Positions 1 through 64,000 of a stretch of 64,000 nucleotides of DNA are shown here, one piece after another; the first letter of the stretch is position 1; each line of letters starts with the position of its first letter. This DNA is from Alphaproteobacteria bacterium. Its GTDB lineage: Bacteria > Pseudomonadota > Alphaproteobacteria > Bin95. Location: positions 160,001 through 224,000 of the forward strand of contig CBDBGH010000003.1 in the NCBI GenBank assembly GCA_965205265.1. The letters run 5' to 3'. The translations under genes and the position numbers were made by a program. The notes under the pieces are model-generated. The model was not told where the DNA came from, did not search any database, and saw only the letters and a list, made by a program, of their open reading frames with translations.

Positions 1-2
1 TG

Positions 3-1391
3 AAGGCGCAGGGCGAGCCGTTCTTCCGCCACTATTACGCCGATGTCGGCAAGGGCGAGAAGGTGGGGCCGCGGAGCGTCCGGTTCCGGTTTTCGGGCGG
101 CGAGAACCGCGAATTGCCGCTGATCGTCGGCCAGATACCGATCCTGCCGAAGCATTACTGGGAGGGGCGCGACTTCCAGGCGACGACGCTCGACCCGCCG
201 CTCGGCAGCGGCCCCTACCGCGTCTCCTCCTTCGAGACCGGGCGCTATCTGGAGCTGGAGCGCATCGAGGACTATTGGGGCCGGGACCTGCCGGTCAGGC
301 GCGGCACCGGGAATTTCGACCGCATGCGCTACGAGTATTTCCGCGATGCGACGCCGATCCGCGAAGCCCTCAAGTCCGGCGATATCGACTACCGGGAGGA
401 GAACATCTCCAAGTCCTGGGCCACGGAATACGACATCGAGCCGGTGCGGAAGGGGTGGCTGAAGAAGGAAAGCATCCAACATGGGCGCGTCGCGCCGATG
501 CAGGCCTTCGTCTTCAACGCCCGGCGCGACATCTTCAAGGACCGGCGGGTGCGCCGGGCGCTCGGCTACGCCTTCGATTTCGAGTGGTCGAACCGGACGT
601 TGTTCTACGGCATCTACAACCGGACGGGGAGCTATTTCGACAACTCGGAGCTTGCTTCGTCGGGCGTGCCGCAGGGCCGGGAGCTGGAGCTTCTGGAGCC
701 CTTCCGGGACAGCCTGCCGCCCGAGGTCTTCACCGAGCCGTTCGAGCTGCCGAAAACCGACGGGAAAGGCTGGCCGCGCCAGAACTACCGCGCCGCGCTC
801 AGCCTGCTGAAAGAGGCAGGCTGGGAACTCCGGGACCTGAAGCTCGTCCATGCGGGGACCGGCAAGCCGATGGCGTTCGAGATATTGCTGCGCAACCCGG
901 CCTTCGAGCGCGTCTTCCTGCCCTTTGCGCGCAACCTGAAGCGGCTCGGCGTCGAAGCCCGGATACGGCTGGTGGACCCCTCGCAATATGCGCAGCGCGT
1001 GCGCGGGCGCGATTTCGACATGATCGTCGGCGGCTGGGGCCAGAGCCATTCGCCCGGCAACGAGCAGCGCGACTACTGGGGCTCGGCCGCCGCCGGCCAG
1101 TTCGCCAGCCGCAATTCCGCCGGTATCGCCGATCCGGCGGTCGATGCGCTGGTGGAGAGCCTGATCGCCGCCCCCGACCGCGAGGAGCTGGTCTATCGCA
1201 CGAGGGCGCTCGACCGGGTGCTGCTGCACGGCTACTGGGTGATACCCAACTGGCACACCTCCGCCGACCGCGTGCTCTACTGGGACAAGTTCGGACGCCC
1301 GCCGACGGTGCCGATGGACGGTGTCAACACGAACCGCTGGTGGTTCGAGCCCGCGAAGGCGGCCGCGCTCAAAGCGGCGCGCGGCGGCTGA
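3..1391 (+). CDS. yejA: ABC transporter substrate-binding protein, YejA-like (family 5); 5'-truncated by window edge
   Basis: Open frame from base 3; PLGSGPY, RVRRALGYAFDFEW and YWGS..NSAG motifs; first gene of a yejABEF-like operon. Confidence 0.85.
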   Translation, partial: KAQGEPFFRHYYADVGKGEKVGPRSVRFRFSGGENRELPLIVGQIPILPKHYWEGRDFQATTLDPPLGSGPYRVSSFETGRYLELERIEDYWGRDLPVRRGTGNFDRMRYEYFRDATPIREALKSGDIDYREENISKSWATEYDIEPVRKGWLKKESIQHGRVAPMQAFVFNARRDIFKDRRVRRALGYAFDFEWSNRTLFYGIYNRTGSYFDNSELASSGVPQGRELELLEPFRDSLPPEVFTEPFELPKTDGKGWPRQNYRAALSLLKEAGWELRDLKLVHAGTGKPMAFEILLRNPAFERVFLPFARNLKRLGVEARIRLVDPSQYAQRVRGRDFDMIVGGWGQSHSPGNEQRDYWGSAAAGQFASRNSAGIADPAVDALVESLIAAPDREELVYRTRALDRVLLHGYWVIPNWHTSADRVLYWDKFGRPPTVPMDGVNTNRWWFEPAKAAALKAARGG

Positions 1392-1422
1392 CCGCCCGCC
1401 GGCGGCGCGCGCAAGCCGGCCG

Positions 1423-2511
1423 ATGGCAGCCTATATCCTGCGCCGGCTCGCGCTGATGGCGCCGACCTTCCTCGGCATCATCCTCATCAATTTCGTCGTC
1501 ATCCAGTTCGCCCCCGGCGGGCCCGTCGACCAGGCGATCGCGCAATTGGAGGGCTATGGCGACGCCGCGATCGAGCGGGTGACGCGCGGCGGCGCGGAGA
1601 TCGTCCGCAGCGCGGAGAGCTCCGACAGCCGCTACCGGGGCGCGCAGGGCCTCGACCCCGCCTATATCGCCGAACTGGAGAAACGGTTCGGCTTCGACCG
1701 GCCGGTGCATGAGCGCTTCTTCAAGATGGTCGGCGACTATCTCAGCTTCGACTTCGGCGAGAGCTATTTCCGGGACGAGCGCGTGGTGGACCTCGTGCTG
1801 GAGAAAATGCCGGTCTCGATCTCGCTCGGCCTCTGGACGACGCTCCTGGTCTATCTCATCTCGATCCCGCTCGGTGTCGCCAAGGCGGTGCGCGACGGCT
1901 CGCGCTTCGACATCTGGACGAGCGCGGTCGTCGTGTTCGGCAACGCCATCCCGTCCTTCATCTTCGCGGTCATGCTGCTGGTGCTGTTCGCCGGCGGCAG
2001 CTATCTCGACTGGTTCCCGCTGAAGGGGCTGACCTCCGACGGCGCGGAGACCTGGCCCTGGTATGCGCAGGTCGCGGACTATTTCTGGCATCTGGCGCTG
2101 CCGGTCACGGCCATGGTGGTCGGCGGCTTCGCGACCCTCACCCTGCTTACCAAGAACTCCTTCCTCGACCAGATCGGTCAGCAATATGTGCTGACCGCGA
2201 GGGCCAAGGGCCTGACGGCGCGCCGGGTGCTCTACGGCCATGTCTTCCGCAACGCCATGCTGATCGTCATCGCCGGCTTCCCGGCGGCCTTCGTCGGTGT
2301 GCTGTTCACCGGCGCGGTGCTGATCGAGACGATCTTCTCGCTGGACGGGCTCGGCCTGCTCGGCTTCGAGGCGGCGCTCAACCGCGACTACCCGATCATG
2401 TTCGCCTCGCTCTGGTTCTTCACGCTGCTCGGCCTCGTCATGCAGCTCATCGGCGACCTCGCCTACATGCTGGTGGACCCGCGCATCGACTTCGAGACGA
2501 GGCAGGTCTGA
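1423..2511 (+). CDS. yejB: ABC permease YejB
   Basis: MAAYILRRLALMAPT start, FAPGGPV, TKNSFLD, ARAKGL (EAA loop), VDPRIDF end. Confidence 0.9.
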   Translation: MAAYILRRLALMAPTFLGIILINFVVIQFAPGGPVDQAIAQLEGYGDAAIERVTRGGAEIVRSAESSDSRYRGAQGLDPAYIAELEKRFGFDRPVHERFFKMVGDYLSFDFGESYFRDERVVDLVLEKMPVSISLGLWTTLLVYLISIPLGVAKAVRDGSRFDIWTSAVVVFGNAIPSFIFAVMLLVLFAGGSYLDWFPLKGLTSDGAETWPWYAQVADYFWHLALPVTAMVVGGFATLTLLTKNSFLDQIGQQYVLTARAKGLTARRVLYGHVFRNAMLIVIAGFPAAFVGVLFTGAVLIETIFSLDGLGLLGFEAALNRDYPIMFASLWFFTLLGLVMQLIGDLAYMLVDPRIDFETRQV

Positions 2512-2520
2512 GCCGTGCCC

Positions 2521-3539
2521 ATGAGTCCGCTGACGCGCCGGCGCCTCGCCAATTTCCGGGCCAACCGGCGCGGCTGGTGGTCGCTCTGGATCTTCCTGGC
2601 GCTCTTCGTCCTCTCGCTCGGGGCGGAGTTCATCGCCAACGACAGGCCCTTCGTCGTCTTCTATGACGGCGGGCTCTACATGCCGGTCTTCGAGCGCTAT
2701 CCGGAGACCGTCTTCGGCGGCGAGTTCGAGACCGAGGCCGACTACCGCGACCCCTATGTCCGCGAGCTGATCGCGGAGAAGGGCTGGATGCTGAGCCCGC
2801 TCATCTCTTACGACTACCGCACCGTCGCCTGGGACCTGGCCACGCCCGCGCCCTCCGCGCCCGATGCGGAGCACTGGCTCGGCACGGACGACCAGGCCCG
2901 CGACGTGATGGCCCGCCTGATATACGGGTTCCGCGTCTCGGTGCTGTTCGGGCTCACGCTCACGCTCTTCAGCAGCATCGTCGGTGTGGCGGCCGGGGCC
3001 GTGCAGGGCTATTTCGGCGGCTGGACCGACCTGATCGGCCAGCGGCTGATCGAAATCTGGGGCAGCATGCCGACGCTCTACCTGCTCATCATCCTCGCCA
3101 GCACGATCACGCCGACCTTCTGGTGGCTGCTCGGGCTGCTGCTGCTGTTCTCCTGGATCGCGCTGGTCGGGCTGGTGCGCGCCGAGTTCCTGCGCGCGCG
3201 CAATTTCGACTATGTGCGCGCCGCCCGCGCGCTCGGCGTCTCCAACCCGGTCGTGATCTTCCGCCATGTGCTGCCGAACGCGATGGTCGCGACGATCACC
3301 TTCCTGCCCTTCGTGCTGATCGGCGCCATCACCTCGCTGACCGGCCTCGACTTCCTCGGCTTCGGGCTGCCGGTCGGCTCCGCCTCGCTCGGCGAACTGC
3401 TGGCGCAGGGCAAGGCCAATCTCCAGGCGCCCTGGCTCGGCCTCACCGCCTTCTTCTCGCTCGCCGTGCTGCTCTCGCTGCTGGTGTTCATCGGCGAGGC
3501 GGTGCGCGACGCCTTCGACCCGCGCAAGGGGCTCGCGGG

Positions 3540-3543
<4 letters not shown>
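2521..3543 (+). CDS. yejE: ABC permease YejE
   Basis: RRLANFRANRRGWWSL, HWLGTDDQARDV, VRAEFLRARNFDYV, GEAVRDAFDPRK; start may be GTG 2515. Confidence 0.9.
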
Positions 3544-5153
<1,610 letters not shown>

Positions 5154-5275
5154 CGCATTGTTCCTGATAAGTGCTGGTAGCGGCGATGCGGCGCGGGCGC
5201 CGGACCGCTTCGGGGAAGCGTCATGGAATGTCATGTTCCGGCGCGCCGGGCCGCCTCCGCGTGGCTCGTTTCCAC

Positions 5276-5404
5276 GTCGCCCCGGACTCGATCCGGGGCC
5301 CATCCCTGACCGTTTGCGCCCGCCGCGGCCGTTCGAGAAAGGATTGGACCGCTCGCGCCTGCCGAGAGCGCCCGGGATGGGCCCCGGATCAAGTCCGGGG
5401 CGAC
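5276..5404. repeat. REP-like paired palindrome
   Basis: gtcgccccggactcgatccggggcccatc ... gatgggccccggatcaagtccggggcgac, inverted pair. Confidence 0.8.
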
Positions 5405-5509
5405 GGGATGGGTGCGGACCGCGCGCGCAAAACCCGGCAAATTCGATGTCTTCACAACCTCTTTCGAGGGGGCGACGAATGCGGGCGCGAGCGCCGGCCC
5501 ACTCCAGCG

Positions 5510-5815
5510 TCGTGTCATGGGATGTCATGAAATGTAATGGTCCGGGGCGAAATCGGCGCTTCCGGGCGGGTGGAGAGGGCGGTGGTCGGGTCAGGTAGGG
5601 GCATGGCGGCTCCTCGGTTCGGCTCGTGTTCATTCGGCACACCGCCCGGCTGTGGAGCGACCCTTTACCGCGCGCATTTGCGTGCGGGCGCGGGCGCGTG
5701 TCGGCGCCGGCGCGGTTCGCGCGCCTGATTGCCCGCGCGAGGCAGGCTGAGGACGCACTTCGCCTGTCGGCTGAACCGGAGTCGGTCCGCATGCGCGTCG
5801 GCGCGGGAAGATTGT
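5510..5815 (-). repeat. Dispersed structured element, copy B (core, RBS, 29-aa ORF 5515-5604, ATGACA boxes; no own promoter)
   Basis: Core homologous to 5995-6150, 47270-47435 and 60235-60400; GAGGAG RBS; ORF MPLPDPTTALSTRPEAPISPRTITFHDIP. Confidence 0.8.
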
Positions 5816-5819
5816 GGCC

Positions 5820-6215
5820 TGTCATGGAATGTCATATTTACTCACACTTTGTCATGGTAGTGACGGCGGAAGGCTTCCTGGCGGGAGGAGAGGGCGAGGG
5901 TCGGGTCGATGATGGGCATGGGCGCGGCTCCTTCGTTCCGGCCCGCGTCCGGCGCGGACGCCGGCGCGGGTTTGCAGACAGGCCGCCCCGGCATCGGAGC
6001 GACCCTTTATCGCGCGCATTTGCGTGCGGGCGCGGGCGGGCGTTAGCGCCGGCGCGGTTTGCGCGCCTGATTGCGCGTGCGCGAGGCAGGCGCAGGGCGC
6101 ACCTCGCCTGTCGGCTGAATCGGGGTCGTTCCGCACCGGGCCGGCGCGGGCGGGATGCGGTCCATGGACTCCGCTTCCCTCGGACCCATCATAGCACAAA
6201 CCGATAAATGTCAAG
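5820..6215 (-). repeat. Dispersed structured element, copy A (promoter, core, RBS, 25-aa ORF 5842-5919, ATGACA boxes); candidate ncRNA/leader
   Basis: TTGACA..TGcTATGAT; closing helix 6123-6133 with 5995-6005; GAAGGAG RBS; ORF MPIIDPTLALSSRQEAFRRHYHDKV. Confidence 0.8.
6188..6214 (-). promoter_or_regulatory. Sigma70-like promoter with extended -10, reading into copy A
   Basis: Minus strand TTGACA-N15-TATGAT preceded by TGn; same layout at 60438-60464. Confidence 0.6.
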
Positions 6216-6317
6216 TATAATTTGTGGAAAATTCCTATACAATCGAACAAATCGGGCGATGGAACTGTGGAAAACAATGCGGACGTGCCCCCGGCACAAG
6301 GCTGTCGAGGAAGTGCC

Positions 6318-6424
6318 GGTGAAGCAGAGGCCCGGCCCGGCCCGTCTTCGAGATGCCGCGCGACGACTACACCAAAGCCCTCCTCGCCGCCGCCTTCGAT
6401 CTTGAGGCGCGGGAGACGGAGTAG
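6318..6424 (+). repeat. Right copy of the yejF 3'-end direct repeat (degenerate gene fragment)
   Basis: Reads ..VFEMPRDDYTKALLAAAFDLEARETE* versus yejF ..VFEAPRDDYTKALLAAAFDLEAREAE*. Confidence 0.9.
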
Positions 6425-6502
6425 GGCGGCGCATCTCGCCTTTTTCCTTCGTATAGTTATCGGATAGTGATAACCTTGGATGCCATGACAGCGTCCGCCC
6501 CC

Positions 6503-6883
6503 ATGACGACATTGAAGATCGGAATCGCCGGGTACGGCCGGATGAAAGCGCGGACGATGGCAATCGCGCGGGGAGAGCACAAACCCTCCGGGGATGAGCC
6601 GATGGTCTGGTTCGCATCCGTCGAGAGCTTTGCCAGGGTGCTCTCCGGGCACAATCGCGAACTGCTGGCGGTGATTGTGCGGGAGCAGCCGGGTTCGCTC
6701 ACGGAGTTGGCGGCGCTGGCCGGGCGAAGCAAGTCGAACCTGTCGCGCACCCTCAAGACAATGTCGCGCTACGGCCTGGTGGAATTGGCGGCGGGGCGGC
6801 GCGGCGCGCTCGTTCCCCGCGTTCCCTACGACCGGGTAAGCCTCGACCTGCCGCTGACGGCCTCGCCGCGCGAGGCTGCATGA
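6503..6883 (+). CDS. HTH DNA-binding protein (COG4190-like, putative antitoxin-type regulator)
   Basis: MTTLKIGIA..WFASVESFARVLS..NRELL..SLTELA..GRSKSNLSRTLKTM winged-HTH pattern. Confidence 0.7.
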   Translation: MTTLKIGIAGYGRMKARTMAIARGEHKPSGDEPMVWFASVESFARVLSGHNRELLAVIVREQPGSLTELAALAGRSKSNLSRTLKTMSRYGLVELAAGRRGALVPRVPYDRVSLDLPLTASPREAA

Positions 6884-6916
6884 GGCAGCCTGCTGCGGGG
6901 CGGTATTTTTCGGCCG

Positions 6917-7618
6917 TCAATGCTCTTCGTCGCGGCGGACTTTGGACAAGGCGGACGAAATAAGGCCTGCCGGAACGGCCACAATTCCGAGACCGCACAT
7001 CAGGATTACGAATGTGAACGCCTTGCCCCCTGCCGTTACGGGATAAACATCGCCGTAGCCGACGGTCGTGAGAGTGGCGACAGCCCACCAGATACTGTGG
7101 AAGATCGACCGGAACGCTTCCGGCTGGGCCTCATGCTCGAAGTGGTATATTCCGGCGGCCGAGATATACAGAAGCACTGCCGTCGCCATGAAGAATATGA
7201 CGGCTTCTTCCCGGACTTCCGCAAGCGCCTTGCCGAATCGCTCCATCGTCCTGCTGTAGCGGGCCAGTTTCAGGATGCGGAAAATGCGAAGAAGGCGGAA
7301 TGCCCTGAGGGCGTAAAGGTCGATACCAAGCAGGAGATAGAAGGGCGCAATTGCGATCAGGTCTATCAGGCCGTAGAAGCTGAAGATATATCTCCATTTG
7401 TTCGGGGCTGTAACGATGCGCAGGCCGTATTCCAAAGTGAACAATACGGTAATTCCGATTTCCAGTGAGAAAAGAAAATGTTTCAGTTGAGGCGATAAAT
7501 CCGGCAATGTTTCGACCGACAGGGAAACAATCGAAATCGCAATGAGAACAAGAACCGCAATGTCGAAAATCCTGCCGGGAACGGTATCGGACTCTTGCAC
7601 GATTTTCCGCAGGTTCAT
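6917..7618 (-). CDS. Voltage-gated potassium channel / ion transporter (6TM)
   Basis: TTVGYGD selectivity filter; S4-like RAFRLLRIFRILKLARY; visibly lower GC than flanks. Confidence 0.9.
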   Translation of the reverse strand: MNLRKIVQESDTVPGRIFDIAVLVLIAISIVSLSVETLPDLSPQLKHFLFSLEIGITVLFTLEYGLRIVTAPNKWRYIFSFYGLIDLIAIAPFYLLLGIDLYALRAFRLLRIFRILKLARYSRTMERFGKALAEVREEAVIFFMATAVLLYISAAGIYHFEHEAQPEAFRSIFHSIWWAVATLTTVGYGDVYPVTAGGKAFTFVILMCGLGIVAVPAGLISSALSKVRRDEEH

Positions 7619-7696
7619 TGCTCGTCTCCCTCCGGTTTGAAGAGACAGGGTGTCCTGAAAGGACGCCGGTCCGGCCGGGCCGGCGGCGGGGCCGGC

Positions 7697-8497
7697 CTAT
7701 TGCGCCGTGCCCACCGCGACATCGGCGGTGAGGGTTTCCGCGCTTTCGCCGTGGATGTGGCCGCGGATGGGGGCGGCGTCGAAGGCGTCGAGGCCGGAGC
7801 CGAGGCGGACATAGGCGTCGGTCGGGCTCTGGCGGTGGGTCGGGTCGAAGCCGACCCAGCCGAGCCCCTGCACCCAGGCTTCCGCCCAGGCATGGGTTTC
7901 GCCGAGCGGGGATTCTGGGTCGTGCAGATAGCCGACGACATAGCGCGCCGGGACTTCGAGGAAGCGGCAGGCGGCGGCGAAGAGATGCGCCTGGTCCTGG
8001 CAGACGCCGGCGCCGCGCTCCAGCGCCCCGGCGGCCGTGACGCTGCCGTCGGTCGCGCCCGGGCGGTATTCGACCGCGTCGGCGACGGCTTCGTTCAGCT
8101 TGTGGAGCATCGGCAGCAGGCCGTCGCTCGCGGCGGCGACCTGCTGCGCGAAACCGGCAATGCCGCCCTCGGGTCCGGTGAGCGGCGTATAGCGCAGGAA
8201 AACCGCCGGGCGGTGCGGCGGCCAGCGGCCGAGCATGCCGGCCCTGTCCTCGGTCTCGACCGTGCCCTCGACCGAGACCTCCACCCGCTCCACCCGCTCC
8301 GGCGCCCGCCAGAGCGCCTCCCGGTCGCCGAAGGAGTTGGTCAGCAGCGGCGCGACCTCGGACCCGTTCACGCGCACCGACCAGGCCTCGACGCGCTGCA
8401 TGGCGCAATCGACCGCGAACAGCCTGAGCCGCAGGGTCAGCTGCGCGGGCGGCGGGTCGTAGCCGTAAACCGTATCGTGGCGGATGGAGAGGCGCAT
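7697..8497 (-). CDS. Transglutaminase family protein
   Basis: MRLSIRHDTVYGY N-domain; GVCQD, HAWAE and GFDPT catalytic triad motifs. Confidence 0.9.
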   Translation of the reverse strand: MRLSIRHDTVYGYDPPPAQLTLRLRLFAVDCAMQRVEAWSVRVNGSEVAPLLTNSFGDREALWRAPERVERVEVSVEGTVETEDRAGMLGRWPPHRPAVFLRYTPLTGPEGGIAGFAQQVAAASDGLLPMLHKLNEAVADAVEYRPGATDGSVTAAGALERGAGVCQDQAHLFAAACRFLEVPARYVVGYLHDPESPLGETHAWAEAWVQGLGWVGFDPTHRQSPTDAYVRLGSGLDAFDAAPIRGHIHGESAETLTADVAVGTAQ

Positions 8498-8508
8498 GCG
8501 GCGAGCCT

Positions 8509-9438
8509 TCAGAAATGGTAGGCGCGGGAGAGCTCGCCGGAGAGGCGGGCATTCAGCCGGAGCGCCTCCAGCAGGAACTCGTGCAGCCCCTCGTCGAAAA
8601 TGTCGTCCATATCCCGGTTCTGCAGCCGGCGGACGGTCTGCTCGACCGTGGCGTGGCAGTCGTGGCGCGCGCCGTACCGGTCCGCCAGGCGGGCGAGCGC
8701 CGCCCTCAGGCCGGCGTAGCAGAAGGCGAGCGAGCACGGGAACTCGGCATTCAGGATCATGAAATGGGCGATTTTCGACGGGTCGAAATCGCCGCGATAG
8801 ACATAGTGGAAGGCGCGCACTGCCGACGTGGCGTGCAGCAGGCTGATCCAGCGGTAGCGGTCGCGGTTGTCGAGCAGGAGGCCGGTTTCGGGCAGCAGCA
8901 CGAAATATTTGGCGTCGAGGAGCCGGAGCGTCATGTCGGCGCGTTCGAGGAAGGCCCCAGCGGAGAGGAAGTCGTAACGCTCGCCGCGCAGCATGGTCGT
9001 CTGCGCCGCGCCCCGGAAGAGCGCCGAGAGGCTCCTGATGCGGTCCAGCGTGGCGGGCAGGTCCCGCCGGACGGTCTCCGCTTCGACGCCGCCGAGCCAC
9101 CGCCAGCCGTCGTTCAGCCCCTCCCACATGTCGGCGGTGAGCGCGGTGCGCACGGCGCGGGCATTGTTCCGGGCGCTGTCGAAGCAGGCCCGGATCGAGG
9201 AGGGGTTGTCCTCGTCGAGAATGAGGCTCCGGCAGACCTCGGCCTCGCCGACCCGGTCATCGGGGCCGAACGCCGCGCCGGCCCCGGCCGCGGCCGCAAC
9301 CGAGCGCCACTCCTCCTGCCCGTAGGCGCCGGGCAGCATCGCCATGCGCCGGCCCATATCGATCAGCCGCGCGGTCGCCTCCGCGCGCTCCAGGTAGCGC
9401 GCCATCCAGAAAAGGCTCTCCGCCGTCCGGCTCAGCAT
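8509..9438 (-). CDS. Alpha-E domain protein (DUF403)
   Basis: MLSRTAESLFWMARYLERAE and second ER motif FLERADMT. Confidence 0.9.
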   Translation of the reverse strand: MLSRTAESLFWMARYLERAEATARLIDMGRRMAMLPGAYGQEEWRSVAAAAGAGAAFGPDDRVGEAEVCRSLILDEDNPSSIRACFDSARNNARAVRTALTADMWEGLNDGWRWLGGVEAETVRRDLPATLDRIRSLSALFRGAAQTTMLRGERYDFLSAGAFLERADMTLRLLDAKYFVLLPETGLLLDNRDRYRWISLLHATSAVRAFHYVYRGDFDPSKIAHFMILNAEFPCSLAFCYAGLRAALARLADRYGARHDCHATVEQTVRRLQNRDMDDIFDEGLHEFLLEALRLNARLSGELSRAYHF

Positions 9439-9508
9439 CGTCCCGGTTCCGCAGGGTTCGGGGGGCAGTATAGGCGGGTTTCGCGCCGGCTGTCCCGCCG
9501 GGAGACGG

Positions 9509-10915
9509 CTATTCCGCCAGCACCCAGGTGTCCTTGACGCCGCCGCCCTGGCTGGAATTGACGACCAGCGAGCCCTCGCGGAGCGCGACGCGGGTGAGGC
9601 CGCCGGGGACGAGGCGGATGGTGCGCCCGATCAGGCAGTAGGGCCGGAAATCGACATGCCGGCCGGCGACGCCGGTCTCGGACAGAGAGGGCGAGGAGGA
9701 GAGCTCCAGGGTCGGCTGGGCGATGTAGCCGTCGGGATCGCGGCGGATCTTCTCCGCGAACTCCGCGCGCTCGGCGGCGGTCGAATGCGGCCCGATCAGC
9801 ATGCCGTAGCCGCCCGAGCCGTGCACCTCCTTCACCACCAGCTCGTCCAGCCGCTCCAGCACCCAGGCGCGCTCCTCGTCATGCGAACAGCGCCAGGTCG
9901 GCACGTTCCGCAGGATCGGCTCCTGACCCAGATAGAAGCGGATCATCTCCGGTACATAGACATAGACTTCCTTGTCGTCGGCAACGCCGGCGCCGGGCGC
10001 AGAGCAGAGCGTCACGCCGCCGGCCCGGTAGGCGTCGAACAGGCCGGGCACGCCGAGCATGCTGTCGGGACGGAAGGAGAGCGGGTCGAGAAAGGCGTCG
10101 TCGATGCGCCTGTAGAGCACGTCCACGCGCTCGGGCCCCCGGGTCGTGCGCATCCAGCACAGGCCCTCATCGACGAACAGGTCCTGGGGCTCGACCAGCT
10201 CGATGCCCATGAGGTCGGCGAGGAAGGAATGTTCGTAATAGGCGGAGTTGAACGGCCCCGGCGTCAGGAGCGCGATAACCGGGTCGCCGGCGCAAGCGGG
10301 GGGCGCCATCTCCCCCAGCGTCCGGCGCAGCTCTTCGGGATAGACATCGACCGGCTCGATCCTGCCGCCGCGGAACAGTTCCGGGCAGGTCCGCATCATG
10401 CATTCCCGGTTCTCCAGCATGTAGCTGACGCCGGACGGCGTGCGGCAATTGTCCTCCAGCACCTGGAATTCCCGCTCGCCGGTGCGCACGATGTCGATGC
10501 CGACCACATGGGAATAAACCCGGCCCGGCGGATCGACGCCGATCATCGCCGGCTCGAAGGCCGCATTCCGGTAAACCAGGCGCTCCGGCACGATCCCGGC
10601 GCGCAGGATTTCGCCGCGGTGATAGACGTCCTGGAGGAAGGCGTTGAGCGCGAGCGCGCGCTGGCGGATGCCGCGCTCCAGCCGGCGCCACTCGGCGGCG
10701 GCGAACACCCGCGGGATGAGGTCGAACGGGATCAGCCGTTCCGGGTCCCCGCCCTCGCCATAGACGGCGAAGGTGATGCCGATGCGCCGGAATATCGCCT
10801 CCGCCTCGGCCGTGTGCCGGCGCAGCGTATCGATGCCGCTCGCCTCGATCCAGGCGGCGATGTCGCTGTAGGGCTCCCTCACTTCGGCGCTGTCGCCGGT
10901 CATCTCGTCGAACAT
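9509..10915 (-). CDS. Circularly permuted ATP-grasp type 2 protein
   Basis: LEDNCRTPSGVSY, YRRIDD, GSGGYG, VVNSSQGGGVKDTWV. Confidence 0.92.
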   Translation of the reverse strand: MFDEMTGDSAEVREPYSDIAAWIEASGIDTLRRHTAEAEAIFRRIGITFAVYGEGGDPERLIPFDLIPRVFAAAEWRRLERGIRQRALALNAFLQDVYHRGEILRAGIVPERLVYRNAAFEPAMIGVDPPGRVYSHVVGIDIVRTGEREFQVLEDNCRTPSGVSYMLENRECMMRTCPELFRGGRIEPVDVYPEELRRTLGEMAPPACAGDPVIALLTPGPFNSAYYEHSFLADLMGIELVEPQDLFVDEGLCWMRTTRGPERVDVLYRRIDDAFLDPLSFRPDSMLGVPGLFDAYRAGGVTLCSAPGAGVADDKEVYVYVPEMIRFYLGQEPILRNVPTWRCSHDEERAWVLERLDELVVKEVHGSGGYGMLIGPHSTAAERAEFAEKIRRDPDGYIAQPTLELSSSPSLSETGVAGRHVDFRPYCLIGRTIRLVPGGLTRVALREGSLVVNSSQGGGVKDTWVLAE

Positions 10916-10964
10916 GCCGGCTCCTTTCCCGCCCCGTGCCGCCCGGTCCGGCCGCCGCCTGCCG

Positions 10965-11876
10965 TCAGACGGGATCCCAGTAGAAAACGTCGCCGTCGCG
11001 GTCGAGCGGCGAGAAGGCCGCCTTCAGGGACGGCATGGCGTGTTCGTGGATGGCTGCCGCCGTCCAGCCCTCGCCGCGGTGGACGGAGCGCGCCGGGCGG
11101 TGCTGGTTGAAGATGAACTGCTCGTTGCGGCGCGACGCGAAGATCTGCCCCGTCACGCCGCTCGCAAGGTCGGAAAGCAGATAGACCACCATCGGCGCGA
11201 TCTGCGCGGGCTGCAGTGTCTTCAGCTTCTCGATCCGCTCCAGCTCCTGCGGCGTGCCGGCCGGAATGGTCTCGATCATGCGCGTCCAGGCGAAGGGCGA
11301 CATGCAGTTGGAGCGCACATTGAAGCGCTGCATGTCGAGCGCGATCGACTTCGACAGCCCGACAATCCCCATCTTCGCCGCCGCATAGTTCGCCTGGCCG
11401 AAATTGCCGATCAGACCCGAGGTCGAGGTGAAATGCACCATCGCCCCCGACTCCTGCGCCCGGAAACGGTCCGCCGCATTGCGCGCCACATTGAACGAGC
11501 CCTTGAGATGCACCGAAATCACCGCATCCCAGTCCGCCTCGCTCATCTTGTGGAAGATCACATCGCGCAGAATGCCGGCCACATTCACAACCCCGTCGAT
11601 GCGCCCGAAGGTCTCCACCGCCTGGCCGACCATCCGGCCCGCCGCCTCGTAATCGGCCACGCTGTCGCCGTTGACGACCGCCTCGCCGCCCGCCGCCTCG
11701 ATCATCGCCACGGTCTCCTGGGCCGGCGTCGCATCCGCCCCCGAACCGCCGACATCGCCGCCAAGGTCGTTCACGACCACCTGCGCGCCCTCGCGCGCCG
11801 CCAGAACCGCAACCTCGCGACCGATGCCACGGCCCGCCCCCGTCACCAGAACGACCTTGCCTTCCAATACGCCCAT
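10965..11876 (-). CDS. SDR family NAD(P)-dependent oxidoreductase (hydroxyacyl-CoA dehydrogenase-like)
   Basis: TGAGRGIG, VVVNDLG, NVAGILRD, YAAAK. Confidence 0.9.
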   Translation of the reverse strand: MGVLEGKVVLVTGAGRGIGREVAVLAAREGAQVVVNDLGGDVGGSGADATPAQETVAMIEAAGGEAVVNGDSVADYEAAGRMVGQAVETFGRIDGVVNVAGILRDVIFHKMSEADWDAVISVHLKGSFNVARNAADRFRAQESGAMVHFTSTSGLIGNFGQANYAAAKMGIVGLSKSIALDMQRFNVRSNCMSPFAWTRMIETIPAGTPQELERIEKLKTLQPAQIAPMVVYLLSDLASGVTGQIFASRRNEQFIFNQHRPARSVHRGEGWTAAAIHEHAMPSLKAAFSPLDRDGDVFYWDPV

Positions 11877-12205
11877 CCAACCCGGCTCCCCAGTCTGTGC
11901 CGGCGCCAGCATAGATTGCCGCGCCCGCCTGTGCGAGCGCCGCCGCCGGCCGCCGATTTGACGCGGTTGGCGGATACTTGCATAAATGCCGGCCGGCAGC
12001 CTGGCGTTTCGCCGGGTTGAAACATAGCGGCGGTATTTCCGGAGCGGTCTCGACCATCGATGCTCCTGCGCCGCGCTGCGGCGGCATTCAACGAATGCTG
12101 CCGCGGAGAGATCGACAAATCGCCCGTCTGGCCGGCAGGGAGTTTCTGTATCGGACTGCATCCGCCCATAACGGAACCGGGACAGACGGCAGGGAGAGCG
12201 CAAAC

Positions 12206-13786
12206 GTGAAAGATATCCTGAAGTTCCAGCAGATGGTTCGCGACGGCGTAATGGGCCGGCGCGACTTCCTCGCAGCCCTCGGCGCGCTCGGCGTTACCGG
12301 CGCCGCCGCAACGGGCTTCCTGCATTCGTCCAGCGCGCTCGCGGCAACGCCGCGCAAGGGCGGGACGGTGCGCTACGCGAACAACCTCCACGGGCCCGAC
12401 GACCAGATGGACCCGATCGTCTTCACCTCGGGCATCGACTACACGCGGGGGCGGGCCACCTATAACGGCCTCGTCCAGATGCGCGACAACATGATGCTCG
12501 CGCCGGAGCTCGCCGAGGAATGGTCGGCGAACAGCGACGCCACCGAATACACCTTCAAGATCCGCAAGGGCGTGGAGTTCCACGACGGCTCGCCGCTGAC
12601 CGCCGACGATGTGGTCTGGAGCATGAACCGCCATCTCGGCGAGGCGTCCCCCTCGGTCGCCAAGGCGCTGTTCCAGTCGGTGCAGGAGTGGAAGAAGGTG
12701 GACGGGCACACCGTCAAGGCCATCCTGAAAACGCCGGATTCCGATCTTCCCGCGAAGCTCACCGAGAAGCAGGCGAAGATCGCCAAGATGGACACCGAGG
12801 ACTTCAAGAAGGGCAACGGCACCGGCCCGTTCATTCTCGAGTCCTTCGAGGCCGGCGTGCGCTCCACCCATGTGCGCAACCCGAATTACTGGCGGGACGG
12901 CGCGAATTTCGAGGCGCTGGAGATCACCGCCATCACCGACCCGCTGGCGCGGGCCAATGCGCTGATCGCCGGCGACGTGGAGCTCATCAACCAGGTCGAC
13001 TCCAAGAGCATTCCCCGTGTCGAGGAGGCCGACGGCGTGCGCGTCATTTCGACGCCGACCAGCGCCTATACCGGCATCTGCATCCTGAAGAACACCGCAC
13101 CCGGCGAGAACGACGACTTCGTCAAGGGCATGCAATACATCCAGGACCGCGAACGCATCGTGCGTGCGATCCTCAAGGGGCACGGCACGGTCGGCAACGA
13201 CCACCCGGTCGGGCCGGCCTTCGGCCCGGACCATTGCGCGGAGCTGGCGCAACGCCCGTTCGACCCGGACAAGGCCAAATTCCACCTGGAGAAGTCGGGC
13301 GTCACCTCCGCCGAGCTGCATGTCGCGCCGGTCCGCCTCGGCATCGTCGAAATCTGCCTCCTGATGCAGGCCAATCTCAAGAAGATCGGCTTCGATCTCA
13401 GGATCAAGCAGGTGCCGACCGACGGCTATTGGGGCGCGGTGTGGATGAAGGAGCCGATGAATGTCGTGTCGTGGAACATGCGTCCCACGGCGAACGCGCA
13501 GATGGCCATCCAGTTCGCTCCGGGCGCGGCCTGGAACGACACCTTCTGGAACAACCAGCGGATGGGAGAGCTGCTCACGGCCCAGCTCGCCGAGACCGAT
13601 CCGGCCAAGCGCCACGGCATGCTCTGCGAAATGCAGACCCTCATCCACAATGGCAGCGGCATGGTGATCCCCTGCCACGTGAACGAGGTGGACGGCGCCA
13701 GCAACAAGGTCCAGGGCATCCCGAATGTGCCGTTCGGCTCGCTCGGCGCCTATGAATGGGTCGAGTTCGCCTGGATGGACGAGTGA
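12206..13786 (+). CDS. Peptide/nickel-type ABC substrate-binding protein with Tat signal
   Basis: GRRDFL twin-arginine; LAPELAEEW..YTFKIRKGVEFHDGSPLTADDV family-5 signature; GTGPF; GTG start after GGGAG. Confidence 0.9.
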   Translation: MKDILKFQQMVRDGVMGRRDFLAALGALGVTGAAATGFLHSSSALAATPRKGGTVRYANNLHGPDDQMDPIVFTSGIDYTRGRATYNGLVQMRDNMMLAPELAEEWSANSDATEYTFKIRKGVEFHDGSPLTADDVVWSMNRHLGEASPSVAKALFQSVQEWKKVDGHTVKAILKTPDSDLPAKLTEKQAKIAKMDTEDFKKGNGTGPFILESFEAGVRSTHVRNPNYWRDGANFEALEITAITDPLARANALIAGDVELINQVDSKSIPRVEEADGVRVISTPTSAYTGICILKNTAPGENDDFVKGMQYIQDRERIVRAILKGHGTVGNDHPVGPAFGPDHCAELAQRPFDPDKAKFHLEKSGVTSAELHVAPVRLGIVEICLLMQANLKKIGFDLRIKQVPTDGYWGAVWMKEPMNVVSWNMRPTANAQMAIQFAPGAAWNDTFWNNQRMGELLTAQLAETDPAKRHGMLCEMQTLIHNGSGMVIPCHVNEVDGASNKVQGIPNVPFGSLGAYEWVEFAWMDE

Positions 13787-13816
13787 GCCCGGCCGTGCCG
13801 TCGTCCGGATGAAACG

Positions 13817-13850
13817 GGCCCGCGCGGCTTCGGCCGCGCGGGCCTTATTC
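13817..13850 (+). terminator. Intra-operon stem-loop after the SBP gene (stabiliser or weak terminator)
   Basis: Perfect 12-bp stem ggcccgcgcggc/gccgcgcgggcc with TTCG loop, followed by ttattc. Confidence 0.7.
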
Positions 13851-13932
13851 TCCGGCCGCCGCTGCGAAGCCGCGACCGGCACTCCGGCCGCTTCCAGCGA
13901 GGCATGGCGGCCCGTTCGGGACCGTCCTTGGA

Positions 13933-14904
13933 ATGACATTGCTAAACGCGATATTGCGCCGGACCGCACTCGGCGTCGCGACCCTGTTCGTCGTGTCGGT
14001 GCTGATCTTCGTCGGCACCAGCATTCTGCCGGGCGATGTGGCCAACATCATCCTCGGCCAGATGGCGACGCCGGAATCCTTGGCGGCGCTCCGGGCCAAG
14101 CTCGGCCTGGATGAGCCTGCGCCTATCCGTTACTGGATCTGGCTGAGCGATCTGCTGACGGGAGACCTCGGCTTCTCCAAGGCCGGCGCCGGGGCCGGCA
14201 CGATCGGCACCCCGATCTCCGAAATGCTCATGCCCCGCCTGGTCAACACGCTGCGCCTCGCCGGCGCGGTCGCGATGGTCGCGGTGCCCTTCGCGGTGAC
14301 GATAGGCCTGCTGGCGGCCATGTATCCCGGCACGAAACTCGACCGCGCGGTTACCTTCACCACGCTCGGGCTCATCTCGGTGCCCGAGTTCCTGGTCGCC
14401 ACCATGCTGGTGCTGATCGTGGCGGTGCAGCTCGGCTGGCTGCCGGCCACGGCCTATATCAGCGGGCAGGAGACCGGGATGAAGCTGGTCCGGGCGCTGG
14501 CGATGCCGGCGCTCACCCTGATTATCGTCGCCTCCTCGCAGATCATGCGCATGACGCGGGCCACCGTGCTCAACGTCATGAGTTCCCCCTATATCGAGAT
14601 GGCGATCCTGAAGGGCGTGCCGCGCAAGCGGATCATCCTGCGCCATGCGCTGTTCAACGCCATCGGGCCGATCGCCAATGTCATCGCCCTCAACCTCGCC
14701 TATCTCGTAAGCGGCGTGGTGATCGTCGAGACGATCTTCGCCTATCCGGGGCTGGCGAAGCTGATGATCGACGCCGTGCAGACGCGCGACCTGCCGCTGG
14801 TGCAGGCCTGCGCCATGATCTTCTGCGCGACCTACATCGTGCTGATCTTCATCGCGGACATGGTCTCGATCCTGTCCAATCCCCGCCTGCGGCACCCGAA
14901 ATAG
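13933..14904 (+). CDS. ABC permease (DppB-like)
   Basis: LPGDVA, LGLDEP, YIEMAILKG, RHALFNA, NPRLR. Confidence 0.9.
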   Translation: MTLLNAILRRTALGVATLFVVSVLIFVGTSILPGDVANIILGQMATPESLAALRAKLGLDEPAPIRYWIWLSDLLTGDLGFSKAGAGAGTIGTPISEMLMPRLVNTLRLAGAVAMVAVPFAVTIGLLAAMYPGTKLDRAVTFTTLGLISVPEFLVATMLVLIVAVQLGWLPATAYISGQETGMKLVRALAMPALTLIIVASSQIMRMTRATVLNVMSSPYIEMAILKGVPRKRIILRHALFNAIGPIANVIALNLAYLVSGVVIVETIFAYPGLAKLMIDAVQTRDLPLVQACAMIFCATYIVLIFIADMVSILSNPRLRHPK

Positions 14905-14914
14905 AGGAAGCTTC

Positions 14915-15850
14915 ATGGCCGACAGCGTGGACAAGTCCGAAGCCGGGGCTGCCTTCGAGGAACTGCCCGACGCGCCGCCGCGGCGGCGGCTGCGGCTTTC
15001 CTGGAGCGGCAAGCTCGGGGTCTGCGTCGTCGCCTTCTGGATGGCCATCGTGTTCATCGGGCCGTCGATCTCGCCCTATCACGAGGCCGACATCCTGGAC
15101 GAGGCGCTGTTCATCGTGCCCGGCAGCGACAATCCCTATCCCGAGACGGACTACCAGCCGCCAAGCGATATCGCGTGGCTCGGCACCGACTATCTCGGCC
15201 GCGACATACTTTCCCGCACTTTGTTCGGTGCGCGCACGACCATCGGCATCTCGCTCGCCTCGACGCTGCTCGCCTATCTCGTGGGCGTCACGCTCGGCAT
15301 TGCAGCGGCGGTGGGCGGAACCGTCATGGATTCCACGCTCAGCCGGTTCAACGACGCCATATTGTCGATCCCGAGCATCATGCTGGCGCTCGTGGTGATC
15401 GCCGCTATCGGCAGCACCATCCCGATCCTGATCGTGCTGACCGGCCTCATATACGCCTCGAGCGTGTTCCGGATCGCGCGGTCGCTCGGGCTCGATGTGA
15501 AGGTCAGCGATTTCGTCGAGGCGGCGCGGGTGCGCGGCGAGGGGCTGTGGTGGATCGTCACCCGCGAGATCCTGCCCAATGTCGCCATGCCGATGGCGAC
15601 CGATTTCGGGCTGCGCTTCGTCTATGTCATCCTCTTCATCTCGAGCCTGAGCTTCCTCGGCCTCGGCGTGCAGCCGCCCCAGTCCGACTGGGGCAGCATG
15701 GTGCGGGAGAACCTTTCGGGGCTTCCCTACGGCGCCGTCGCGCCGCTGGTCCCGGCGCTCGCCATCGCCACGCTCACAATCGCCATCAACCTCATCGTGG
15801 ACGATGTCTCCGCCCATGCCGGCGGGCGGCTGGCGAAGAGGATGATCTGA
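14915..15850 (+). CDS. ABC permease (DppC-like)
   Basis: WLGTDYLGRDILSR, FVEAARVRGE, LSFLGLGVQPP..DWG. Confidence 0.9.
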   Translation: MADSVDKSEAGAAFEELPDAPPRRRLRLSWSGKLGVCVVAFWMAIVFIGPSISPYHEADILDEALFIVPGSDNPYPETDYQPPSDIAWLGTDYLGRDILSRTLFGARTTIGISLASTLLAYLVGVTLGIAAAVGGTVMDSTLSRFNDAILSIPSIMLALVVIAAIGSTIPILIVLTGLIYASSVFRIARSLGLDVKVSDFVEAARVRGEGLWWIVTREILPNVAMPMATDFGLRFVYVILFISSLSFLGLGVQPPQSDWGSMVRENLSGLPYGAVAPLVPALAIATLTIAINLIVDDVSAHAGGRLAKRMI

Positions 15851-17679
15851 TGCCCGCCCTCCTCGAAGTCGACGGCCTGACGATAGACGCGCGCAAGGAC
15901 GACGGCAGCCTGGCGCCCATCGTCAAGGGCGTGAGCTTCGGCATCGAGCGGGGCGAGGTGGTGGCGCTCATCGGCGAATCCGGCTCGGGCAAGACCACCA
16001 TCGCGCTCTCGGCGCTCGGATATTCCAAGCCGGGCCTGGAGTTCACCGGCGGCGAGGTCCGCCTGGACGGCCGCGACGTGATCTCCATGCCGCCGGACGA
16101 GAAGCGCGACATGCGCGGCCAGCGCGTCGCCTATCTCGCCCAGAGCGCGGCCGCCACCTTCAACCCGGCGCTCACCATCGGCGAGCAGGTGACCGAGTCC
16201 CCCGTCCTCCACGGGCAGATGAGCCGCGAGGAGGCGGAGGAGCGCGCCGAAGAGCTTTACCGGGCGCTGGAGCTGCCGGACCCGGACCGCCTCGGCAGGC
16301 GCTATCCCCACCAGGTGTCCGGCGGGCAATTGCAGCGGCTGATGGCGGCCATGGCGCTCTGCGGCAGGCCGGACCTTCTGATCCTGGACGAGCCGACCAC
16401 CGCCCTCGATGTCACGACCCAGATCGAGGTGCTCAAGGCGTTCAAGTCGGTCATCAAGCGCGAAGGGGCGGCGGCGCTCTATGTCACCCACGACCTCTCC
16501 GTCGTCGCCCAGATCGCCGACCGCATCGTCGTCCTCTATGCAGGCGACATCCTGGAGCACGGAGACGCCGACCAGGTCATCAACCGCCCAGCGCACGACT
16601 ATACGCGCCGGCTGATGGCGGCCGTGCGACCGCCCCCGGCCGCAGGCCAGGGCGACGAGGCGCTGGCGGAGCATTTGCGGGACAGTCCCGCCATCGAGGT
16701 GAAGGGCGTCAATGCGGGCTACGGCCGGCGCATGGACGGCTCCGTGACCGTCAAGGTGCTGCGCGATGTCAACCTGACCGTGCAGCGGGGCCACACGGTC
16801 GGGATCATCGGCGAGTCGGGCTGCGGCAAGTCCACCCTCGCACGGGTCGTGTCCGGCCTGCTGCCCGCCGTCGAAGGCGAGATATTGCTGGACGGCGAAC
16901 CGCTCCGGCCCGGCCTCCAGCAGCGCGAGCGCAGCGAGCTCCAGAAGATCCAGTTCGTGTTCCAGATGGCCGATGTCGCGCTCAATCCGCGCCAGAGGAT
17001 CGGCAGCATTCTCGGCCGCCCGCTCGAATTCTATTTCGGCCTGCGCGGGAAGGAGAGGCGCCAGCGTGTCGGCGAGCTGCTGCAGATGGTGGAGCTTCCG
17101 CCGGAGTTTGCCGGGCGCTATCCCGAGGAGCTTTCCGGCGGGCAGAAACAGCGGGTCAACCTCGCCCGCGCGCTGGCGGCGTCGCCCGAAGTGCTGCTCT
17201 GCGACGAGGTGATTTCCGCGCTCGACACCATAGTCGGCGCCAATGTCATCGAGCTCCTCAAGCGGCTCCGGCGCCAGAGCGGCGTGTCCTTCGTCTTCAT
17301 CAGCCACGACCTGTCCACGGTCGCGTCCTTCGCCGACGACATCGTCGTGCTCTATGCCGGGCGGGTGGTGGAGCAGGGGCCGACCGACCGCGTGCTCTCG
17401 CCTCCCTACCATCCCTATACCCGCCTGCTGATCGCCTCGGTTCCGGAACTGCGCATCGGCTGGCTGGAAGAGACGATGGAGAGCCAGGAGGCGCAGGCGG
17501 GCATCGACCGCGTCGTCACGATGACCGATACGGGCTGCCCCTTCTTCGACCGCTGCCCGATCGCCATCGACGGCACCTGCGACCGGGAGACGCCGCCCGT
17601 CCGGAATCTCGGCGGGCGGCACGCCATAGAATGCCACCACTCGGAGGCGGAGTTCATGGAAGGGATGCCGGCGGGCTGA
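15850..17679 (+). CDS. Fused dual-NBD ABC ATPase (DppD/F-like)
   Basis: GESGSGKT and GESGCGKS; C-terminal GCPF..RC..C..CH Cys cluster. Confidence 0.9.
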
Positions 17680-17694
17680 CCGTTCCGCCCTGCC

Positions 17695-19257
17695 TTAGTC
17701 CTCCGTTGCAGCCCTTCGAGAAGCCAGCAAGCGCCTTACTTCCGCCAGCCTGACCGCGCCGAGGCCGAGCGCGGCGAGGGCGAACACCGCAAAGCCGCCG
17801 ATGCAGAGTAGCGCCAGCGCCCCGATCCGTGCGGCCTCGCCGCCTGCGAGCCAGGGGCCGAGCGCTTCCAGCCCGCCGAGAAGCGCCGCCGCCATGACGA
17901 GCGAAGCGCCGGCGGCGCGCGGCAGGCGGGAGAGGAGCCGCCGGTCCGCCTCGCAATGGCCGCAGCGCCGCAGCATCGCCCACAGGAGGGCCGCATTGGC
18001 CCAGGCGGCGGCGCTGGTGGCGGCGGCGATGCCGACATGCCCGATTTCCCGGTAGAGCGCGAGGCTAAGCGCGGTGTTGAGCGCCACGGCGACCACGGTC
18101 AGCCGGAACGGGATGCGCATGTCGCCGCGCGCGAAGAAGCCCGGCTGCAGCACCCGCACCAGCACGAAGGCCGGCAGGCCGGCGGCGAAGGCGGCGATGG
18201 CCGCCGCCGTCGCCTGCGTGTCCGCCGCCGTGAAGGCGCCCCTCTCGAACAGCACGCCCGCCACCGCCTCCGGCATGGCGATGAGCGCGGCCGCGGCCGG
18301 AAGCGCCAGCAGCATGGCGATCTCGACCGCCCGGTTCATCTCGTCGGACGCGCCCTTGTCGTCGCCGGCTTCGAGCGTGCGGGTGAGGCGCGGCAGCAGC
18401 GCCGTGCCGAGCGCGATGCCGACCACGCCGAGCGGCAGCTGGTAGATGCGGTCCGCATAATGCAGCCAGGCGACGGCCCCGGTCGGCAGCAGCGAGGCGA
18501 TCATCGTGCCGATCAGCAGGTTGATCTGGAGCGCGCCGGCGGAGAGCGTGCCCGGAACCAGTTGCCGGAGCAGCCGGCGGACGCCGCGCGTGAGCCGGGG
18601 CCTGCGCAGCCGGAGCCTGAGCCGCGCCCGGCGCATGTCCCAGAGGATGAGCGCCAGCTGTCCGAACCCCGCGAGGCAGACGCCGATGGAGAGCGTCAGC
18701 CCCGGCGCGCCGGTCCAGAGCGCGGAGATGGCCAGCGCCGCGATCAGCACGACATTCAGCAGGATCGGCGCGGCCGACGGAACCGCGAAACGGTAGAAGC
18801 TGTTCAATATGCCGGCGAAGAAGGCCAGCAACGCCATGCACATGAGATAGGGGAAGGTGAGGCGCGAGAAGAGCACGGCCGGGCCGAAGCGTTCCGGCTG
18901 GTCGAGGAATCCCGGCGCCAGGACCGCGACCAGGATCGGCATGAAGGCTTCGGCGAGCGCGGTGAACACGAGCAGCGCGGCGAACAGCACCGCCATCACT
19001 TCCTCGCCGAAGGCGAGCGCCGCCTTGCGCCCGTCCTGCTGCAGCCGGCCCGAGAACATCGGCACGAAGGCCGCGGCAAAAGCGCCTTCCGCAAACAGCC
19101 GGCGGAACAGGTTGGGCAGGCGGAAGGCGACGAGGAAGGCGTCGGCTATCGGCCCGGCGCCCAGCAGCGCGGCGAATGCGAGGTCGCGCGCAAAGCCCAG
19201 CACCCGGCTCGCCATGGTGTAGCCGCCGACGGTCGCGGCGGCGCGCAGGAGCGCCAT
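17695..19257 (-). CDS. murJ: Lipid II flippase MurJ (MviN)
   Basis: SRVLGFARD, AFRLPNLFRRLFAEGA, YADRIYQLPLG. Confidence 0.95.
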   Translation of the reverse strand: MALLRAAATVGGYTMASRVLGFARDLAFAALLGAGPIADAFLVAFRLPNLFRRLFAEGAFAAAFVPMFSGRLQQDGRKAALAFGEEVMAVLFAALLVFTALAEAFMPILVAVLAPGFLDQPERFGPAVLFSRLTFPYLMCMALLAFFAGILNSFYRFAVPSAAPILLNVVLIAALAISALWTGAPGLTLSIGVCLAGFGQLALILWDMRRARLRLRLRRPRLTRGVRRLLRQLVPGTLSAGALQINLLIGTMIASLLPTGAVAWLHYADRIYQLPLGVVGIALGTALLPRLTRTLEAGDDKGASDEMNRAVEIAMLLALPAAAALIAMPEAVAGVLFERGAFTAADTQATAAAIAAFAAGLPAFVLVRVLQPGFFARGDMRIPFRLTVVAVALNTALSLALYREIGHVGIAAATSAAAWANAALLWAMLRRCGHCEADRRLLSRLPRAAGASLVMAAALLGGLEALGPWLAGGEAARIGALALLCIGGFAVFALAALGLGAVRLAEVRRLLASRRAATED

Positions 19258-19266
19258 CGCCAGCCC

Positions 19267-22008
19267 TCAGCCGGTTTCGTCCGGGCCTGCGACCGCCTGC
19301 AGCAAGCTTTCATGCACGCGGGCGAGCTTGCCGTCATGGACGACTTTCAGCCCGAACACATCCTTGACATAGAACACATCGACCACCCGTTCGCCATAGG
19401 TGGCGATGCGCGCCGTGGTGATCCGGAGGCTGAGGTCCGAAAGGGCGCGGGCCACATCGAACAGAAAGCCCGGCCGGTCGCGCCCGTTGACCTCGATCAC
19501 GGTGTGGGTGGCGGAGGCGCGGTTGTCGATCAGCACGCGCGGCGGCACGATGAACACGGCGGTGCGCGACGGCCAGGACCGCCGGCGCCGGACCTCGCGC
19601 CGAAGGTCGATCTCGCCGCCCAGCGCCTCCCGCACCCGGCGCTCCAGCGCCTGCAATTGGCGCGCGCCGGTCACCGCATGCCCTTCGGGATCCTGGACCT
19701 GGAAGGTGTCTATCGCGATGCCGTCCGCAAAGGTGAACACCCGGGCCTCGACGACGCTCATCCCCGATGCTGCCAGCGCGCCCGCGAAACGCGCGAACAG
19801 GCCCGGGTGGTCATGTGCGCAGAACACCACTTCGGTGACCGCCCGGCTCTCGTCGATGCGGGCCTTCACGGAAAGCGCCGCGGGGTCGTCGCGGACCTCC
19901 GCGATCATGCCGGCGTGATGGACCAGCGTGTCCAGGTCCCAGGCGAGCCAGTAGCTCGCGGGCGCGGCGTCGGCAAAAGCGGCGAAGGTGTCGTCCGGCC
20001 AGCCGGGCAGGGCGGCGCGCAGTCCGTCCTGCGCCTCGCGCACCCGCTCGGCGGCGGCGAGGCGGACATCGCCGCCGGTCAGCAGTTCCTCGGTCTTGAA
20101 ATAAAGCTCGCGCAGCAAGGCGGCCTTCCATGCATTCCAGACATTGGGGCCGACCGCGCGGATATCCGCCACGGTCAGCACCAGCAGCAGCCTGAGCCGT
20201 TCCGGAGACTGCACGAGGTCCGCGAAATCGGCGATGGCGCGCGCGTCGTTGAGGTCGAGCTTAAAGGCGGCCGCGCTCATGGCGAGATGATGGCGAACCA
20301 GCCATGAGACAGTTTCGGTCTCCTCGTCGGTGAGGCCGAGCTCCGGCCCGAGCCTGAGCGCGTCCTCGGCCCCCAGCACCGAATGGTCGCCGCCGCGTCC
20401 TTTGGCAATGTCGTGCATGAAGACCGCGAGATAGAGCGCCCGGCGCGACAGCACCTTGTGGACGACCTCGGAGGCGACCGGGGTCTCGTCGCGCAGTTCG
20501 CCCTGCTCGATGCGGTGCAGGATGCCGATCGCCCGGATGGTGTGCTCGTCCACCGTGTAGGTGTGGTACATGTCGTATTGCATCTGCGCCACGACCCGCC
20601 CGAACACGGGGATGAGACGGCCGAGCAGCCCCGCCTCGTTCATCCGCCGGAGCGTGACGTCCGGCGCCTTCTCCGAGGTCATCATGTCCAGGAAGAGCGA
20701 TGCCGCTTCCGGCCGGCGGTGGAAGCCGGAATCGATCCGGTGCAGGTTCCGGGTCACTTGCCTGAGCGCCGCCGGATGGATGTCGAGTTCGTGTTGCTGG
20801 GCTTCGTGGAAGAGCTGCAGCATGGCGGCCGGGTCGTCGGCGAAGGCGCTTTCGTCGGCAAGCGTGATCCAGCCGCCTTCGGCGGTGAACGGGCCCATCT
20901 GCCGGTCGCGGGTCAAGAGCCGCGAGAGGGAGAACAGCGGCTTGCGGCGATGCTCGTCCTCGAGCGCGGCGCAGAAGATGCGCGTCAGGTCGCCGACCCT
21001 CTTCGCCACCAGATAGTAGTGCTTCATGAAGCGCTCGACCGGGCGCGCCCCGGCGCGGCTGCGATAGCCGAGCCTGCCGGCGATCTCCTGCTGGAGGTCG
21101 AAGGTCAGCCGCTCCTCGGCGCGCCCGGCCAGATAGTGCAGGTGGCAGCGGACGGTCGAGAGGAACCGCTCCGCCTTGAGGAAGGCGGCAAGCTCCGCCG
21201 GCGCGAACACGCCCTTGCCCGCCAGTTCGCCCACATTGTCCACCCGGTAAAGATACTTGGCGATCCAGTAGAGGGTGTGGAGGTCGCGCAGCCCGCCCTT
21301 GCCTTCCTTGACATTCGGCTCGACGACATAGCGGCTGTCGCCGAAGCGCAGATGCCGCTCGTCGCGTTCGGCCAGCTTGCGCTCGGCGAATTCCGGCCCC
21401 GTCTTCCTGACCAGCTCGTCGGCGAAGCGGGCGCGGAACTCGTCGTAAAGTCCGGCTTCGCCCCAGAGGAAGCGCGTCTCCAGCAGGCTGGTGCAGATCG
21501 TCGTGTCCCGCCCGGCGAGGCGGAGGCACTCATCGACCGAGCGGGTGGCATGGCCGACCTTGAGGCCCGTGTCCCAGAGCAGCAGCAGCACATATTCGAC
21601 GATCTGCTCGACCCTCGGCGTGACCTTCCAGGGCAGCAGGAACAGGAGGTCGAGGTCCGAATAGGGCGCGAGGCTGCCGCGCCCGTAGCCGCCCTGGGCC
21701 GCCAGCGCGAAGCGGTCGCCCATGGTGGGGTTGGCGGCGGGGAACGCGGTTCCCGCAACGAAGTCGAACAGGCCGCCCGCAATCCGGTCCATAGCGGCGG
21801 AAAGGTCGTTCATGGCGATGTGGGCCGGCTGCCCCGCCTCGAAGGCGGCGCGCACGGCCCCGCGCGTTTCCTCCACGCCCTCTTTCAGGATGGCGAGCAC
21901 CCGCCCCCGGTCGGTGTGCGTCTCGGAGCCCAGCGCATCGAGCCGGGCGACCGTCCGCGCCGCCTGCCGGGCGCTCTCCCCGGCATATTGCAGGGCGGTT
22001 CCGTCCAC
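19267..22008 (-). CDS. glnD: [Protein-PII] uridylyltransferase
   Basis: GGYGRG..PYSDLDL, EPNVKEGKGGLRDL, HTYTVDEH, HDIAKG, two C-terminal ACT domains; GTG start uncertain. Confidence 0.93.
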   Translation of the reverse strand: MDGTALQYAGESARQAARTVARLDALGSETHTDRGRVLAILKEGVEETRGAVRAAFEAGQPAHIAMNDLSAAMDRIAGGLFDFVAGTAFPAANPTMGDRFALAAQGGYGRGSLAPYSDLDLLFLLPWKVTPRVEQIVEYVLLLLWDTGLKVGHATRSVDECLRLAGRDTTICTSLLETRFLWGEAGLYDEFRARFADELVRKTGPEFAERKLAERDERHLRFGDSRYVVEPNVKEGKGGLRDLHTLYWIAKYLYRVDNVGELAGKGVFAPAELAAFLKAERFLSTVRCHLHYLAGRAEERLTFDLQQEIAGRLGYRSRAGARPVERFMKHYYLVAKRVGDLTRIFCAALEDEHRRKPLFSLSRLLTRDRQMGPFTAEGGWITLADESAFADDPAAMLQLFHEAQQHELDIHPAALRQVTRNLHRIDSGFHRRPEAASLFLDMMTSEKAPDVTLRRMNEAGLLGRLIPVFGRVVAQMQYDMYHTYTVDEHTIRAIGILHRIEQGELRDETPVASEVVHKVLSRRALYLAVFMHDIAKGRGGDHSVLGAEDALRLGPELGLTDEETETVSWLVRHHLAMSAAAFKLDLNDARAIADFADLVQSPERLRLLLVLTVADIRAVGPNVWNAWKAALLRELYFKTEELLTGGDVRLAAAERVREAQDGLRAALPGWPDDTFAAFADAAPASYWLAWDLDTLVHHAGMIAEVRDDPAALSVKARIDESRAVTEVVFCAHDHPGLFARFAGALAASGMSVVEARVFTFADGIAIDTFQVQDPEGHAVTGARQLQALERRVREALGGEIDLRREVRRRRSWPSRTAVFIVPPRVLIDNRASATHTVIEVNGRDRPGFLFDVARALSDLSLRITTARIATYGERVVDVFYVKDVFGLKVVHDGKLARVHESLLQAVAGPDETG

Positions 22009-22105
22009 GCGCCTTGTCCTCGCTGCCGTCAGGCGCGACCATGGGCGGCACAGGACCACCCGTCAAGGCGGCGGGCGGCGCCCGATGCAGTAATGGGAGG
22101 GGTCT

Positions 22106-22726
22106 ATGGGTAACGGGATTCTGGCGATCTGGATGGACTGCGCCGCGGAAGGCGAGGCGGATTTCAACGAGTGGTACCACCGCGAGCACTTCCCGGAGCG
22201 GGTGGGCGTGCCGGGCTTCCTCAAGGGCGTGCGCTACCGCGCGGTCGAGGCCGACCGGGGCTATTTCACCTGGTACCACACGGAGGATGTCGGCGTGCTG
22301 GCGTCGAAAGCCTATCGCGACCGCCTGAACGACCCGACCGCCTGGACGGAGCGCGTGATGCACGTCTTCCGCAACACGATCCGCTCGGCGATGACGGTCG
22401 AGGGCGAGGCGGGCGAGGTGTCCGTGGGCGCCTGGGCGGCGGTGCTGCGCGCCGACGAGGGCCTCGGCGCGGTCGATCTGGAGGCGCTGGCCGGGGCCGA
22501 AGGGGCATTGAGCGCGATGCGCTGGCATCTCGACATGGCGGCCACCGGCAGCCCGACCGCGGAAGCCTCGATCCGCGGGCCGGACACCCAGGCGGCGCGG
22601 GCGGTGCTGGTGCAGACCGCGACGGAGGGCGCAGCGCGGCGCGCGGCCGAGGCGCTCGCGGGACGGGGCGAGGTCGGCGTCTATGCGCTGATGGCCGTGC
22701 TCGCCAGCGAGGATTTGGGCGGCTAG
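22106..22726 (+). CDS. Hypothetical protein, dimeric alpha/beta-barrel (DUF4286-like)
   Basis: EADFNEWYHREHFPERVGVPGF pattern; GGAGG RBS. Confidence 0.65.
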   Translation: MGNGILAIWMDCAAEGEADFNEWYHREHFPERVGVPGFLKGVRYRAVEADRGYFTWYHTEDVGVLASKAYRDRLNDPTAWTERVMHVFRNTIRSAMTVEGEAGEVSVGAWAAVLRADEGLGAVDLEALAGAEGALSAMRWHLDMAATGSPTAEASIRGPDTQAARAVLVQTATEGAARRAAEALAGRGEVGVYALMAVLASEDLGG

Positions 22727-22734
22727 ACGCGAAC

Positions 22735-22810
<76 letters not shown>

Positions 22811-22928
22811 ACAGATCGACCGACGACGCCTCTAGGCGGCGGCCGGGAAGCGGGGTTATGTTCAAGGCGTCGAAGCCTGTCAAGGCCCGGCCGGAGCCGG
22901 GTCCATCCGCCGGAGGCGACCGGGGCCC

Positions 22929-23228
22929 ATGAATGTCATTCTCGTGCCGTTGCTCCAGCTTCTCGATGTCGTGCTGGAGCTCTACCAGATCGTCCTGATC
23001 GTCTGGGTGGTGTTCAGCTGGCTTGCCGCCTTCAATGTCGTCAACACCGCGAACGGATTCGTCCGCACGGCGATGAACGTGCTCTGGCGGCTGACCGAAC
23101 CGGCGCTCCGCCCGATCCGGCGTTTCGTGCCGATGATCTCGGGGCTGGACTTTTCGCCGCTGATCCTGCTGTTGCTGATCTACTTCCTGCGCGGCGTGGT
23201 CGGGCGCATGATCTACTCCATGGCCTGA
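22929..23228 (+). CDS. yggT: YggT family membrane protein
   Basis: [27 protein letters not shown]. Confidence 0.9.
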
Positions 23229-23245
23229 GCGGGGAGGAAGCTTCT

Positions 23246-24133
23246 ATGAGCGGAGCGCGCATCATCGACGGCAAGGCGCTGGCGGCGAAGCTGCGCGGGC
23301 GGGTCGCGGCCCAGGTCGCGGCGCTGGCGGGAACCGTCCGGCCCGGCCTCGCCGTGGTGCTGGTCGGCGACGATCCGGCAAGCGCCGTCTATGTCCGCAA
23401 CAAGAACCGCGAGACGGAGGCCGCCGGCATGGCGTCCTTCGAGCACCGCCTGCCGGACGACACGCCCGAGGCGGACCTGCTGGCGCTGGTGGACAGCCTG
23501 AACCGCGACCCGGCGGTGCATGGCATCCTGGTGCAATTGCCGCTGCCGGACGGCATCGACTCCGCCAAGGTGCTGCGCGCCATCGACCCCGCCAAGGACG
23601 TGGACGGCTTCCACCCGGAGAATGTGGGCGCGCTCTGGACCGGCGCCCCGGCGCTTGCGCCCTGCACGCCGCGCGGCTGCATGACCATGCTGGCCGAGGT
23701 CCACCCGGACGGGCTGGTCGGCAAGCGCGCGGTGGTCGTCGGGCGCTCCAACATCGTCGGCAAGCCGATGGCGGCCCTGCTGCTCGCCCAGCACTGCACG
23801 GTGACGCTCGCGCATTCGCGCACGCAGGACCTGCCCGGCGTCTGCCGCGGGGCGGACATTCTGGTGGCGGCCGTCGGGCGGGCGCGGATGATCGAGGGCG
23901 ATTGGGTCCAACCCGGCGCGACGGTGATCGATGTCGGCATCAACCGCGTGCCAGCCGAGGAGGAGGGCAGGACGCGGCTCGTCGGCGATGTCGACTTCGT
24001 CGGCGCCTCGGAGGTTGCGGGCGCCATCACGCCGGTGCCGGGGGGCGTCGGCCCGATGACGATTGCCTGCCTGCTCGCCAACACCGTGACCGCAGCCTGC
24101 CGGCAGGCGGGCGTGGCGGAGCCGGAGGTCTGA
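23246..24133 (+). CDS. folD: Methylene-THF dehydrogenase/cyclohydrolase
   Basis: [43 protein letters not shown]. Confidence 0.97.
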
Positions 24134-24141
24134 CCGCAGCG

Positions 24142-25539
24142 ATGACCGGCATTGGCGAGGGAGCGGACGCTTCCCGAGACGGCGCGCTGGCCCGCATCCG
24201 CGAGCACTATGACAGCGGCGCGTTCATCGAGGTGCTGGCGCGGCGGGTGGCGGTGCCGTCCACCAGCCAGGACCCGGATTTCGCGCCGCATCTCTGGCGC
24301 TACCTGGAAGAGGAGATTGCGCCGGCCGCCGAAGGCATGGGCTTCGAGGTCCGGGTCGAGCCGAACCCGGAGGAGGGCGGCGGGCCGCTGCTGACGGCGG
24401 TGAGGCATGAGGACGAGGCGCTCCCGACCGTGCTCGTTTACGGACACGGCGACACCGTGCTCGGCCATGAGGGCCAGTGGCGCGAGGGCCGCGACCCCTG
24501 GACGCTCGACCGCGACGGCGACAAGCTCTACGGGCGCGGCACGGTGGACAACAAGGGCCAGCACGGCATCGCGCTCGCCGCGCTGGAGGCGGTGCTGGCG
24601 GAGCGCGGGGGGCTCGGCTTCAACGCCAAGCTGCTGGTCGAGACGAGCGAGGAAACCGGCTCGAAGGGCCTGCGCGCCTTCGCCGAAGCCAACCGGGAAC
24701 GGCTGGCGGCCGACGTGCTGATCGCCTCCGACGGGCCGCGCGTCGCGCCGGACCGGCCGACGGTTTATCTCGGCTCGCGCGGCGTTATCAACTATGCGCT
24801 GGAGATCGACGCGCGCGAGGGCGGGCACCATTCCGGCAATTGGGGCGGGCTGCTCTCCAACCCGGCGACGCGGCTTGCGAGCGCCGTCGCCAGCATGGTC
24901 GATGCGCGGGGGCGCATTCTGGTCGAGGGGCTGAGGCCGCCGCCCATGTCCAACGCCGTGCGCACCGCGATCGCCGATTGCGCCGTGGACGGCGGGCCGG
25001 GCGCGCCGGAGATCGACCCCGACTGGGGCGAGCCGGGCCTGACGCCCTGGGAGCGCGTCTTCGGCTGGAACGCGCTCGAAGTGCTGGCCCTGGGCGCCGG
25101 CGACGCAGAGCGGCCGGTGAACGCCATCCCGCCCCGCGCCCGCGCCGTCATCCAGATGCGCTTCGTCGCGGGCTCCGACGACGAGGGCTTCCTGCCCGCC
25201 ATCCGCGCCCATCTCGACGCACACGGCTTCGAGGACGTGCAGGTGGCGCCCCTGCGCACCACCATGAAGGCCACCCGCACATCGCTCGACGACCCCTGGG
25301 TGCGCCGCGTCATGGCCTCGATCGAGGAAACGCTCGGCCGCCCGCCGGCGCTGCTGCCCAATCTCGGCGGCTCGATCCCGAACGACGTGTTCACCGACGT
25401 GCTCGCCATGCCGACGATCTGGGTGCCCCACTCCTTCGCCGGCTGCTCCCAGCACGCCCCCAACGAACACGCCCTCGCCCCCCTCCTCCGCGAGGGCCTG
25501 GAAATGATGACCGGCATCTTCTGGGACATCGGCGCGTAA
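24142..25539 (+). CDS. M20 family metallopeptidase
   Basis: YGHGDTV, YGRGTVDNKG, EETGS, HSGNWGG, QHAPNEH. Confidence 0.9.
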   Translation: MTGIGEGADASRDGALARIREHYDSGAFIEVLARRVAVPSTSQDPDFAPHLWRYLEEEIAPAAEGMGFEVRVEPNPEEGGGPLLTAVRHEDEALPTVLVYGHGDTVLGHEGQWREGRDPWTLDRDGDKLYGRGTVDNKGQHGIALAALEAVLAERGGLGFNAKLLVETSEETGSKGLRAFAEANRERLAADVLIASDGPRVAPDRPTVYLGSRGVINYALEIDAREGGHHSGNWGGLLSNPATRLASAVASMVDARGRILVEGLRPPPMSNAVRTAIADCAVDGGPGAPEIDPDWGEPGLTPWERVFGWNALEVLALGAGDAERPVNAIPPRARAVIQMRFVAGSDDEGFLPAIRAHLDAHGFEDVQVAPLRTTMKATRTSLDDPWVRRVMASIEETLGRPPALLPNLGGSIPNDVFTDVLAMPTIWVPHSFAGCSQHAPNEHALAPLLREGLEMMTGIFWDIGA

Positions 25540-25639
25540 CGGGGCCTGCCCGCTCGTTATGGGGTTTATATAGACAGGTTGACGACAGGTTTGCGAGGCT
25601 TCGCGCCTTCTCTCCAGCGTCATACGCGGACACCATATC

Positions 25640-25725
25640 GTCATACCCGGATTTGTTCCGGGTATCTCTCGCCATCGCTTCCGCCGGGCGGCCGCATGGA
25701 TACCCGGAACAAGTCCGGGTATGAC
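25640..25725. repeat. REP-like 86-bp paired palindrome
   Basis: gtcatacccggatttgttccgggtatc ... gatacccggaacaagtccgggtatgac; same unit at 27300 and 45051. Confidence 0.88.
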
Positions 25726-25812
25726 GGAGGGGGTGTTGAGGTATGACGGAAGAAATGTCGTTGGTCTCTCTGTCAACCTGTCTTTGTAATCCTCACGACG
25801 ATGAGGAGGGAC

Positions 25813-25845
25813 TTGACATCATCTGTATATGTTCTATGTATGTTC
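25813..25845 (+). promoter_or_regulatory. Promoter with alphaproteobacterial LexA (SOS) box
   Basis: TTGACA 25813-25818; GTTC-tatgtat-GTTC 25831-25845 over the -10 region, in an AT-rich patch. Confidence 0.7.
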
Positions 25846-26064
25846 CAAATACCTTTTCCAACAACCCAGGGCAGGCATGATCTGGACCTGAAGAACGGGC
25901 GGACGGGTGCGGCAGGCGCAGAGGCGCGCCGCACCGATCGCACGCCCCCCGCAACCGATAGCCGGCTGTCCGCCTTCCCGCCGCATGTCCGGGCAGCAAA
26001 CGGCGACGCGCGCCCGCTGGGCGGTGTTGCATCGTTCGGCCTGTCGCAGGGCGGCGGAGAGGAA

Positions 26065-26484
26065 ATGAGAAAATCGATGACAGACAGTCTGGCGGAGAGA
26101 CGGCCGGGCCGGCCGGTCGGCGAGGAGATGAGGCGCCGGGCGGTTGCGGCGGTGGTCGAGAAGGGCATGAGCGCGCGGGCTGTGGGCCGGTTGTTCGATG
26201 TTGCCGATGTCAGCGTCTCCCGGTGGGTGCGGGCATATCTCGACGGCGGCCGGCTCCGGGCCAAGCGCATGGGCGGCCGCGCCTCGCGGATCGAGCCGGA
26301 GCGGGAGCGGATTTTCCGCATTCTGGAGGCGCGCCCGGCGATTTCCGCCCGGAAGCTGCGCGAGGCGCTGGCCGCAGAGGGGCTGGAGTTCGGCCAGTCC
26401 ACGGTGCAGCGCTTCCTGAGGCGCCACGGCCTGCAACGCGAACTGCGCCTCGCCCGCCTGCACGCCAGAAACAAGGCCCGGTGA
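26065..26484 (+). CDS. IS630 transposase-related HTH-only protein (no DDE domain)
   Basis: MRRRAVAAVVEKGMSARAVGRLFDV..SVSRWV, GG linker, second HTH LREALAAEG..STVQRFLRRHG; GGAGAGG RBS. Confidence 0.75.
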   Translation: MRKSMTDSLAERRPGRPVGEEMRRRAVAAVVEKGMSARAVGRLFDVADVSVSRWVRAYLDGGRLRAKRMGGRASRIEPERERIFRILEARPAISARKLREALAAEGLEFGQSTVQRFLRRHGLQRELRLARLHARNKAR

Positions 26485-26522
26485 TAGCGGCGGCCATACC
26501 CGGCCCCTGCCTCCCGATGGCT

Positions 26523-26557
26523 AAACCGGACAGTAGTGGAACGAGTCCGGCCATGAC
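26523..26557 (-). repeat. Half REP-like unit fused to other sequence
   Basis: Minus strand gtcatggccggactcgttcc then actactgtccggttt; the palindrome is broken after the loop. Confidence 0.5.
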
Positions 26558-26680
26558 GAAAGAGGTGTTGCGGGCCTCCCTGCCGACCTGTCCATGCAAG
26601 CCCGTTTCAGCCCGGAGGAGGTCCTGCACCCGTGGGCCGACGGTGTGTTACCTTCGCGCGGACCGGGAGGAGGGCACACC

Positions 26681-26830
26681 ATGTCCGGCGACAAACAGGA
26701 GGAGGACCGCCCCGATCCGGCCGCGGAAGATGCACGCGGCGAGCGGTCTTTCATCGAACACCTGCTGAACCAGCCCGAAGGCCCCGAAACCCCGCGCGCC
26801 ACGGTTGTGCCGCGGGACGTGGAATTCTGA
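26681..26830 (+). CDS. 49-aa protein resembling the C-terminal part of Phd/YefM-type antitoxins
   Basis: GGAGGAGG RBS; SFIEHLL..P....R....PRDVEF tail. Confidence 0.45.
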   Translation: MSGDKQEEDRPDPAAEDARGERSFIEHLLNQPEGPETPRATVVPRDVEF

Positions 26831-26860
26831 TCGGCCTTCGCGGCGAACAGGGAGGCTTGC

Positions 26861-27265
26861 ATGGCTAAACTTCGACATATCGCGGTCACGGTTCCGGACC
26901 TGGAGGCGGCGGCGCGGTTCTATGAGGACACCTTCGGCATGGCGCGGCAGATGCAGTCCGATATCGCGATCCTGCTTTCCGACGGCACCGTCAGCCTCGC
27001 GATCCTGAAGTTCAGGACCGACGAGCAGGCGGGCGACGAGCGCGGCAAGGACTTCCACGGCCTGCACCATATGGGCTTCGTGGTCGATGACATCGACGCG
27101 ATGAGCCGGCAGATCGAGGCCAATGGCGGGCGCTACCATATGCGGCTGCCGGACTCGGCCGAGGGCGCCACCGAGATCAAGTTCTACGACCCCAACGGCG
27201 TCGTGTTCGACATCGTCACCGCCGACTACGCCACCAACGCCTGGGGCGCCAAGGTCTCGGATTAG
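26861..27265 (+). CDS. VOC (glyoxalase-like) family protein
   Basis: LRHIAVTVPDLEAAARFYE, GLHHMGFVVDD, YDPNG. Confidence 0.9.
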   Translation: MAKLRHIAVTVPDLEAAARFYEDTFGMARQMQSDIAILLSDGTVSLAILKFRTDEQAGDERGKDFHGLHHMGFVVDDIDAMSRQIEANGGRYHMRLPDSAEGATEIKFYDPNGVVFDIVTADYATNAWGAKVSD

Positions 27266-27299
27266 CGCGCCGGAACGGAGGTCCGGGCGTCTCCATCCC

Positions 27300-27385
27300 G
27301 TCATGTCCGGACTTGTTCCGGGCATCTCCCTCCGCCGCTCCGGCCGGGGGGCCGCATGGATACCCGGAACAAGTCCGGGTATGAC
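27300..27385. repeat. REP-like 86-bp paired palindrome
   Basis: Right arm identical to that of 25640-25725. Confidence 0.88.
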
Positions 27386-27559
27386 GGAGGTAGGGCGTTC
27401 GGGTGTGACGGAAGGGGCATCCGGGCATAACGCGGGAGCGGTCGGGCGCTCCGAACGAGGCGATATGAACTTCGGACGCACGACATCGGCCGCGCCCGCT
27501 TGCCGGGCGGCGGGGCGGGGGGCTACAAGGCGCGTTCCTGACGAACGAAGGGAAGGCCC

Positions 27560-28435
27560 ATGACCGAGGCGGCGCTCGTTCCGCTGCTGGGGCGCATCGC
27601 CGACGCGCTGGAGCGGTTGTCGCCCGAAGGGGGGGCGGCGCCGGACCTGGCGGCCGCGGACGCCTTCGTCTGGCATGCCGAGAGCGGGCGGCTCGCGCCG
27701 GTGGCGGAGGTGAGCCATGTGGCGCTGCCGCTGCTGCGCGGCATAGACCGCGTGACCGGCATCCTGCTGGAGAACACGCGCCGCTTCGCCGAGGGGCTGC
27801 CGGCCAACAACGCGCTGCTCTGGGGGGCGCGCGGCATGGGCAAGTCCTCGCTGGTCAAGGCCATTCACGCGCAGATTGCGGCCGAGCGGCCGGGCGCGCT
27901 GGCGCTGGTCGAAATCCACCGTGAGGACATCGGCTCGCTGCCGGGCCTGCTGGCGCTGCTCCGGGGCGCCGGCCGGCGCTTCGTGCTCTTCTGCGACGAC
28001 CTCTCCTTCGACGGCGGCGACGCCACCTACAAGTCGCTCAAGGCCGTGCTCGAAGGCGGGCTGGAGGGCCGGCCGGAAAATGTCGTCTTCTACGCCACCT
28101 CCAACCGCCGCCACCTGATGCCGCGCGACATGATCGAGAACGAGCGCTCGACGGCCATTGCCCCCGCCGAGGCGGTGGAGGAGAAGGTGTCGCTCTCGGA
28201 CCGCTTCGGCCTCTGGCTCGGCTTCCACAATTGCGACCAGGCGACCTATTTCGAGATGGTGGAGGGCTATGCAGCGCATTTCGGCCTGGAGGTCGAGCCG
28301 GACGCGCTGCGCCGGCAGGCGAACGAATGGTCCGTCACGCGGGGCGCGCGCTCCGGCCGCGTCGCCTGGCAGTTCGTGCAGGACCTTGCCGGCCGGCTCG
28401 GCCGGAAGCTGAACGGGAGGGGCGGGGCGGCATGA
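27560..28435 (+). CDS. DUF815 family AAA+ ATP-binding protein
   Basis: ANNALLWGARGMGKSS, FCDDLSF, YATSNRRHL, EEKVSLSDRFGL. Confidence 0.9.
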   Translation: MTEAALVPLLGRIADALERLSPEGGAAPDLAAADAFVWHAESGRLAPVAEVSHVALPLLRGIDRVTGILLENTRRFAEGLPANNALLWGARGMGKSSLVKAIHAQIAAERPGALALVEIHREDIGSLPGLLALLRGAGRRFVLFCDDLSFDGGDATYKSLKAVLEGGLEGRPENVVFYATSNRRHLMPRDMIENERSTAIAPAEAVEEKVSLSDRFGLWLGFHNCDQATYFEMVEGYAAHFGLEVEPDALRRQANEWSVTRGARSGRVAWQFVQDLAGRLGRKLNGRGGAA

Positions 28436-29058
28436 TCCTGCTGATCGATAACTATGACAGCTTCGTCTACAACCTGATGCATTTCATGGGCGAGCTCGGG
28501 GCCGATATCGAGGTCCGGCGCAACGACGCTCTGACTGCCGGCGAGGCGCTGGCGATGCAGCCCGAAGCCATCGTGATCTCGCCCGGCCCCTGCGACCCCG
28601 ACAAGGCCGGCATCTGCCTCGAGCTGGTGGAGAAGGCCGCCGGGCGGGTGCCCCTCTTCGGCGTCTGCCTCGGCCACCAGTGCATCGGCCAGGCCTTCGG
28701 CGGAGAAGTGCTGCGCGCCCCGGTCTGCATGCACGGCAAGCTCTCGCGCATCCACCATGACGGCACCGGCCTGTTCGCCGGCCTGCCGTCTCCCTTCGAG
28801 GCGACGCGCTACCACTCGCTCGTCGTCGAGCGCGGGACGATGCCGGACGAGCTGGCCGTCAACGCCTGGACCGAGGACGGCCTGGCGATGGGCGTGCGCC
28901 ACCGCACGCTCGATGTCCACGGCGTCCAGTTCCACCCGGAGAGCATTGCTTCGGAGCACGGCCACCGCCTGCTCGCCAATTTCCTGACTTCGGTGGCGGG
29001 CCGCCCGCCGGCCGGGGTGCCGAAGCCGCTGCCGGAACGCCGGGTGTTCGCGGCATGA
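28432..29058 (+). CDS. trpG: Anthranilate synthase component II
   Basis: IDNYDSF, SPGPC, GVCLGHQ, RYHSL, QFHPES; upstream of trpD. Confidence 0.92.
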   Translation: MILLIDNYDSFVYNLMHFMGELGADIEVRRNDALTAGEALAMQPEAIVISPGPCDPDKAGICLELVEKAAGRVPLFGVCLGHQCIGQAFGGEVLRAPVCMHGKLSRIHHDGTGLFAGLPSPFEATRYHSLVVERGTMPDELAVNAWTEDGLAMGVRHRTLDVHGVQFHPESIASEHGHRLLANFLTSVAGRPPAGVPKPLPERRVFAA

Positions 29059-30074
29059 GCGGCGATCTGAGAGCCATCCTGGCGCGCGTGGCGGACGGCG
29101 CGCGGCTCGGCGAAGCGGAAGCGGAGGCGGCCTTCGAGATCCTGATGTCGGGCGACGCCACGCCCTCCCAGACGGGCGCTTTCCTGATGGCGCTCAGGGT
29201 GCGCGGCGAGACCATCGACGAGATCACCGGGGCGGCCCGGATCATGCGCGAGAAGGCGCTCCGCATCGAGGCGCCGGCCGACGCCATCGACACCGCCGGC
29301 ACGGGCGGCGACGACAAGGGCACGCTCAACATTTCCACCGCCGCCGCGCTGCTGCTGGCCGGCGCGGGCGTGCCGGTGGTCAAGCACGGCAACCGGGCGC
29401 TCTCGTCGCAAACCGGCGCCTCCGACGTGCTGGGCGCGCTCGGCGTCGATATCGACTGCGACATGGCGCTCGTCCCGAAGGCGCTGGAGGAGGCCGGCAT
29501 CTGCTTCCTCATGGCGCCCCGGCATCACGGCGCCATGCGCCACGTCGCCGGCACGCGGGTCGAGCTCGGCACGCGCACGATCTTCAACCTGCTGGGGCCG
29601 CTCTCCAATCCCGCAGGCGCGCGCCGCCAGCTTGTCGGCGTGTTCGCCGAGCGCTGGATCGAGCCGCTCGCCCATGTGCTCGGCAATCTCGGCGGCGAGC
29701 GCGCCTGGGTCGTCCACGGCTCGGACGGCATGGACGAGATCACGACCACGGGCGTCAGCTACGTGGCGGAGCTGAAGGGCGGGGCAGTCCGGCGTTTCGA
29801 GGTCGATCCGCGCGAAATCGGCCTGCCGCTTGCCCGGCCCGAGGACCTGCAGGGCGGCGACCCCGAATGCAATGCCGCCGCGATGCGGGCCTTGCTGGAC
29901 GGCGAGGCCGGGCCCTATCGTGACATCGTGGTGCTGAACACCGCCGCCGCCCTGGTGGTGGCGGAGCGCGCACGCACGCTGGCCGAAGGCAGGGTGCTGG
30001 CCGAGGAGGCCATAGACAGCGGCGCGGCGCGGGACCGTCTGGCGGCGCTGGTGCGCGTCACCAATAGCGGCTGA
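29055..30074 (+). CDS. trpD: Anthranilate phosphoribosyltransferase
   Basis: DTAGTGGD, NIST, KHGNRALSS, RTIFNLLGPLSNP. Confidence 0.96.
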   Translation: MSGDLRAILARVADGARLGEAEAEAAFEILMSGDATPSQTGAFLMALRVRGETIDEITGAARIMREKALRIEAPADAIDTAGTGGDDKGTLNISTAAALLLAGAGVPVVKHGNRALSSQTGASDVLGALGVDIDCDMALVPKALEEAGICFLMAPRHHGAMRHVAGTRVELGTRTIFNLLGPLSNPAGARRQLVGVFAERWIEPLAHVLGNLGGERAWVVHGSDGMDEITTTGVSYVAELKGGAVRRFEVDPREIGLPLARPEDLQGGDPECNAAAMRALLDGEAGPYRDIVVLNTAAALVVAERARTLAEGRVLAEEAIDSGAARDRLAALVRVTNSG

Positions 30075-30095
30075 GGCAGGAAGGCCGGAAAAGCC

Positions 30096-30893
30096 ATGTC
30101 GGACACTCTCGCCAGGATCGTCGCCGAAAAGCGCGGGCATGTGGCGCGGATGAAGCGCGAGCGGCCCCCTGCGTGGCTGGAAGCGGCCGACGGCGGCGCG
30201 CCGCGCGGCTTCGCAGCGGCGCTGGCGGGCGCGGACGGCTACGGCCTGATCGCGGAGATCAAGAAGGCCTCGCCCAGCAAGGGGTTGATCCGCGCCGATT
30301 TCGACCCGGCGGCGCTCGCGCGGGCCTATGTCGAAGGCGGCGCCGTCTGCCTCTCCGTGCTGACCGATACGCCGTATTTCCAGGGCGAGGACCGCTATCT
30401 GGCCGAGGCGCGGGCGGCGGTGCCGTTGCCGCTGCTGCGCAAGGATTTCATGGTGGACCCCTGGCAGGTGGCGGAGGCCCGTGCGCTCGGCGCGGACTGC
30501 ATCCTCATCATCCTCGCCGCGGTGGACGACGTTCTGGCGGCGGAGCTGGAGGCGGCGGCGTTCGCGCTCGGCATGGACGCGCTGGTCGAGGTCCATGACG
30601 AGGCGGAGCTTGAGCGCGCGCTGCGTCTCTCCTCGCCGCTCATCGGCATCAACAACCGCAACCTCAAGACCCTCGAAGTGGACCTCGCGACCGCCGAGCG
30701 GCTGGCGCCTTCCATCCCGGCCGACCGGATTGCCGTCGGCGAGAGCGGGCTTGCCGCCACCGCCGACCTAGAGCGGCTGGCGCGGGTCGGCGTCACCCGT
30801 TTCCTGGTGGGCGAGTCGCTGATGCGCGAGGCGGATGTGGCGGCCGCAACGCGCGCGCTCCTCGGCCTCGACCTGCTGCGGGAAGCGGGATGA
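30096..30893 (+). CDS. trpC: Indole-3-glycerol phosphate synthase
   Basis: [30 protein letters not shown]. Confidence 0.96.
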
Positions 30894-31372
30894 GCGCGCG
30901 ACTCACCCATTTCGACGAGGAAGGCCGTGCGGCCATGGTGGACGTGTCCGCCAAGGACGAGACGGAGCGGGTCGCGGTCGCCGGCGGCCGGGTCGTCATG
31001 GCCCCGGAGACGCTGGCGCTGATCCGGGCGGGCGAAATCGGCAAGGGCGACGTGCTGGGCGTGGCGCGGCTCGCCGGCATCATGGCCGCCAAGCGCACGG
31101 CCGAGCTGATCCCGCTCTGCCACCCGCTGGCGCTGACCTCCGTCGCCGTGGACCTGGCCCCGGACCCGGAGGCGTCCGCCGTGGAGATCACCGCCACATG
31201 CCGGCTCAAGGGCCGGACCGGCGTCGAGATGGAGGCGCTGACCGCCGTCTCCGTGGCCGCGCTCACCGTTTATGACATGTGCAAGGCGGTGGACCGCGGC
31301 ATGAAGGTCGAGGCCGTCCGCCTGCTGCGCAAGGAAGGCGGAAAGTCCGGCGTCTGGACCGCGCGCCCGTGA
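30890..31372 (+). CDS. moaC: Cyclic pyranopterin monophosphate synthase
   Basis: [30 protein letters not shown]. Confidence 0.97.
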
Positions 31373-32562
31373 TCCCGGTCGCAGACGCGATTGCGCGCAT
31401 TCTGGCAGGCGTGGGGCCGCTGCCGGCGGAGATGGTGCCGCTCGGCGACGGGCTCGGCCGCGTGCTGGCGGAGGACCTTGCATCTAGGCGCACCCAGCCG
31501 CCGGCGGCGGTCTCCGCCATGGACGGCTATGCCGTCCGCGCGGCGGATGTGGCGGGCGCGCCGGCGGCGCTTCGCATCGTGGCGGAGATCGCCGCCGGCG
31601 CCGCCTGGACCGGCTCTGTGGGCGCGCGCGAGGCGGCGCGCATCTTTACCGGCGCGCCTGTTCCCGAGGGGGCCGACGCCATCGTCATCCAGGAGGATTG
31701 CGAGCGTTCCGGAGACCGCGTGACGGTGCGCGAACCGGCGGCGGCGGGCGCCTATGTCCGCCCAGCGGGCCTCGACTTTGCCGAGGGCGACGTGCTGCTG
31801 CGCGCCGGCCGGCGGCTGACTTCGCGCGATATCGGGCTCGCTGCGGCGATGAACCGGCCCTGGCTGCCGGTGAGGCGGCGTCCGCGCGTGGCGCTGCTCG
31901 CGACCGGCGACGAGATCGCGCTTCCGGGAGAGCCGCTCGGGCCGCAGCAGATCGTGAGCTCAAGCGGGCCGGGGCTGGCGGCCCTGGTCGCGGAGGCGGG
32001 CGGCCAGGCGGTCTCGCTCGGCGTGGCGGAAGACAGCACCGCGTCGCTGCGCGCGCGCGCCGCCGGGGCCGAAGGCGCGGACATCTTGGTGACCATGGGC
32101 GGCGCATCGGTCGGCGAGCACGACCTTGTGCAGTCGGCGCTGGCGGAGGACGGGCTCGAAGTCGATTTCTGGCGGATCGCCATGCGGCCCGGCAAGCCGC
32201 TCATGTTCGGCCGCATGGGCGCTGCGCTGGTGCTGGGCCTGCCGGGCAACCCGGTCTCGGCTTTCGTCTGCGCGCTGCTCTTCCTGCGCCCCCTGATCGA
32301 CGCGATGCTGGGCCTGCCGGCGGGGCCGCCCGCGCGGGAGCCGGCCCGGCTCGGCGCCGCCCTCGGTGCAAACGACCGCCGCGAGGACTATCTGCGCGCC
32401 CGGCTCGCCGCCGACGGCGAAGACCTCCCGGTCGCGACGCCCTTCGCGCGCCAGGACAGCTCCATGCTGGCGCGTTTCGTCGAGGCCGATGCGCTGGTGG
32501 TCCGCGCCCCGCACGCCCCTCCGGCAAGCGCCGGGGACCTCGTGGAGATCATCCGCCTGTAG
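31369..32562 (+). CDS. moeA: Molybdopterin molybdotransferase
   Basis: [37 protein letters not shown]; GTGA overlap with moaC. Confidence 0.95.
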
Positions 32563-32578
32563 CCCGTCCGCGGCGGCG

Positions 32579-33079
32579 CTACCGGCCGCTGCGCAGTTCC
32601 GGCGGCGGGTATTCCCGGAGCGCGTAGTCGAGGCTGTCGCGGCCGCAATTCATCCGCTTCATGTTGAAGCGCAGATGGCCTGCCCTGCGGCCGCGCCAGA
32701 ACCCGCCGAACGCGACCACGATCCAGGGGAAGGACGGCGCCGGCGGCTCGAAATGGATAAGCAGTTCATTGCGGCTCAGCAGCGATTGCTGGCGGATCGT
32801 GCGGATGGCGGACCAGTCCCTGTGGGGGATGCCGAAGATCGGGAAGGCGATGCCGCTCTTGTCGAAGGTCACGGCCGGCAGATGCGCGCGCCTTACGATC
32901 CACACCGCATAACCCGCAATGCCGCCGAGCAGCGCCGCCAGCAGCGCCGCCATCGCCAGAGGAGGGCCCGGCTTGCCGGCCGCCAGGCCGTTGACCAGCA
33001 GGGCCAGAAGCGCGAGCGTCACGAGCCCGGCGGCCAGCGCCAGCGCGATATAGGTGGGCCGGTAGTAGTAGATCGTCAT
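32579..33079 (-). CDS. Hypothetical membrane protein (2 TM plus soluble C-domain)
   Basis: GGAG RBS; two hydrophobic helices; fills the moeA-lexA gap. Confidence 0.6.
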   Translation of the reverse strand: MTIYYYRPTYIALALAAGLVTLALLALLVNGLAAGKPGPPLAMAALLAALLGGIAGYAVWIVRRAHLPAVTFDKSGIAFPIFGIPHRDWSAIRTIRQQSLLSRNELLIHFEPPAPSFPWIVVAFGGFWRGRRAGHLRFNMKRMNCGRDSLDYALREYPPPELRSGR

Positions 33080-33285
33080 GGGCTCCGCCTATAGCCGGGC
33101 GCGCGCCGGGGAACAAGCCGGGACCGGGCGCGGTTGCAGGCCTTCGGCCGGCGGCAGGGAACATTCCGGGGCCAGGCGTGAAGCGGGTCGCGAAGGTATC
33201 CGAACCTATGCCTGCAGATTATGGGCTGCTGCGTATCGGAAACATATACCGCTATTGTCATATCATCTTGCTTGACGCAGGTCTC

Positions 33286-33332
33286 GAACCAATATAGAAC
33301 GCGAGTAACGAAACCGGGTTCGTATAAGGAAC
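33286..33332 (+). promoter_or_regulatory. lexA promoter with SOS box(es)
   Basis: TTGACG just upstream; GAAC-caatata-GAAC 33286-33300; GTTC-gtataag-GAAC 33318-33332. Confidence 0.85.
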
Positions 33333-33353
33333 ATCGCTGGAGGGAATGGCGGC

Positions 33354-34031
33354 ATGTTGACGAAGAAACAAAATGAATTGCTGCTGTTCATATCGCAGCA
33401 GATCGCGAAGGACGGCGTATCGCCCTCCTTCGACGAGATGAAGGATGCGCTGGGGCTCAAGTCGAAATCGGGCGTCCACAGGCTGGTGACGGCGCTGGAG
33501 GAGCGGGGGTTCATCCGCCGGTTCGCCAACCGCGCCCGCGCGCTGGAGATCGTGCGCCTGCCTGAGGCGGAGGCCTATGAAGGCCGGAGCCGGGCCGGCC
33601 GGTCCTCGTTTCGCGGTTTCCGCCGGCGCCTCGACCCTGCCGACACGGTGCAGAACGAGCTGCCGCTTTACGGGCGCATTGCCGCAGGCACGCCGATCGA
33701 GGCCCTGCGCGACCCGGACAGCACCGTGGCCGTGCCGCAGGCGATGGTCGGCGCCGGACGCCATTACGCGCTCGAAATCGCCGGGGATTCGATGGTCGAT
33801 GCCGGCATCATGGACGGCGACACGGTTATCATCCAGGAGTGCGAGGAAGTGGAAAGCGGGGCCATCGTGGTCGCGCTGGTCGATTCCGAGGAGGCGACGC
33901 TGAAGATCTGGCGCCCGTCCAACGGCCGCGTGGTGCTCGAAGCTGCGAACGAGGCCTATCCGACGCAGGATTACGAGCCAGAGCGGGTGCAGGTCCAGGG
34001 CCGGCTGGTCGGGCTCATGCGCGACTACTGA
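33354..34031 (+). CDS. lexA: SOS repressor LexA
   Basis: SPSFDEMKDALGLKSKSGVHRL, GRIAAG cleavage site, GDSM (Ser), EEATLK (Lys). Confidence 0.97.
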   Translation: MLTKKQNELLLFISQQIAKDGVSPSFDEMKDALGLKSKSGVHRLVTALEERGFIRRFANRARALEIVRLPEAEAYEGRSRAGRSSFRGFRRRLDPADTVQNELPLYGRIAAGTPIEALRDPDSTVAVPQAMVGAGRHYALEIAGDSMVDAGIMDGDTVIIQECEEVESGAIVVALVDSEEATLKIWRPSNGRVVLEAANEAYPTQDYEPERVQVQGRLVGLMRDY

Positions 34032-36031
34032 GGCCCGGCCAGTGCGACCCAGGGCCGCCGGCCGCGGTGGCCCCAGTCGGTCTCGACGACGGGGCCCCCG
34101 GGTGTGAGGCGGATCGCGTGGGCGCCCAGCCTGCGCAGTTGCTGCCGGTCCACGATCAGCGCCTCTTCCGCGCAATAGCGCTTCCGGGCGCGGCGCGAGA
34201 TTGTCACCGCGGACAGGACGATGGCGGCGCGGCGGCAGTCTTCTTCCAGGGCTTCGTGGCGAAGCACGATGGCGACTCCGTCCGCTGAGCAACCGAGCGA
34301 GTCGCAGGAAAGGCCGGAACTCCCGGGCCCGGTGGCGCCGGCTTCCCTTGCGCCCGCAGCTTCCGTCCATACCCGGCCGAGGAAGCCGGCGCGCGGTTTC
34401 GAAAGATACAGCCGGCCGTCGGCATGGCGGGCGAACAGGCGGGCGTCCCGGTCGGCCATCAGGTCGGGCGGATGCGCGCCGGCCTGGATGGCGAGCGCGA
34501 CGGCAAGGCCCGCTATGCCCAGAAACCGCCACCGGGTCTGCCAGAGGCAGAGCCAGAGGCCTCCGGCCGCCGCCGCGACCGCCCCCGCTGCCGGCATGGG
34601 CGGGAAGCGGTGCACCGCTCCGGGCCATGCGGAAACCGTCTCCGCCGTCCAGAGCACAGCATCGATGCCGGCTTCCATGATCGCGAGCGGCCAGATTTCC
34701 AGGCCGAGCGGCATGGCGGCCATCGAAAGGATCGCCGCCGGCATGATCCAGAAGGCCGCAACGGGCACGGCGACCAGGTTCGCAGCAAGCCCGTAGGCGG
34801 CGATGCGGCCGAAATGATGCGCCGCGAACGGGGCGGTTGCGAGCGTGGCCACGACGGTGGTGAGCAGGGTGGCGGCCAGGAAGAGCGGCGCGCGCCCCGA
34901 CCGGGAGCGGAACTCGGACAGCGAGGGCGCCAGCCGTTCATAGACGGCGACCAGCGCCACGACGGCGGCGAAGGAGAGCTGGAAGCTCGCGGTGGTGAGC
35001 GCATAGGGATCCAGAGCCAGCACGGCGAACGCCGCCAGCGCGACGAGGCGCATGCCGATTTCGAGCCGGTCCACCAATACCGCCAGCAGGGCGAGCGCAA
35101 CCATGAGGAAGGCGCGCTGCGTCGGCACCGTCGCGCCCGCCAGTAGCATGTAGAACAGGCCGGCGGCAATAGCGGCCGCGGCCGCCCATTTCTTGACCGG
35201 GTATCGGAGCGCCACGCCCGGCCAGAGCGCGAGCGCCGCCCTGACGGCCGCGAAGACAAGGCCGGCCACGAGGCCCAGATGCAGGCCGGAGATCGCAAGG
35301 AGATGCGCAAGGCCCGCATCCCGGATCGCGTCATGCGCCGCCTTCGGCAGGTCGCCGCGCAGGCCTGTCGTGAGCGCAATGGCGACGCCGGCCGCCGCCG
35401 GGTCCGCAATCGCCCCGCCGATGCGCGCCGCAATCCGGTGGCGCAGGCGCTCGATGCCGGCGTCTTCGGCGGGCTCCAGAAGCCGCGCGCGGCCGAGCGC
35501 AAACCCTGTCGCGCCAATGCCCTCGAAGAAGGCCCGCCTCGCCGGGTCGTAGCCGCCCGGCAGCGCAGGCTGCGGCACAGGCTCCAGCCGGGCAAGCACG
35601 GCGATGCGCGCGCCGGGGCCGGCGCCGGGCGGCAGCGAAGCCAGGCGCAGACGGAGCCGCTCGGGCGTCCGTTCCGGCGGGAGCCGCGAAACGGTTGCAT
35701 CTTCCAGCACGACCCGGAACGGCCCTTCGATCCGGTCCTGGCGGAGGATCCTGCCGCTTACCTCGGTTGGCCCGACGGCGCGCTCCAGCACCGGCGCGCG
35801 GGCGAGTTCGGTGTGGAGTCCGGCCCAGAAGAGGCCGGCGGCAGCGACGGCGGCGGCGATGCCTGCCGGGAAGAAGGCGGACCGGCGCAGGCCGGCGGCG
35901 AGCAAGCCCGCGAGGCCGGCCCCCGTCGCGGTCGCTCCGATGGAGGGCTCGAAATCGAGTGAGAAATAGACGCCGATGCCGAGCGCGAAGAAAACCGGCA
36001 GCCAGAGCGCCCAGCGGTCCCGCTCGCGCAT
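34025..36031 (-). CDS. comEC: ComEC/Rec2 competence protein
   Basis: [34 protein letters not shown]; start may extend to 36112. Confidence 0.9.
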
Positions 36032-36110
36032 CGGCAGGGCGGCGACGGCCTTGACCTCTTTGCGCAGCCTTTCGATAAACGCGCGCCCCTTTCCGGAAGT
36101 CCTGCTGCCC

Positions 36111-37499
36111 ATGACCGTCGTTACCCGATTCGCCCCCTCGCCCACCGGCCTCCTGCATATCGGGGGCGCGCGCACGGCGCTATTCAATTGGCTCTTCGCG
36201 CGCCGTCACGGCGGGCGATTCTTGCTGCGCATCGAGGATACCGACCGCCGGCGCTCGACGGAGGAGGCGGTGGCGGCGATCCTCGACGGGCTCGCCTGGC
36301 TCGGCCTCGACCCCGACGAGCCGCCGGCCTACCAGTTCCGGCGCCGCGAGCGCCATGCGGAGGTCGCATGGGCGATGCTGGAGGCCGGCGCGGCCTATCG
36401 CTGCTTCGCGGGACCCGAGGAGCTGCAGGCGATGCGAGAGGCCGCCGCCGCGCGCGGCGAGCGCTTCCGCTACAACGGGCTCTGGCGCGACCGGGACCCG
36501 GCGGAGGCGCCGGAAGGCGCGCCCTTCGCCATCCGCCTCAAGGCGCAGCAGCAGGGCGAGACCGTTATCCGCGACCTTGTGCAGGGCGAGGTGCGCGTCG
36601 CCAATGCCGAGCTCGACGACATGGTGCTGCTGCGCGCCGACGGCACGCCCACCTACATGCTCTCCGTGGTGGTGGACGACCGCGACATGGGCGTGACCCA
36701 TGTGATCCGCGGCGACGACCATCTGAACAACGCCTTCCGCCAGGCCCAGGTGTTCGAGGCGATGGGCTGGCCGCTGCCGGCTTTCGCCCATATTCCGCTC
36801 ATCCACGGGCCGGACGGCGCCAAGCTGTCGAAGCGGCACGGCGCGCTCGGGGTCGATGCCTACCGGGAGATGGGGCTGTTGCCGGAGGCGGTGCGCAACT
36901 ACCTGCTGCGGCTCGGCTGGAGCCATGGCGATGCCGAGATCGTCTCGACGGAGGAGGCCGTGGCCTGGTTCGGGCTGGAGGCGGTCGGCCGGTCTCCGGC
37001 GCGCTTCGACCGGGAGAAGCTGGAGAGCGTCAACGCCCACTATCTGAGGACTGCCGACAAGGACAGGCTTCTGGACCTGCTGGAGCCGTTCCTCGCGCCG
37101 CCGCCCGACGAGGCGGGCCGGGCGCGGCTGCGGGCGGGCCTGGGCGGGCTGCTCCCGCGGGCGAAGACGCTGGTCGAGCTGGCGGAGGCGGGCGCGTTCT
37201 ATACGGTCGCGCGGCCGCTGGAGCCGGACGCCAAGGCCGCGCGCCTGCTGGCGGACGAAGCGGCCCGCGCGCTGCTCGCCCGCTATGCGGCGGCGCTGGA
37301 GGGCGCGGCGTGGACGGAGGCGGCGCTGGAGGCTGCGACGCGGGCCTTCGCGGAGGCCGAAGGGCTCGGGCTCGGGCGGGTCGCACAGCCGGCGCGCGCC
37401 GCACTCACCGGGCGCACCGCCTCGCCGGGGCTCTTCGAGATGCTGGCGGCGCTCGGCCGGGAGGAGGCGCTCGGACGGCTTCGCGACGCGGCTCTCTGA
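36111..37499 (+). CDS. gltX: Glutamate--tRNA ligase
   Basis: [33 protein letters not shown]. Confidence 0.97.
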
Positions 37500-37560
37500 T
37501 TGCCAATCCCTCCGCGCCGCCATATTGTGGCGGCCGGACCGAGCGAGGATGACAGGCGAG

Positions 37561-38856
37561 ATGACCAGTCGCAGCGTTTCCATTGTGGATCGGGCGAACA
37601 ACAAGACCGTTGAGCTGCCGATCATGAGCGGGACTTTGGGAACGGACGTTATCGACATCCGCGCCCTTTACAGGGAGCTCGGCTATTTCACCTTCGATCC
37701 GGGCTACACCGCCACGGGAAGCTGCCAGTCCAAGGTCACCTATATCGACGGCGACGAAGGCGTGCTGCTCTACCGCGGCTATCCCATCGAACAGCTCGCC
37801 GAGCACTCCGACTACATGGAGACCTGCTACCTCATCCTGTTCGGCGAGTTGCCGAACGCGGAACAGAAGGCGAAATTCGTTTACGACATCACGCATCACA
37901 CGATGCTGCACGACCAGATCAACAACATCTATCGGGGTTTCCGGCGCGATGCGCACCCGATGGCGGTGATGTGCGGCGTGGTCGGGGCGCTGTCGGCCTT
38001 CTATCACGACAGCATCGACATCGAGGACCCCTGGCACCGCACCGTGGCGTCCTACCGGATGATCGCCAAGATGCCGACCATCGCGGGCTGGGCCTACAAA
38101 TATTCCATGGGCCAGCCCTTCATGTATCCGCGCAACGACCTCGACTACGCCTCCAACTTCCTCCGGCTCTGCTTCGCCGTGCCGACGGAGGACTTCGAGG
38201 TCAACCCGGTGCTCGCCAAGGCGATGGACCTGATCTTCATCCTCCATGCCGACCACGAGCAGAACGCGTCCGCCTCGACGGTGCGGCTGGCGGGCTCCAC
38301 CGGCGCCAACCCCTTCGCCTGCATCGCCGCCGGCTGCGCGGCGCTCTGGGGGCCGAGCCACGGCGGGGCGAACGAGGAAGTGCTCAAGATGCTGGCCGAG
38401 ATCGGCTCGGCCGACAAGGTGGGCGACTGGGTGCTGAAGGCCAAGGACCCGGACGATCCCTTCCGCCTGTTCGGCTTCGGCCACCGGGTTTACAAGAACC
38501 ACGACCCGCGCGCGCGGGTGATCCAGAAGGCCTGCCACGACGTGCTGAACGAGCTCGGCCTGCACGACCCGCTGCTGGAGGTCGCGCTGGCGCTGGAGAA
38601 AGTGGCGCTGGAGGACGATTACTTCGTCGCGCGCCGGCTTTACCCGAATGTGGACTTCTATTCCGGCATCATCCTGAAGGCGATGGGCTTCCCGGTCTCC
38701 ATGTTCACGGCGCTGTTCGCGGTCGGCCGGACGGTCGGCTGGATCGCGCAGTGGAACGAGCTGATCGAGGACCCCTCGCAGAAGATCAACCGCCCCCGCC
38801 AGCTCTACATGGGCCCGCCCCAGCGGGACTACATCCCCCTCGCCGAGAGGGGGTAG
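37561..38856 (+). CDS. gltA: Citrate synthase (type II)
   Basis: [45 protein letters not shown]; start may be 37549. Confidence 0.97.
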
Positions 38857-39811
38857 GGCAGGCGGCGCCTACCCCCAGGCCAGCTCCGCGAAGCCCTAGG
38901 CGGCGGGCGCAGGTGTCCTCGTCGGGGCTTTCGTAGCCGACGATCAGGGTTTCGAGGCCCGCTTCGGCGAAGGCTCCGAGGTCGTCGTGGATGGCGGCGC
39001 GCTCGCCGGTGAAGGGGCGGCGGTTGCCGTCGTCGTCGAAAACGGTCTCGCCCGGCATGATCCACATGGCGTAGTAGCTGCCGGCGGGCGCCGGCCTCCC
39101 GGCGGCTTCGGCCGTCTCGCGCACCTCGGCGAGGCCGGCGGCGTAGCGTTCCGGCGTGTCGAACCGCCAGCGCGGGTGGTTGCCCAAAGGATACCAGGCG
39201 TCGCCCAGCCGCCCGGCGCGCCGCCGCGCCGCCGGGCTCTCGCCGCCGACCCAGATCGGCGGATGCGGCTTCTGCGCGGGCTTGGGCGAGAACAGGAGGC
39301 CGTCGAAGGCCACATGCTCCCCTGCATAGGCAGGCGCGGGCTCGGTCCAGAGGTTGCGGAAAGCTTCCAGCGTCTCGTTCGCTGCCCGGCCCCGGCTCGC
39401 GAAGTCCGGGGCATGGGGCAGCAGGGCGAACTCCTCCCGCAGCCAGCCGACGCCGACGCCGAGCGTCAGCCTGCCGCCGGAGAGCACGTCGGCGGTCGCC
39501 AGCATCTTGGCGGCCAGCAGGGGCGGGCGGTGGCCCAGCACCATGACGGAGGTGAGCAGCCGGATGCGCTCGGTGGCCGCCGCGAGGAAGCCCACCGTCG
39601 TCACCTGCTCCAGGCACTCGCCCGTATCCTCGGCGAACCAGCGCCCATCCTTCGTATAGGGATAGGTCGTGCCGGGGTTGCGGGCGATCGCCACATGGTC
39701 GCTGACGCCGAGATAACCGTAGCCGGCGGCCTCCGCGCGCCGGGCCAGCCGGCCGAGCGGGCCCGGCTGCCCCGCGGGGCCGCGCAGGCCGAGATGGAGT
39801 CCGAACTGCAT
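38786..39811 (-). CDS. LLM-class (probable F420-dependent) oxidoreductase; probable frameshift near 3' end, natural stop likely 38869
   Basis: [52 protein letters not shown]. Confidence 0.85.
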
Positions 39812-39844
39812 GGGGCCTGTCCTCTCCCGGTCCGTTGCGGGGCC

Positions 39845-41104
39845 TCAGATGCTCTTCACGGTCAGCCAGGCGCGGAAGGCGGTCTCGAAGGCGGCGGCGC
39901 GCAGCGGGCGGAGGCGGTCGCTGCCGGCCTCATGGACCGGGACCGGCGGCGGCTCGCCGCCGAGCGCCGCGTCGGCGAGCCAGCGCCCGAGCACCGTGCC
40001 GGGGCCGATGCCGCGCCCGTTATAGCCCATCACCGCCCAGAGTCCGGGCGCCGGGGTGAGCAGGCGGGGCAGGTGGTCGCTTGTGAGCGCGATGCGCCCG
40101 TGCCAGGCGCATTCCCACTCCAGCTTGCCCAGCGCCGGGAACAGCCGCCGCGCTGTCCTGTCGGCCCAGCGCTCGGACAGACGCCCGGCGAGGCGGCCCA
40201 TGCTGCCGAAGATCAGCCGCCCGGCCCGGTCCCGCCGGACCGAGGTCATCACCGGCGCGGTGTCCCACACGCCCTGCCTGTCCGGCATGATGTCCGCGCC
40301 CGCATCGCCAAGCGGCGCGCTGGCGACCTGGAAGTAGTGGATCGGCGTATAGACCGCGTCCGCGCCGAGGCCGCCGCCATAGGCATTGGTGGCAAGCAGC
40401 ACCCTCTCCGCGCGCACTCGGCCGCGCGGGGTCTCGACAACCCATCCCGTTCCGCTCGGGGAAACGCCCGAAACCGGCGTGCCGGCGAAGAGGCGCGCGC
40501 CCGTATTGCGCCCGTCCGCGCGGACGGCGGCATGGGCGAGCCCGCGCGCATAGCCGAGCGGATTGATGGTGCCGGCCCGCCGGTCGAGCAGCCCGCCATG
40601 GAAGGCGCGCGTCCCGATGGCCTTTGCGGCCCCGTCGCGGTCGAGCAATTCGACGGGCGCGCCGAGCGCCGACCAGGCGCCGTAGCGCTCTTCGAGCTCG
40701 CGCTGTCCGGCAGGGCTGTGGGCGGCGTGGATGGTGCCGTTCCGCACCGCTTCGCATTCGATGCCGTGCCGGTCGATCAGCGCGAACACCCGGTCGGGCG
40801 CCTCGGAAAGCGCGGAGACAAGCCGCTCGCCCTTCTCCCTGCCGAGGGCCGCCTCGATCCTGTCCGGCGGCAGCCAGAGCCCGGCATTGACGAGGCCGAC
40901 ATTGCGCCCGGAGCCGCCAAAGCCGATCTCGTTCGCCTCCAGCACGCAGCAGGAGACGCCCTGCTCGGAGAGGCGCAAGGCGGCGGAAAGGCCGGTAAAT
41001 CCCGCGCCGACAATGGCGGTTTTGGTCTCGGTATCGCCGTCGAGCGGCGCGCAGTCGGGCCCCGGCGGCGCCGTCCGGGCCCAGAGCGAGTCGAGCCTAG
41101 ACAA
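39845..41104 (-). CDS. FAD-dependent oxidoreductase (DAO/PuuB-like)
   Basis: IVGAGFTGLSAAL, GGSGRNVG, GYNGRGIG. Confidence 0.9.
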   Translation of the reverse strand: MSRLDSLWARTAPPGPDCAPLDGDTETKTAIVGAGFTGLSAALRLSEQGVSCCVLEANEIGFGGSGRNVGLVNAGLWLPPDRIEAALGREKGERLVSALSEAPDRVFALIDRHGIECEAVRNGTIHAAHSPAGQRELEERYGAWSALGAPVELLDRDGAAKAIGTRAFHGGLLDRRAGTINPLGYARGLAHAAVRADGRNTGARLFAGTPVSGVSPSGTGWVVETPRGRVRAERVLLATNAYGGGLGADAVYTPIHYFQVASAPLGDAGADIMPDRQGVWDTAPVMTSVRRDRAGRLIFGSMGRLAGRLSERWADRTARRLFPALGKLEWECAWHGRIALTSDHLPRLLTPAPGLWAVMGYNGRGIGPGTVLGRWLADAALGGEPPPVPVHEAGSDRLRPLRAAAFETAFRAWLTVKSI

Positions 41105-42263
41105 CCGACACGTCCGCCGGGTGGCCCATCAGGAAGGCGCCGACCGTGCGGAAATGGGACTTGCGGCCCTGGAGCTGCTGCGTGACGGAGTGAAGGTCCC
41201 GGAAACGCCGCTCGAAATCCGCCCCGGCGAAGATGGCGCTCGCGCCGGCCGCGTCGTAAAGCATGTCGGCGGCCGTCTTCGCCTCGTGGATGGCGAAGGT
41301 GGAGGCGAGGCGGATGCGGACCCGGTCCGCGATCTCCAGCCGTTCGGCGTTCTGCGCGCCGTCCCAGATGTCCTCGACCTCGGAAAGCACGAAGGCGCGT
41401 GCGGAGCGGATGCGGGCCACGGCCTGCGCGGTGTCGTAATGGACCAGTTCATTGTCCGCCAGGCGGGACTTGTGGAGGCGCGGCGTCTTGTCCTGCGCCA
41501 GCGCCAGAAAGGCGTCCAGCACGCCCTCTGCGATGCCGAGCGCCGTGCCGGCAAAGCCCATGGCATACATGTTCATGCTGAGGAAGAGGTAGAGCGGCGC
41601 CTCGTATTGCCGCCAGTCCTCATGGTCGCGGACGGTCGTGTAGGCCTCCGGCACGAAGCGGTCCTTCAGCGTGTAGCCGTCGCTGGCCGTGCCGCGCAGG
41701 CCGATCGTATCCCAGATGTCTTCGATCTCGATGCTGGAGGCCGGCATCAGCAAGGTGCGGATGAGCGTCGCGCCATCGGCCATGCGCTGGCGCCCGCCGC
41801 CTGCATCCACCACCGGCATATGCGCGCCGAGCCAGGTGGCGTGGCGGGCGCCGCTGGCGAACGCGATCTTCGCATCGGCGCGGTACCCGCCCTCGACGAC
41901 CCGGGCTTCGGCCGGCCCCGGCCCCCAGGCGAGCACGGCGGCCGGGTCTCCGCCCCACATTTCCTCGGCAATCTCCGGCGCCAGATAGGCGGCGGCCATG
42001 GCGCAGCCGTTCGCCTGGCAGAGGCACCAGGCGGTGCTGCCGTCGTGGCGCGCGACCTCGGAGATGGTCCTGAAGAACAGCGGCGGCGGCGTCTCCAGCC
42101 CCCCATAGGGCCTCGGCAGCAGCATCCGGAACAGCTTGTGCTCGTGCAGCGCGTCCAGCAAGCCGGGCGTCAGCCGCCGCGTCCGGTCGATCTCCGGCGC
42201 GGCGGCCTCGATCTCGGGGCCGAGGCCGCGCGCCGCGTCGAGCACGCCGTCCGGCTGGCGCAT
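41097..42263 (-). CDS. Acyl-CoA dehydrogenase-fold flavin-dependent monooxygenase (HsaA/C2-like)
   Basis: DGSTAW, FASG..HATW, WDTIGLRGTAS, ERRFRDLH. Confidence 0.85.
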   Translation of the reverse strand: MRQPDGVLDAARGLGPEIEAAAPEIDRTRRLTPGLLDALHEHKLFRMLLPRPYGGLETPPPLFFRTISEVARHDGSTAWCLCQANGCAMAAAYLAPEIAEEMWGGDPAAVLAWGPGPAEARVVEGGYRADAKIAFASGARHATWLGAHMPVVDAGGGRQRMADGATLIRTLLMPASSIEIEDIWDTIGLRGTASDGYTLKDRFVPEAYTTVRDHEDWRQYEAPLYLFLSMNMYAMGFAGTALGIAEGVLDAFLALAQDKTPRLHKSRLADNELVHYDTAQAVARIRSARAFVLSEVEDIWDGAQNAERLEIADRVRIRLASTFAIHEAKTAADMLYDAAGASAIFAGADFERRFRDLHSVTQQLQGRKSHFRTVGAFLMGHPADVSVV

Positions 42264-43342
42264 CAGAACATGATGACGCTGCGCGCCACGCTGCCGGATT
42301 TCATGTCGTCGAAGGCCTGGTTGATGTCCTTGAGCCCGATGCGCTGCGAGATCATCTCGTCGAGGCGCAGCTTGCCGTTCAGGTAGAAGTCCACCAGGCG
42401 CGGCATGTCCACCCGGAAGCGGTTCGAGCCCATGGTCGAGCCCTGGATACGCTTCTCGCGCAGGAACTCCGGCCCGTGCAGCTCGATCTTGGTCCCGACC
42501 GGCACCATGCCGACGATCGTCGCGGTGCCGCCCGGACGGATCATGCGGAAGGCGTTCTCGGAGGTGGTCTTGAGGCCGATGCACTCGATGGCGTGGTGGA
42601 CGCCGCCGCCGGTGAGCTCGCGCACCTCGCCGACCATGTCCTGCTCGGTCGCGTCGATCACATGCGTCGCGCCGAACTCCATGGCGAGGTTGAGCTTGGA
42701 GCCGACCGTGTCGATGGCGATGATCCGCCCGGCGCCCGCAATGGCCGCGCCGTTGACGGCCGAGAGCCCCACGCCGCCGCAGCCGATGATTGCCACATCC
42801 ATGCCGGGCTCCACCTTCGCGGTGTGGAAGACCGCGCCCACGCCCGTCATCACGCCGCAGCCGATTAGCGCGGCGCGGTCGAGCGGCATGTCCTCGCGCA
42901 CCTTCACCAGCGCATGCTCATGCACCAGCATCATCTCGGCGTAGGAGGAGAGGTTGGCGAACTGTGTCATCGGCGCGCCGCCCTTGGCGAGCCGCGGCTC
43001 CTCGTCCGCCCGGCGCTGCAGGTCCGGGTTGTCGCAAAGCGACATATGGCCGGTCAGGCAGTATTCGCACTCGCCGCAAAAGGCGGAGAGGCAGGTGATG
43101 ACATGGTCGCCATTCTTCACATAGGTGACCTGGTCGCCGACCTGCTCGACGACGCCCGCGCTCTCGTGGCCCAGTACGATGGGCAGCTTCGCCGGGTAGA
43201 GGCCCTCGACGAAATGCAGGTCCGAATGGCACACGCCCGCGGCCGCGGTGCGCACCAGCACCTCGCGCGGGCCCGGCTTCGATATCTGCACGTCCTCGAT
43301 TTCGAGCGGCTTGCCGACTTCGCGGAATACAGCGGCTTTCAT
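42263..43342 (-). CDS. Zn-dependent alcohol dehydrogenase (class III-like)
   Basis: GVCHSD, GHESAG, CGECEYC..C, GCGGVG. Confidence 0.92.
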   Translation of the reverse strand: MKAAVFREVGKPLEIEDVQISKPGPREVLVRTAAAGVCHSDLHFVEGLYPAKLPIVLGHESAGVVEQVGDQVTYVKNGDHVITCLSAFCGECEYCLTGHMSLCDNPDLQRRADEEPRLAKGGAPMTQFANLSSYAEMMLVHEHALVKVREDMPLDRAALIGCGVMTGVGAVFHTAKVEPGMDVAIIGCGGVGLSAVNGAAIAGAGRIIAIDTVGSKLNLAMEFGATHVIDATEQDMVGEVRELTGGGVHHAIECIGLKTTSENAFRMIRPGGTATIVGMVPVGTKIELHGPEFLREKRIQGSTMGSNRFRVDMPRLVDFYLNGKLRLDEMISQRIGLKDINQAFDDMKSGSVARSVIMF

Positions 43343-43412
43343 GGGAGTCGTCCCCTCCAGATGGTCTTCTGTCCTCAGGGGCGATGATGCCCCAGGCCGG
43401 GCGCCGGCGGAA

Positions 43413-44432
43413 TCAGTTCTTCGACCGGTCCACCAACGCGTTCTCGGCGATCCACGGCATCATGCCGCGCAGGCGCGCGCCGACCTCTTCCACGGGATGC
43501 TCCGCCGCGCGCCGGCGCATGGCCTTGAAGCTCGCCTGCCCGGCGGCGTTCTCCAGCACCCATTCGCGCGCGAAGGCGCCGGACTGGATTTCATCCAGAA
43601 TGGTTTTCATCCGCTCCTTCACGCTGGCGTCCACGACGCGGGGCCCGCGGCTGTAGTCGCCGTATTCCGCCGTGTTGGAGACCGAATAGCGCATCTGCGC
43701 AAGCCCGCCCTCATAGATGAGGTCCACGATCAGCTTCACCTCGTGGACGCATTCGAAATAGGCCATTTCCGGGGCGTAGCCGGCCTCGCAGAGCGTCTCG
43801 TAGCCCGCCTGGATCAGCGAGGTGATGCCGCCGCAAAGCACGGTCTGCTCGCCGAACAGGTCGGTCTCGCACTCTTCCTTCATGGTCGTCTCGATGACGC
43901 CCGCCCGGCCCGCGCCGAGCCCGCAGGCATAGGAAAGGCCGAGTTCCTGACAATTGCCGGAGGCGTCCCTGTGGACGGCGAGCAGGCTCGGCACGCCGGC
44001 GCCGCGCACATATTCGGAGCGCACGAGATGGCCGGGGCCCTTGGGCGCGACCATGAACACATCCAGGTCCGAACGTGGCTCGATCAGGTTGAAATGGATG
44101 GAGAGCCCGTGCGCGACGGCGAGCGCGGCGCCCTCCTTCATGTTGCCGGCGAGGTCGCCGGAATAGAGCGCCGAGTGGCCCTCGTCGGGGGTGAGCATCA
44201 TCACCACATCGGCCGTGCGCGCCGCCGCATCGGGCGTCATCACGGTGAAGCCGGCGCCCTCGGCCTTGGGCCGGCTTCCGGAGCCTTCGCGCAGGCCGAC
44301 GATGACGTTCTCGACGCCGCTCTCGCGCAAATTATTGGCATGGGCATGGCCCTGGCTGCCATAGCCCAGTATGGCGACGGTCCGCGACTTGATGAGGTTT
44401 AGGTCGGCGTCGCGATCGTAATAGACGCGCAT
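43413..44432 (-). CDS. ilvC: Ketol-acid reductoisomerase
   Basis: [35 protein letters not shown]. Confidence 0.97.
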
Positions 44433-44475
44433 GGGGCGGGCTTCCTTTCTTCGGTCGGACTTTGCTTGCGGGCGT

Positions 44476-44991
44476 TTACATGCCCTCGGCGCCGCGCGCG
44501 ATGGCGACGACGCCGGTGCGGGCGAGGTCGGTCATGCCGAGCGGGCGCATCAGGTCGATGAAGGCGTCGATCTTCTCGGTCGAGCCGGTGACCTCGAACA
44601 CGAAGGATCGGTGGGTGCTGTCCACCGCGCGGGCGCGGAAGATGTCGGCGATACGCAGCGCCTCGATGCGCCGGGCGCCGCCGCCCGCCACCTTGACCAG
44701 CACCAGTTCCCGCTCGACATGCGGCCCTTCCTGCGTGAGGTCTGACACGCGGTGGACCGGCACCAGCCGCGCAAGCTGGGCCTTGATCTGCTCCAGCACC
44801 ATCAGCGTGCCGGAAGTGACCACGGTGATGCGCGAAAGATGGCCGGTCGGGTCGATTTCGGCGACGGTCAGGCTCTCGATATTGTAGCCGCGGCCCGAGA
44901 ACAGGCCGATGACGCGCGCCAGCACGCCGGGCTCGTTGTCCACGACCACGGCGAAGATTCGCCTTTCCTGCTGGTGCTCCGTGGCGGCCAA
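44476..44991 (-). CDS. ilvN: Acetolactate synthase small subunit
   Basis: [28 protein letters not shown] domain; TTG start after GAGGAG. Confidence 0.95.
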
Positions 44992-45050
44992 TTGGGTCTC
45001 TCCTCGCGCCGGACGGCCTGGGTTGGGGCAGGCCCTAGCGTCCCGTTCCC

Positions 45051-45136
45051 GTCATACCCGGACTTGTTCCGGGTATCCATGCGGCCGCCCGTTGAAAGCG
45101 GTGGAGGGAGATGCCCGGAACAAGTCCGGGCATGAC
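45051..45136. repeat. REP-like 86-bp paired palindrome inside the ilv operon
   Basis: Same unit as 25640 and 27300, in opposite orientation. Confidence 0.88.
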
Positions 45137-45204
45137 GACATGGGAGCCGGGCATAACGACAAGAGGACTCGGCGCAAAGCCACGCAAACTTCTCGGCCGC
45201 GACA

Positions 45205-46983
45205 TTAGACGAGGACCATGCCTTCGGCGTCGATCTTTGCTTCCGGCTCTTCCGTGCCGCTCAGGATCATCTCGTTATGCGCCTTGCCCGACGGAATCAT
45301 CGGGAAGCAGTTTTCCATCTGCGCGACCTGCACATCGACGATCACGGGGCCGTCGGCGGCGATCATCGCATCGATCACGCTATCCATCTCGTCCGGGCGC
45401 TCCGCGCGCAGCCCCGTCCAGCCGAAGGCTTCGGCGAGGCGCACGAAATCCGGCAGGCTGTCCGTGTAGCTCTCGGAATAGCGCTCGCCATGCAGCAGCT
45501 CCTGCCACTGGCGCACCATGCCCATCCACTGGTTGTTCAGGATGAAGAGCTTGACCGGCAGCCGGTACTGCGAGGCGGTGGAAAGCTCCTGGATGTTCAT
45601 CAGGATGGACGCCTCGCCGGCGACATCGATCACCAGCGCATCGGGATGGGCGACCTGCACGCCGATAGCGGCCGGCAGCCCGTAGCCCATCGTGCCGAGG
45701 CCGCCCGAGGTCATCCAGTGGTTCGGGCGCTCGAAACGGAGGAACTGCGCGGCCCACATCTGGTGCTGGCCGACCTCCGTGGTGACGAACACGTCCTTGC
45801 GACCCGCGATCTTCGCCTGCAGGCGTTCGAGCGCGTATTGCGGCTTGATGACCTTGTCGTCCTGCTCGTATTTCAGGCAGTCGCGCTTGCGCCATTTGGC
45901 GATGTCGCGCCACCATCTTTCGATCGCGCGGTAGTCCGTTTTCCCGCCGCGCGCCGACCAGCGCCGGCGGATCGCCTCGACCGCCTTGCCCGCGTCCGCC
46001 ACCACCGGCACATCCACCATCACATTCTTGTTGATCGAGGACGGGTCGATGTCGATATGCACCTTCTTCGCATTCGGCGCGAAGCCGGTGAGGAGGCCGG
46101 TCACCCGGTCGTCGAAGCGCGCGCCGACGGCGAGGATGAGGTCTGCGCCGTGCATGGCGAGATTGGCCTCGTAGAGGCCGTGCATGCCGAGCATGCCGAT
46201 GGATTGCGGATGCGAGGCCGGGAAGGCGCCGAGCCCCATCAGCGTCTGCGTGCAGGGGAAGCCGGTCTCCTGCACCAGGCGGCGCAGTCCGCGCGCCGCG
46301 GCCGGTCCGGAATTGATCACGCCGCCGCCGACATACACCACCGGCCGTTTCGCGGTTTCGATGAGCGCCACGGCCTCTTCCACCGCCTGCGGCTCGGGGC
46401 GCGTGCGCGGCTTGTAGCTCCGGTGCTTCACCTCTTCCGGCGGCCGGTAGGCGCCGGTGGCGAATTGCACGTCCTTCGGCACATCCACCACCACCGGCCC
46501 CGGCCGGCCGCTGCGCGCGACATAGAACGCCTCGTGAATCGTCGAGGCGACTTCGTCCACGCTCCTGATGAGGTAGTTGTGCTTGGTGCAGGGCCGGGTG
46601 ATGCCGGTCGTGTCCGCCTCCTGGAAGGCGTCATTGCCGATGAGGTGCGTCGGCACCTGGCCGGTCAGGCAGACGACGGGAATGCTGTCCATGAGCGCGT
46701 CGGTGAGGCCGGTCACGGCATTGGTCGCGCCGGGTCCGGAGGTCACGAGCACGACGCCGACCTTGCCGGTCGAGCGGGCATAGCCTTCCGCGGCATGGAC
46801 CGCGCCGCCTTCCTGGCGGACGAGATAGTGGCGCAGCCGGTTCTGCTTGAAGATCTCGTCATAGATCGGCAGCACGGCGCCGCCCGGATAGCCGAAGACC
46901 GCCTCGACACCCTGATCGACGAGGGCTTTGACGATCATTTCGGCGCCGGTCATGGTCCTGACGGTCATGGTCCTGTCGGTCAT
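45205..46983 (-). CDS. ilvB: Acetolactate synthase large subunit
   Basis: FGYPGGAVL, TSGPGATN, GMLGMHG, TEVGQHQMW, SGGLGTMG; in-frame starts at 46983, 46968, 46953. Confidence 0.96.
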   Translation of the reverse strand: MTDRTMTVRTMTGAEMIVKALVDQGVEAVFGYPGGAVLPIYDEIFKQNRLRHYLVRQEGGAVHAAEGYARSTGKVGVVLVTSGPGATNAVTGLTDALMDSIPVVCLTGQVPTHLIGNDAFQEADTTGITRPCTKHNYLIRSVDEVASTIHEAFYVARSGRPGPVVVDVPKDVQFATGAYRPPEEVKHRSYKPRTRPEPQAVEEAVALIETAKRPVVYVGGGVINSGPAAARGLRRLVQETGFPCTQTLMGLGAFPASHPQSIGMLGMHGLYEANLAMHGADLILAVGARFDDRVTGLLTGFAPNAKKVHIDIDPSSINKNVMVDVPVVADAGKAVEAIRRRWSARGGKTDYRAIERWWRDIAKWRKRDCLKYEQDDKVIKPQYALERLQAKIAGRKDVFVTTEVGQHQMWAAQFLRFERPNHWMTSGGLGTMGYGLPAAIGVQVAHPDALVIDVAGEASILMNIQELSTASQYRLPVKLFILNNQWMGMVRQWQELLHGERYSESYTDSLPDFVRLAEAFGWTGLRAERPDEMDSVIDAMIAADGPVIVDVQVAQMENCFPMIPSGKAHNEMILSGTEEPEAKIDAEGMVLV

Positions 46984-46990
46984 GGTCCTG
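46947..46990 (-). repeat. Three 15-bp tandem repeats over the ilvB start
   Basis: cggtcatggtcctg(a/t) at 46947, 46962, 46977. Confidence 0.9.
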
Positions 46991-47083
46991 TTTTCCGCAC
47001 TTGGAGGAAGGCGCGCGACCCTAAACACCGGCTAACCGCCGGTCAACAGGCAGAAAGACGGCATTCCCGATGAGGAAACCGCG

Positions 47084-47121
47084 CCCGGCCGGAAGCCCGC
47101 AGGCATGGGCTTCCGGCCGGG
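47084..47121. promoter_or_regulatory. Perfect 15-bp hairpin upstream of ilvB
   Basis: cccggccggaagccc-gcaggcat-gggcttccggccggg. Confidence 0.55.
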
Positions 47122-47204
47122 TCGGCAAGCGGGGGCGGCCTCCGCAGGCGGGAAAGGCATGAGATATTTGTTCGATAATATACGATATATTTCTTAGAAA
47201 GCAC

Positions 47205-47603
47205 TTGACATATAGTGCATGCGGAGCAATATGGAACCGGAGGAAGGAAGCAGCATCCGGAGCCGCTTCCCGCCCGCGCCGGCGCGCATGCGGAACGACC
47301 CCGATTCAGCCGACAGACGAGGTGTGTCTTGCGCCTGCCTCGCGTGCGCGCAATCAGGCGCGCGAACCGCGCCGCCGCGAAACGTGCACGGGCGGGCGCA
47401 GGCGCCGGCGCGCATTACGCGCGAATCAGGGTCCCGCCGCCAGCCGGCCGGCGACGGGGCGGACGGAACGAAACAGGAGCAAGGTGAACAACCGATGCCG
47501 AGGACAGAGAGTCGCTGGAACCGAAGGGAATACCCGCAGCCCATGCCCGAACAGGCCGCAGGATATGTGCTGAGTGCATACAGATCATGACATTCCATGA
47601 CAC
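47205..47603 (+). repeat. Dispersed structured element, copy C (promoter, core, 31-aa ORF 47495-47590, ATGACA boxes)
   Basis: TTGACA 47205-47210; helix 47297-47307 with 47423-47433; GCAATCAG loop; ATGACA at 47587 and 47597. Confidence 0.8.
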
Positions 47604-47651
47604 TCCGGTATGCCCCTACCGCTGTGCCGCGTTGCCTCTGCCGGAATCCGG

Positions 47652-48395
47652 TCACGGGCTCGCCGGGCCCGAACCGGAAACGGCGGCTGGGCCGGCGCCG
47701 TCCCTGAGCCGGTCCGGGACGGCGAGGCGGCTCCAGGGGAACGCGTGGACCCGCTCCCGGCCCGGCATCAGGACGCGCGGCGGGCGGGCGAACAGCATGC
47801 GGACCGCCGGGTCGTGGACATCGAGCCCGCCCGCATAGGCGCCGAAGGCCGGAAGCAGCAGGCGCCGCCCGTCGGTGACGAAAACCCGCCCGGATACCTG
47901 CCGCCGGCCCGTCGCAACCGTCGCGCGCGGATGCAGGTGGCCTGCGACCTCTCCCGGCGCCGGGTGCGGATGCGGCTCATGGCGAAAGACGAGCGGCCCG
48001 GCCCGCCATTCGCCGAGCGCCCGCCCGCCGAAACCGCGGGGCGCCTCGGGGTCGTGGTTGCCGCGAAGCCAGAGCCACTCGCAGCTTCGCGCGAGCCGGT
48101 CGAGGCGTCCCGCCGCATCCGGGTCGAGGCGAAGGTCCGCATGCCGGTCGTGGAAGCCGTCGCCGAGCGACACCCAGCGCACCGGGCTGTAGCGCCGCGC
48201 CAGCGCCTCCAGCCGGTCCAGCGTCGCATGGCTGTCATAGGGCGGCAGCAGCGCGCGCCCTTCCGCCGCGAAAGCCGAGCCCTTTTCGAAATGCAGGTCG
48301 GCCACGACCAGCGTGCGCATCTCGGGCCACCAGAGCGCGCCCGAAGGGTCGGCGGCGAGCGATGCCCCGTTCAACCGGAAGTCGGCTGCGGTCAA
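47652..48395 (-). CDS. pdeM: Ligase-associated metallophosphoesterase/endonuclease PdeM (MPE)
   Basis: ADLHFEKG, GDGFHD, GNHD, HEP, GHLHP, LPAFGAYAGGL. Confidence 0.9.
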   Translation of the reverse strand: MTAADFRLNGASLAADPSGALWWPEMRTLVVADLHFEKGSAFAAEGRALLPPYDSHATLDRLEALARRYSPVRWVSLGDGFHDRHADLRLDPDAAGRLDRLARSCEWLWLRGNHDPEAPRGFGGRALGEWRAGPLVFRHEPHPHPAPGEVAGHLHPRATVATGRRQVSGRVFVTDGRRLLLPAFGAYAGGLDVHDPAVRMLFARPPRVLMPGRERVHAFPWSRLAVPDRLRDGAGPAAVSGSGPASP

Positions 48396-50851
48396 AGCGG
48401 CAGCTCCGCCATGTCCGCGCCGCCCATGGCCTCGGCGACCAGGTCGCTTTCGCTCTCCGCCGCCGTCTCGGCCAGCAGTTCCTCTATGGCGCCGCCGTAG
48501 ACGAACTCCTTGCCGATCTCGAGCAGCACCGGCACGGCGAGCGGAGACACCCGGTCGAGCCGGCGCAGCTCGATCCGGCCCCGTGCCCGCGCCAGCATGC
48601 CGCCGAGGCGCCGGATGTCGGTCAGGCCCCGCGCCGCATCGCGGCGGGTGGCGCGCAGCAGCAGGTGGTTCGGCTCGTGCCGGCGCAGCACGTCGTAGAT
48701 GAGGTCGGCATTGAAGGTGACCTGGCGGCGCGTCTTCTCTCGGCCCGGATGGCGGCGCTCGATCAGCCCCGCCACGACCGCCACATTGCGGAAGGTGCGC
48801 CGGAGCAGGGTGGATTCCGCCATCCAGTCCTCAAGGTCGTCGCCCAGCATGTCCTCGGAGAAGAGCTCGTCCACCTCCTCCGCCTCGCGCAGGCTCCAGA
48901 CCGCGAGCACATAGTCGGACGCGCAGAAGCCGAGCGGACCGAGCCCCGCGCGCTCCATGCGCCGGGTCAGCAGCATGCCGAGCGTCTGGTGGGCGTTGCG
49001 CCCCTCGAAGCAGTAGGCGACGAGATACCATTTGCCGCCGCGCGGGAAGGTCTCCACCAAGAGGCCGCCCGGCCGCGGCAGCACGGAGCGCCGGTCCTGC
49101 GCCCGGAGCCATTCCAGCACGTCGGGCGGGAACTCCCGCCAGCGCCGCCGGTCGGCGAGCAGGCCGCGCACCCGCTCGGCGAGATGCGTGGTCAGCGGCA
49201 GCCGCCCGCCGCCATAGGCGGGAATGCGCGGCGCCTCGCCGGTGGCGGCCGAGGTGCGGATGGTCATCTCCCGGATGCCCTCGAAGCGCAGCATCCGGCC
49301 AGCGAACACGAAGGTGTCGCCCGGTGTGAGCGTGTTGGCGAAATACTCCTCGACCTCGCCGAGCACGCGCCCGCCGAGCCGGACCTTCAGGGTCACGGCC
49401 TCGACGATGGTGCCGACATTCATCCGGTAGCGCCGGACGACATCGGCATTGGCGGCCCTCAACCGGCCGGCGCCGTCGCGCTTCAGCCGCCGGTAGCGCT
49501 CATAGGCGCCGAGCGCATAGCCTCCGGTCGCCACGAAATCGACGGCCTCCGAGAAGGTCTTGGCGGTGAGGCCGCGATAGGGGAAGGCCCGGCGCACCTC
49601 CTGGAACAGCGCCTCCTCCTCGAACGGGCCGGAGGCCGCAACCCCTGCGATATGCTGGGCCAGCACGTCGAGGCCGCCCGGCTCCGGCGCGTCGCCGTCG
49701 AGCGTGCCCGCGTGGACCGCGTCGATGGCGGCATGGCATTCCAGCACCTCGAAGCGGTTGGCCGGCACCAGCAGCGCCTTGCTCGGCCGGTCGAGGCAGT
49801 GGTTGGAGCGCCCGAGGCGCTGGAGCAGCCGGGCCGCGCCCTTGGGCGCGCCGACCTGCACCACAAGGTCCACATCGCCCCAGTCGATGCCGAGGTCGAG
49901 CGAGGAGGTGGCGACCACGGCCCGCAGACGGCCCGCCGCCATCGCCGCCTCCACCTTGCGGCGCTGCTCCGGGGCGAGGCTGCCGTGATGCAGCGCGATG
50001 GCAAGGCCGTCCTCGTTGAGGTCCCAGAGCCCGCGGAATATGAGCTCTGCCTGGGCGCGTGTGTTGACGAACACGATGGTCGTGCGGTGCGCCCGGATCG
50101 CGTCGTGGATCTCGCCCAACGCATAAACCGCCATATGGCCCGACCAGGGCATCGGCCCCTGCATCCGGGCGATGGCGATTTCCGGCGCGACGCCGCCGCG
50201 GCCGACCACGACCTCGACGTCCGGCTCGCGCCCGGCGCTCGGCGAGAGCCAGGCGGCGAGATAGTCCCGGTCCGCTACGGTCGCGGAAAGAGCCGTTCGC
50301 CGCGCGCCTGGCGCCATGCCGCCGAGCCGCGCGAGGCCGAGCGAGAGCAGGTCGCCGCGCTTGTTGTCCGCGAGCGCATGCAGCTCGTCCACGATGACGC
50401 AGCGCAGCGGACCGAAGAGCGCCGGCGCGTCGGGCCAGGACAGCATCAGCGCGAGAGATTCGGGTGTCGTCATCAGCATTTGCGGCGGCTGCCGGCGCTG
50501 GCGTTCGCGCTTGCGCTGCGGCGTGTCGCCCGTGCGCGTCTCGACGCCGATATCGAGGCCCATTTCCGCAATCGGCGTCTCCAGATTGCGGTGGATATCG
50601 ACGGCGAGCGCCTTCAGCGGCGAGATGTAGAGCGTGTGCAGGCCCGCGCGCGGCGCCTCGGCGAGTTCCGCGATGCCCGGCAGGAAGCCGGCGAGTGTCT
50701 TGCCGCCGCCGGTCGGGGCGACCAGAAGCGCCGAGCGCCCGGCCTCGGCCGCGCGCCACATCGCCAATTGGTGTTCGTAGGGCCGCCAGCCGCGCGCCCG
50801 GAACCAGTCGCGGATCGCGGCGGGTTGCGGAACCCCGATGCCTGCCTCCAT
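48392..50851 (-). CDS. lhr: Ligase-associated DEXH-box helicase (Lhr-core)
   Basis: APTGGGKT, YISPLKALA, TTPESL, DELH, LSAT, HHGSL, TSSLDLGID, QRLGR. Confidence 0.93.
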   Translation of the reverse strand: MEAGIGVPQPAAIRDWFRARGWRPYEHQLAMWRAAEAGRSALLVAPTGGGKTLAGFLPGIAELAEAPRAGLHTLYISPLKALAVDIHRNLETPIAEMGLDIGVETRTGDTPQRKRERQRRQPPQMLMTTPESLALMLSWPDAPALFGPLRCVIVDELHALADNKRGDLLSLGLARLGGMAPGARRTALSATVADRDYLAAWLSPSAGREPDVEVVVGRGGVAPEIAIARMQGPMPWSGHMAVYALGEIHDAIRAHRTTIVFVNTRAQAELIFRGLWDLNEDGLAIALHHGSLAPEQRRKVEAAMAAGRLRAVVATSSLDLGIDWGDVDLVVQVGAPKGAARLLQRLGRSNHCLDRPSKALLVPANRFEVLECHAAIDAVHAGTLDGDAPEPGGLDVLAQHIAGVAASGPFEEEALFQEVRRAFPYRGLTAKTFSEAVDFVATGGYALGAYERYRRLKRDGAGRLRAANADVVRRYRMNVGTIVEAVTLKVRLGGRVLGEVEEYFANTLTPGDTFVFAGRMLRFEGIREMTIRTSAATGEAPRIPAYGGGRLPLTTHLAERVRGLLADRRRWREFPPDVLEWLRAQDRRSVLPRPGGLLVETFPRGGKWYLVAYCFEGRNAHQTLGMLLTRRMERAGLGPLGFCASDYVLAVWSLREAEEVDELFSEDMLGDDLEDWMAESTLLRRTFRNVAVVAGLIERRHPGREKTRRQVTFNADLIYDVLRRHEPNHLLLRATRRDAARGLTDIRRLGGMLARARGRIELRRLDRVSPLAVPVLLEIGKEFVYGGAIEELLAETAAESESDLVAEAMGGADMAELPL

Positions 50852-50897
50852 GCCGCCGCGCTTTCCTCCTCCGGCCCAGGGAGGCCATAGTAGCGCG

Positions 50898-51887
50898 ATG
50901 GCGGATGCGCTCGAAGACTGGCTCCAGCCGACGCCGGCCGGCCTCTGGTGCGAGCCGGGCGGCTTCCATATCGACCCGCAGCGGGCCGTGGAGCGCGCGC
51001 TCGTCACCCATGGCCATGCCGACCATGCCCGCCCCGGCCACGGCGCGGTGCTGGCGACGCCGGAGACGCTGGCCATCATGGCGCTGCGCTATCCGCGCGA
51101 CCGTGCGGACCGGCAGCCGCTCCGCTATGGCGAGACCGTCCGGGCCGGCGGCGTCTCCGTCCGGCTGGCGCCGGCGGGCCATGTGCTGGGCTCGGCCCAA
51201 GCGGTGCTCGAATACCGCGGGCGGCGGGTCGTTGTCTCGGGCGACTACAAGCGCGCGCCGGACCCGACCTGCGCCGCCTTCGAGCCGGTGCGGGCCGATG
51301 TCTTCATCACCGAGGCGACCTTCGGCCTGCCCGTGTTCCGCCTGCCGGACGACATGGCGGAGACCGCCCGCCTGCTGCGCTCTGTCGAGGCGTTCCCGGA
51401 CCGCTGCCATGTCGTCGGCGCCTACAGCCTCGGCAAGTGCCAGCGTCTGCTGGGGCTGCTCCGCCGGGCCGGCTACGACCGGCCGGTATGGCTGCACCCG
51501 GCGCTCGACGAGATGACCGCCCTCTACCGGGATTTCGGCGTGGAACTGGGCGAAACCCGGCTGCCCGGCGGTGCCGGGAGCCTGGCCGGCGAGATCGTGC
51601 TCCAACCCCCCGGCCCGGAGCAGCGGACGGACCGGTTTGCCGAGCCGGTGCGGGCGGTCGCCTCGGGCTGGATGCAGATTCGCGCCCATGCCCGCCGGCG
51701 CGGCGTCGAGCTGCCGCTCGCCATCTCCGACCACGCCGACTGGACAGGGCTCACGGCCACGATTGCCGAGACCGGCGCTTCCGAAATCCGGGTGACGCAC
51801 GGGCCGCCCGGCGCCCTGATCCGCTGGGCGCGGGGCCGGGGCCTCGATGCCCGGCCGCTCGAGCCGACGGACAGGCGGGGCGGATGA
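50898..51887 (+). CDS. Ligase-associated DNA damage response exonuclease (MBL fold)
   Basis: THGHADH, AGHVLGSA, SGDYK, TEATFGLP, SDHADW. Confidence 0.92.
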   Translation: MADALEDWLQPTPAGLWCEPGGFHIDPQRAVERALVTHGHADHARPGHGAVLATPETLAIMALRYPRDRADRQPLRYGETVRAGGVSVRLAPAGHVLGSAQAVLEYRGRRVVVSGDYKRAPDPTCAAFEPVRADVFITEATFGLPVFRLPDDMAETARLLRSVEAFPDRCHVVGAYSLGKCQRLLGLLRRAGYDRPVWLHPALDEMTALYRDFGVELGETRLPGGAGSLAGEIVLQPPGPEQRTDRFAEPVRAVASGWMQIRAHARRRGVELPLAISDHADWTGLTATIAETGASEIRVTHGPPGALIRWARGRGLDARPLEPTDRRGG

Positions 51888-53437
51888 AGGCGTTCGCCGC
51901 GCTGCTGGATGCGCTTGCCTTTGCGTCCTCGCCTGCCGTCCGGGTCCGCCTTGTGGCCGACTATCTGGAGCGGGCGGGCGGCCCCGAACGAGGCTGGGCG
52001 CTCGCCGTGCTCGGCGGCGGCCTCGATACAGCCTGCGTCCGGCCGGCGGCTCTTCTGGCGCTCGCGGCCGAGCGGGTCGATGGCGAGCTGCTGCGGCTCT
52101 CGCTCGATTTCGTCGGCGACCCGGTCGAGACCGCGGCCCTTATCTGGCCGGAGAGCGGAGCCGCGCCGTCCCCGCCCCCGCTCGCCGAGGCGGCGCCCGC
52201 CCTTGCCGGCAGTTCCCGGTCGGCGGCGCCGGGCCTGCTCGCGGGCTGGTTCGACCGTTCGGATGCGTCCGTCCGGCTGGCGCTGGCGCAGCTTGCGACC
52301 GGACGGCGCCCTCCCGGCGTTACGCCGCGGCTTGTGCGAACGGCGCTTGCCGCCGCCTTCCCGGCCGATCTCGGCGCCATCGAAGAGGTCTGGCACGCGC
52401 AGACGCCGCCATACAGGCCGCTCTTCGCCTGGCTGGAGGGCCGCGCGCCGCGCCCCGAAGCGCCTGCCGGCTTCCGGCCGCTCATGCCGGTCCGCGCGCT
52501 CGACGAGACGGCATTGGCCGGCCTCGACCTCTCCGGCTACCGGGCGGAGCGGCAGTGGCCCGGCCGGCGCGTTCAGGTCGTGGCGGAGTCCGGGTGGCGC
52601 CGGTTCTACAGCGGGTCGGGCGACGACATCTCTTTCCTGTTCCCGGACATCATCGCCGCGATGGAGGGGCTGGAGGGCGTTTTCGACGGCGTGCTCATGG
52701 CGGCCGCTGACGCGAGCGGCCCGCCTTGCCTCCCGGGGCCGCCCGAAGCGCTCGAAAGGCGGCTCGGCCGCAAGACCGTCCCGCGCCGCCTTCTGGCTGA
52801 GGTTCCCGTCTTCGTCCGCCTCTTCGACATGCTGTTCGACGGCGGCGAGGACATCCGCGCGATGCCGCTGAGCCAGCGCCGCGAACGGTTGCAGGCGCGG
52901 ATTGCCGGCCGGCCGCGTTTCGACCTGTCGCCGCTTGTTGCTTTCGAGGGACCGGCCGCGCTCGACGCTTTGCGCCGGCAGGGCGTCTCCCCGGTGCTGA
53001 AACCCGCCGACGGCCCCTACCGCCCCGACGGACCGCCCTGGCTCATCGTCGGGGCTGCGCCGCGAACCGTCCGGGCCCTGCTCCTCGCCGCGCGGCCCGG
53101 CGGCGTCGGGGAGGCCGGCCCGAGCTACAGCATCGGCCTCCTCCGGGACGGCGCGCCGGCCGCTGTCGGCGATGCGCCCTGCCGCCTTGCGGCCGGGGAA
53201 CGCGAACGGCTTGACCGCTGGGTCCGAAAGCACACCGCGGGGCGCTACGGTCCTGTCCGGGCGGTAGAGCCGGCGCTGGTGCTCGAGATCGCGTTCGAAA
53301 AAGTCCGCCCCGCGCCCCGCCGCAAGGCCGGCCTCGCGCTCGAACGCCCGGAGATACGCGCTATCCTCTGGGACCTGCCGCCCGATGCGGCGGACAGCCT
53401 GGCGCTGTTGGCGGCAGGCCTCGCCGGGCAAGCCTGA
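51884..53437 (+). CDS. ATP-dependent DNA ligase homologue with degenerate catalytic motifs (probably inactive)
   Basis: N-domain (MKAFAALLD, DFVGD..ETAALIWP, IEEVWH) and OB domain (GPVRAVEP.LVLEIAFE) recognisable; motif I reads ERQWPGRR. Confidence 0.85.
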   Translation: MKAFAALLDALAFASSPAVRVRLVADYLERAGGPERGWALAVLGGGLDTACVRPAALLALAAERVDGELLRLSLDFVGDPVETAALIWPESGAAPSPPPLAEAAPALAGSSRSAAPGLLAGWFDRSDASVRLALAQLATGRRPPGVTPRLVRTALAAAFPADLGAIEEVWHAQTPPYRPLFAWLEGRAPRPEAPAGFRPLMPVRALDETALAGLDLSGYRAERQWPGRRVQVVAESGWRRFYSGSGDDISFLFPDIIAAMEGLEGVFDGVLMAAADASGPPCLPGPPEALERRLGRKTVPRRLLAEVPVFVRLFDMLFDGGEDIRAMPLSQRRERLQARIAGRPRFDLSPLVAFEGPAALDALRRQGVSPVLKPADGPYRPDGPPWLIVGAAPRTVRALLLAARPGGVGEAGPSYSIGLLRDGAPAAVGDAPCRLAAGERERLDRWVRKHTAGRYGPVRAVEPALVLEIAFEKVRPAPRRKAGLALERPEIRAILWDLPPDAADSLALLAAGLAGQA

Positions 53438-53455
53438 ACGAAGGAACGCTGAACG

Positions 53456-54496
53456 ATGACCGTCGAAACCCCCGACGCCGCCGCCATGTCCGCCCAGGCG
53501 GAGCTTCACCACCAGTATCTGCTGGGCCTCGAACTCATGGTGGCCGCGAACGAGCGGCCGGAGGCGGTGGGCGAGTGGATGCGCCGCCTCTTCCGCCGGC
53601 TGCACGAAGAGAAGTTCCTTTCGAGCTTCAGGAAGTTGGGGCTGGAGGGTCTGCCGGATGCGGTGGCCTGCGCCCGGTATCACACGCTCTCGAACGTCAT
53701 CGGCGGCGTCCCCGTGGAGTATATGGAAGAGTCCGACCGCAAGGCCTGGGTCCGCTTCCGCTATCCGCGCTGGATGTTCGACGGGCCGGCGATCTGCGGC
53801 ATGCCCGTCGAGGCGGGCCGGGGCTTCCTGCGCGGCTGGTATGCTCAGAACGGCGTCACCCTGGGCAATCCCCGGCTCGGCTTCGTCTGCGTGTCGGAGG
53901 ACGTGACCGGCCAGTTCGGCTTCTGCGGCTATTTCAGGGAATACGACCGCGAGCTCGCCGAGGACGAGCGCCTGGTTTTCGCCCCCGATGAGCGCCCGCC
54001 GCCCTTCGACCCCGACCGGCAGCCGGCCGCGCCCGAAGCGGACTGGAGCGGGGAGCGGCTCGCGAAGGCCAACCGGAACTATGCGGCGGAATTCATCCGC
54101 AACGGCATCCGCGAGCTGGTGGCGACGGTCGGCGAGGCGAGGGCGCTGGAGCACGGAAAACGCGCCGCGCGGCTGACCGGCCTGCAGCAGTACTGCCGGA
54201 TGGCCGGGGCCGTGGGCGGCGTGGACGGCGGGCCAGCGGAGGCGGCGGCGTTCCTCGCCGCCATGTTCCGGGGCATGGGCGATGGCGTCGAGGCGCGGGA
54301 CGCCGGGGCCGGCGCCGCTTCCCTGCGCCAGTCGGGGCTCCGGATCGCGCGCGGCTTCGCCGGGGCCGAGCGTGCCAACCTGCTGGCCTGCTGGATCGAA
54401 CTCTGGCGCGGCGCCGTCGCCTCCCACCGCCGGTTCATGGAGGTCGAAGCCGAAGCCGAAGGCGACAGCCTGCTATGGACGATCCGCCCGGCTTGA
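53456..54496 (+). CDS. Hypothetical protein (346 aa)
   Basis: Long ORF with host-like codon usage; GAAGGA RBS; no family recognised. Confidence 0.75.
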   Translation: MTVETPDAAAMSAQAELHHQYLLGLELMVAANERPEAVGEWMRRLFRRLHEEKFLSSFRKLGLEGLPDAVACARYHTLSNVIGGVPVEYMEESDRKAWVRFRYPRWMFDGPAICGMPVEAGRGFLRGWYAQNGVTLGNPRLGFVCVSEDVTGQFGFCGYFREYDRELAEDERLVFAPDERPPPFDPDRQPAAPEADWSGERLAKANRNYAAEFIRNGIRELVATVGEARALEHGKRAARLTGLQQYCRMAGAVGGVDGGPAEAAAFLAAMFRGMGDGVEARDAGAGAASLRQSGLRIARGFAGAERANLLACWIELWRGAVASHRRFMEVEAEAEGDSLLWTIRPA

Positions 54497-54565
54497 AGGC
54501 GGGGAGGCTTGCCTGAAGGAATTCCCCACACCAGGTCACATGCCGCTCCTGTAGAAAGTAAGCCA

Positions 54566-54769
54566 ATGCCCTCTTCCCAGAAGACAACAGCAAAAGATAT
54601 CTGCCGGCTTGCGTCCGGCTTCGCCGAGGAAGCGCGCAGGCAATCTTCGGCCATTGCTGCCAGCACCCATGCCGAAGACGATCAAGCATTCATCGACTCG
54701 ATTTCGGAAATCGAAGAAATGTGGTCCCGGCATAACATGACGCCTGGAAGCCGTCCGCAATCTGAGTAG
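54566..54769 (+). pseudogene. Degenerate DUF3018/MazE-like antitoxin
   Basis: FAEEARRQS.AIAAS.HAEDDQAFIDSIS C-terminal signature; the usual GLRPxQIWVPD segment is absent. Confidence 0.6.
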
Positions 54770-54837
54770 ACTCCTCGAACAGGTGCAATCCCTTGAAATT
54801 TATGGGATATTGGGGTGCAGCGAGGAGGAGAGGCAGG

Positions 54838-55563
54838 ATGGGCAACCGGGTGGAATTCGACGCGGAGCTCGGCGCCACCTTCGTGCGCTACGCGCATATG
54901 GTCGCGAGGCGCGGCTATGTCCACAACACGCTCGGAAACATGGTGATCCGCAAGCCGCATCCGGACTTCGAGCATGGCGTGGCCTATACCAAGCATGCGG
55001 AAATTTCCCTTGAGGAAATGACCGCGGACAACATCGTCGTCACCGACATCCCGACAAGCCGCCTGCTCCACGGCGAGGCGATGACGAGCGTCGGCCACAA
55101 CCTCAACCGCGAGATACTCAGGCTCCGGCCCGACATCCATGCGGTCATCCACGTCCATCACGACGAGACGATTGCGTTCTTCGGCTCCGGCGCCTTCCGG
55201 GAAGTCCGGATCCTCTCGCTCGACATGCCGTTCATCCACGGCAAGCCGCCCTACTATGTGGCGGCGGATATCGACGTCGAAACCGATGTCGGGCCGGTCG
55301 GGGACTTCATCGCCGACACCAATTGCGTGGTGCTGCTCGGGCACGGCGTCACGACCCTCGGGCGGACGATCTCCGAGGCCTATCACCGGCTGACCTCATT
55401 CGCCGCCGAGGTGAAGCGCAACATCATCGCCGAGCATCTCGCCGCGATCAAAGGCAGCAGGGTCGCATATCGGAGCCAGGAGGAAATCGACCTCATGCAC
55501 CGCTTCGCGGAGCGGATCATCTATCCCGACCGGGCGGAAGCCGTGATGGCGGCGGAGGAGTGA
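54838..55563 (+). CDS. Class II aldolase/adducin family protein
   Basis: GN motif, RPDIHAVIHVH, VLLGHGVTTLG..EAY. Confidence 0.85.
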   Translation: MGNRVEFDAELGATFVRYAHMVARRGYVHNTLGNMVIRKPHPDFEHGVAYTKHAEISLEEMTADNIVVTDIPTSRLLHGEAMTSVGHNLNREILRLRPDIHAVIHVHHDETIAFFGSGAFREVRILSLDMPFIHGKPPYYVAADIDVETDVGPVGDFIADTNCVVLLGHGVTTLGRTISEAYHRLTSFAAEVKRNIIAEHLAAIKGSRVAYRSQEEIDLMHRFAERIIYPDRAEAVMAAEE

Positions 55564-55582
55564 CGGACGGACCGTTGCCCGC

Positions 55583-56602
55583 TCAGCCCGACGCCGCCCG
55601 CAGGCGCGACAGGGCGGCCTCGGCCCGCTGCCTGACGGCCGCCGACCGGTGCTTCAGCGATATGTTTTCGAGCGCGAGAAGAGCTTCCGGGTCCCCGGCT
55701 TCACCCATTTCGATGGCGCGTTCGTCCCGCCGGTCGTACCAGCGATATTCGAAGGGCTGGACCGCCAGCGGCAGGTCCCGCCAGTAGTATTTCAGCGGGT
55801 CGTCCTCCTCCCAGTCCGCATAGAGGTCTTCCCAACTCCGCATCTGGTGCGAGACGCCGAGATATTTCTCGCCCACCGGTTCCGACAGCGGCTGGTAGCG
55901 GCAGTCCATGGAGACCCGCATCGCGCCCGATGCGTTCGGCAGGCCCTTGTGGATCGTCTGGCAGTTGTGGATGAGCACGTCGCCGATCCGCATCGGGCTC
56001 CAGCGCCAGTCGCAGGCGTCGAGGTCCGCGTCGATGACCATCTGCCCCGCGCCGAGCGCCGGGCGCATGTCCAGCACGCCGCCCTTGTGCGAGCCGGCGG
56101 CGACGGCGAGGCCGCCGCGCTTCTCGTCGATGTCGGTGAAGGGAATCCAGGCGGCCCAGTTGCGCCGGCTGCCCTCGAAATGCGTGTAGTCCTGGTGCGC
56201 CGGGGTTGCGTATTCGTCCCTGCCGGGAAAAGCGAGCCGCATCACGAAATGCGGCGGGCAGAACGCCTCCTCGCCGAACAGCCTCCCGAAGAAGCCCATC
56301 AGGTTCTCGTGCAGCTTGAGCGCATGCAGCGAGCGCAGCGACAGCTGCCTGTAGAAGACCTCCATGAAGGGCGGCTGCGGCTCCACGCAGAACTTGGAGA
56401 GGTCGGGTTTTGCACTTTCCAGCGGCGCGCCCGGCTCGATCCAGCCGGCCTCGGCCATCGGCCCCGCGATTTCCGCCGCGATCTCCTCCAGTAGCGGACG
56501 CGGCAGGAGGCCCCGGACGAGGACATAGCCGTCAGCATCCGCCCGCTCCCGGAGCTTGGGCGCATCGTGCTGGATGTCCGTGGAATCGCTCAAAGGTCGC
56601 AT
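55583..56602 (-). CDS. Phytanoyl-CoA dioxygenase family (Fe/2OG) protein
   Basis: DGYVLVRGLL, HQD, WIPFTD, GSHK, GDVLIH..TIHKG, RVSMDCRY. Confidence 0.88.
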   Translation of the reverse strand: MRPLSDSTDIQHDAPKLRERADADGYVLVRGLLPRPLLEEIAAEIAGPMAEAGWIEPGAPLESAKPDLSKFCVEPQPPFMEVFYRQLSLRSLHALKLHENLMGFFGRLFGEEAFCPPHFVMRLAFPGRDEYATPAHQDYTHFEGSRRNWAAWIPFTDIDEKRGGLAVAAGSHKGGVLDMRPALGAGQMVIDADLDACDWRWSPMRIGDVLIHNCQTIHKGLPNASGAMRVSMDCRYQPLSEPVGEKYLGVSHQMRSWEDLYADWEEDDPLKYYWRDLPLAVQPFEYRWYDRRDERAIEMGEAGDPEALLALENISLKHRSAAVRQRAEAALSRLRAASG

Positions 56603-56632
56603 TGTTAAACCCTCTATTACATTTGAGCCATC

Positions 56633-56667
56633 TCGACAAATAGTATCATTTTCGATATCATATCATC
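56633..56667 (+). promoter_or_regulatory. hicAB promoter/operator
   Basis: TCGACA-N17-TATCAT with imperfect palindrome tagtatc-N6-gatatca; ATG follows the -10 by 6 nt. Confidence 0.5.
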
Positions 56668-56913
56668 ATGGACACGGTGGCAATCCTCAAGACGCTTCGC
56701 AACAATCCCAAAGGAGTCCGTTTCATCGAGTTGGCCAGAATATGCGAACATTATTTCGGCCCGCCCCGCCAGCGCGGGACCAGCCATCTCGTTTTCCGGA
56801 CTCCGTGGCCGGGCGACCCGCGCGTGAACATTCAAAACGCCAGGGGGAAGGTCAAGCCATATCAGGTCCGCCAGGTCATGAAGGCAATCGCGAAACTGGA
56901 GGGCGCGGAATGA
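56668..56913 (+). CDS. hicA: HicA-like toxin
   Basis: NPKGVRF..L, GTSHLVF (catalytic His), KPYQVRQV. Confidence 0.8.
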   Translation: MDTVAILKTLRNNPKGVRFIELARICEHYFGPPRQRGTSHLVFRTPWPGDPRVNIQNARGKVKPYQVRQVMKAIAKLEGAE

Positions 56914-57239
56914 GCGACCGCTACACCTATCGGATCACCTGGTCCGCCGAGGACGGCGAGAATGTCGGGCTGTGCGCCGAGTTTCCGTTGCTGAGCTGGC
57001 TGGCCCCGTCCCCGGAGAAAGCGCTTTCCGGCATCAAGCGGCTGGTGCGCGAGGTTGTGTCGGACATGCAGGCGGCCGGCGAGGCGCCGCCCGAACCGTT
57101 GGCCGACAAGGCCTATAGCGGCCGATTCCTGGTCCGCGTGCCGCCGGAAATGCACCGCGCTCTGGCCATGCGCGCGGCGGAGGAAGGCGTGAGCCTGAAC
57201 CGCCTGGTGAGCGCGAGACTGGCGGGCGGCCTCGGTTGA
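56910..57239 (+). CDS. hicB: HicB family antitoxin
   Basis: YTYRITWSAED..GLCAEFP, YSGRFLVRVPPEMHRALA..AAEEGVSLN (RHH); ATGA overlap. Confidence 0.88.
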   Translation: MSDRYTYRITWSAEDGENVGLCAEFPLLSWLAPSPEKALSGIKRLVREVVSDMQAAGEAPPEPLADKAYSGRFLVRVPPEMHRALAMRAAEEGVSLNRLVSARLAGGLG

Positions 57240-57247
57240 TTCGCCCG

Positions 57248-57721
57248 TCATATCGGAATGACGATCAGCACATCGACGCGCCGCGACTCCAGCACCGCCG
57301 CGCGCTCCTGGAACAGCACCTGTTCGTCCTCCACGCGCAGCAGGTCGCGGTAATTGCCGGCGGCGAACAGGTCCATGCGGCCGTCCTGCATGGTGCGCAT
57401 CACGATGAAGCTGCTGTCCGAGCGGACCAGCCCGCCTTCCGCCTCGCGCAGCCGGGGCCGGCCGAGAATGTGCCGGTAGCGGTGCGGCTCGAAGATGTTG
57501 GCGGTGCGCAGCGCCAGCACCCGGTCCTCCATCATGCCGCGCCCCTCGCACAGCATGATGCCGACCGGCAGGCCGCGTTCCTCGTTGTCGCGCGTGGTGA
57601 TGCGATAACGCCCGTCCTCGGCGAAGAAGCCCGGCCAGGCTTCCAGTTCGTCCTCGTCTACGGTCCAGGCGCAATCGAGCAGGAAATCCTCGATCCGCCG
57701 GTGCGTCTCCCAGTCGATCAT
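57248..57721 (-). CDS. Aromatic ring-hydroxylating oxygenase beta subunit
   Basis: LEAWPGFFAED..Y..TTRDN, MMEDRV, HRYRH, LIVIPI end. Confidence 0.9.
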   Translation of the reverse strand: MIDWETHRRIEDFLLDCAWTVDEDELEAWPGFFAEDGRYRITTRDNEERGLPVGIMLCEGRGMMEDRVLALRTANIFEPHRYRHILGRPRLREAEGGLVRSDSSFIVMRTMQDGRMDLFAAGNYRDLLRVEDEQVLFQERAAVLESRRVDVLIVIPI

Positions 57722-58977
57722 GCGTAGCCCATCAGGCCGCGATAGCCGCTCCAAAAGCCCCGGATCGAGACTTCGGTGGCACGCGAGCTTTCGCTGGACT
57801 CGAGCCCGCGCCCGCCCATCTCCAGCACGGCCGCGGCGTCGCCGCTGCCCCTTGTGCCGCGTTGGACGAATTCGTTGATGCAGCCGTCCTCCAGCGACAC
57901 CAGCCCGGCCGCGCCTGTCAGGTTCGCCTGCAGCACGCGCATGGCCGTCATCTCCTCGCTGTCGTCGGCATAGCCGAGATAGGTCCAGACGAGCTCCGTC
58001 TCCTCCAGCCCGCGCGGCACGAAATTGCGCACGCAGAGCGAGTTCAGGGTGAAGTGCACCGCCAGGGTCGGGAAGATCGACTGCACCGAGTGGGTGATGC
58101 CGTCGTCGAATTCGTCCTCCGTCTCCAGCAGCGCCGGGCCGTTGAGCTTCGAGTCGTAGCTGGCCGAATGGACCTTGGCGTCCCTGTATTCCGCCGCCTC
58201 CTCGAGGGTGGCGCGCTTGGCGTAGCTGATATGGTGCCAGGGCGTCCCTTCCGAGAGCAGGATGCCGCCGTCCATATCCAGCCGGTTCACCTTGAAGGTG
58301 GTGTAGAAGGTGTGCAGCAGGGTGGCGTGGTAGGAATCGCGCACATTCTCGGCGTAGAGCTTCCAGTTGTTGTGGATGATCTGGCTGTGGGTGCCGAGCA
58401 CCTTCAGCGGGCGCGCGCCGAGATTGCGCTTCAGGAAATGCGCCATGGTCGGCCCGACCCACTCCTCGACCGGCGGCATGTCGGGCTCGAAGGTGCCGAA
58501 GACCAGGCCGCAGAATGTCTCGACGCGGATCGGCTGCATGCGGTGGCGGGCGGGGTCGAAATCCTCCGGCATGCCGCCCTTGCCCTTCAGCCCGCCGCGG
58601 AACGCCACGCCGCGCAGCCGCCCGTCGAGATGGTAGGTCCAGGAGTGGTAGATGCAGGAGAAGTGCTTGCGGTTGCCCCGCTCGGCGAGGCAGACCAGCG
58701 CGCCCTTGTGCGCGCAGCGGTTGACCATGCCGCGCAGTTCGCCCGTCTCGTCCCGCGCGACGACGATGGGCGTCTCGCCGATGAAGGCGGTGCGGAAGTC
58801 GCCGGGCTCGGCCACCTCCAGCTCCAGGCAGAGATAGTTCCAGACCGGCCCCCGGAAGAGCCGCTCCTGCTCGAGCGCATAGACGTCGCGGTCCGAGAAG
58901 AGCCGGTAGGGCACACGGGAGACGCCGCCCTCCGGCCAGGCCGGCATGATGTCGCCCGGATTCGCAGTCATGTTCAT
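57718..58977 (-). CDS. Rieske oxygenase alpha subunit (anthranilate/salicylate/terephthalate-type)
   Basis: NRCAHKG..CIYHSW Rieske motif; NWKLYAENVRDSYHATLLH; SLEDG. Confidence 0.9.
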   Translation of the reverse strand: MNMTANPGDIMPAWPEGGVSRVPYRLFSDRDVYALEQERLFRGPVWNYLCLELEVAEPGDFRTAFIGETPIVVARDETGELRGMVNRCAHKGALVCLAERGNRKHFSCIYHSWTYHLDGRLRGVAFRGGLKGKGGMPEDFDPARHRMQPIRVETFCGLVFGTFEPDMPPVEEWVGPTMAHFLKRNLGARPLKVLGTHSQIIHNNWKLYAENVRDSYHATLLHTFYTTFKVNRLDMDGGILLSEGTPWHHISYAKRATLEEAAEYRDAKVHSASYDSKLNGPALLETEDEFDDGITHSVQSIFPTLAVHFTLNSLCVRNFVPRGLEETELVWTYLGYADDSEEMTAMRVLQANLTGAAGLVSLEDGCINEFVQRGTRGSGDAAAVLEMGGRGLESSESSRATEVSIRGFWSGYRGLMGYA

Positions 58978-59867
58978 TGCGGCAACTCCTTCAGCGCGGC
59001 GGCGATGGCGCTGCGCTGGCTGTTGGAGGCGGCCGGCATCGGCCGGCGCGGCAGGCCGCCCGCGAGGCCCTGGAAGTCGAGCGCCGCCTTGACCGCCGCC
59101 GGCAGGTTGTCGTCGATCATCGCGTTCCAGAGCGCAAGCAGCCTGAGGTGCAGGTCGAGCGCAGCCGGGTGGTCGCCGGCCTCGACCGCGTCCCAGAGGG
59201 TCACGCAGGCCCGGGGCGCGGCGGTCAGGATCGCCGCGACGGCCCCGTGCGCGCCGAGCGTGAAGGAGGGATACATGAGGGCGTCCACCGCGCTCATGAT
59301 GCGCGCGCCCTCCGGGGCGGTCGCCATCAGGTCGGCGAACAGCTTGAGGTCGCCCGCGCTCTGCTTGACGCCGGCCACGCCCGGTATGTCGGTCATGATC
59401 TCGACCAGGAGCTCGGGCGAGAGATAGGTCCAGGGCACGACATTGTAGATGATGATGGGCGAGGCGACGGCGTCCGCCATCTCGCGGAAATGCTCCTTCA
59501 TGTGGGCGTCGTCGGGCCGGAAGAGGTAATGCACGGGCGTCACCTGCAGCGCGGCCGCGCCGGCGTCGGCCGCCGCCCGGCCGCGCTCGATGGCCTGGGC
59601 CGTCGAATCGACGATGATCCCGGCGATGACGGGCGCGCGCCCGTCCGCCTCCTCGACCGCGATAGCCGTCAGCCGGCAGACCTCGTCGGTGGAGAGCGCA
59701 TGGCCTTCGCCCGTGCTGCCCGCAACCGCGAGGCCGTGGACCCCGGCGTCGAGCAGGAAGCGCGCCTCCGCCCGGAACGCCGCCTCCTCGATGGCGCCCG
59801 CCGCCGAAAACGGCGTCGTCATGGGCGGCACGATGCCCCGGATCGCGTCCGGACCGAACTCAGCCAT
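58974..59867 (-). CDS. Dihydrodipicolinate synthase (NAL) family protein
   Basis: TTPF, GSTGE, IIYN, GVKQS Schiff-base Lys. Confidence 0.88.
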   Translation of the reverse strand: MAEFGPDAIRGIVPPMTTPFSAAGAIEEAAFRAEARFLLDAGVHGLAVAGSTGEGHALSTDEVCRLTAIAVEEADGRAPVIAGIIVDSTAQAIERGRAAADAGAAALQVTPVHYLFRPDDAHMKEHFREMADAVASPIIIYNVVPWTYLSPELLVEIMTDIPGVAGVKQSAGDLKLFADLMATAPEGARIMSAVDALMYPSFTLGAHGAVAAILTAAPRACVTLWDAVEAGDHPAALDLHLRLLALWNAMIDDNLPAAVKAALDFQGLAGGLPRRPMPAASNSQRSAIAAALKELPQ

Positions 59868-59951
59868 TGCCTGCCTCCTTGCCGCCCGGACTGTAGCAAA
59901 ACCCCCGCGCCGCACAATCCGCGCGGCTGAGGCGGCATTCCCCTCCCGATG

Positions 59952-60464
59952 TGTCATGGAATGTCATGCGATGTCATGTTCTGCATGCGTGGGGCTCATA
60001 TGCTGTAGCCGGTTCTGGCATGAAGGCCATCTATCGATCTGGCAGGGCCTTGCCCCGTTGCACGGTCGCTGGCCCTCTCCCGGCCTCTCCTGCAAGCGGG
60101 GGAGGAGAGTTCGAGCGTCCTGCCGACCTCCTCGAAACCGTATCCGTAAGCATTCTGCATGTCGTTCCTTCATCCCGTTTCGTTCCACTCCGTTCCCTTC
60201 TCCCTTCGCCCCGCCGCCGGGCTGACCGGCGCGGCGGGACCCTGATTCGCGCGTATCCTGCGCGCGCGCCCGTGCCGGCGGGGGCGCGTGTTTCGCGGCG
60301 GCGCGGCTCGCGCGCCTGATTGCCCGCGCGCGAGGCAGGTGCCGGACGCACTTCGCCTGTCGGCTGAATCGGGGTCGTTCCGCACCGGGTCGGCGCGGGC
60401 GGGAAGCGGTCCGCGCGGACTCCACTCCCTCGGACCCATCATAGCACATTTTCTGAGAATACAA
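59952..60464 (-). repeat. Dispersed structured element, copy D (promoter, core, short ORFs, three ATGACA boxes)
   Basis: TTGTAT-N15-TATGAT then GGGTCCGAGGGA as in copy A; helix 60366-60376 with 60238-60248; perfect TCGCGCGC/GCGCGCGA stem. Confidence 0.8.
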
Positions 60465-60480
60465 GTCCTATAGAGAAATA

Positions 60481-61140
60481 TTACTTGAATACATATCGGT
60501 ATAAACGAGGTTTGTTCCCGGCGCGCCGGGCTCTACCGTGTCGCGGACGAACTGGCGCACGGTGTCTCCAGTGGCCCTGCGGACGGCTACGGCGCGTATC
60601 CGGTTGGTCTTGCGGTCCCTTGATGTCGAGGATGGGCGCCTTGCCGCCAAGGCCGCCTCTGGAGGTCTCCTTGTGGCGTTTGGGGGAGGCGTTCTTGCGC
60701 TTGCGGCCGAAGTAGCTCTCATCGGCTTCGGCTGGGCCGGCGAACATGGAACCGGCCTCGTTCGCCCATGCCTCTCGGATGCGATGGAGCATGAACCATG
60801 CGGTCTTCAGCGTTACACCGATGTCTTTGGCGAACTGGAGAAAGGCGATCCCCTTGGGTTGGGTTATCTCCATGTGTATGGCGAAGGCCCATTTCTGCAG
60901 GGGAACCTTTGGGTTTTCGAGGAAGGATCCGACTTTGACGGAGAATGCGCGCTTGCAGTTATGGGAGGCCGAATGTCTTGCTGGCTTTAGCGGTGTTGGT
61001 GGAGCCGCAGTGTGGGCAGTATCGGCTGTCGGGCCACATGACGGATTCGAACCATGCTGCCGCGGCCTCCTCGTCGGGGAAGAGTTGTTCTAAGTGGAAA
61101 GGGCTATCACCTCCCGCTGGGTCTTGCCGTTGTCCGTCAT
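60481..61140 (-). pseudogene. IS1595 family transposase, frameshifted and 3'-truncated
   Basis: FPDEEAA..WFES..WP..CPHCGS Zn ribbon; KTAWFMLHRIRE; EADESYFG; VYTD; pieces lie in different frames with early stops. Confidence 0.88.
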
Positions 61141-61682
61141 GGGGTGCTCTCCTGCGCCCAAGGCCCGAGCAGCTTCCGCATGTCATTGATCGCGTTTCTG
61201 GCTTCCTTCAACTTTCCACGTTCGACTGCGGGCCGCACTGTGGCGAGGAACGCAGTCCATCTTTGAAGTAATCTGCGGAATGCGATTTCGCCTTCCCCAT
61301 CCACGATATTCAGTCCTGGGCAACCGATGGAGAAATCGTTCTCCAAGGTGTTTTTCACCCGTAGAGCTAGGCTTGCCGCCATTGCTCGTTTGGTTGCGTC
61401 GGGCGGGTCAGAGAAGGCTTCTGCGAAAATCTCTTGGGCCTCTGCGACCATACGGGCATGGGCTCTAAGGCGTTGTGACGGTAGGAGGCTGATGACGAGT
61501 GCTGTGGCTACGGCGAGGCCACAGACCAGGTAGATTTCAGTCCAGCCGATGTAAGGGCCGAATACGCCGCCTTGAGCGCCACCCAAGAAGCTCATGACGA
61601 CACCGTAGAAGAAGGCGACCACGGCCCACCAGGACACGGCATCGCGCATCCAATACAGGAAGAGCGCCCCTCGTCCCCCCAT
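61137..61682 (-). CDS. Hypothetical membrane protein, possible IS1595 passenger
   Basis: Two N-terminal TM segments; lower GC; stop overlaps the transposase ATG (ATGA); start 61682 or 61649. Confidence 0.6.
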   Translation of the reverse strand: MGGRGALFLYWMRDAVSWWAVVAFFYGVVMSFLGGAQGGVFGPYIGWTEIYLVCGLAVATALVISLLPSQRLRAHARMVAEAQEIFAEAFSDPPDATKRAMAASLALRVKNTLENDFSIGCPGLNIVDGEGEIAFRRLLQRWTAFLATVRPAVERGKLKEARNAINDMRKLLGPWAQESTP

Positions 61683-61830
61683 GCCCCGTCTCCAACCAAA
61701 GCTGTGGCTGCATGATGGCACGAAATGGCACTGAACATTCGCGTTCCCTTGTTTTTCAAGAGTTTCGTTCAGTGTTCTATATAATTGAGGAATATTACCT
61801 AAATTTCATGAAAGACCGGCCTCCTGTTCG

Positions 61831-62091
61831 TCAGCCAGACCTGTCCTGTGCCCTCACATAGCTTTCGAGCACGCGATTAATTCGCGTCTGGTACCCCTTT
61901 CCCGGCGCGCGAAAGTGGTTCAGCACCGAGCGTTTGATTCGCAGCGTCACCTGTTCAGTCCGGTCCGGTTCGACCGGTTCGGCCTCGCGCCAGAAGCCCG
62001 CATCCAGTTCCGGGATGTCGCTGAAGTCTATCGCGCTGTCCTCGACGATTGCGATTTCAGCGGTTGTCAGGGGTTTTGCCTGTTCTGTCAC
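61831..62091 (-). CDS. BrnA family antitoxin (orphan)
   Basis: IDFSDIPELD..FW..A, QVTLRI...VL..FR..GKGYQTRINRVLESYV; start uncertain. Confidence 0.8.
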   Translation of the reverse strand: MTEQAKPLTTAEIAIVEDSAIDFSDIPELDAGFWREAEPVEPDRTEQVTLRIKRSVLNHFRAPGKGYQTRINRVLESYVRAQDRSG

Positions 62092-62195
62092 AGCATGCGG
62101 CCTGTCGTTCCGAGGAGTCGGGTATGCGGAGGCGGGGACCGGCCGCTTCTCCGACGGTCCCGAACAGCCTGTATAAGCTCCAACGGCCGGAAACC

Positions 62196-63119
62196 TCAAC
62201 CGCTCACCAGGATGAGGATGCCGGCTATGACGAGGAGGATGCCGGTGATTTCGAGGCGCGAGCTGCGTTCCTTGAAGATGAAGATGCCGGCGGCGAAGGT
62301 GAAGACCAGCTCGATCTGGCCGAGCGCGCGGACATAGGCGACGTTCTGGAGCGTCATGGCGGTGAACCAGCCGATGGAGGAGAGTGCGCCGGCGAAGCCC
62401 GCAAGGCTGGCCCAGCGCCAGGACCTCAGCACGGCGCGAAGCTGGCCGGGCTCCCGCCAGGCCATCCACAGCGCCATGCCGACCGTTTGCGCCAGGATGA
62501 CGAAGGCGAGCGTGAAGCCCGCCTGCATCAGGAAGCCCGGCCCGCCTCCGGAATCGGGGTCCCCGAGCGAGAGCGACGCCGCCCGGAAGGCGACCGCGGA
62601 GACGCCGAACAGCGTGCCGGAGAAGATGCCGATGAGCGCCGTCCGCTCGGTCCAGCCGAGCCACAGCCTCCTCCAGTCGAGTTCGCTCTTCGCCGTGGAG
62701 AGCAGCATGACGCCGATCAGGCTGATGAAGATCGCCACAGCGGCCGCAAGGCTGACGCCGTCGCCGAGGATGACCAGCCCGAACAGCGCCGCCTGCACCG
62801 TCTCGGTCTTGGAATAGGTGGTGCCGACCGCGAAGTCGCGGAAGGAGAACAGCCAGACCAGGCAGAAGGTGGCGCCGATCTGCGTCACCCCGCCGACAAG
62901 GCCGTAGATGAAAAACGCCGCATTGGGCTCGGGCCAGTCCATCCCGGCGCCGTAATGCAGCGCCAGCACATAGGCGGCCAGCACCGGGACCCCGTAGCCG
63001 AACCGCGAGAAGGTCGCGCCCGCGGTCGAGAGCACGCCCTTGAGGTGCTTCTGGACGGCGCTTCGGAGGTTCTGGCAAAAGGCGGCGAAGATCGTGACCG
63101 GAATCCAGAGCTCGATCAC
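62196..63119 (-). CDS. DMT/EamA family transporter
   Basis: About 10 TM; QNLRSAVQKHL, FAVGTTYSKTE, YVRALGQIEL. Confidence 0.88.
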   Translation of the reverse strand: MIELWIPVTIFAAFCQNLRSAVQKHLKGVLSTAGATFSRFGYGVPVLAAYVLALHYGAGMDWPEPNAAFFIYGLVGGVTQIGATFCLVWLFSFRDFAVGTTYSKTETVQAALFGLVILGDGVSLAAAVAIFISLIGVMLLSTAKSELDWRRLWLGWTERTALIGIFSGTLFGVSAVAFRAASLSLGDPDSGGGPGFLMQAGFTLAFVILAQTVGMALWMAWREPGQLRAVLRSWRWASLAGFAGALSSIGWFTAMTLQNVAYVRALGQIELVFTFAAGIFIFKERSSRLEITGILLVIAGILILVSG

Positions 63120-63197
63120 CGGGGCAAAATCCTATTGTGTTGAACCAGTACCGGCGAGACGGCTCGGCCGTTTCCCCGAACGAAGCGCCCCCCAACC

Positions 63198-63301
63198 GTC
63201 ACCCCGGACGTCGCGCCAGCGGCGATCCGGGGTCCATCTCCCGACTGTCCAACCAGATTTCGACAGGCAGGGCTGGGCCCCGGCTCGGAGGCCGGGGCGA
63301 C
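63198..63301. repeat. REP-like paired palindrome (variant)
   Basis: gtcaccccgga...tccggggtcca and tgggccccggctcggaggccggggcgac; related to 5276-5404. Confidence 0.65.
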
Positions 63302-63348
63302 GCTGTTGGCGAACTTTCCGTTCCGTTGCAAGACGGCGGGACACTGCA

Positions 63349-63948
63349 CTAGGCGAGCGCCTCCTCGATCCGTTCGCGCAACATGCCGAGGCGGTCCCCG
63401 CCCCAGAACAATTCGTCCCTGAAGAGATAGCTCGGCACGCCGAATATGCCGGCCTCCTCCGCCTCCTTCTGGTTGGCGTCGTGGCGCCGGCGGCCCTCGC
63501 CTTCCGCCCATTCCGGGAAACCGGCGGCCGGGACGCCCGCTTCCTCCAGCACCGAGGCGATGACGGCGGGGTCCTCGATTTCGAGCTCGCGCTTCCAGAA
63601 GCGCTCGAACACGCGGTCGATATAGGGCTCGAACCGCCCGTGGTCCTGCGCGCGCAGCATGCCGATATGGGCGACGGAGCTGTCGAAGATCTTCTGCGGG
63701 CCGCGCACCGTCAGCCCGACCTGGTTGGCGAGCCGGCGCGCGTCCATGTAGCTGTAGAGCACGCGGCGCCACTGGTGCGGGTTGCGCGTCTCCACCGCGC
63801 CCAGGAAATCCGGAATCTCCAGCGTGTAGGGTTTCCAGACCGGGACGATGCCGAACTCCGCCGCCAGCGCCCGCGTCGGCGCGATAGCGAGATAGGCGTA
63901 GGGGCTCTTGACGTCGATATAGACGGTCAGCGCGGGGGCATCGGTCAT
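63349..63948 (-). CDS. DsbA-fold / 2-hydroxychromene-2-carboxylate isomerase family (kappa-GST-like)
   Basis: YIDVKSPYAYLA, YMDARRLA, GIFGVPSY..ELFWGGDRL. Confidence 0.85.
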   Translation of the reverse strand: MTDAPALTVYIDVKSPYAYLAIAPTRALAAEFGIVPVWKPYTLEIPDFLGAVETRNPHQWRRVLYSYMDARRLANQVGLTVRGPQKIFDSSVAHIGMLRAQDHGRFEPYIDRVFERFWKRELEIEDPAVIASVLEEAGVPAAGFPEWAEGEGRRRHDANQKEAEEAGIFGVPSYLFRDELFWGGDRLGMLRERIEEALA

Positions 63949-64000
63949 GGGGCCGTAAAGTCCGTCGTCCTTGAACGCGGCGCGGTTTGCGAACAGACTG

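Follow-up and report, generated by a model that had tools for sequence, protein, structure and literature searches.

Small terminases (TerS) are known from the packaging machines of phages, GTAs and satellites. In SPP1- and P22-type phages, the repeated boxes of the pac site lie beside terS or within it. Phased direct repeats are also the sites of action of another small protein, lambda Xis. Some satellites are reported to redirect the motor of a helper by means of a TerS of their own (10.1101/2024.04.22.590561; PMC6739421). A full-text literature search, judged at the level of abstracts, retrieved no account of a terS-like element that stands alone and is present in many copies, as is the one analyzed here.

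The locus under study, at 5514–6252 on the minus strand of the window (the whole stretch of DNA analyzed, 64,000 nucleotides), consists of copies A and B of a dispersed element, both truncated and arranged in tandem (Table 1). The initial annotation had proposed that two short peptides are encoded here after strong RBSs, and both were found on the minus strand. Their first 16 residues, described at that time as homologous, are identical at 11 positions (by reading), and the tails of both run into CATGAC boxes as had been claimed. An AGGAG-type RBS precedes the ATG in each copy, that of copy A being the reverse complement of 5928–5933, 8 nt from the ATG. Copies A and B share direct repeats of 95 nt and 57 nt (88% identity) and of 58 nt (78%), and GTCATGGAATGTCAT with at most two mismatches occurs seven times in the window where 0.03 occurrences were expected. 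These repeats, together with the counts of CATGAC-N4-CATGAC presented below, indicate that the similarity of A and B is not due to chance. On its two sides the composite insertion has copies of a duplicated gene end and not a short target duplication, and an uninterrupted site in genome G009 represents the empty site for the whole insertion, the only empty site that was found.

Table 1. Positions of the element copies and neighboring features in the window.
Feature	Position	Strand	Details
ABC-transporter ATPase gene (intact), 3' end	5058..5156	+	Stop at 5153; first copy of the 99-nt repeat bracketing the insertion
Solo box pair	5220..5235	-	CATGACATTCCATGAC on the minus strand; 67 nt past the ABC gene stop
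REP-like inverted repeat	5275..5405		32-nt arms, 97% complementary
Copy B right end	5514-5519, 5524-5529, 5534-5539	-	Two CATGAC and one CATTAC, 10-bp period, then TGGAGTGGGCC
Copy B truncated ORF	5515-5604	-	29 aa; reads MPLPDPTTALSTRPEAPISPRTITFHDIP; within ORF 5515..5640
Copy B leader	5558..5807	-	Without promoter and left end; begins straight after the right end of copy A
Copy A right end	5821-5826, 5831-5836, 5851-5856	-	CATGAC(A) boxes
Copy A truncated ORF	5842-5919	-	25 aa; reads MPIIDPTLALSSRQEAFRRHYHDKV; RBS-proximal ATG within listed ORF 5842..5994
Copy A leader (5' UTR-like, conserved)	5920..6187	-	Contains RBS 5928-5933
Copy A left end	6188..6252	-	TATGAT 6188-6193 with TG one base upstream; TTGACA 6209-6214, 15-nt spacer; motif ATTTGTTCG 6244-6252; conserved in alignments
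ABC gene 3' end, second copy, 5'-truncated	6329..6427	+	91% identical; continuous with the downstream flank
S-type short derivative	47258..47601	+	Leader 47258-47439, boxes 47587-47601
Further derivative	59953..60491	-	Promoter and leader 60232-60491, boxes 59953-59977

Copies A and B had been interpreted as internally deleted derivatives of a longer parent, and seven intact parents were identified in the same genome. They have 1228–1304 nt in common at 92–94% identity (a unit of ~1.27 kb) between flanks that are unrelated to each other, and each carries one ORF of 300–311 aa, intact in all seven. The unit begins with a promoter-like left end, followed by a conserved leader of ~265 nt, an RBS, the single ORF and the right end, which is formed by two to four direct CATGAC(A) repeats with a 10-bp period. 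The ORF stops within or just before these repeats, and the unit is too short to contain another gene. The initial annotation had asked whether parents always carry both the leader and the boxes; this was true of the leader in 7/7, but the right end is disrupted in two parents, one retaining a single box beside an IS1595-family insertion and the other lacking boxes. The ORF of copy A corresponds to codons 1–21 of the parental TerS-like gene running directly into the right-end boxes, and that of copy B to the first ~16 codons fused to the last ~10 (..TITFHDIP). As both copies align to the parent on either side of their deletions, the alignments establish A and B as internal deletions of a parent element.

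Copies A and B themselves are probably non-functional remnants. A Pfam search with their short peptides identified no family for either, so that their TerS nature is known only via the full-length parents. A function as micro-proteins, for instance as dominant-negative N-terminal peptides of the TerS-like protein, would be in keeping with the good RBS and ATG in both copies, the recurrence of the 21-codon head at five loci, and a sister copy (C3:2603187-2603972) in which the head is joined in frame to the conserved C-terminal ~80 residues (hand translation). However, the frame ends differ among the truncated copies (HDKV or HDKR before the stop, or read-through into unrelated sequence), copy B has another junction and no promoter, and the 21-residue head, itself devoid of Pfam signal, ends before the HTH (residues ~12–50). 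We consider such a function highly improbable.

The assignment of the parent ORF to the small terminases was borne out by profile searches. It matched Pfam PF03592 (Terminase_2) over residues 11–85 with 50.6 bits, above the curated cut-off of 26.1 bits (E 4e-13), in an alignment spanning profile positions 2–73 of 141 only, and matched the small terminase family PHROG 51 at 5e-14. All three PDB profile matches were to SF6 G1P (best E 1.3e-4). The best Foldseek matches were 3zqq and 4zc3, the latter with a TMt of 0.82, an rmsd of 0.8 A and 40% identity over 50 residues, and the closest solved relative by both sequence and fold is the DNA-binding domain of the SF6 small terminase. The AF2 model is all-helical, with pLDDT >90 in the HTH, 60–75 in the long helices after it and low confidence in the C-terminal half; full-length SF6 TerS aligned with a TMt of 0.37–0.39. 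Ordinary TerS proteins (130–200 aa) aligned to residues ~10–115 at 35–42% identity. By these alignments, residues ~10–115 are homologous to phage small terminases and include an SF6/SPP1-type HTH, and residues ~116–300 are specific to the family.

The C-terminal half had no match in Pfam, NCBIfam or Atlas and contained no catalytic domain; in the ESM Atlas, the best score for this half of a homologue (P0100) was 0.77, below a useful level. The extension is long and conserved, with short acidic and aromatic motifs. Among the copies of this genome dN/dS was 0.14 (0.02 in the N-terminal part and 0.23 in the C-terminal part), and between genomes it was 0.32–0.39, values that demonstrate purifying selection on the TerS-like protein as judged from codon substitutions. 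In sum, the sole gene of the element encodes a predicted DNA-binding protein whose ancestor was a phage small terminase.

All seven Terminase_2 matches in the genome, which is 98.98% complete by markers, were element copies. Whole-genome searches identified no large terminase of four families (PF03237, PF03354, PF04466 and PF05876) and no HK97 capsid protein (PF05065), and of the portal there was no complete gene, only one sub-cut-off fragment on contig C2. The suggestion that the parent gene stands alone, without terL or portal neighbors, was confirmed by the extent of the shared unit. With unrelated flanks and with neither terL families nor capsid, no trace was found of the head-packaging module expected around a functional TerS beyond the portal fragment, and the TerS-like gene is not a packaging gene in this genome. 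The element resembles phage TerS of the Terminase_2 (SPP1-SF6 G1P) type in its homologous N-terminal HTH with a helical segment after it, and in the repeated boxes beside or inside the gene, which recall pac boxes. In contrast to phage TerS, it has no terL, portal or capsid gene nearby or elsewhere in the genome, its protein has about double the length, the C-terminal half being specific to the family, and the gene is present in seven dispersed copies, each with a promoter-like motif and a long leader.

No close viral relative of the protein was found among 2.9 million viral contigs: the closest were 28–36% identical, at four loci, over the N-terminal part of the query only. Phased CATGACA boxes were present at ten loci in viral contigs, nine of which have 26–52% GC and appear unrelated. 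Viral locus L176 (GC 0.65) carries a 64-aa HTH_17 gene that ends in three phased CATGACA boxes and lies beside a ParB_N-methylase gene.

These data bear on the possibility that the units hijack packaging or, as the initial annotation had suggested, interfere with it. Each would be a pair of terS and pac, and upon infection by a pac-type phage or GTA-like particle, the protein on its own boxes would capture the incoming large terminase via its C-terminal tail, such that host DNA adjacent to the elements is packaged or the packaging of the phage is poisoned. In its N-terminal third the protein is a true homologue of small terminases, the boxes are placed like the pac sites of SPP1- and P22-type phages, the acidic and aromatic motifs of the C-terminal extension could form a partner-binding tail, and there are both the viral HTH_17 gene with its boxes and the satellites that are reported to redirect a helper motor with their own TerS. 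The hosts of the element were found in sponge and coral metagenomes, which is also compatible with this possibility. However, the missing large terminase, capsid and complete portal and the remoteness of the viral relatives argue against it, and it leaves unexplained the spread to dozens of loci, the retention of promoter and leader in ORF-less copies, and the single-gene homologues at conserved host positions described below. We regard packaging interference as unlikely.

Like PICI and PLE satellites, the element is a chromosomal non-phage unit with a terS homologue and a presumed cognate site; unlike them, it measures 1.27 kb, where a satellite takes up several kb or more, is multi-copy in one chromosome and has no known helper phage. 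Genes for integrase, replication, helper-responsive regulation or capsid remodeling were not present in the conserved one-ORF unit. To our knowledge, the element is far smaller than any known satellite.

Multiple copies with sharp ends and unrelated flanks are also what is expected of IS and MITEs, and the element shares with these few full one-ORF copies, many deleted copies that keep the ends, intergenic placement in both orientations, disruption of short-read assemblies and presence at synteny breakpoints. It differs from them in that no transposase fold or family (DDE, HUH, serine, tyrosine or DEDD) was found, as the only family match of the sole ORF was Terminase_2 and its model all-helical. 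No terminal inverted repeat joining the left and right ends was found, and the seven parents had no flanking direct repeats, long or short, of convincing length, although their exact termini are undefined and a short duplication could be missed. The left "end" is instead 350 nt of promoter and leader, and the right end a direct-repeat array.

In addition to the parents, the genome contains ~40 shorter derivatives with leader and boxes only, and boxes were found downstream of 34 of the 39 non-parent leader copies. The copy A junction, CACTAC followed by CATGACAAA, is present at five loci here (copy A and four others) and at six in genome G014, and in none of the other 15 genomes of the genus; on this junction evidence, one deletion form has multiplied. 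Tandem and nested copies, internal deletions and IS insertions are frequent, and in short-read MAGs the gene lies at contig ends. For the parent at C3:2069416 and the S element at 47258, no empty site could be read, as the flanks are apart in most relatives, at rearrangement breakpoints. For one of the parents, genome G005 has a counterpart at the corresponding position with an identical right junction, yet the protein copies cluster by genome; the similarity of the copies could thus be due to gene conversion among old copies, with no recent transposition. The placement of the units is like that of selfish DNA, with few in genes, no orientation or replichore bias and a tendency to lie at contig ends.

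The boxes are tied to the protein by several observations. The genome has 136 occurrences of CATGAC-N4-CATGAC, distributed over 85 sites, and pairs with other spacers from 0 to 15 mostly occur 0–7 times, with higher counts at N10 (18), N14 (43) and N15 (23); the excess at N14 fits runs of three boxes. Of 18 ORFs taken from other genomes, 17 end in boxes, and the box-encoded terminal histidine is present in 20/20 aligned proteins, with the adjoining aspartate in at least 90%. This co-occurrence suggests that boxes and protein belong together, making the CATGAC boxes a candidate binding site of the TerS-like protein. Only 4 of the 85 sites are inside predicted genes, 45 are co-directional with the next gene and 40 opposed (no bias), and the boxes have no replichore bias. 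The combination of a small HTH protein with direct repeats that are spaced by roughly one helical turn and border a mobile unit is reminiscent of excisionases and other recombination-directionality factors; the element protein nevertheless has no sequence similarity to Xis families, Terminase_2 being its sole Pfam match, and no integrase partner was identified. The TGGAGTGGGCC motif after the boxes had suggested a tRNA, an idea that was rejected as no tRNA gene adjoins any of 79 motif sites; the DNA behind the motif contains host genes and no transposase.

At the left end, the motif TTGNNN-15-TGnTAnnAT is conserved and promoter-like, including in ORF-less units, and its conservation suggests a promoter of the element. 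A consensus promoter scan of 5100–6500 reported no sites, copy A included, because the spacer is 15 nt. The leader had been called structured, a description that the analysis bore out only in part. Its sequence conservation is strong (identity of the core between genomes up to 0.84–0.85), but covariation was weak and a search of Rfam with 4500–7500 of the window, both strands, at E<=1 returned no match. RNAalifold predicted 42 pairs for 21 parent-type leaders, 3 with a compensatory change, and 17 pairs, 1 of them compensatory, for 46 leaders of all types (a set without L008 and L029, the latter dropped for a missing end anchor). A helix scan yielded many alternative GC helices with little covariation. 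In one local hairpin, the S subfamilies show five different stems, all complementary, but this hairpin is poorly formed in the parent type. In some leader helices G-U is far above A-C, a weak hint of RNA on this strand. Sequencing runs were examined as contigs throughout. One sponge metatranscriptome (an RNA library) contained element contigs, but as its depth profile parallels that of DNA runs we do not take their presence as evidence of transcription; in one run labeled as possibly RNA, the element was absent.

Within the genus, the protein was identified in 13 of 17 genomes, which have 136–379 box pairs each. The four genomes without it have 0, 1, 2 and 38 box pairs and no unit after mnmE, the gene that in the present genome is directly followed by an S element. 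At E<=1e-25 the protein was not detected in any of 300 other genomes of the class. Ten distant homologues (45–58% identity) occupy conserved positions among host genes, each as a single gene, in arrangements that include mnmE-X-mnmG (two), X followed by mnmG (two more) and oxoprolinase-X-PPIase-argJ (two). Three of the ten end in box pairs or triples, one in a degenerate pair, and two more have pairs 110–300 nt downstream; the promoter-like motif is upstream of ~6 (by reading).

Such homologues would be expected of a domesticated host DNA-binding protein, a regulator or nucleoid-type factor, whose targets would be the promoter-leader-box units, perhaps as small transcription units that end at a protein roadblock, with copy number having grown by recombination and gene conversion and not by transposition. 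The boxes and motif retained at the distant loci, the S element after mnmE, the promoter-like motif kept in ORF-less units, and the several intact copies per genome that evolve in concert under purifying selection all agree with this explanation. Against it, the system is dispensable, because within the genus the protein is missing from four genomes, of which three are almost free of boxes, with no unit after mnmE in any of the four. Its absence, at E<=1e-25, from the 300 other genomes of the class, the lack of orientation of the units toward neighboring genes, and the deletions, tandem or nested copies and IS insertions, which look like decaying selfish DNA, also speak against a host function, and we consider the host-factor explanation unlikely.

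The explanation that we favor, at slightly less than an even chance, is a dispersed element whose TerS-derived protein is a DNA-binding factor recruiting a partner that copies the unit. The protein would serve as the sequence-specific DNA-binding factor of the element family, binding cooperatively to the phased CATGAC boxes as small terminases do on repeated pac boxes. Its conserved C-terminal motifs may recruit the partner, which would then copy or recombine the unit and could be either an enzyme encoded at another locus or a function of host recombination or replication. We propose that the ORF-less derivatives (the A, B and S elements) are carried in trans because they have kept the cis sites.

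More broadly, and with low confidence, we speculate that this is a previously undescribed type of bacterial genomic element, whose sole protein is a domesticated small terminase recognizing the phased CATGAC repeats at its own end. It might be copied without a transposase, the TerS-like protein acting as specificity subunit for a borrowed enzyme, or it might constitute a chromosome-wide pseudo-pac network that diverts phage packaging motors onto host DNA.

The element ORFs carry the annotation "terminase small subunit", which could be mistaken for evidence of a prophage. In addition, the elements break up assemblies and are markers of rearrangement breakpoints in this uncultured lineage, which is associated with sponges and corals. 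The analysis points to a terminase-derived protein that selection maintains in several copies per genome and that has a promoter-like motif, a leader and repeats of cognate appearance of its own, in a genome where no packaging genes were found; in carrier genomes, dozens to hundreds of ORF-less derivatives accompany it. Should the protein drive the spread of these derivatives, it would represent a new type of specificity factor for the biology of mobile DNA. If it acts on incoming phages, the units would be a minimal, dispersed packaging decoy, and a true pseudo-pac network would provide sponge-associated alphaproteobacteria with both defense and gene transfer.

Within this 5.7-Mb genome of 68% GC, the window (C3:160001-224000, where C3 is contig CBDBGH010000003.1) has an intergenic region at 5157-6328, downstream of an ABC-transporter ATPase gene whose stop codon is at 5153. 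One unit occurs there in two tandem minus-strand copies, A and B (repeats of 95 nt plus 57 nt at 88% and of 58 nt at 78% identity), and the peptides that the initial annotation had proposed for them were both found exactly as given (Table). A BLASTN search with copy A identified 41 places in the genome, at seven of which a long ORF continued beyond codon 21. The seven intact elements, hereafter parents, shared only 1228-1304 nt at 92-94% identity, between unrelated flanks, and all had the left end, the promoter-like motif, the leader and an intact ORF of 300-311 residues. The right end was of type CCGACCATGACATTTCATGACATCCCATGACACG in five; of the other two, one had a single box (the CATGAC-type repeat) beside an IS1595-family insertion and one had none. 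The suggestion that parents always carry leader and boxes was thus upheld for the leader, while the boxes were disrupted or lost in 2/7. At the parent C3:1923750, an IS1595-family (ISXO2-like) transposase gene (C3:1919500-1922560, L167) sits in the right-end boxes.

Features of the window elements, related box sites and distant homologues (X)
Feature	Location	Strand	Description
Copy A, whole	window 5821-6252	minus	left end, promoter-like motif, leader, RBS, ORF, boxes
Copy A left-end motif		minus	ATTTGTTCG
Copy A promoter-like motif		minus	TTGACA, 15-nt spacer, TATGAT; TG one base upstream of TATGAT
Copy A leader		minus	~268 nt
Copy A RBS		minus	AAGGAG
Copy A ORF	window 5842-5919	minus	25 aa
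Copy A right end		minus	three CATGAC-type boxes
Copy B, whole	window 5514-5807	minus	begins inside leader, directly after copy A boxes
Copy B ORF	window 5515-5604	minus	29 aa; own boxes present
Direct repeat of ABC-ATPase gene 3' end	window 5058-5156 and 6329-6427		99 nt; brackets whole 1.17-kb insertion
S element	window 47258-47601	plus	
S element	window 59953-60491	minus	
Motif after boxes, example sites	C3 647575, 1271067, 1576883, 2146006; window 5501-5511		
mnmE-X-mnmG	L078, L081		
X then mnmG	L075, L077		
oxoprolinase-X-PPIase-argJ	L071, L076		

The parent ORF passed Pfam Terminase_2 (50.6 bits, cut-off 26.1, E 4e-13; residues 11-85 aligned to profile positions 2-73 of 141) and matched PHROG 51, 'terminase small subunit' (5e-14); an NCBIfam search gave no match. 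A PDB search with a profile of 20 family members returned only chains of the SF6 small terminase (3/3 matches, best E 1.3e-4). The AlphaFold2 model had a confident HTH (pLDDT above 90 at residues ~11-60), followed by long helices and a C-terminal half modelled with low confidence as helical or disordered; the mean pLDDT of the model was 62. The top Foldseek rows were again SF6 (3zqq and 4zc3; the latter at 40% identity, rmsd 0.8 A, TMt 0.82), followed by the small terminases of PaP3, NV1 and E217, with no row at E<=0.001. Among 1.84 billion representatives there were 38 clusters at E<=1e-30, beyond which came ordinary small terminases (TerS) of 130-200 aa, 35-42% identical and aligned to residues ~10-115. 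Together, these data indicated that the N-terminal third of the parent protein is a TerS homologue, and the predicted existence of full-length terS-like parents was borne out in full by seven intact ORFs with a Terminase_2 match. Residues ~116-300 were family-specific yet well conserved, with a mean column identity of 68% and invariant motifs throughout.

The TerS homology raises the possibility, which we consider unlikely, that the element is a packaging-hijack or decoy module. The seven parents accounted for every Terminase_2 match in the genome, and Terminase_6N, TerL_ATPase, Terminase_3, GpA_ATPase and HK97 capsid had no match, a positive control being detected in every search. Phage_portal gave nothing above the cut-off, only a 99-aa sub-cut-off fragment on another contig, C2. 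The parents, with their unrelated flanks, had no terL or portal neighbours, as the initial annotation had anticipated. The closest relatives among 2.9 million viral contigs were four loci at 28-36% identity, aligned only to query residues ~9-92. On one viral contig (L176:2831-3040, GC 0.65), a 64-aa HTH_17 ORF has three phased CATGACA boxes at its end and is followed by a ParB_N and DNA methylase fusion gene; it is a single phage-context parallel to an HTH gene ending in CATGACA repeats.

Deletion junctions mapped onto the parents confirmed that copies A and B are internally deleted derivatives. Copy A keeps parent sequence as far as codon 21 (..HY) and then passes into the right-end box cluster (CACTAC|CATGACAAA), while in copy B a different junction joins ~codon 16 to the final ~10 codons. 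The copy A junction was found at five loci in this genome, six in its closest relative (G014) and none in the other 15 genus genomes, and sponge metatranscriptome contigs also contained it as a loose end; from this distribution, the deleted form originated within this species group and has since multiplied. The final ~280 nt of the ORF, preceded by 110-190 nt of filler, were retained in two sister copies (C3:2603187-2603972 and C3:3934513-3935344), and contigs of other populations had additional internal deletions that skip 358 and 222 nt. Since the ends of the short ORFs vary between copies, we read these ORFs as remnants, not genes. By hand translation, the first of the sister copies (L005) has a single in-frame ORF of ~135 aa without the HTH, made up of the first 21 residues, a linker and the conserved C-terminal ~80 residues (..DWLYQRRNNYTELHDPW..HDIS).

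Leader-bearing BLAST matches numbered 46, the seven parents and 39 others, and 34 of the latter were followed, at a distance of 20-1040 nt, by co-oriented boxes of the form CATGAC-N4-CATGAC or close to it. These ORF-less units, or S elements, have in common with the parents the left-end motif, promoter-like motif, 5' hairpin and leader core. Their interiors are short, differ from those of the parents and fall into three classes, all of which have an RBS and ATG; a subterminal motif peculiar to the S elements (CATGCCCGAAACGGCTACAGCATATGCGCC..CGCATGCAGAT) precedes the boxes. Besides the two in the window, ~34 further loci were found on C3. One (C3:2939062-2940906, L168) lies directly 3' of mnmE in the same orientation; no unit follows mnmE in the four genus genomes lacking the protein. 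Here 1 Mb separates mnmE from mnmG; Rhodospirillaceae MAGs have a TerS-like unit between the two genes.

The initial annotation had also called the leader structured. Between genomes, leader-core identity was 0.84-0.85 despite a dS of ~0.55 (promoter region ~0.5, flanks 0.2-0.3), and the core is therefore under constraint. The structural part of the claim fared less well, as covariation was weak and the leader region had no Rfam match; in S subfamilies one hairpin had five different stems, each complementary, but it was poorly formed in the parents. A consensus promoter scan returned no site because the spacer is 15 nt; the promoter-like motif is conserved all the same, both between copies and between genomes.

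Box occurrence was far from chance: the window had seven matches, the expected number being 0.03. Genome-wide, CATGAC-N4-CATGAC occurred 136 times at 85 sites, every one on C3. Other spacers mostly gave 0-7 occurrences, with higher counts at N10 (18), N14 (43) and N15 (23), that at N14 fitting runs of three boxes. Only 4/85 sites lay within predicted genes, by an approximate gene call that covered 59% of C3; orientation relative to the next gene was 45 versus 40, and no replichore bias was found. Selfish DNA would be expected to be placed in this way. That the protein is a domesticated regulator with dispersed sites seems improbable to us. Insertions in or beside boxes comprised other short repeats and the IS1595-family element. 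The motif TGGAGTGGGCC(CC..GGACAGT..) begins 7-8 nt past the last box at at least 10 sites, with no adjoining tRNA gene, and at several sites a box is interrupted immediately past its CATGA by the short repeat GGGGCTTATATGGATAGGTTGACAAC; no transposase was found behind either repeat at the one site checked for each. Near the start of C3 (0-43 kb) are three box sites that recur at 4,633,190 and 5,413,292/5,413,819 in identical context of ~180-215 nt, and the 0.8 Mb between 4.63 and 5.41 Mb holds no boxes whatever. The estimated contamination of the genome is 7.28%, and the recurring sites may reflect assembly duplication or a foreign segment.

An uninterrupted site (..GAGTAG|GGCGGCGC..) was present in a related genome, G009. 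At the window locus, the final 99 nt of the ABC gene occur a second time, beyond 1.17 kb of element material, as a 5'-truncated copy with 91% identity to the first; in G005 the second copy at the same place is longer and decayed. At this one locus, the insertion resembles Campbell-type integration, in which homologous recombination would have brought in a circle bearing part of the gene, and does not resemble a transposon target duplication. Pfam, PHROG, NCBIfam and the predicted structure gave no transposase family or fold in the element, and no terminal inverted repeats were found; flanking repeats at the parents, whose termini are placed approximately, were none of them convincing. A REP-like palindrome lies at window 5275-5405 (32-nt arms, 97% complementary, type CGTCGCCCCGGAC..GTCCGGGGCGACG), and many elements elsewhere are flanked by similar GC-rich palindromes.

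No description of such an element was found in the portions of the literature reached by full-text searches. The best account, which we advance tentatively and at somewhat less than even odds, is that the terminase-derived protein would bind the phased boxes and recruit a putative partner, which would in turn copy or recombine units carrying leader and boxes.

Protein searches gave ~366 proteins at E<=1e-3 (among 8000 candidates scored), one named 'terminase small subunit [Alphaproteobacteria bacterium]'; the top 120 were of 269-376 aa at 63-97% identity, several on one contig. In species-representative genomes, relatives were encoded in 106 stretches, and all 77 loci kept came from uncultured Alphaproteobacteria or 'Rhodospirillaceae' MAGs, with up to 12 or more copies per contig and the gene often at a contig end in short-read MAGs. 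In 300 other genomes across the class (at most seven candidates scored per genome), there was no match at E<=1e-25. Sequencing runs with the element were sponge, coral and reef metagenomes. The protein occurred in 13 of 17 genus genomes, including this one, and carriers had 136-379 box pairs; genomes without it had 2 (G001), 1 (G003), 0 (G013) and 38 (G008), and the reversed pattern, used as a control, was absent from all genomes, carriers included. Selection and phylogeny were analyzed for 25 ORFs, the seven parents and 18/20 from other genomes (two G015 loci were left out, their start motif being unmatched). The dN/dS was 0.14 among the parents (C-terminal part 0.23, N-terminal part 0.02) and 0.32-0.39 between genomes. 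Copies grouped by genome, the seven parents forming a clade with support 1.0. The parent C3:2069416 has its right junction and flank in common with a G005 copy, and G002 and G015 have copies beside the same flank. Within-genome copies were more alike than positional counterparts between genomes, which points to gene conversion or lineage-specific bursts.

Homologues at 45-58% identity were of 332-484 aa and were single genes at conserved host positions, with no terminase beside them and no long leader; by visual reading, the promoter-like motif was upstream of ~6/10. Boxes were absent at L077, L080, L097 and L098. CATGAC box pairs or triples end L071, L076 and L081 (the ORF ending ..HDIS in the first two), a degenerate pair ends L072, and pairs lie 110-300 nt downstream of L075 and L078. 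The pairing of protein and boxes is therefore old, and this genus alone has the long leader and the copy-number burst.

Follow-up and report, generated by a model that had tools for sequence, protein, structure and literature searches.

Short cassettes dispersed over the genome of an alphaproteobacterium encode, in their intact copies, one of two unrelated small-terminase-like proteins. One of these, class II, traces back to the gene that immediately precedes the large terminase (TerL) gene in a resident podovirus-type particle cluster. In this genome and in most of its congeners, the cluster has lost this upstream gene, and only the cassettes still carry it. The presumed small-terminase gene of a domesticated cluster has been lost from its place and reappears, amplified and under selection, in genome-wide cassettes that end in arrays of short repeats. 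We hold these descriptive claims jointly, i.e., the cassette itself and the descent of class II from the cluster gene, with high confidence. The cassette family is real and multicopy, and it is not a known RNA, insertion sequence (IS), MITE, or satellite. Four copies, A to D, lie in the window (the whole 64,000-nucleotide stretch of DNA analysed) and are decayed members of this 73-copy family, not stand-alone RNAs. Literature searches, covering titles and abstract beginnings in an open-access collection, gave no description of this type of cassette or cluster.

With slightly less confidence than doubt, we infer that the cassettes supply a small terminase in trans and also act as dispersed packaging-start or hijack sites. 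In such a scheme, the cassette-borne small terminase would act in trans on the resident TerL, and the promoter and heptad array would mark dispersed sites where terminase starts loading chromosomal DNA into particles. DNA starting at a cassette would be over-represented in particles, and recombination in the recipient, either between two cassettes or at short homologies, would create new sites, along with breakpoints of rearrangement and copies of mosaic structure. A to D and other short copies would be non-coding passengers that keep only the cis parts. The cassettes may, in short, decide where chromosomal DNA is loaded into particles.

An iterated nhmmer model of the conserved core gave 76 matches at E ≤ 0.001, all on contig C3; three lie in duplicated assembly segments, leaving 73 distinct copies genome-wide, and the preliminary description was right to call the element multicopy. 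The first 4.63 Mb of C3 contain 64 occurrences of an exact 14-base core pattern; the remaining 0.83 Mb and contigs C1 and C2 contain none. Similarly, CATGAC pairs at exactly 10-bp spacing number 136 on C3, whereas the second most frequent spacing, 20 bp, accounts for 43. Of the 136, 118 fall within 1.5 kb downstream of a core; C1 and C2 have none. This is a repeat family far beyond chance. No strand bias of the copies relative to the replichores is apparent by eye. Contig C3 itself repeats its first 21,126 bases at position 4,632,568, and the 0.83 Mb from there on (4632568-5463552) holds no cassettes except in a duplicated segment; C3 may represent a circular chromosome to which other DNA has been joined (contamination 7.28%).

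A cassette spans 0.3-1.3 kb and is built of an AT-rich head, a promoter-like site, a leader of ~250 nt, one ORF, and a phased array of CATGACA heptads. Similarity between copies begins ~40-45 bp upstream of the -35 box. The AT-rich head with a TTG...TA...T site is present in 48 of 72 copies scanned, with a spacer of 15 bp in 35 heads, 16 bp in 12, and 17 bp in one, and mostly an extended -10 TG. GTTC stands at a fixed distance, at -33 to -37 in 24 of the 48 heads and at -15 in 14. Copies other than class I have a conserved pre-tail of ~45 nt before the heptads, whose offsets (0, 10, 20, 32, 42/43, 52/53, and 62/63) place them on one helix face, and the TGA of the array is the stop codon of many cassette ORFs. 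Beyond the last heptad there is no conservation between copies, and the 3' end is ragged.

The sharp 5' limit, with GTTC at a fixed distance, and the ragged 3' end speak for a mobile promoter cassette, selfish or tolerated by the host, whose movement would depend on an enzyme encoded elsewhere (e.g., an HUH or other transposase). In this view, the cassette would have taken up small-terminase folds for use outside packaging, as proteins that form rings and either bind DNA or regulate their own expression. We regard this explanation as unlikely. No consistent short target-site duplication was found in 62 copies, and there is no transposase or recombinase among the long RBS-bearing ORFs behind cores in this genome and in 80 loci of other MAGs; these ORFs are class I, class II, or non-conserved, Pfam having been run on one representative per class. 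Capture by a mobile promoter would also leave unexplained why both cargos are small-terminase-like and why one of them is the very gene missing from the cluster. No terminal inverted repeats were seen in the heads and tails inspected by eye. Flanking repeats among the 62 copies amount to the 110-bp end of an ABC gene at A/B only and REP-derived or short matches at three others. IS91-like elements have GTTC/GAAC ends; such ends were seen at one site and are not general. The LexA (SOS) box has the motif GTTC-N7-GTTC, and LexA control of the cassette promoters is not supported by the box counts in the 48 heads: none is exact, and six have one mismatch (shuffled mean 2.9, maximum 8).

Other mobile DNA is found at the cassettes. 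The first heptad of cassette tails is a recurrent insertion site of a ~250-bp MITE (L002:1949-2202; the tails of E27, E37, and further copies also contain it), which has long terminal inverted repeats around an inner REP-like palindrome. One IS, recognized by a shared end sequence, lies in or beside several cassettes (C3 near 695245, 2837636, and 3856206), twice directly at the array, and G012 has an IS110-like element after a heptad at two sites. Cassette tails thus look like insertion hot spots.

In the 64-kb window, all four copies lie where the preliminary description had placed them, carry the core it had given, and end in CATGACA pairs or triples. Its promoters of A, C, and D correspond to promoter-like sites, but these are not standard sigma70 promoters, and a standard sigma70 scan of window positions 5100-6500 returned none. 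Copy A (minus strand) opens with an AT-rich head (6215-6250) that begins TTGTTC (6245-6250) at the 5' limit of inter-copy similarity. It continues with a predicted promoter-like site (6188-6214; TTGACA-N15-TATGAT, extended -10 TG), the 5' hairpin P1 (approximately 6150-6182), and the GC-rich conserved leader core (5985-6149), with GCAATCAG at 6067-6074. An RBS and a 25-codon ORF follow (5842-5933; ORF 5842-5919), representing the start of a class I small-terminase-like gene of which the rest is deleted, and phased heptads at 5850, 5830, and 5820 (5820-5856) close the copy. Directly behind the last heptad of A lies B (5513-5815, minus strand), a headless tandem copy with no promoter-like site, a core at about 5650-5806 (GCAATCAG at 5725), a class I remnant of 29 codons (5515-5604), and heptads at 5523 and 5513. 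The small ORFs previously noted are, in A and B, the first codons of a 300-aa small-terminase-like gene.

Behind B, an extra heptad pair (5219-5235, minus strand) is a relic tail, and a REP-like inverted repeat (5275-5405) lies between the two. Further REP-like palindromic repeats occur in the window at 25618-25730, 27293-27390, and 45044-45158, the last of which is absent at the same place in most relatives. The end of an ABC-ATPase gene is present in a second copy (6329-6427, plus strand), 91% identical to 5058-5156, and the two bracket A and B; a longer form of this duplication is present in the relative G005. The A/B tandem junction is spanned (5720-6040) by a contig from another study's sequencing run. 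Contigs of three runs join 5839 to 5220 via 22 other letters, i.e., an allele without copy B or another locus. Nearby, an HVO_A0114-type HTH gene (6467-6883; Pfam E 2e-20) is without the upstream partner ORF found there in G008 and G016.

Copy C (plus strand) has its head at 47168-47232, with TTGTTC at 47168 and a promoter-like site at 47205-47232 (16-bp spacer, weak -10), and a leader at 47248-47440, with the P1 hairpin at 47248-47268 and GCAATCAG in the core at 47350. Its ORF and tail (47495-47602) consist of a 31-codon short 'MPK/RT'-type ORF, a pre-tail from 47543, and heptads at 47586 and 47596. Copy D (minus strand) has an AT-rich head and promoter-like site at 60438-60500 (site 60438-60464), a leader at 60230-60427 with the P1 hairpin at 60404-60427 and GCAATCAG in the core at 60316, and an RBS-to-tail region at 59952-60170, which comprises a decayed middle without family match, a pre-tail (60012-60021), and heptads at 59972, 59962, and 59952. 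The 5' edge of its head adjoins an IS1595-like transposase remnant (60481-60873; weak Pfam match, E 0.14).

The leader has a near-invariant core, kept even in short copies, and the preliminary description took a multicopy structured RNA or riboswitch-like leader for the functional unit, with the ORFs and boxes as secondary. We consider this reading very improbable. In an alignment of 65 of the 66 leaders picked, P1, a hairpin right after the predicted start that the preliminary description did not include, is 86.6% paired, with two-sided changes in six of its ten pairs; no other leader helix shows such changes repeatedly, and P1 is probably real. The GCAATCAG stem is 95.5% paired in the same 65 leaders, which like P1 speaks for the structured-RNA reading, and 17 of the 29 invariant core columns lie in or beside its region, but it has no two-sided change, only changes that keep pairing via G-U; we grade it as possible. 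The second stem is 85.8% paired, with one two-sided cell. The closing helix that had been proposed is only 57.8% paired over the 65 copies, and none but its CCC/GGG pairs hold. Nor does the core fold the same way in each copy, as had been claimed: the minimum-free-energy folds differ, with z scores of +0.58 for D, -1.41 for A, and -2.66 for C, and a common fold of the core is not supported.

Along the same lines, 126 cores (67 from this genome and 59 from relatives), evaluated against a tree-based null instead of R-scape, contain no significantly covarying column pair, the best (E 1.4) being a non-pairing combination. The whole-structure score exceeds that of all 500 shuffles, in related sequences for which relatedness alone can yield such a score. 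Pairing of native arms is not superior to that of arms exchanged between copies (closing helix 47/100, loop stem 45/76), and sense and antisense strands fold about equally (mean z -2.05 vs. -1.71 in 21 copies). Because the 126 cores lack covariation and the closing helix fails, structured RNA as the point of the element is not supported; what stands of the earlier proposal is a leader in a spreading, mostly non-autonomous element. That it is not a known riboswitch or non-coding RNA is also confirmed, since Rfam matches only a tRNA in the whole window and gives copy D, at E ≤ 5, a best score of 18.1 bits against a cut-off of 50.

The reading in which cassettes provide a small terminase and packaging sites draws on their cargo. 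Seven copies encode intact class I ORFs (300-311 aa) and nine encode intact class II ORFs (195-206 aa); the other copies (about 57) are non-coding, deletions of class I or II, or carriers of short non-conserved ORFs. Class I matches Pfam Terminase_2 over residues 11-85 (E 4e-13), has a helix-turn-helix (HTH), and extends ~200 residues beyond the domain at its C-terminus; its predicted model has a pTM of 0.30, and no cognate TerL was found for it. Class II has a single match, phrog_31793, over residues 10-72 (E 2e-6), a family annotated as 'unknown function'. Its model contains two long helices and a doubled acidic beta-beta-alpha repeat, with no HTH, and gave no match at E ≤ 0.001 in Foldseek searches of PDB and BFVD; the ESM Atlas returned unnamed clusters with a best score of 0.85, a lead only. 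The two classes are unrelated to each other (hhalign 0.8%). Both are under purifying selection, as judged from pooled pN/pS within the genome of 0.15 for class I and 0.25 for class II, calculated from pairs that are not independent. Two class I copies have an identical ORF (first 280 codons) and leader, with heads that are 84% identical.

Such altered small terminases, with a native oligomerization part and new acidic C-terminal domains, could also serve as a packaging brake or anti-phage decoy, poisoning or titrating terminase rings, whether from incoming phages or from the resident particle, with the arrays as sinks. A decoy would suit the 16 intact copies, the purifying selection, and the sharing of one promoter type by two unrelated terminase lineages. 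Likewise, class II is without the C-terminal helix conserved in most cluster-borne relatives (G013's is shortened) and has gained the duplicated acidic repeat, and the class I relatives in viral contigs are distant (28-36% identity over the HTH). We nonetheless rate a decoy as even less probable than a mobile promoter cassette: most congeners with cassettes retain an intact TerL, which under this reading would be left without any small subunit, and defence does not explain the ~57 non-coding copies that keep promoter, leader, and array. Neither class II relatives nor the core pattern was detected in viral contigs, and neither class II nor a cluster-type relative matched any annotated phage record that would confirm the small-terminase label. 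Terminase_2 matches number 2-12 per genome in 11 of 16 congeners.

The resident particle cluster occupies a compact ~10.5 kb of C3 (3817757-3828026; loci L109 and L110) and encodes a repressor, a head-tail adaptor, a major head protein, two tail proteins, an internal virion protein, and TerL. The Pfam models Terminase_6N and TerL_ATPase found nothing in this genome, blanks that are misleading because tblastn with related TerLs located the gene at C3:3818323-3819789, with 44-55% identity. Two exact GTTC-N7-GTTC (LexA-type) boxes lie in the cluster, and no integrase or replication genes were found among its ORFs scanned. This gene content, with virion and packaging genes conserved in single copy, makes the cluster a candidate gene transfer agent (GTA) of a non-RcGTA type. 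Of 36 family genomes, 24 conserve it. TerL is present once in 14 of the 16 congeners (genus g1), occurs in all ten genomes of the sister genus g2, and is absent from the ten g3 genomes searched; 14 g1 sequences of TerL contain no stops. A TerL tree rooted with g2 places G013 and then G003 as the earliest branches among the congeners. The TerL and ilvB trees disagree (G005), and G011 and G015, distant congeners, share a near-identical allele at the A/B site; both are signs of frequent exchange between species.

Matches to phrog_31793 were obtained in 17 of 151 alphaproteobacterial genomes, a tally that includes the unpublished G064, and are single-copy in the 16 other than this genome. Of 15 loci read, G064's being left out, 12 have a ~490-aa TerL-like ORF directly after the phrog_31793 gene, one is unclear, and two have other neighbours; Pfam terminase domains were recognized in three of the six TerL-like ORFs tested. 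The gene adjoins TerL in all ten g2 genomes and in G013, a congener without cassettes, where it overlaps the TerL start by ATGA. By position, ATGA overlap, size, and helical fold, it is probably the cluster's small terminase. The 14 g1 loci read besides G013 include three disturbed ones (G007, G011, and G016). In all 11 undisturbed loci, this genome's among them, only 39-114 nt separate the preceding 59-codon ORF from TerL, and a profile search of all 14 loci revealed no remnant of the upstream gene. This profile was built with the G013 and class II sequences included and matches them by construction; in this genome, it finds the domain only in the nine cassette ORFs. The G013 protein and class II are identical at 45 of 81 positions (56%; E 2e-14), and class II and G013 form one clade (100/100) against 16 cluster-borne relatives, in a tree of 90 columns with long branches.

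Cassettes are present in 13 of the 16 congeners (14 by search, less a spurious match in G013) and were not found in G001, G003, G013, or eight genomes of g2 and g3; the weak matches in G013, G033, and G040 had no core on checking. Eight cassette sites were compared with relatives. Site C has a full copy in one of 16 genomes (G014), with a core of another subtype between flanks that are about 90% identical, and a decayed head only in G005 and G007; in the more distant species read, the probable miaA gene adjoins ilvB instead. Cores occupy site D in two of 14 relatives and site A/B in four of 14, with class II cargo in G004. Five sites of intact copies are filled in 1/5, 2/4, 1/5, 2/5, and 3/5 relatives, and three have syntenic empty sites, one with a 7-bp microhomology, one without obvious microhomology, and one a replacement. 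Copies are thus gained, lost, and converted; neither a responsible enzyme nor a rule for the junctions was found. The core pattern also occurs in at least 88 stretches of genome contigs beyond the genus sample; among the 80 listed, 79 are from alphaproteobacterial MAGs and one is from a MAG labelled Bryobacterales, which holds a complete cassette with core and tail tandemly repeated (L265:1-1525) and may reflect cross-phylum transfer or mis-binning. Patchy occupancy, empty sites, and this full tandem copy, if transferred, would all be at home with a mobile promoter cassette, and so would the persistence of many copies beside a broken cluster in G007, where an internal deletion runs through the 5' part of TerL, and in G016, where the TerL start is replaced by other sequence.

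For the reading in which the cassettes supply small terminase in trans and mark packaging sites, these genomes cut both ways. In its favour, G013, which branches first, keeps the cluster gene and has no cassettes, and G001 is without both TerL and cassettes and keeps one relic tail. However, G003 has an intact TerL with neither upstream gene nor cassettes, and loss from the cluster therefore does not require cassettes. G007 and G016 count against it for the reason given above, as do G002, which has cassettes but no TerL match (550 contigs, 95% complete), and G011, in which class I copies are accompanied by no more than a fragment of class II. In G008, a single class II copy occurs without class I. 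These kin genomes are not independent, and the pattern may amount to one loss and one capture.

At the molecular level, two small-terminase-like cargos, low pN/pS in both classes, and heptads phased on one helix face favour dispersed packaging sites, and the SPP1 pac site and the T7/T3 packaging starts provide precedents (PMC4737164, PMC3276506). On the other hand, no heptad pair exists in the cluster itself, in G013, or in G021, and the class II model, having no HTH, suggests no obvious heptad reader; class I does have an HTH, though in a protein of another terminase lineage. Class II also lacks the conserved helix at the end where phage small terminases carry their TerL-binding segment (PMC6854486), and the SF6 terminase domain showed no preference for pac repeats in vitro (PMC4737164). 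The small-terminase role of phrog_31793 is itself putative, suggested by position and shape.

A bolder version, which we consider rather doubtful, posits a GTA-like podovirus particle whose small terminase moved into ~70 dispersed promoter-leader-heptad cassettes that would function as programmed origins of packaging at a density of one per ~63 kb. As minimal satellites of the domesticated particle, they would skew the choice of chromosomal DNA for transfer and spread by this skew, and a second, unrelated DNA-binding small terminase would have been recruited to read the arrays. If packaging starts pile up at the 73 coordinates, this would be a new route of directed chromosomal gene transfer, and the cassette would be a selfish element of a new kind that lives off a particle of its host. 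Otherwise, the family remains a non-IS repeat by which small-terminase genes were captured on two occasions.

MITEs and Correia elements are short, multicopy, intergenic, promoter-bearing repeats that are patchy among relatives and act as recombination substrates. The cassettes share these traits but show no terminal inverted repeats or target duplication and contain protein genes under purifying selection. In SaPI/PICI satellites and lateral transduction, an element-borne small terminase could redirect the helper TerL and carry adjacent chromosome along. Like a satellite, the cassette has its own small terminase, by Pfam for class I and, for class II, by homology to a gene in the small-terminase position whose role is itself presumed; unlike one, it is a single-ORF unit of at most 1.3 kb, with no integrase, replication module, or att sites. 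At 0.3-1.3 kb and about 70 copies, it differs from SaPI/PICI also in that the helper would be a resident, vertically kept cluster.

The genome ends of T7 carry heptamer arrays. T7/T3 packaging starts at a paused transcribing polymerase (PMC3276506), and the cassettes combine a heptad array with a promoter and, on the 5' side, a pause-like hairpin; the TerL of relatives has a T7-type RNase H domain family. The promoter here is host-type, no phage polymerase was seen, and there are no terminal repeats, so the likeness to T7/T3 is an analogy only. In SPP1, the direct repeats of pac span promoters and the start of terS (PMC4737164). Class I shares Terminase_2 with the SPP1/SF6 small terminase, and the cassette, like pac, brings together promoter, terS gene, and direct repeats. 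Unlike in SPP1/SF6, the cassette repeats come after the gene instead of spanning its start, the unit is chromosomal and multicopy, the protein has 200 extra C-terminal residues, and no cognate TerL was found. A cassette array is a candidate pac site by its phasing and its neighbouring gene.

Among GTAs, PMC6854486 reports that RcGTA of Rhodobacter capsulatus has a small terminase, gp1, without a DNA-binding domain, that no binding sites are known for GTA small terminases, and that GTAs package host DNA without known start sites. A podovirus-like GTA of 10.5 kb has been described in Faecalibacterium (PMC12946183). Like RcGTA, the present cluster appears domesticated, and the short, helical, HTH-less small terminase directly upstream of TerL in RcGTA (PMC6854486) fits the ancestor of class II. 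Unlike RcGTA, the cluster is of podovirus type by its PHROG matches, and its presumed small-terminase gene has left it for dispersed, array-bearing cassettes.
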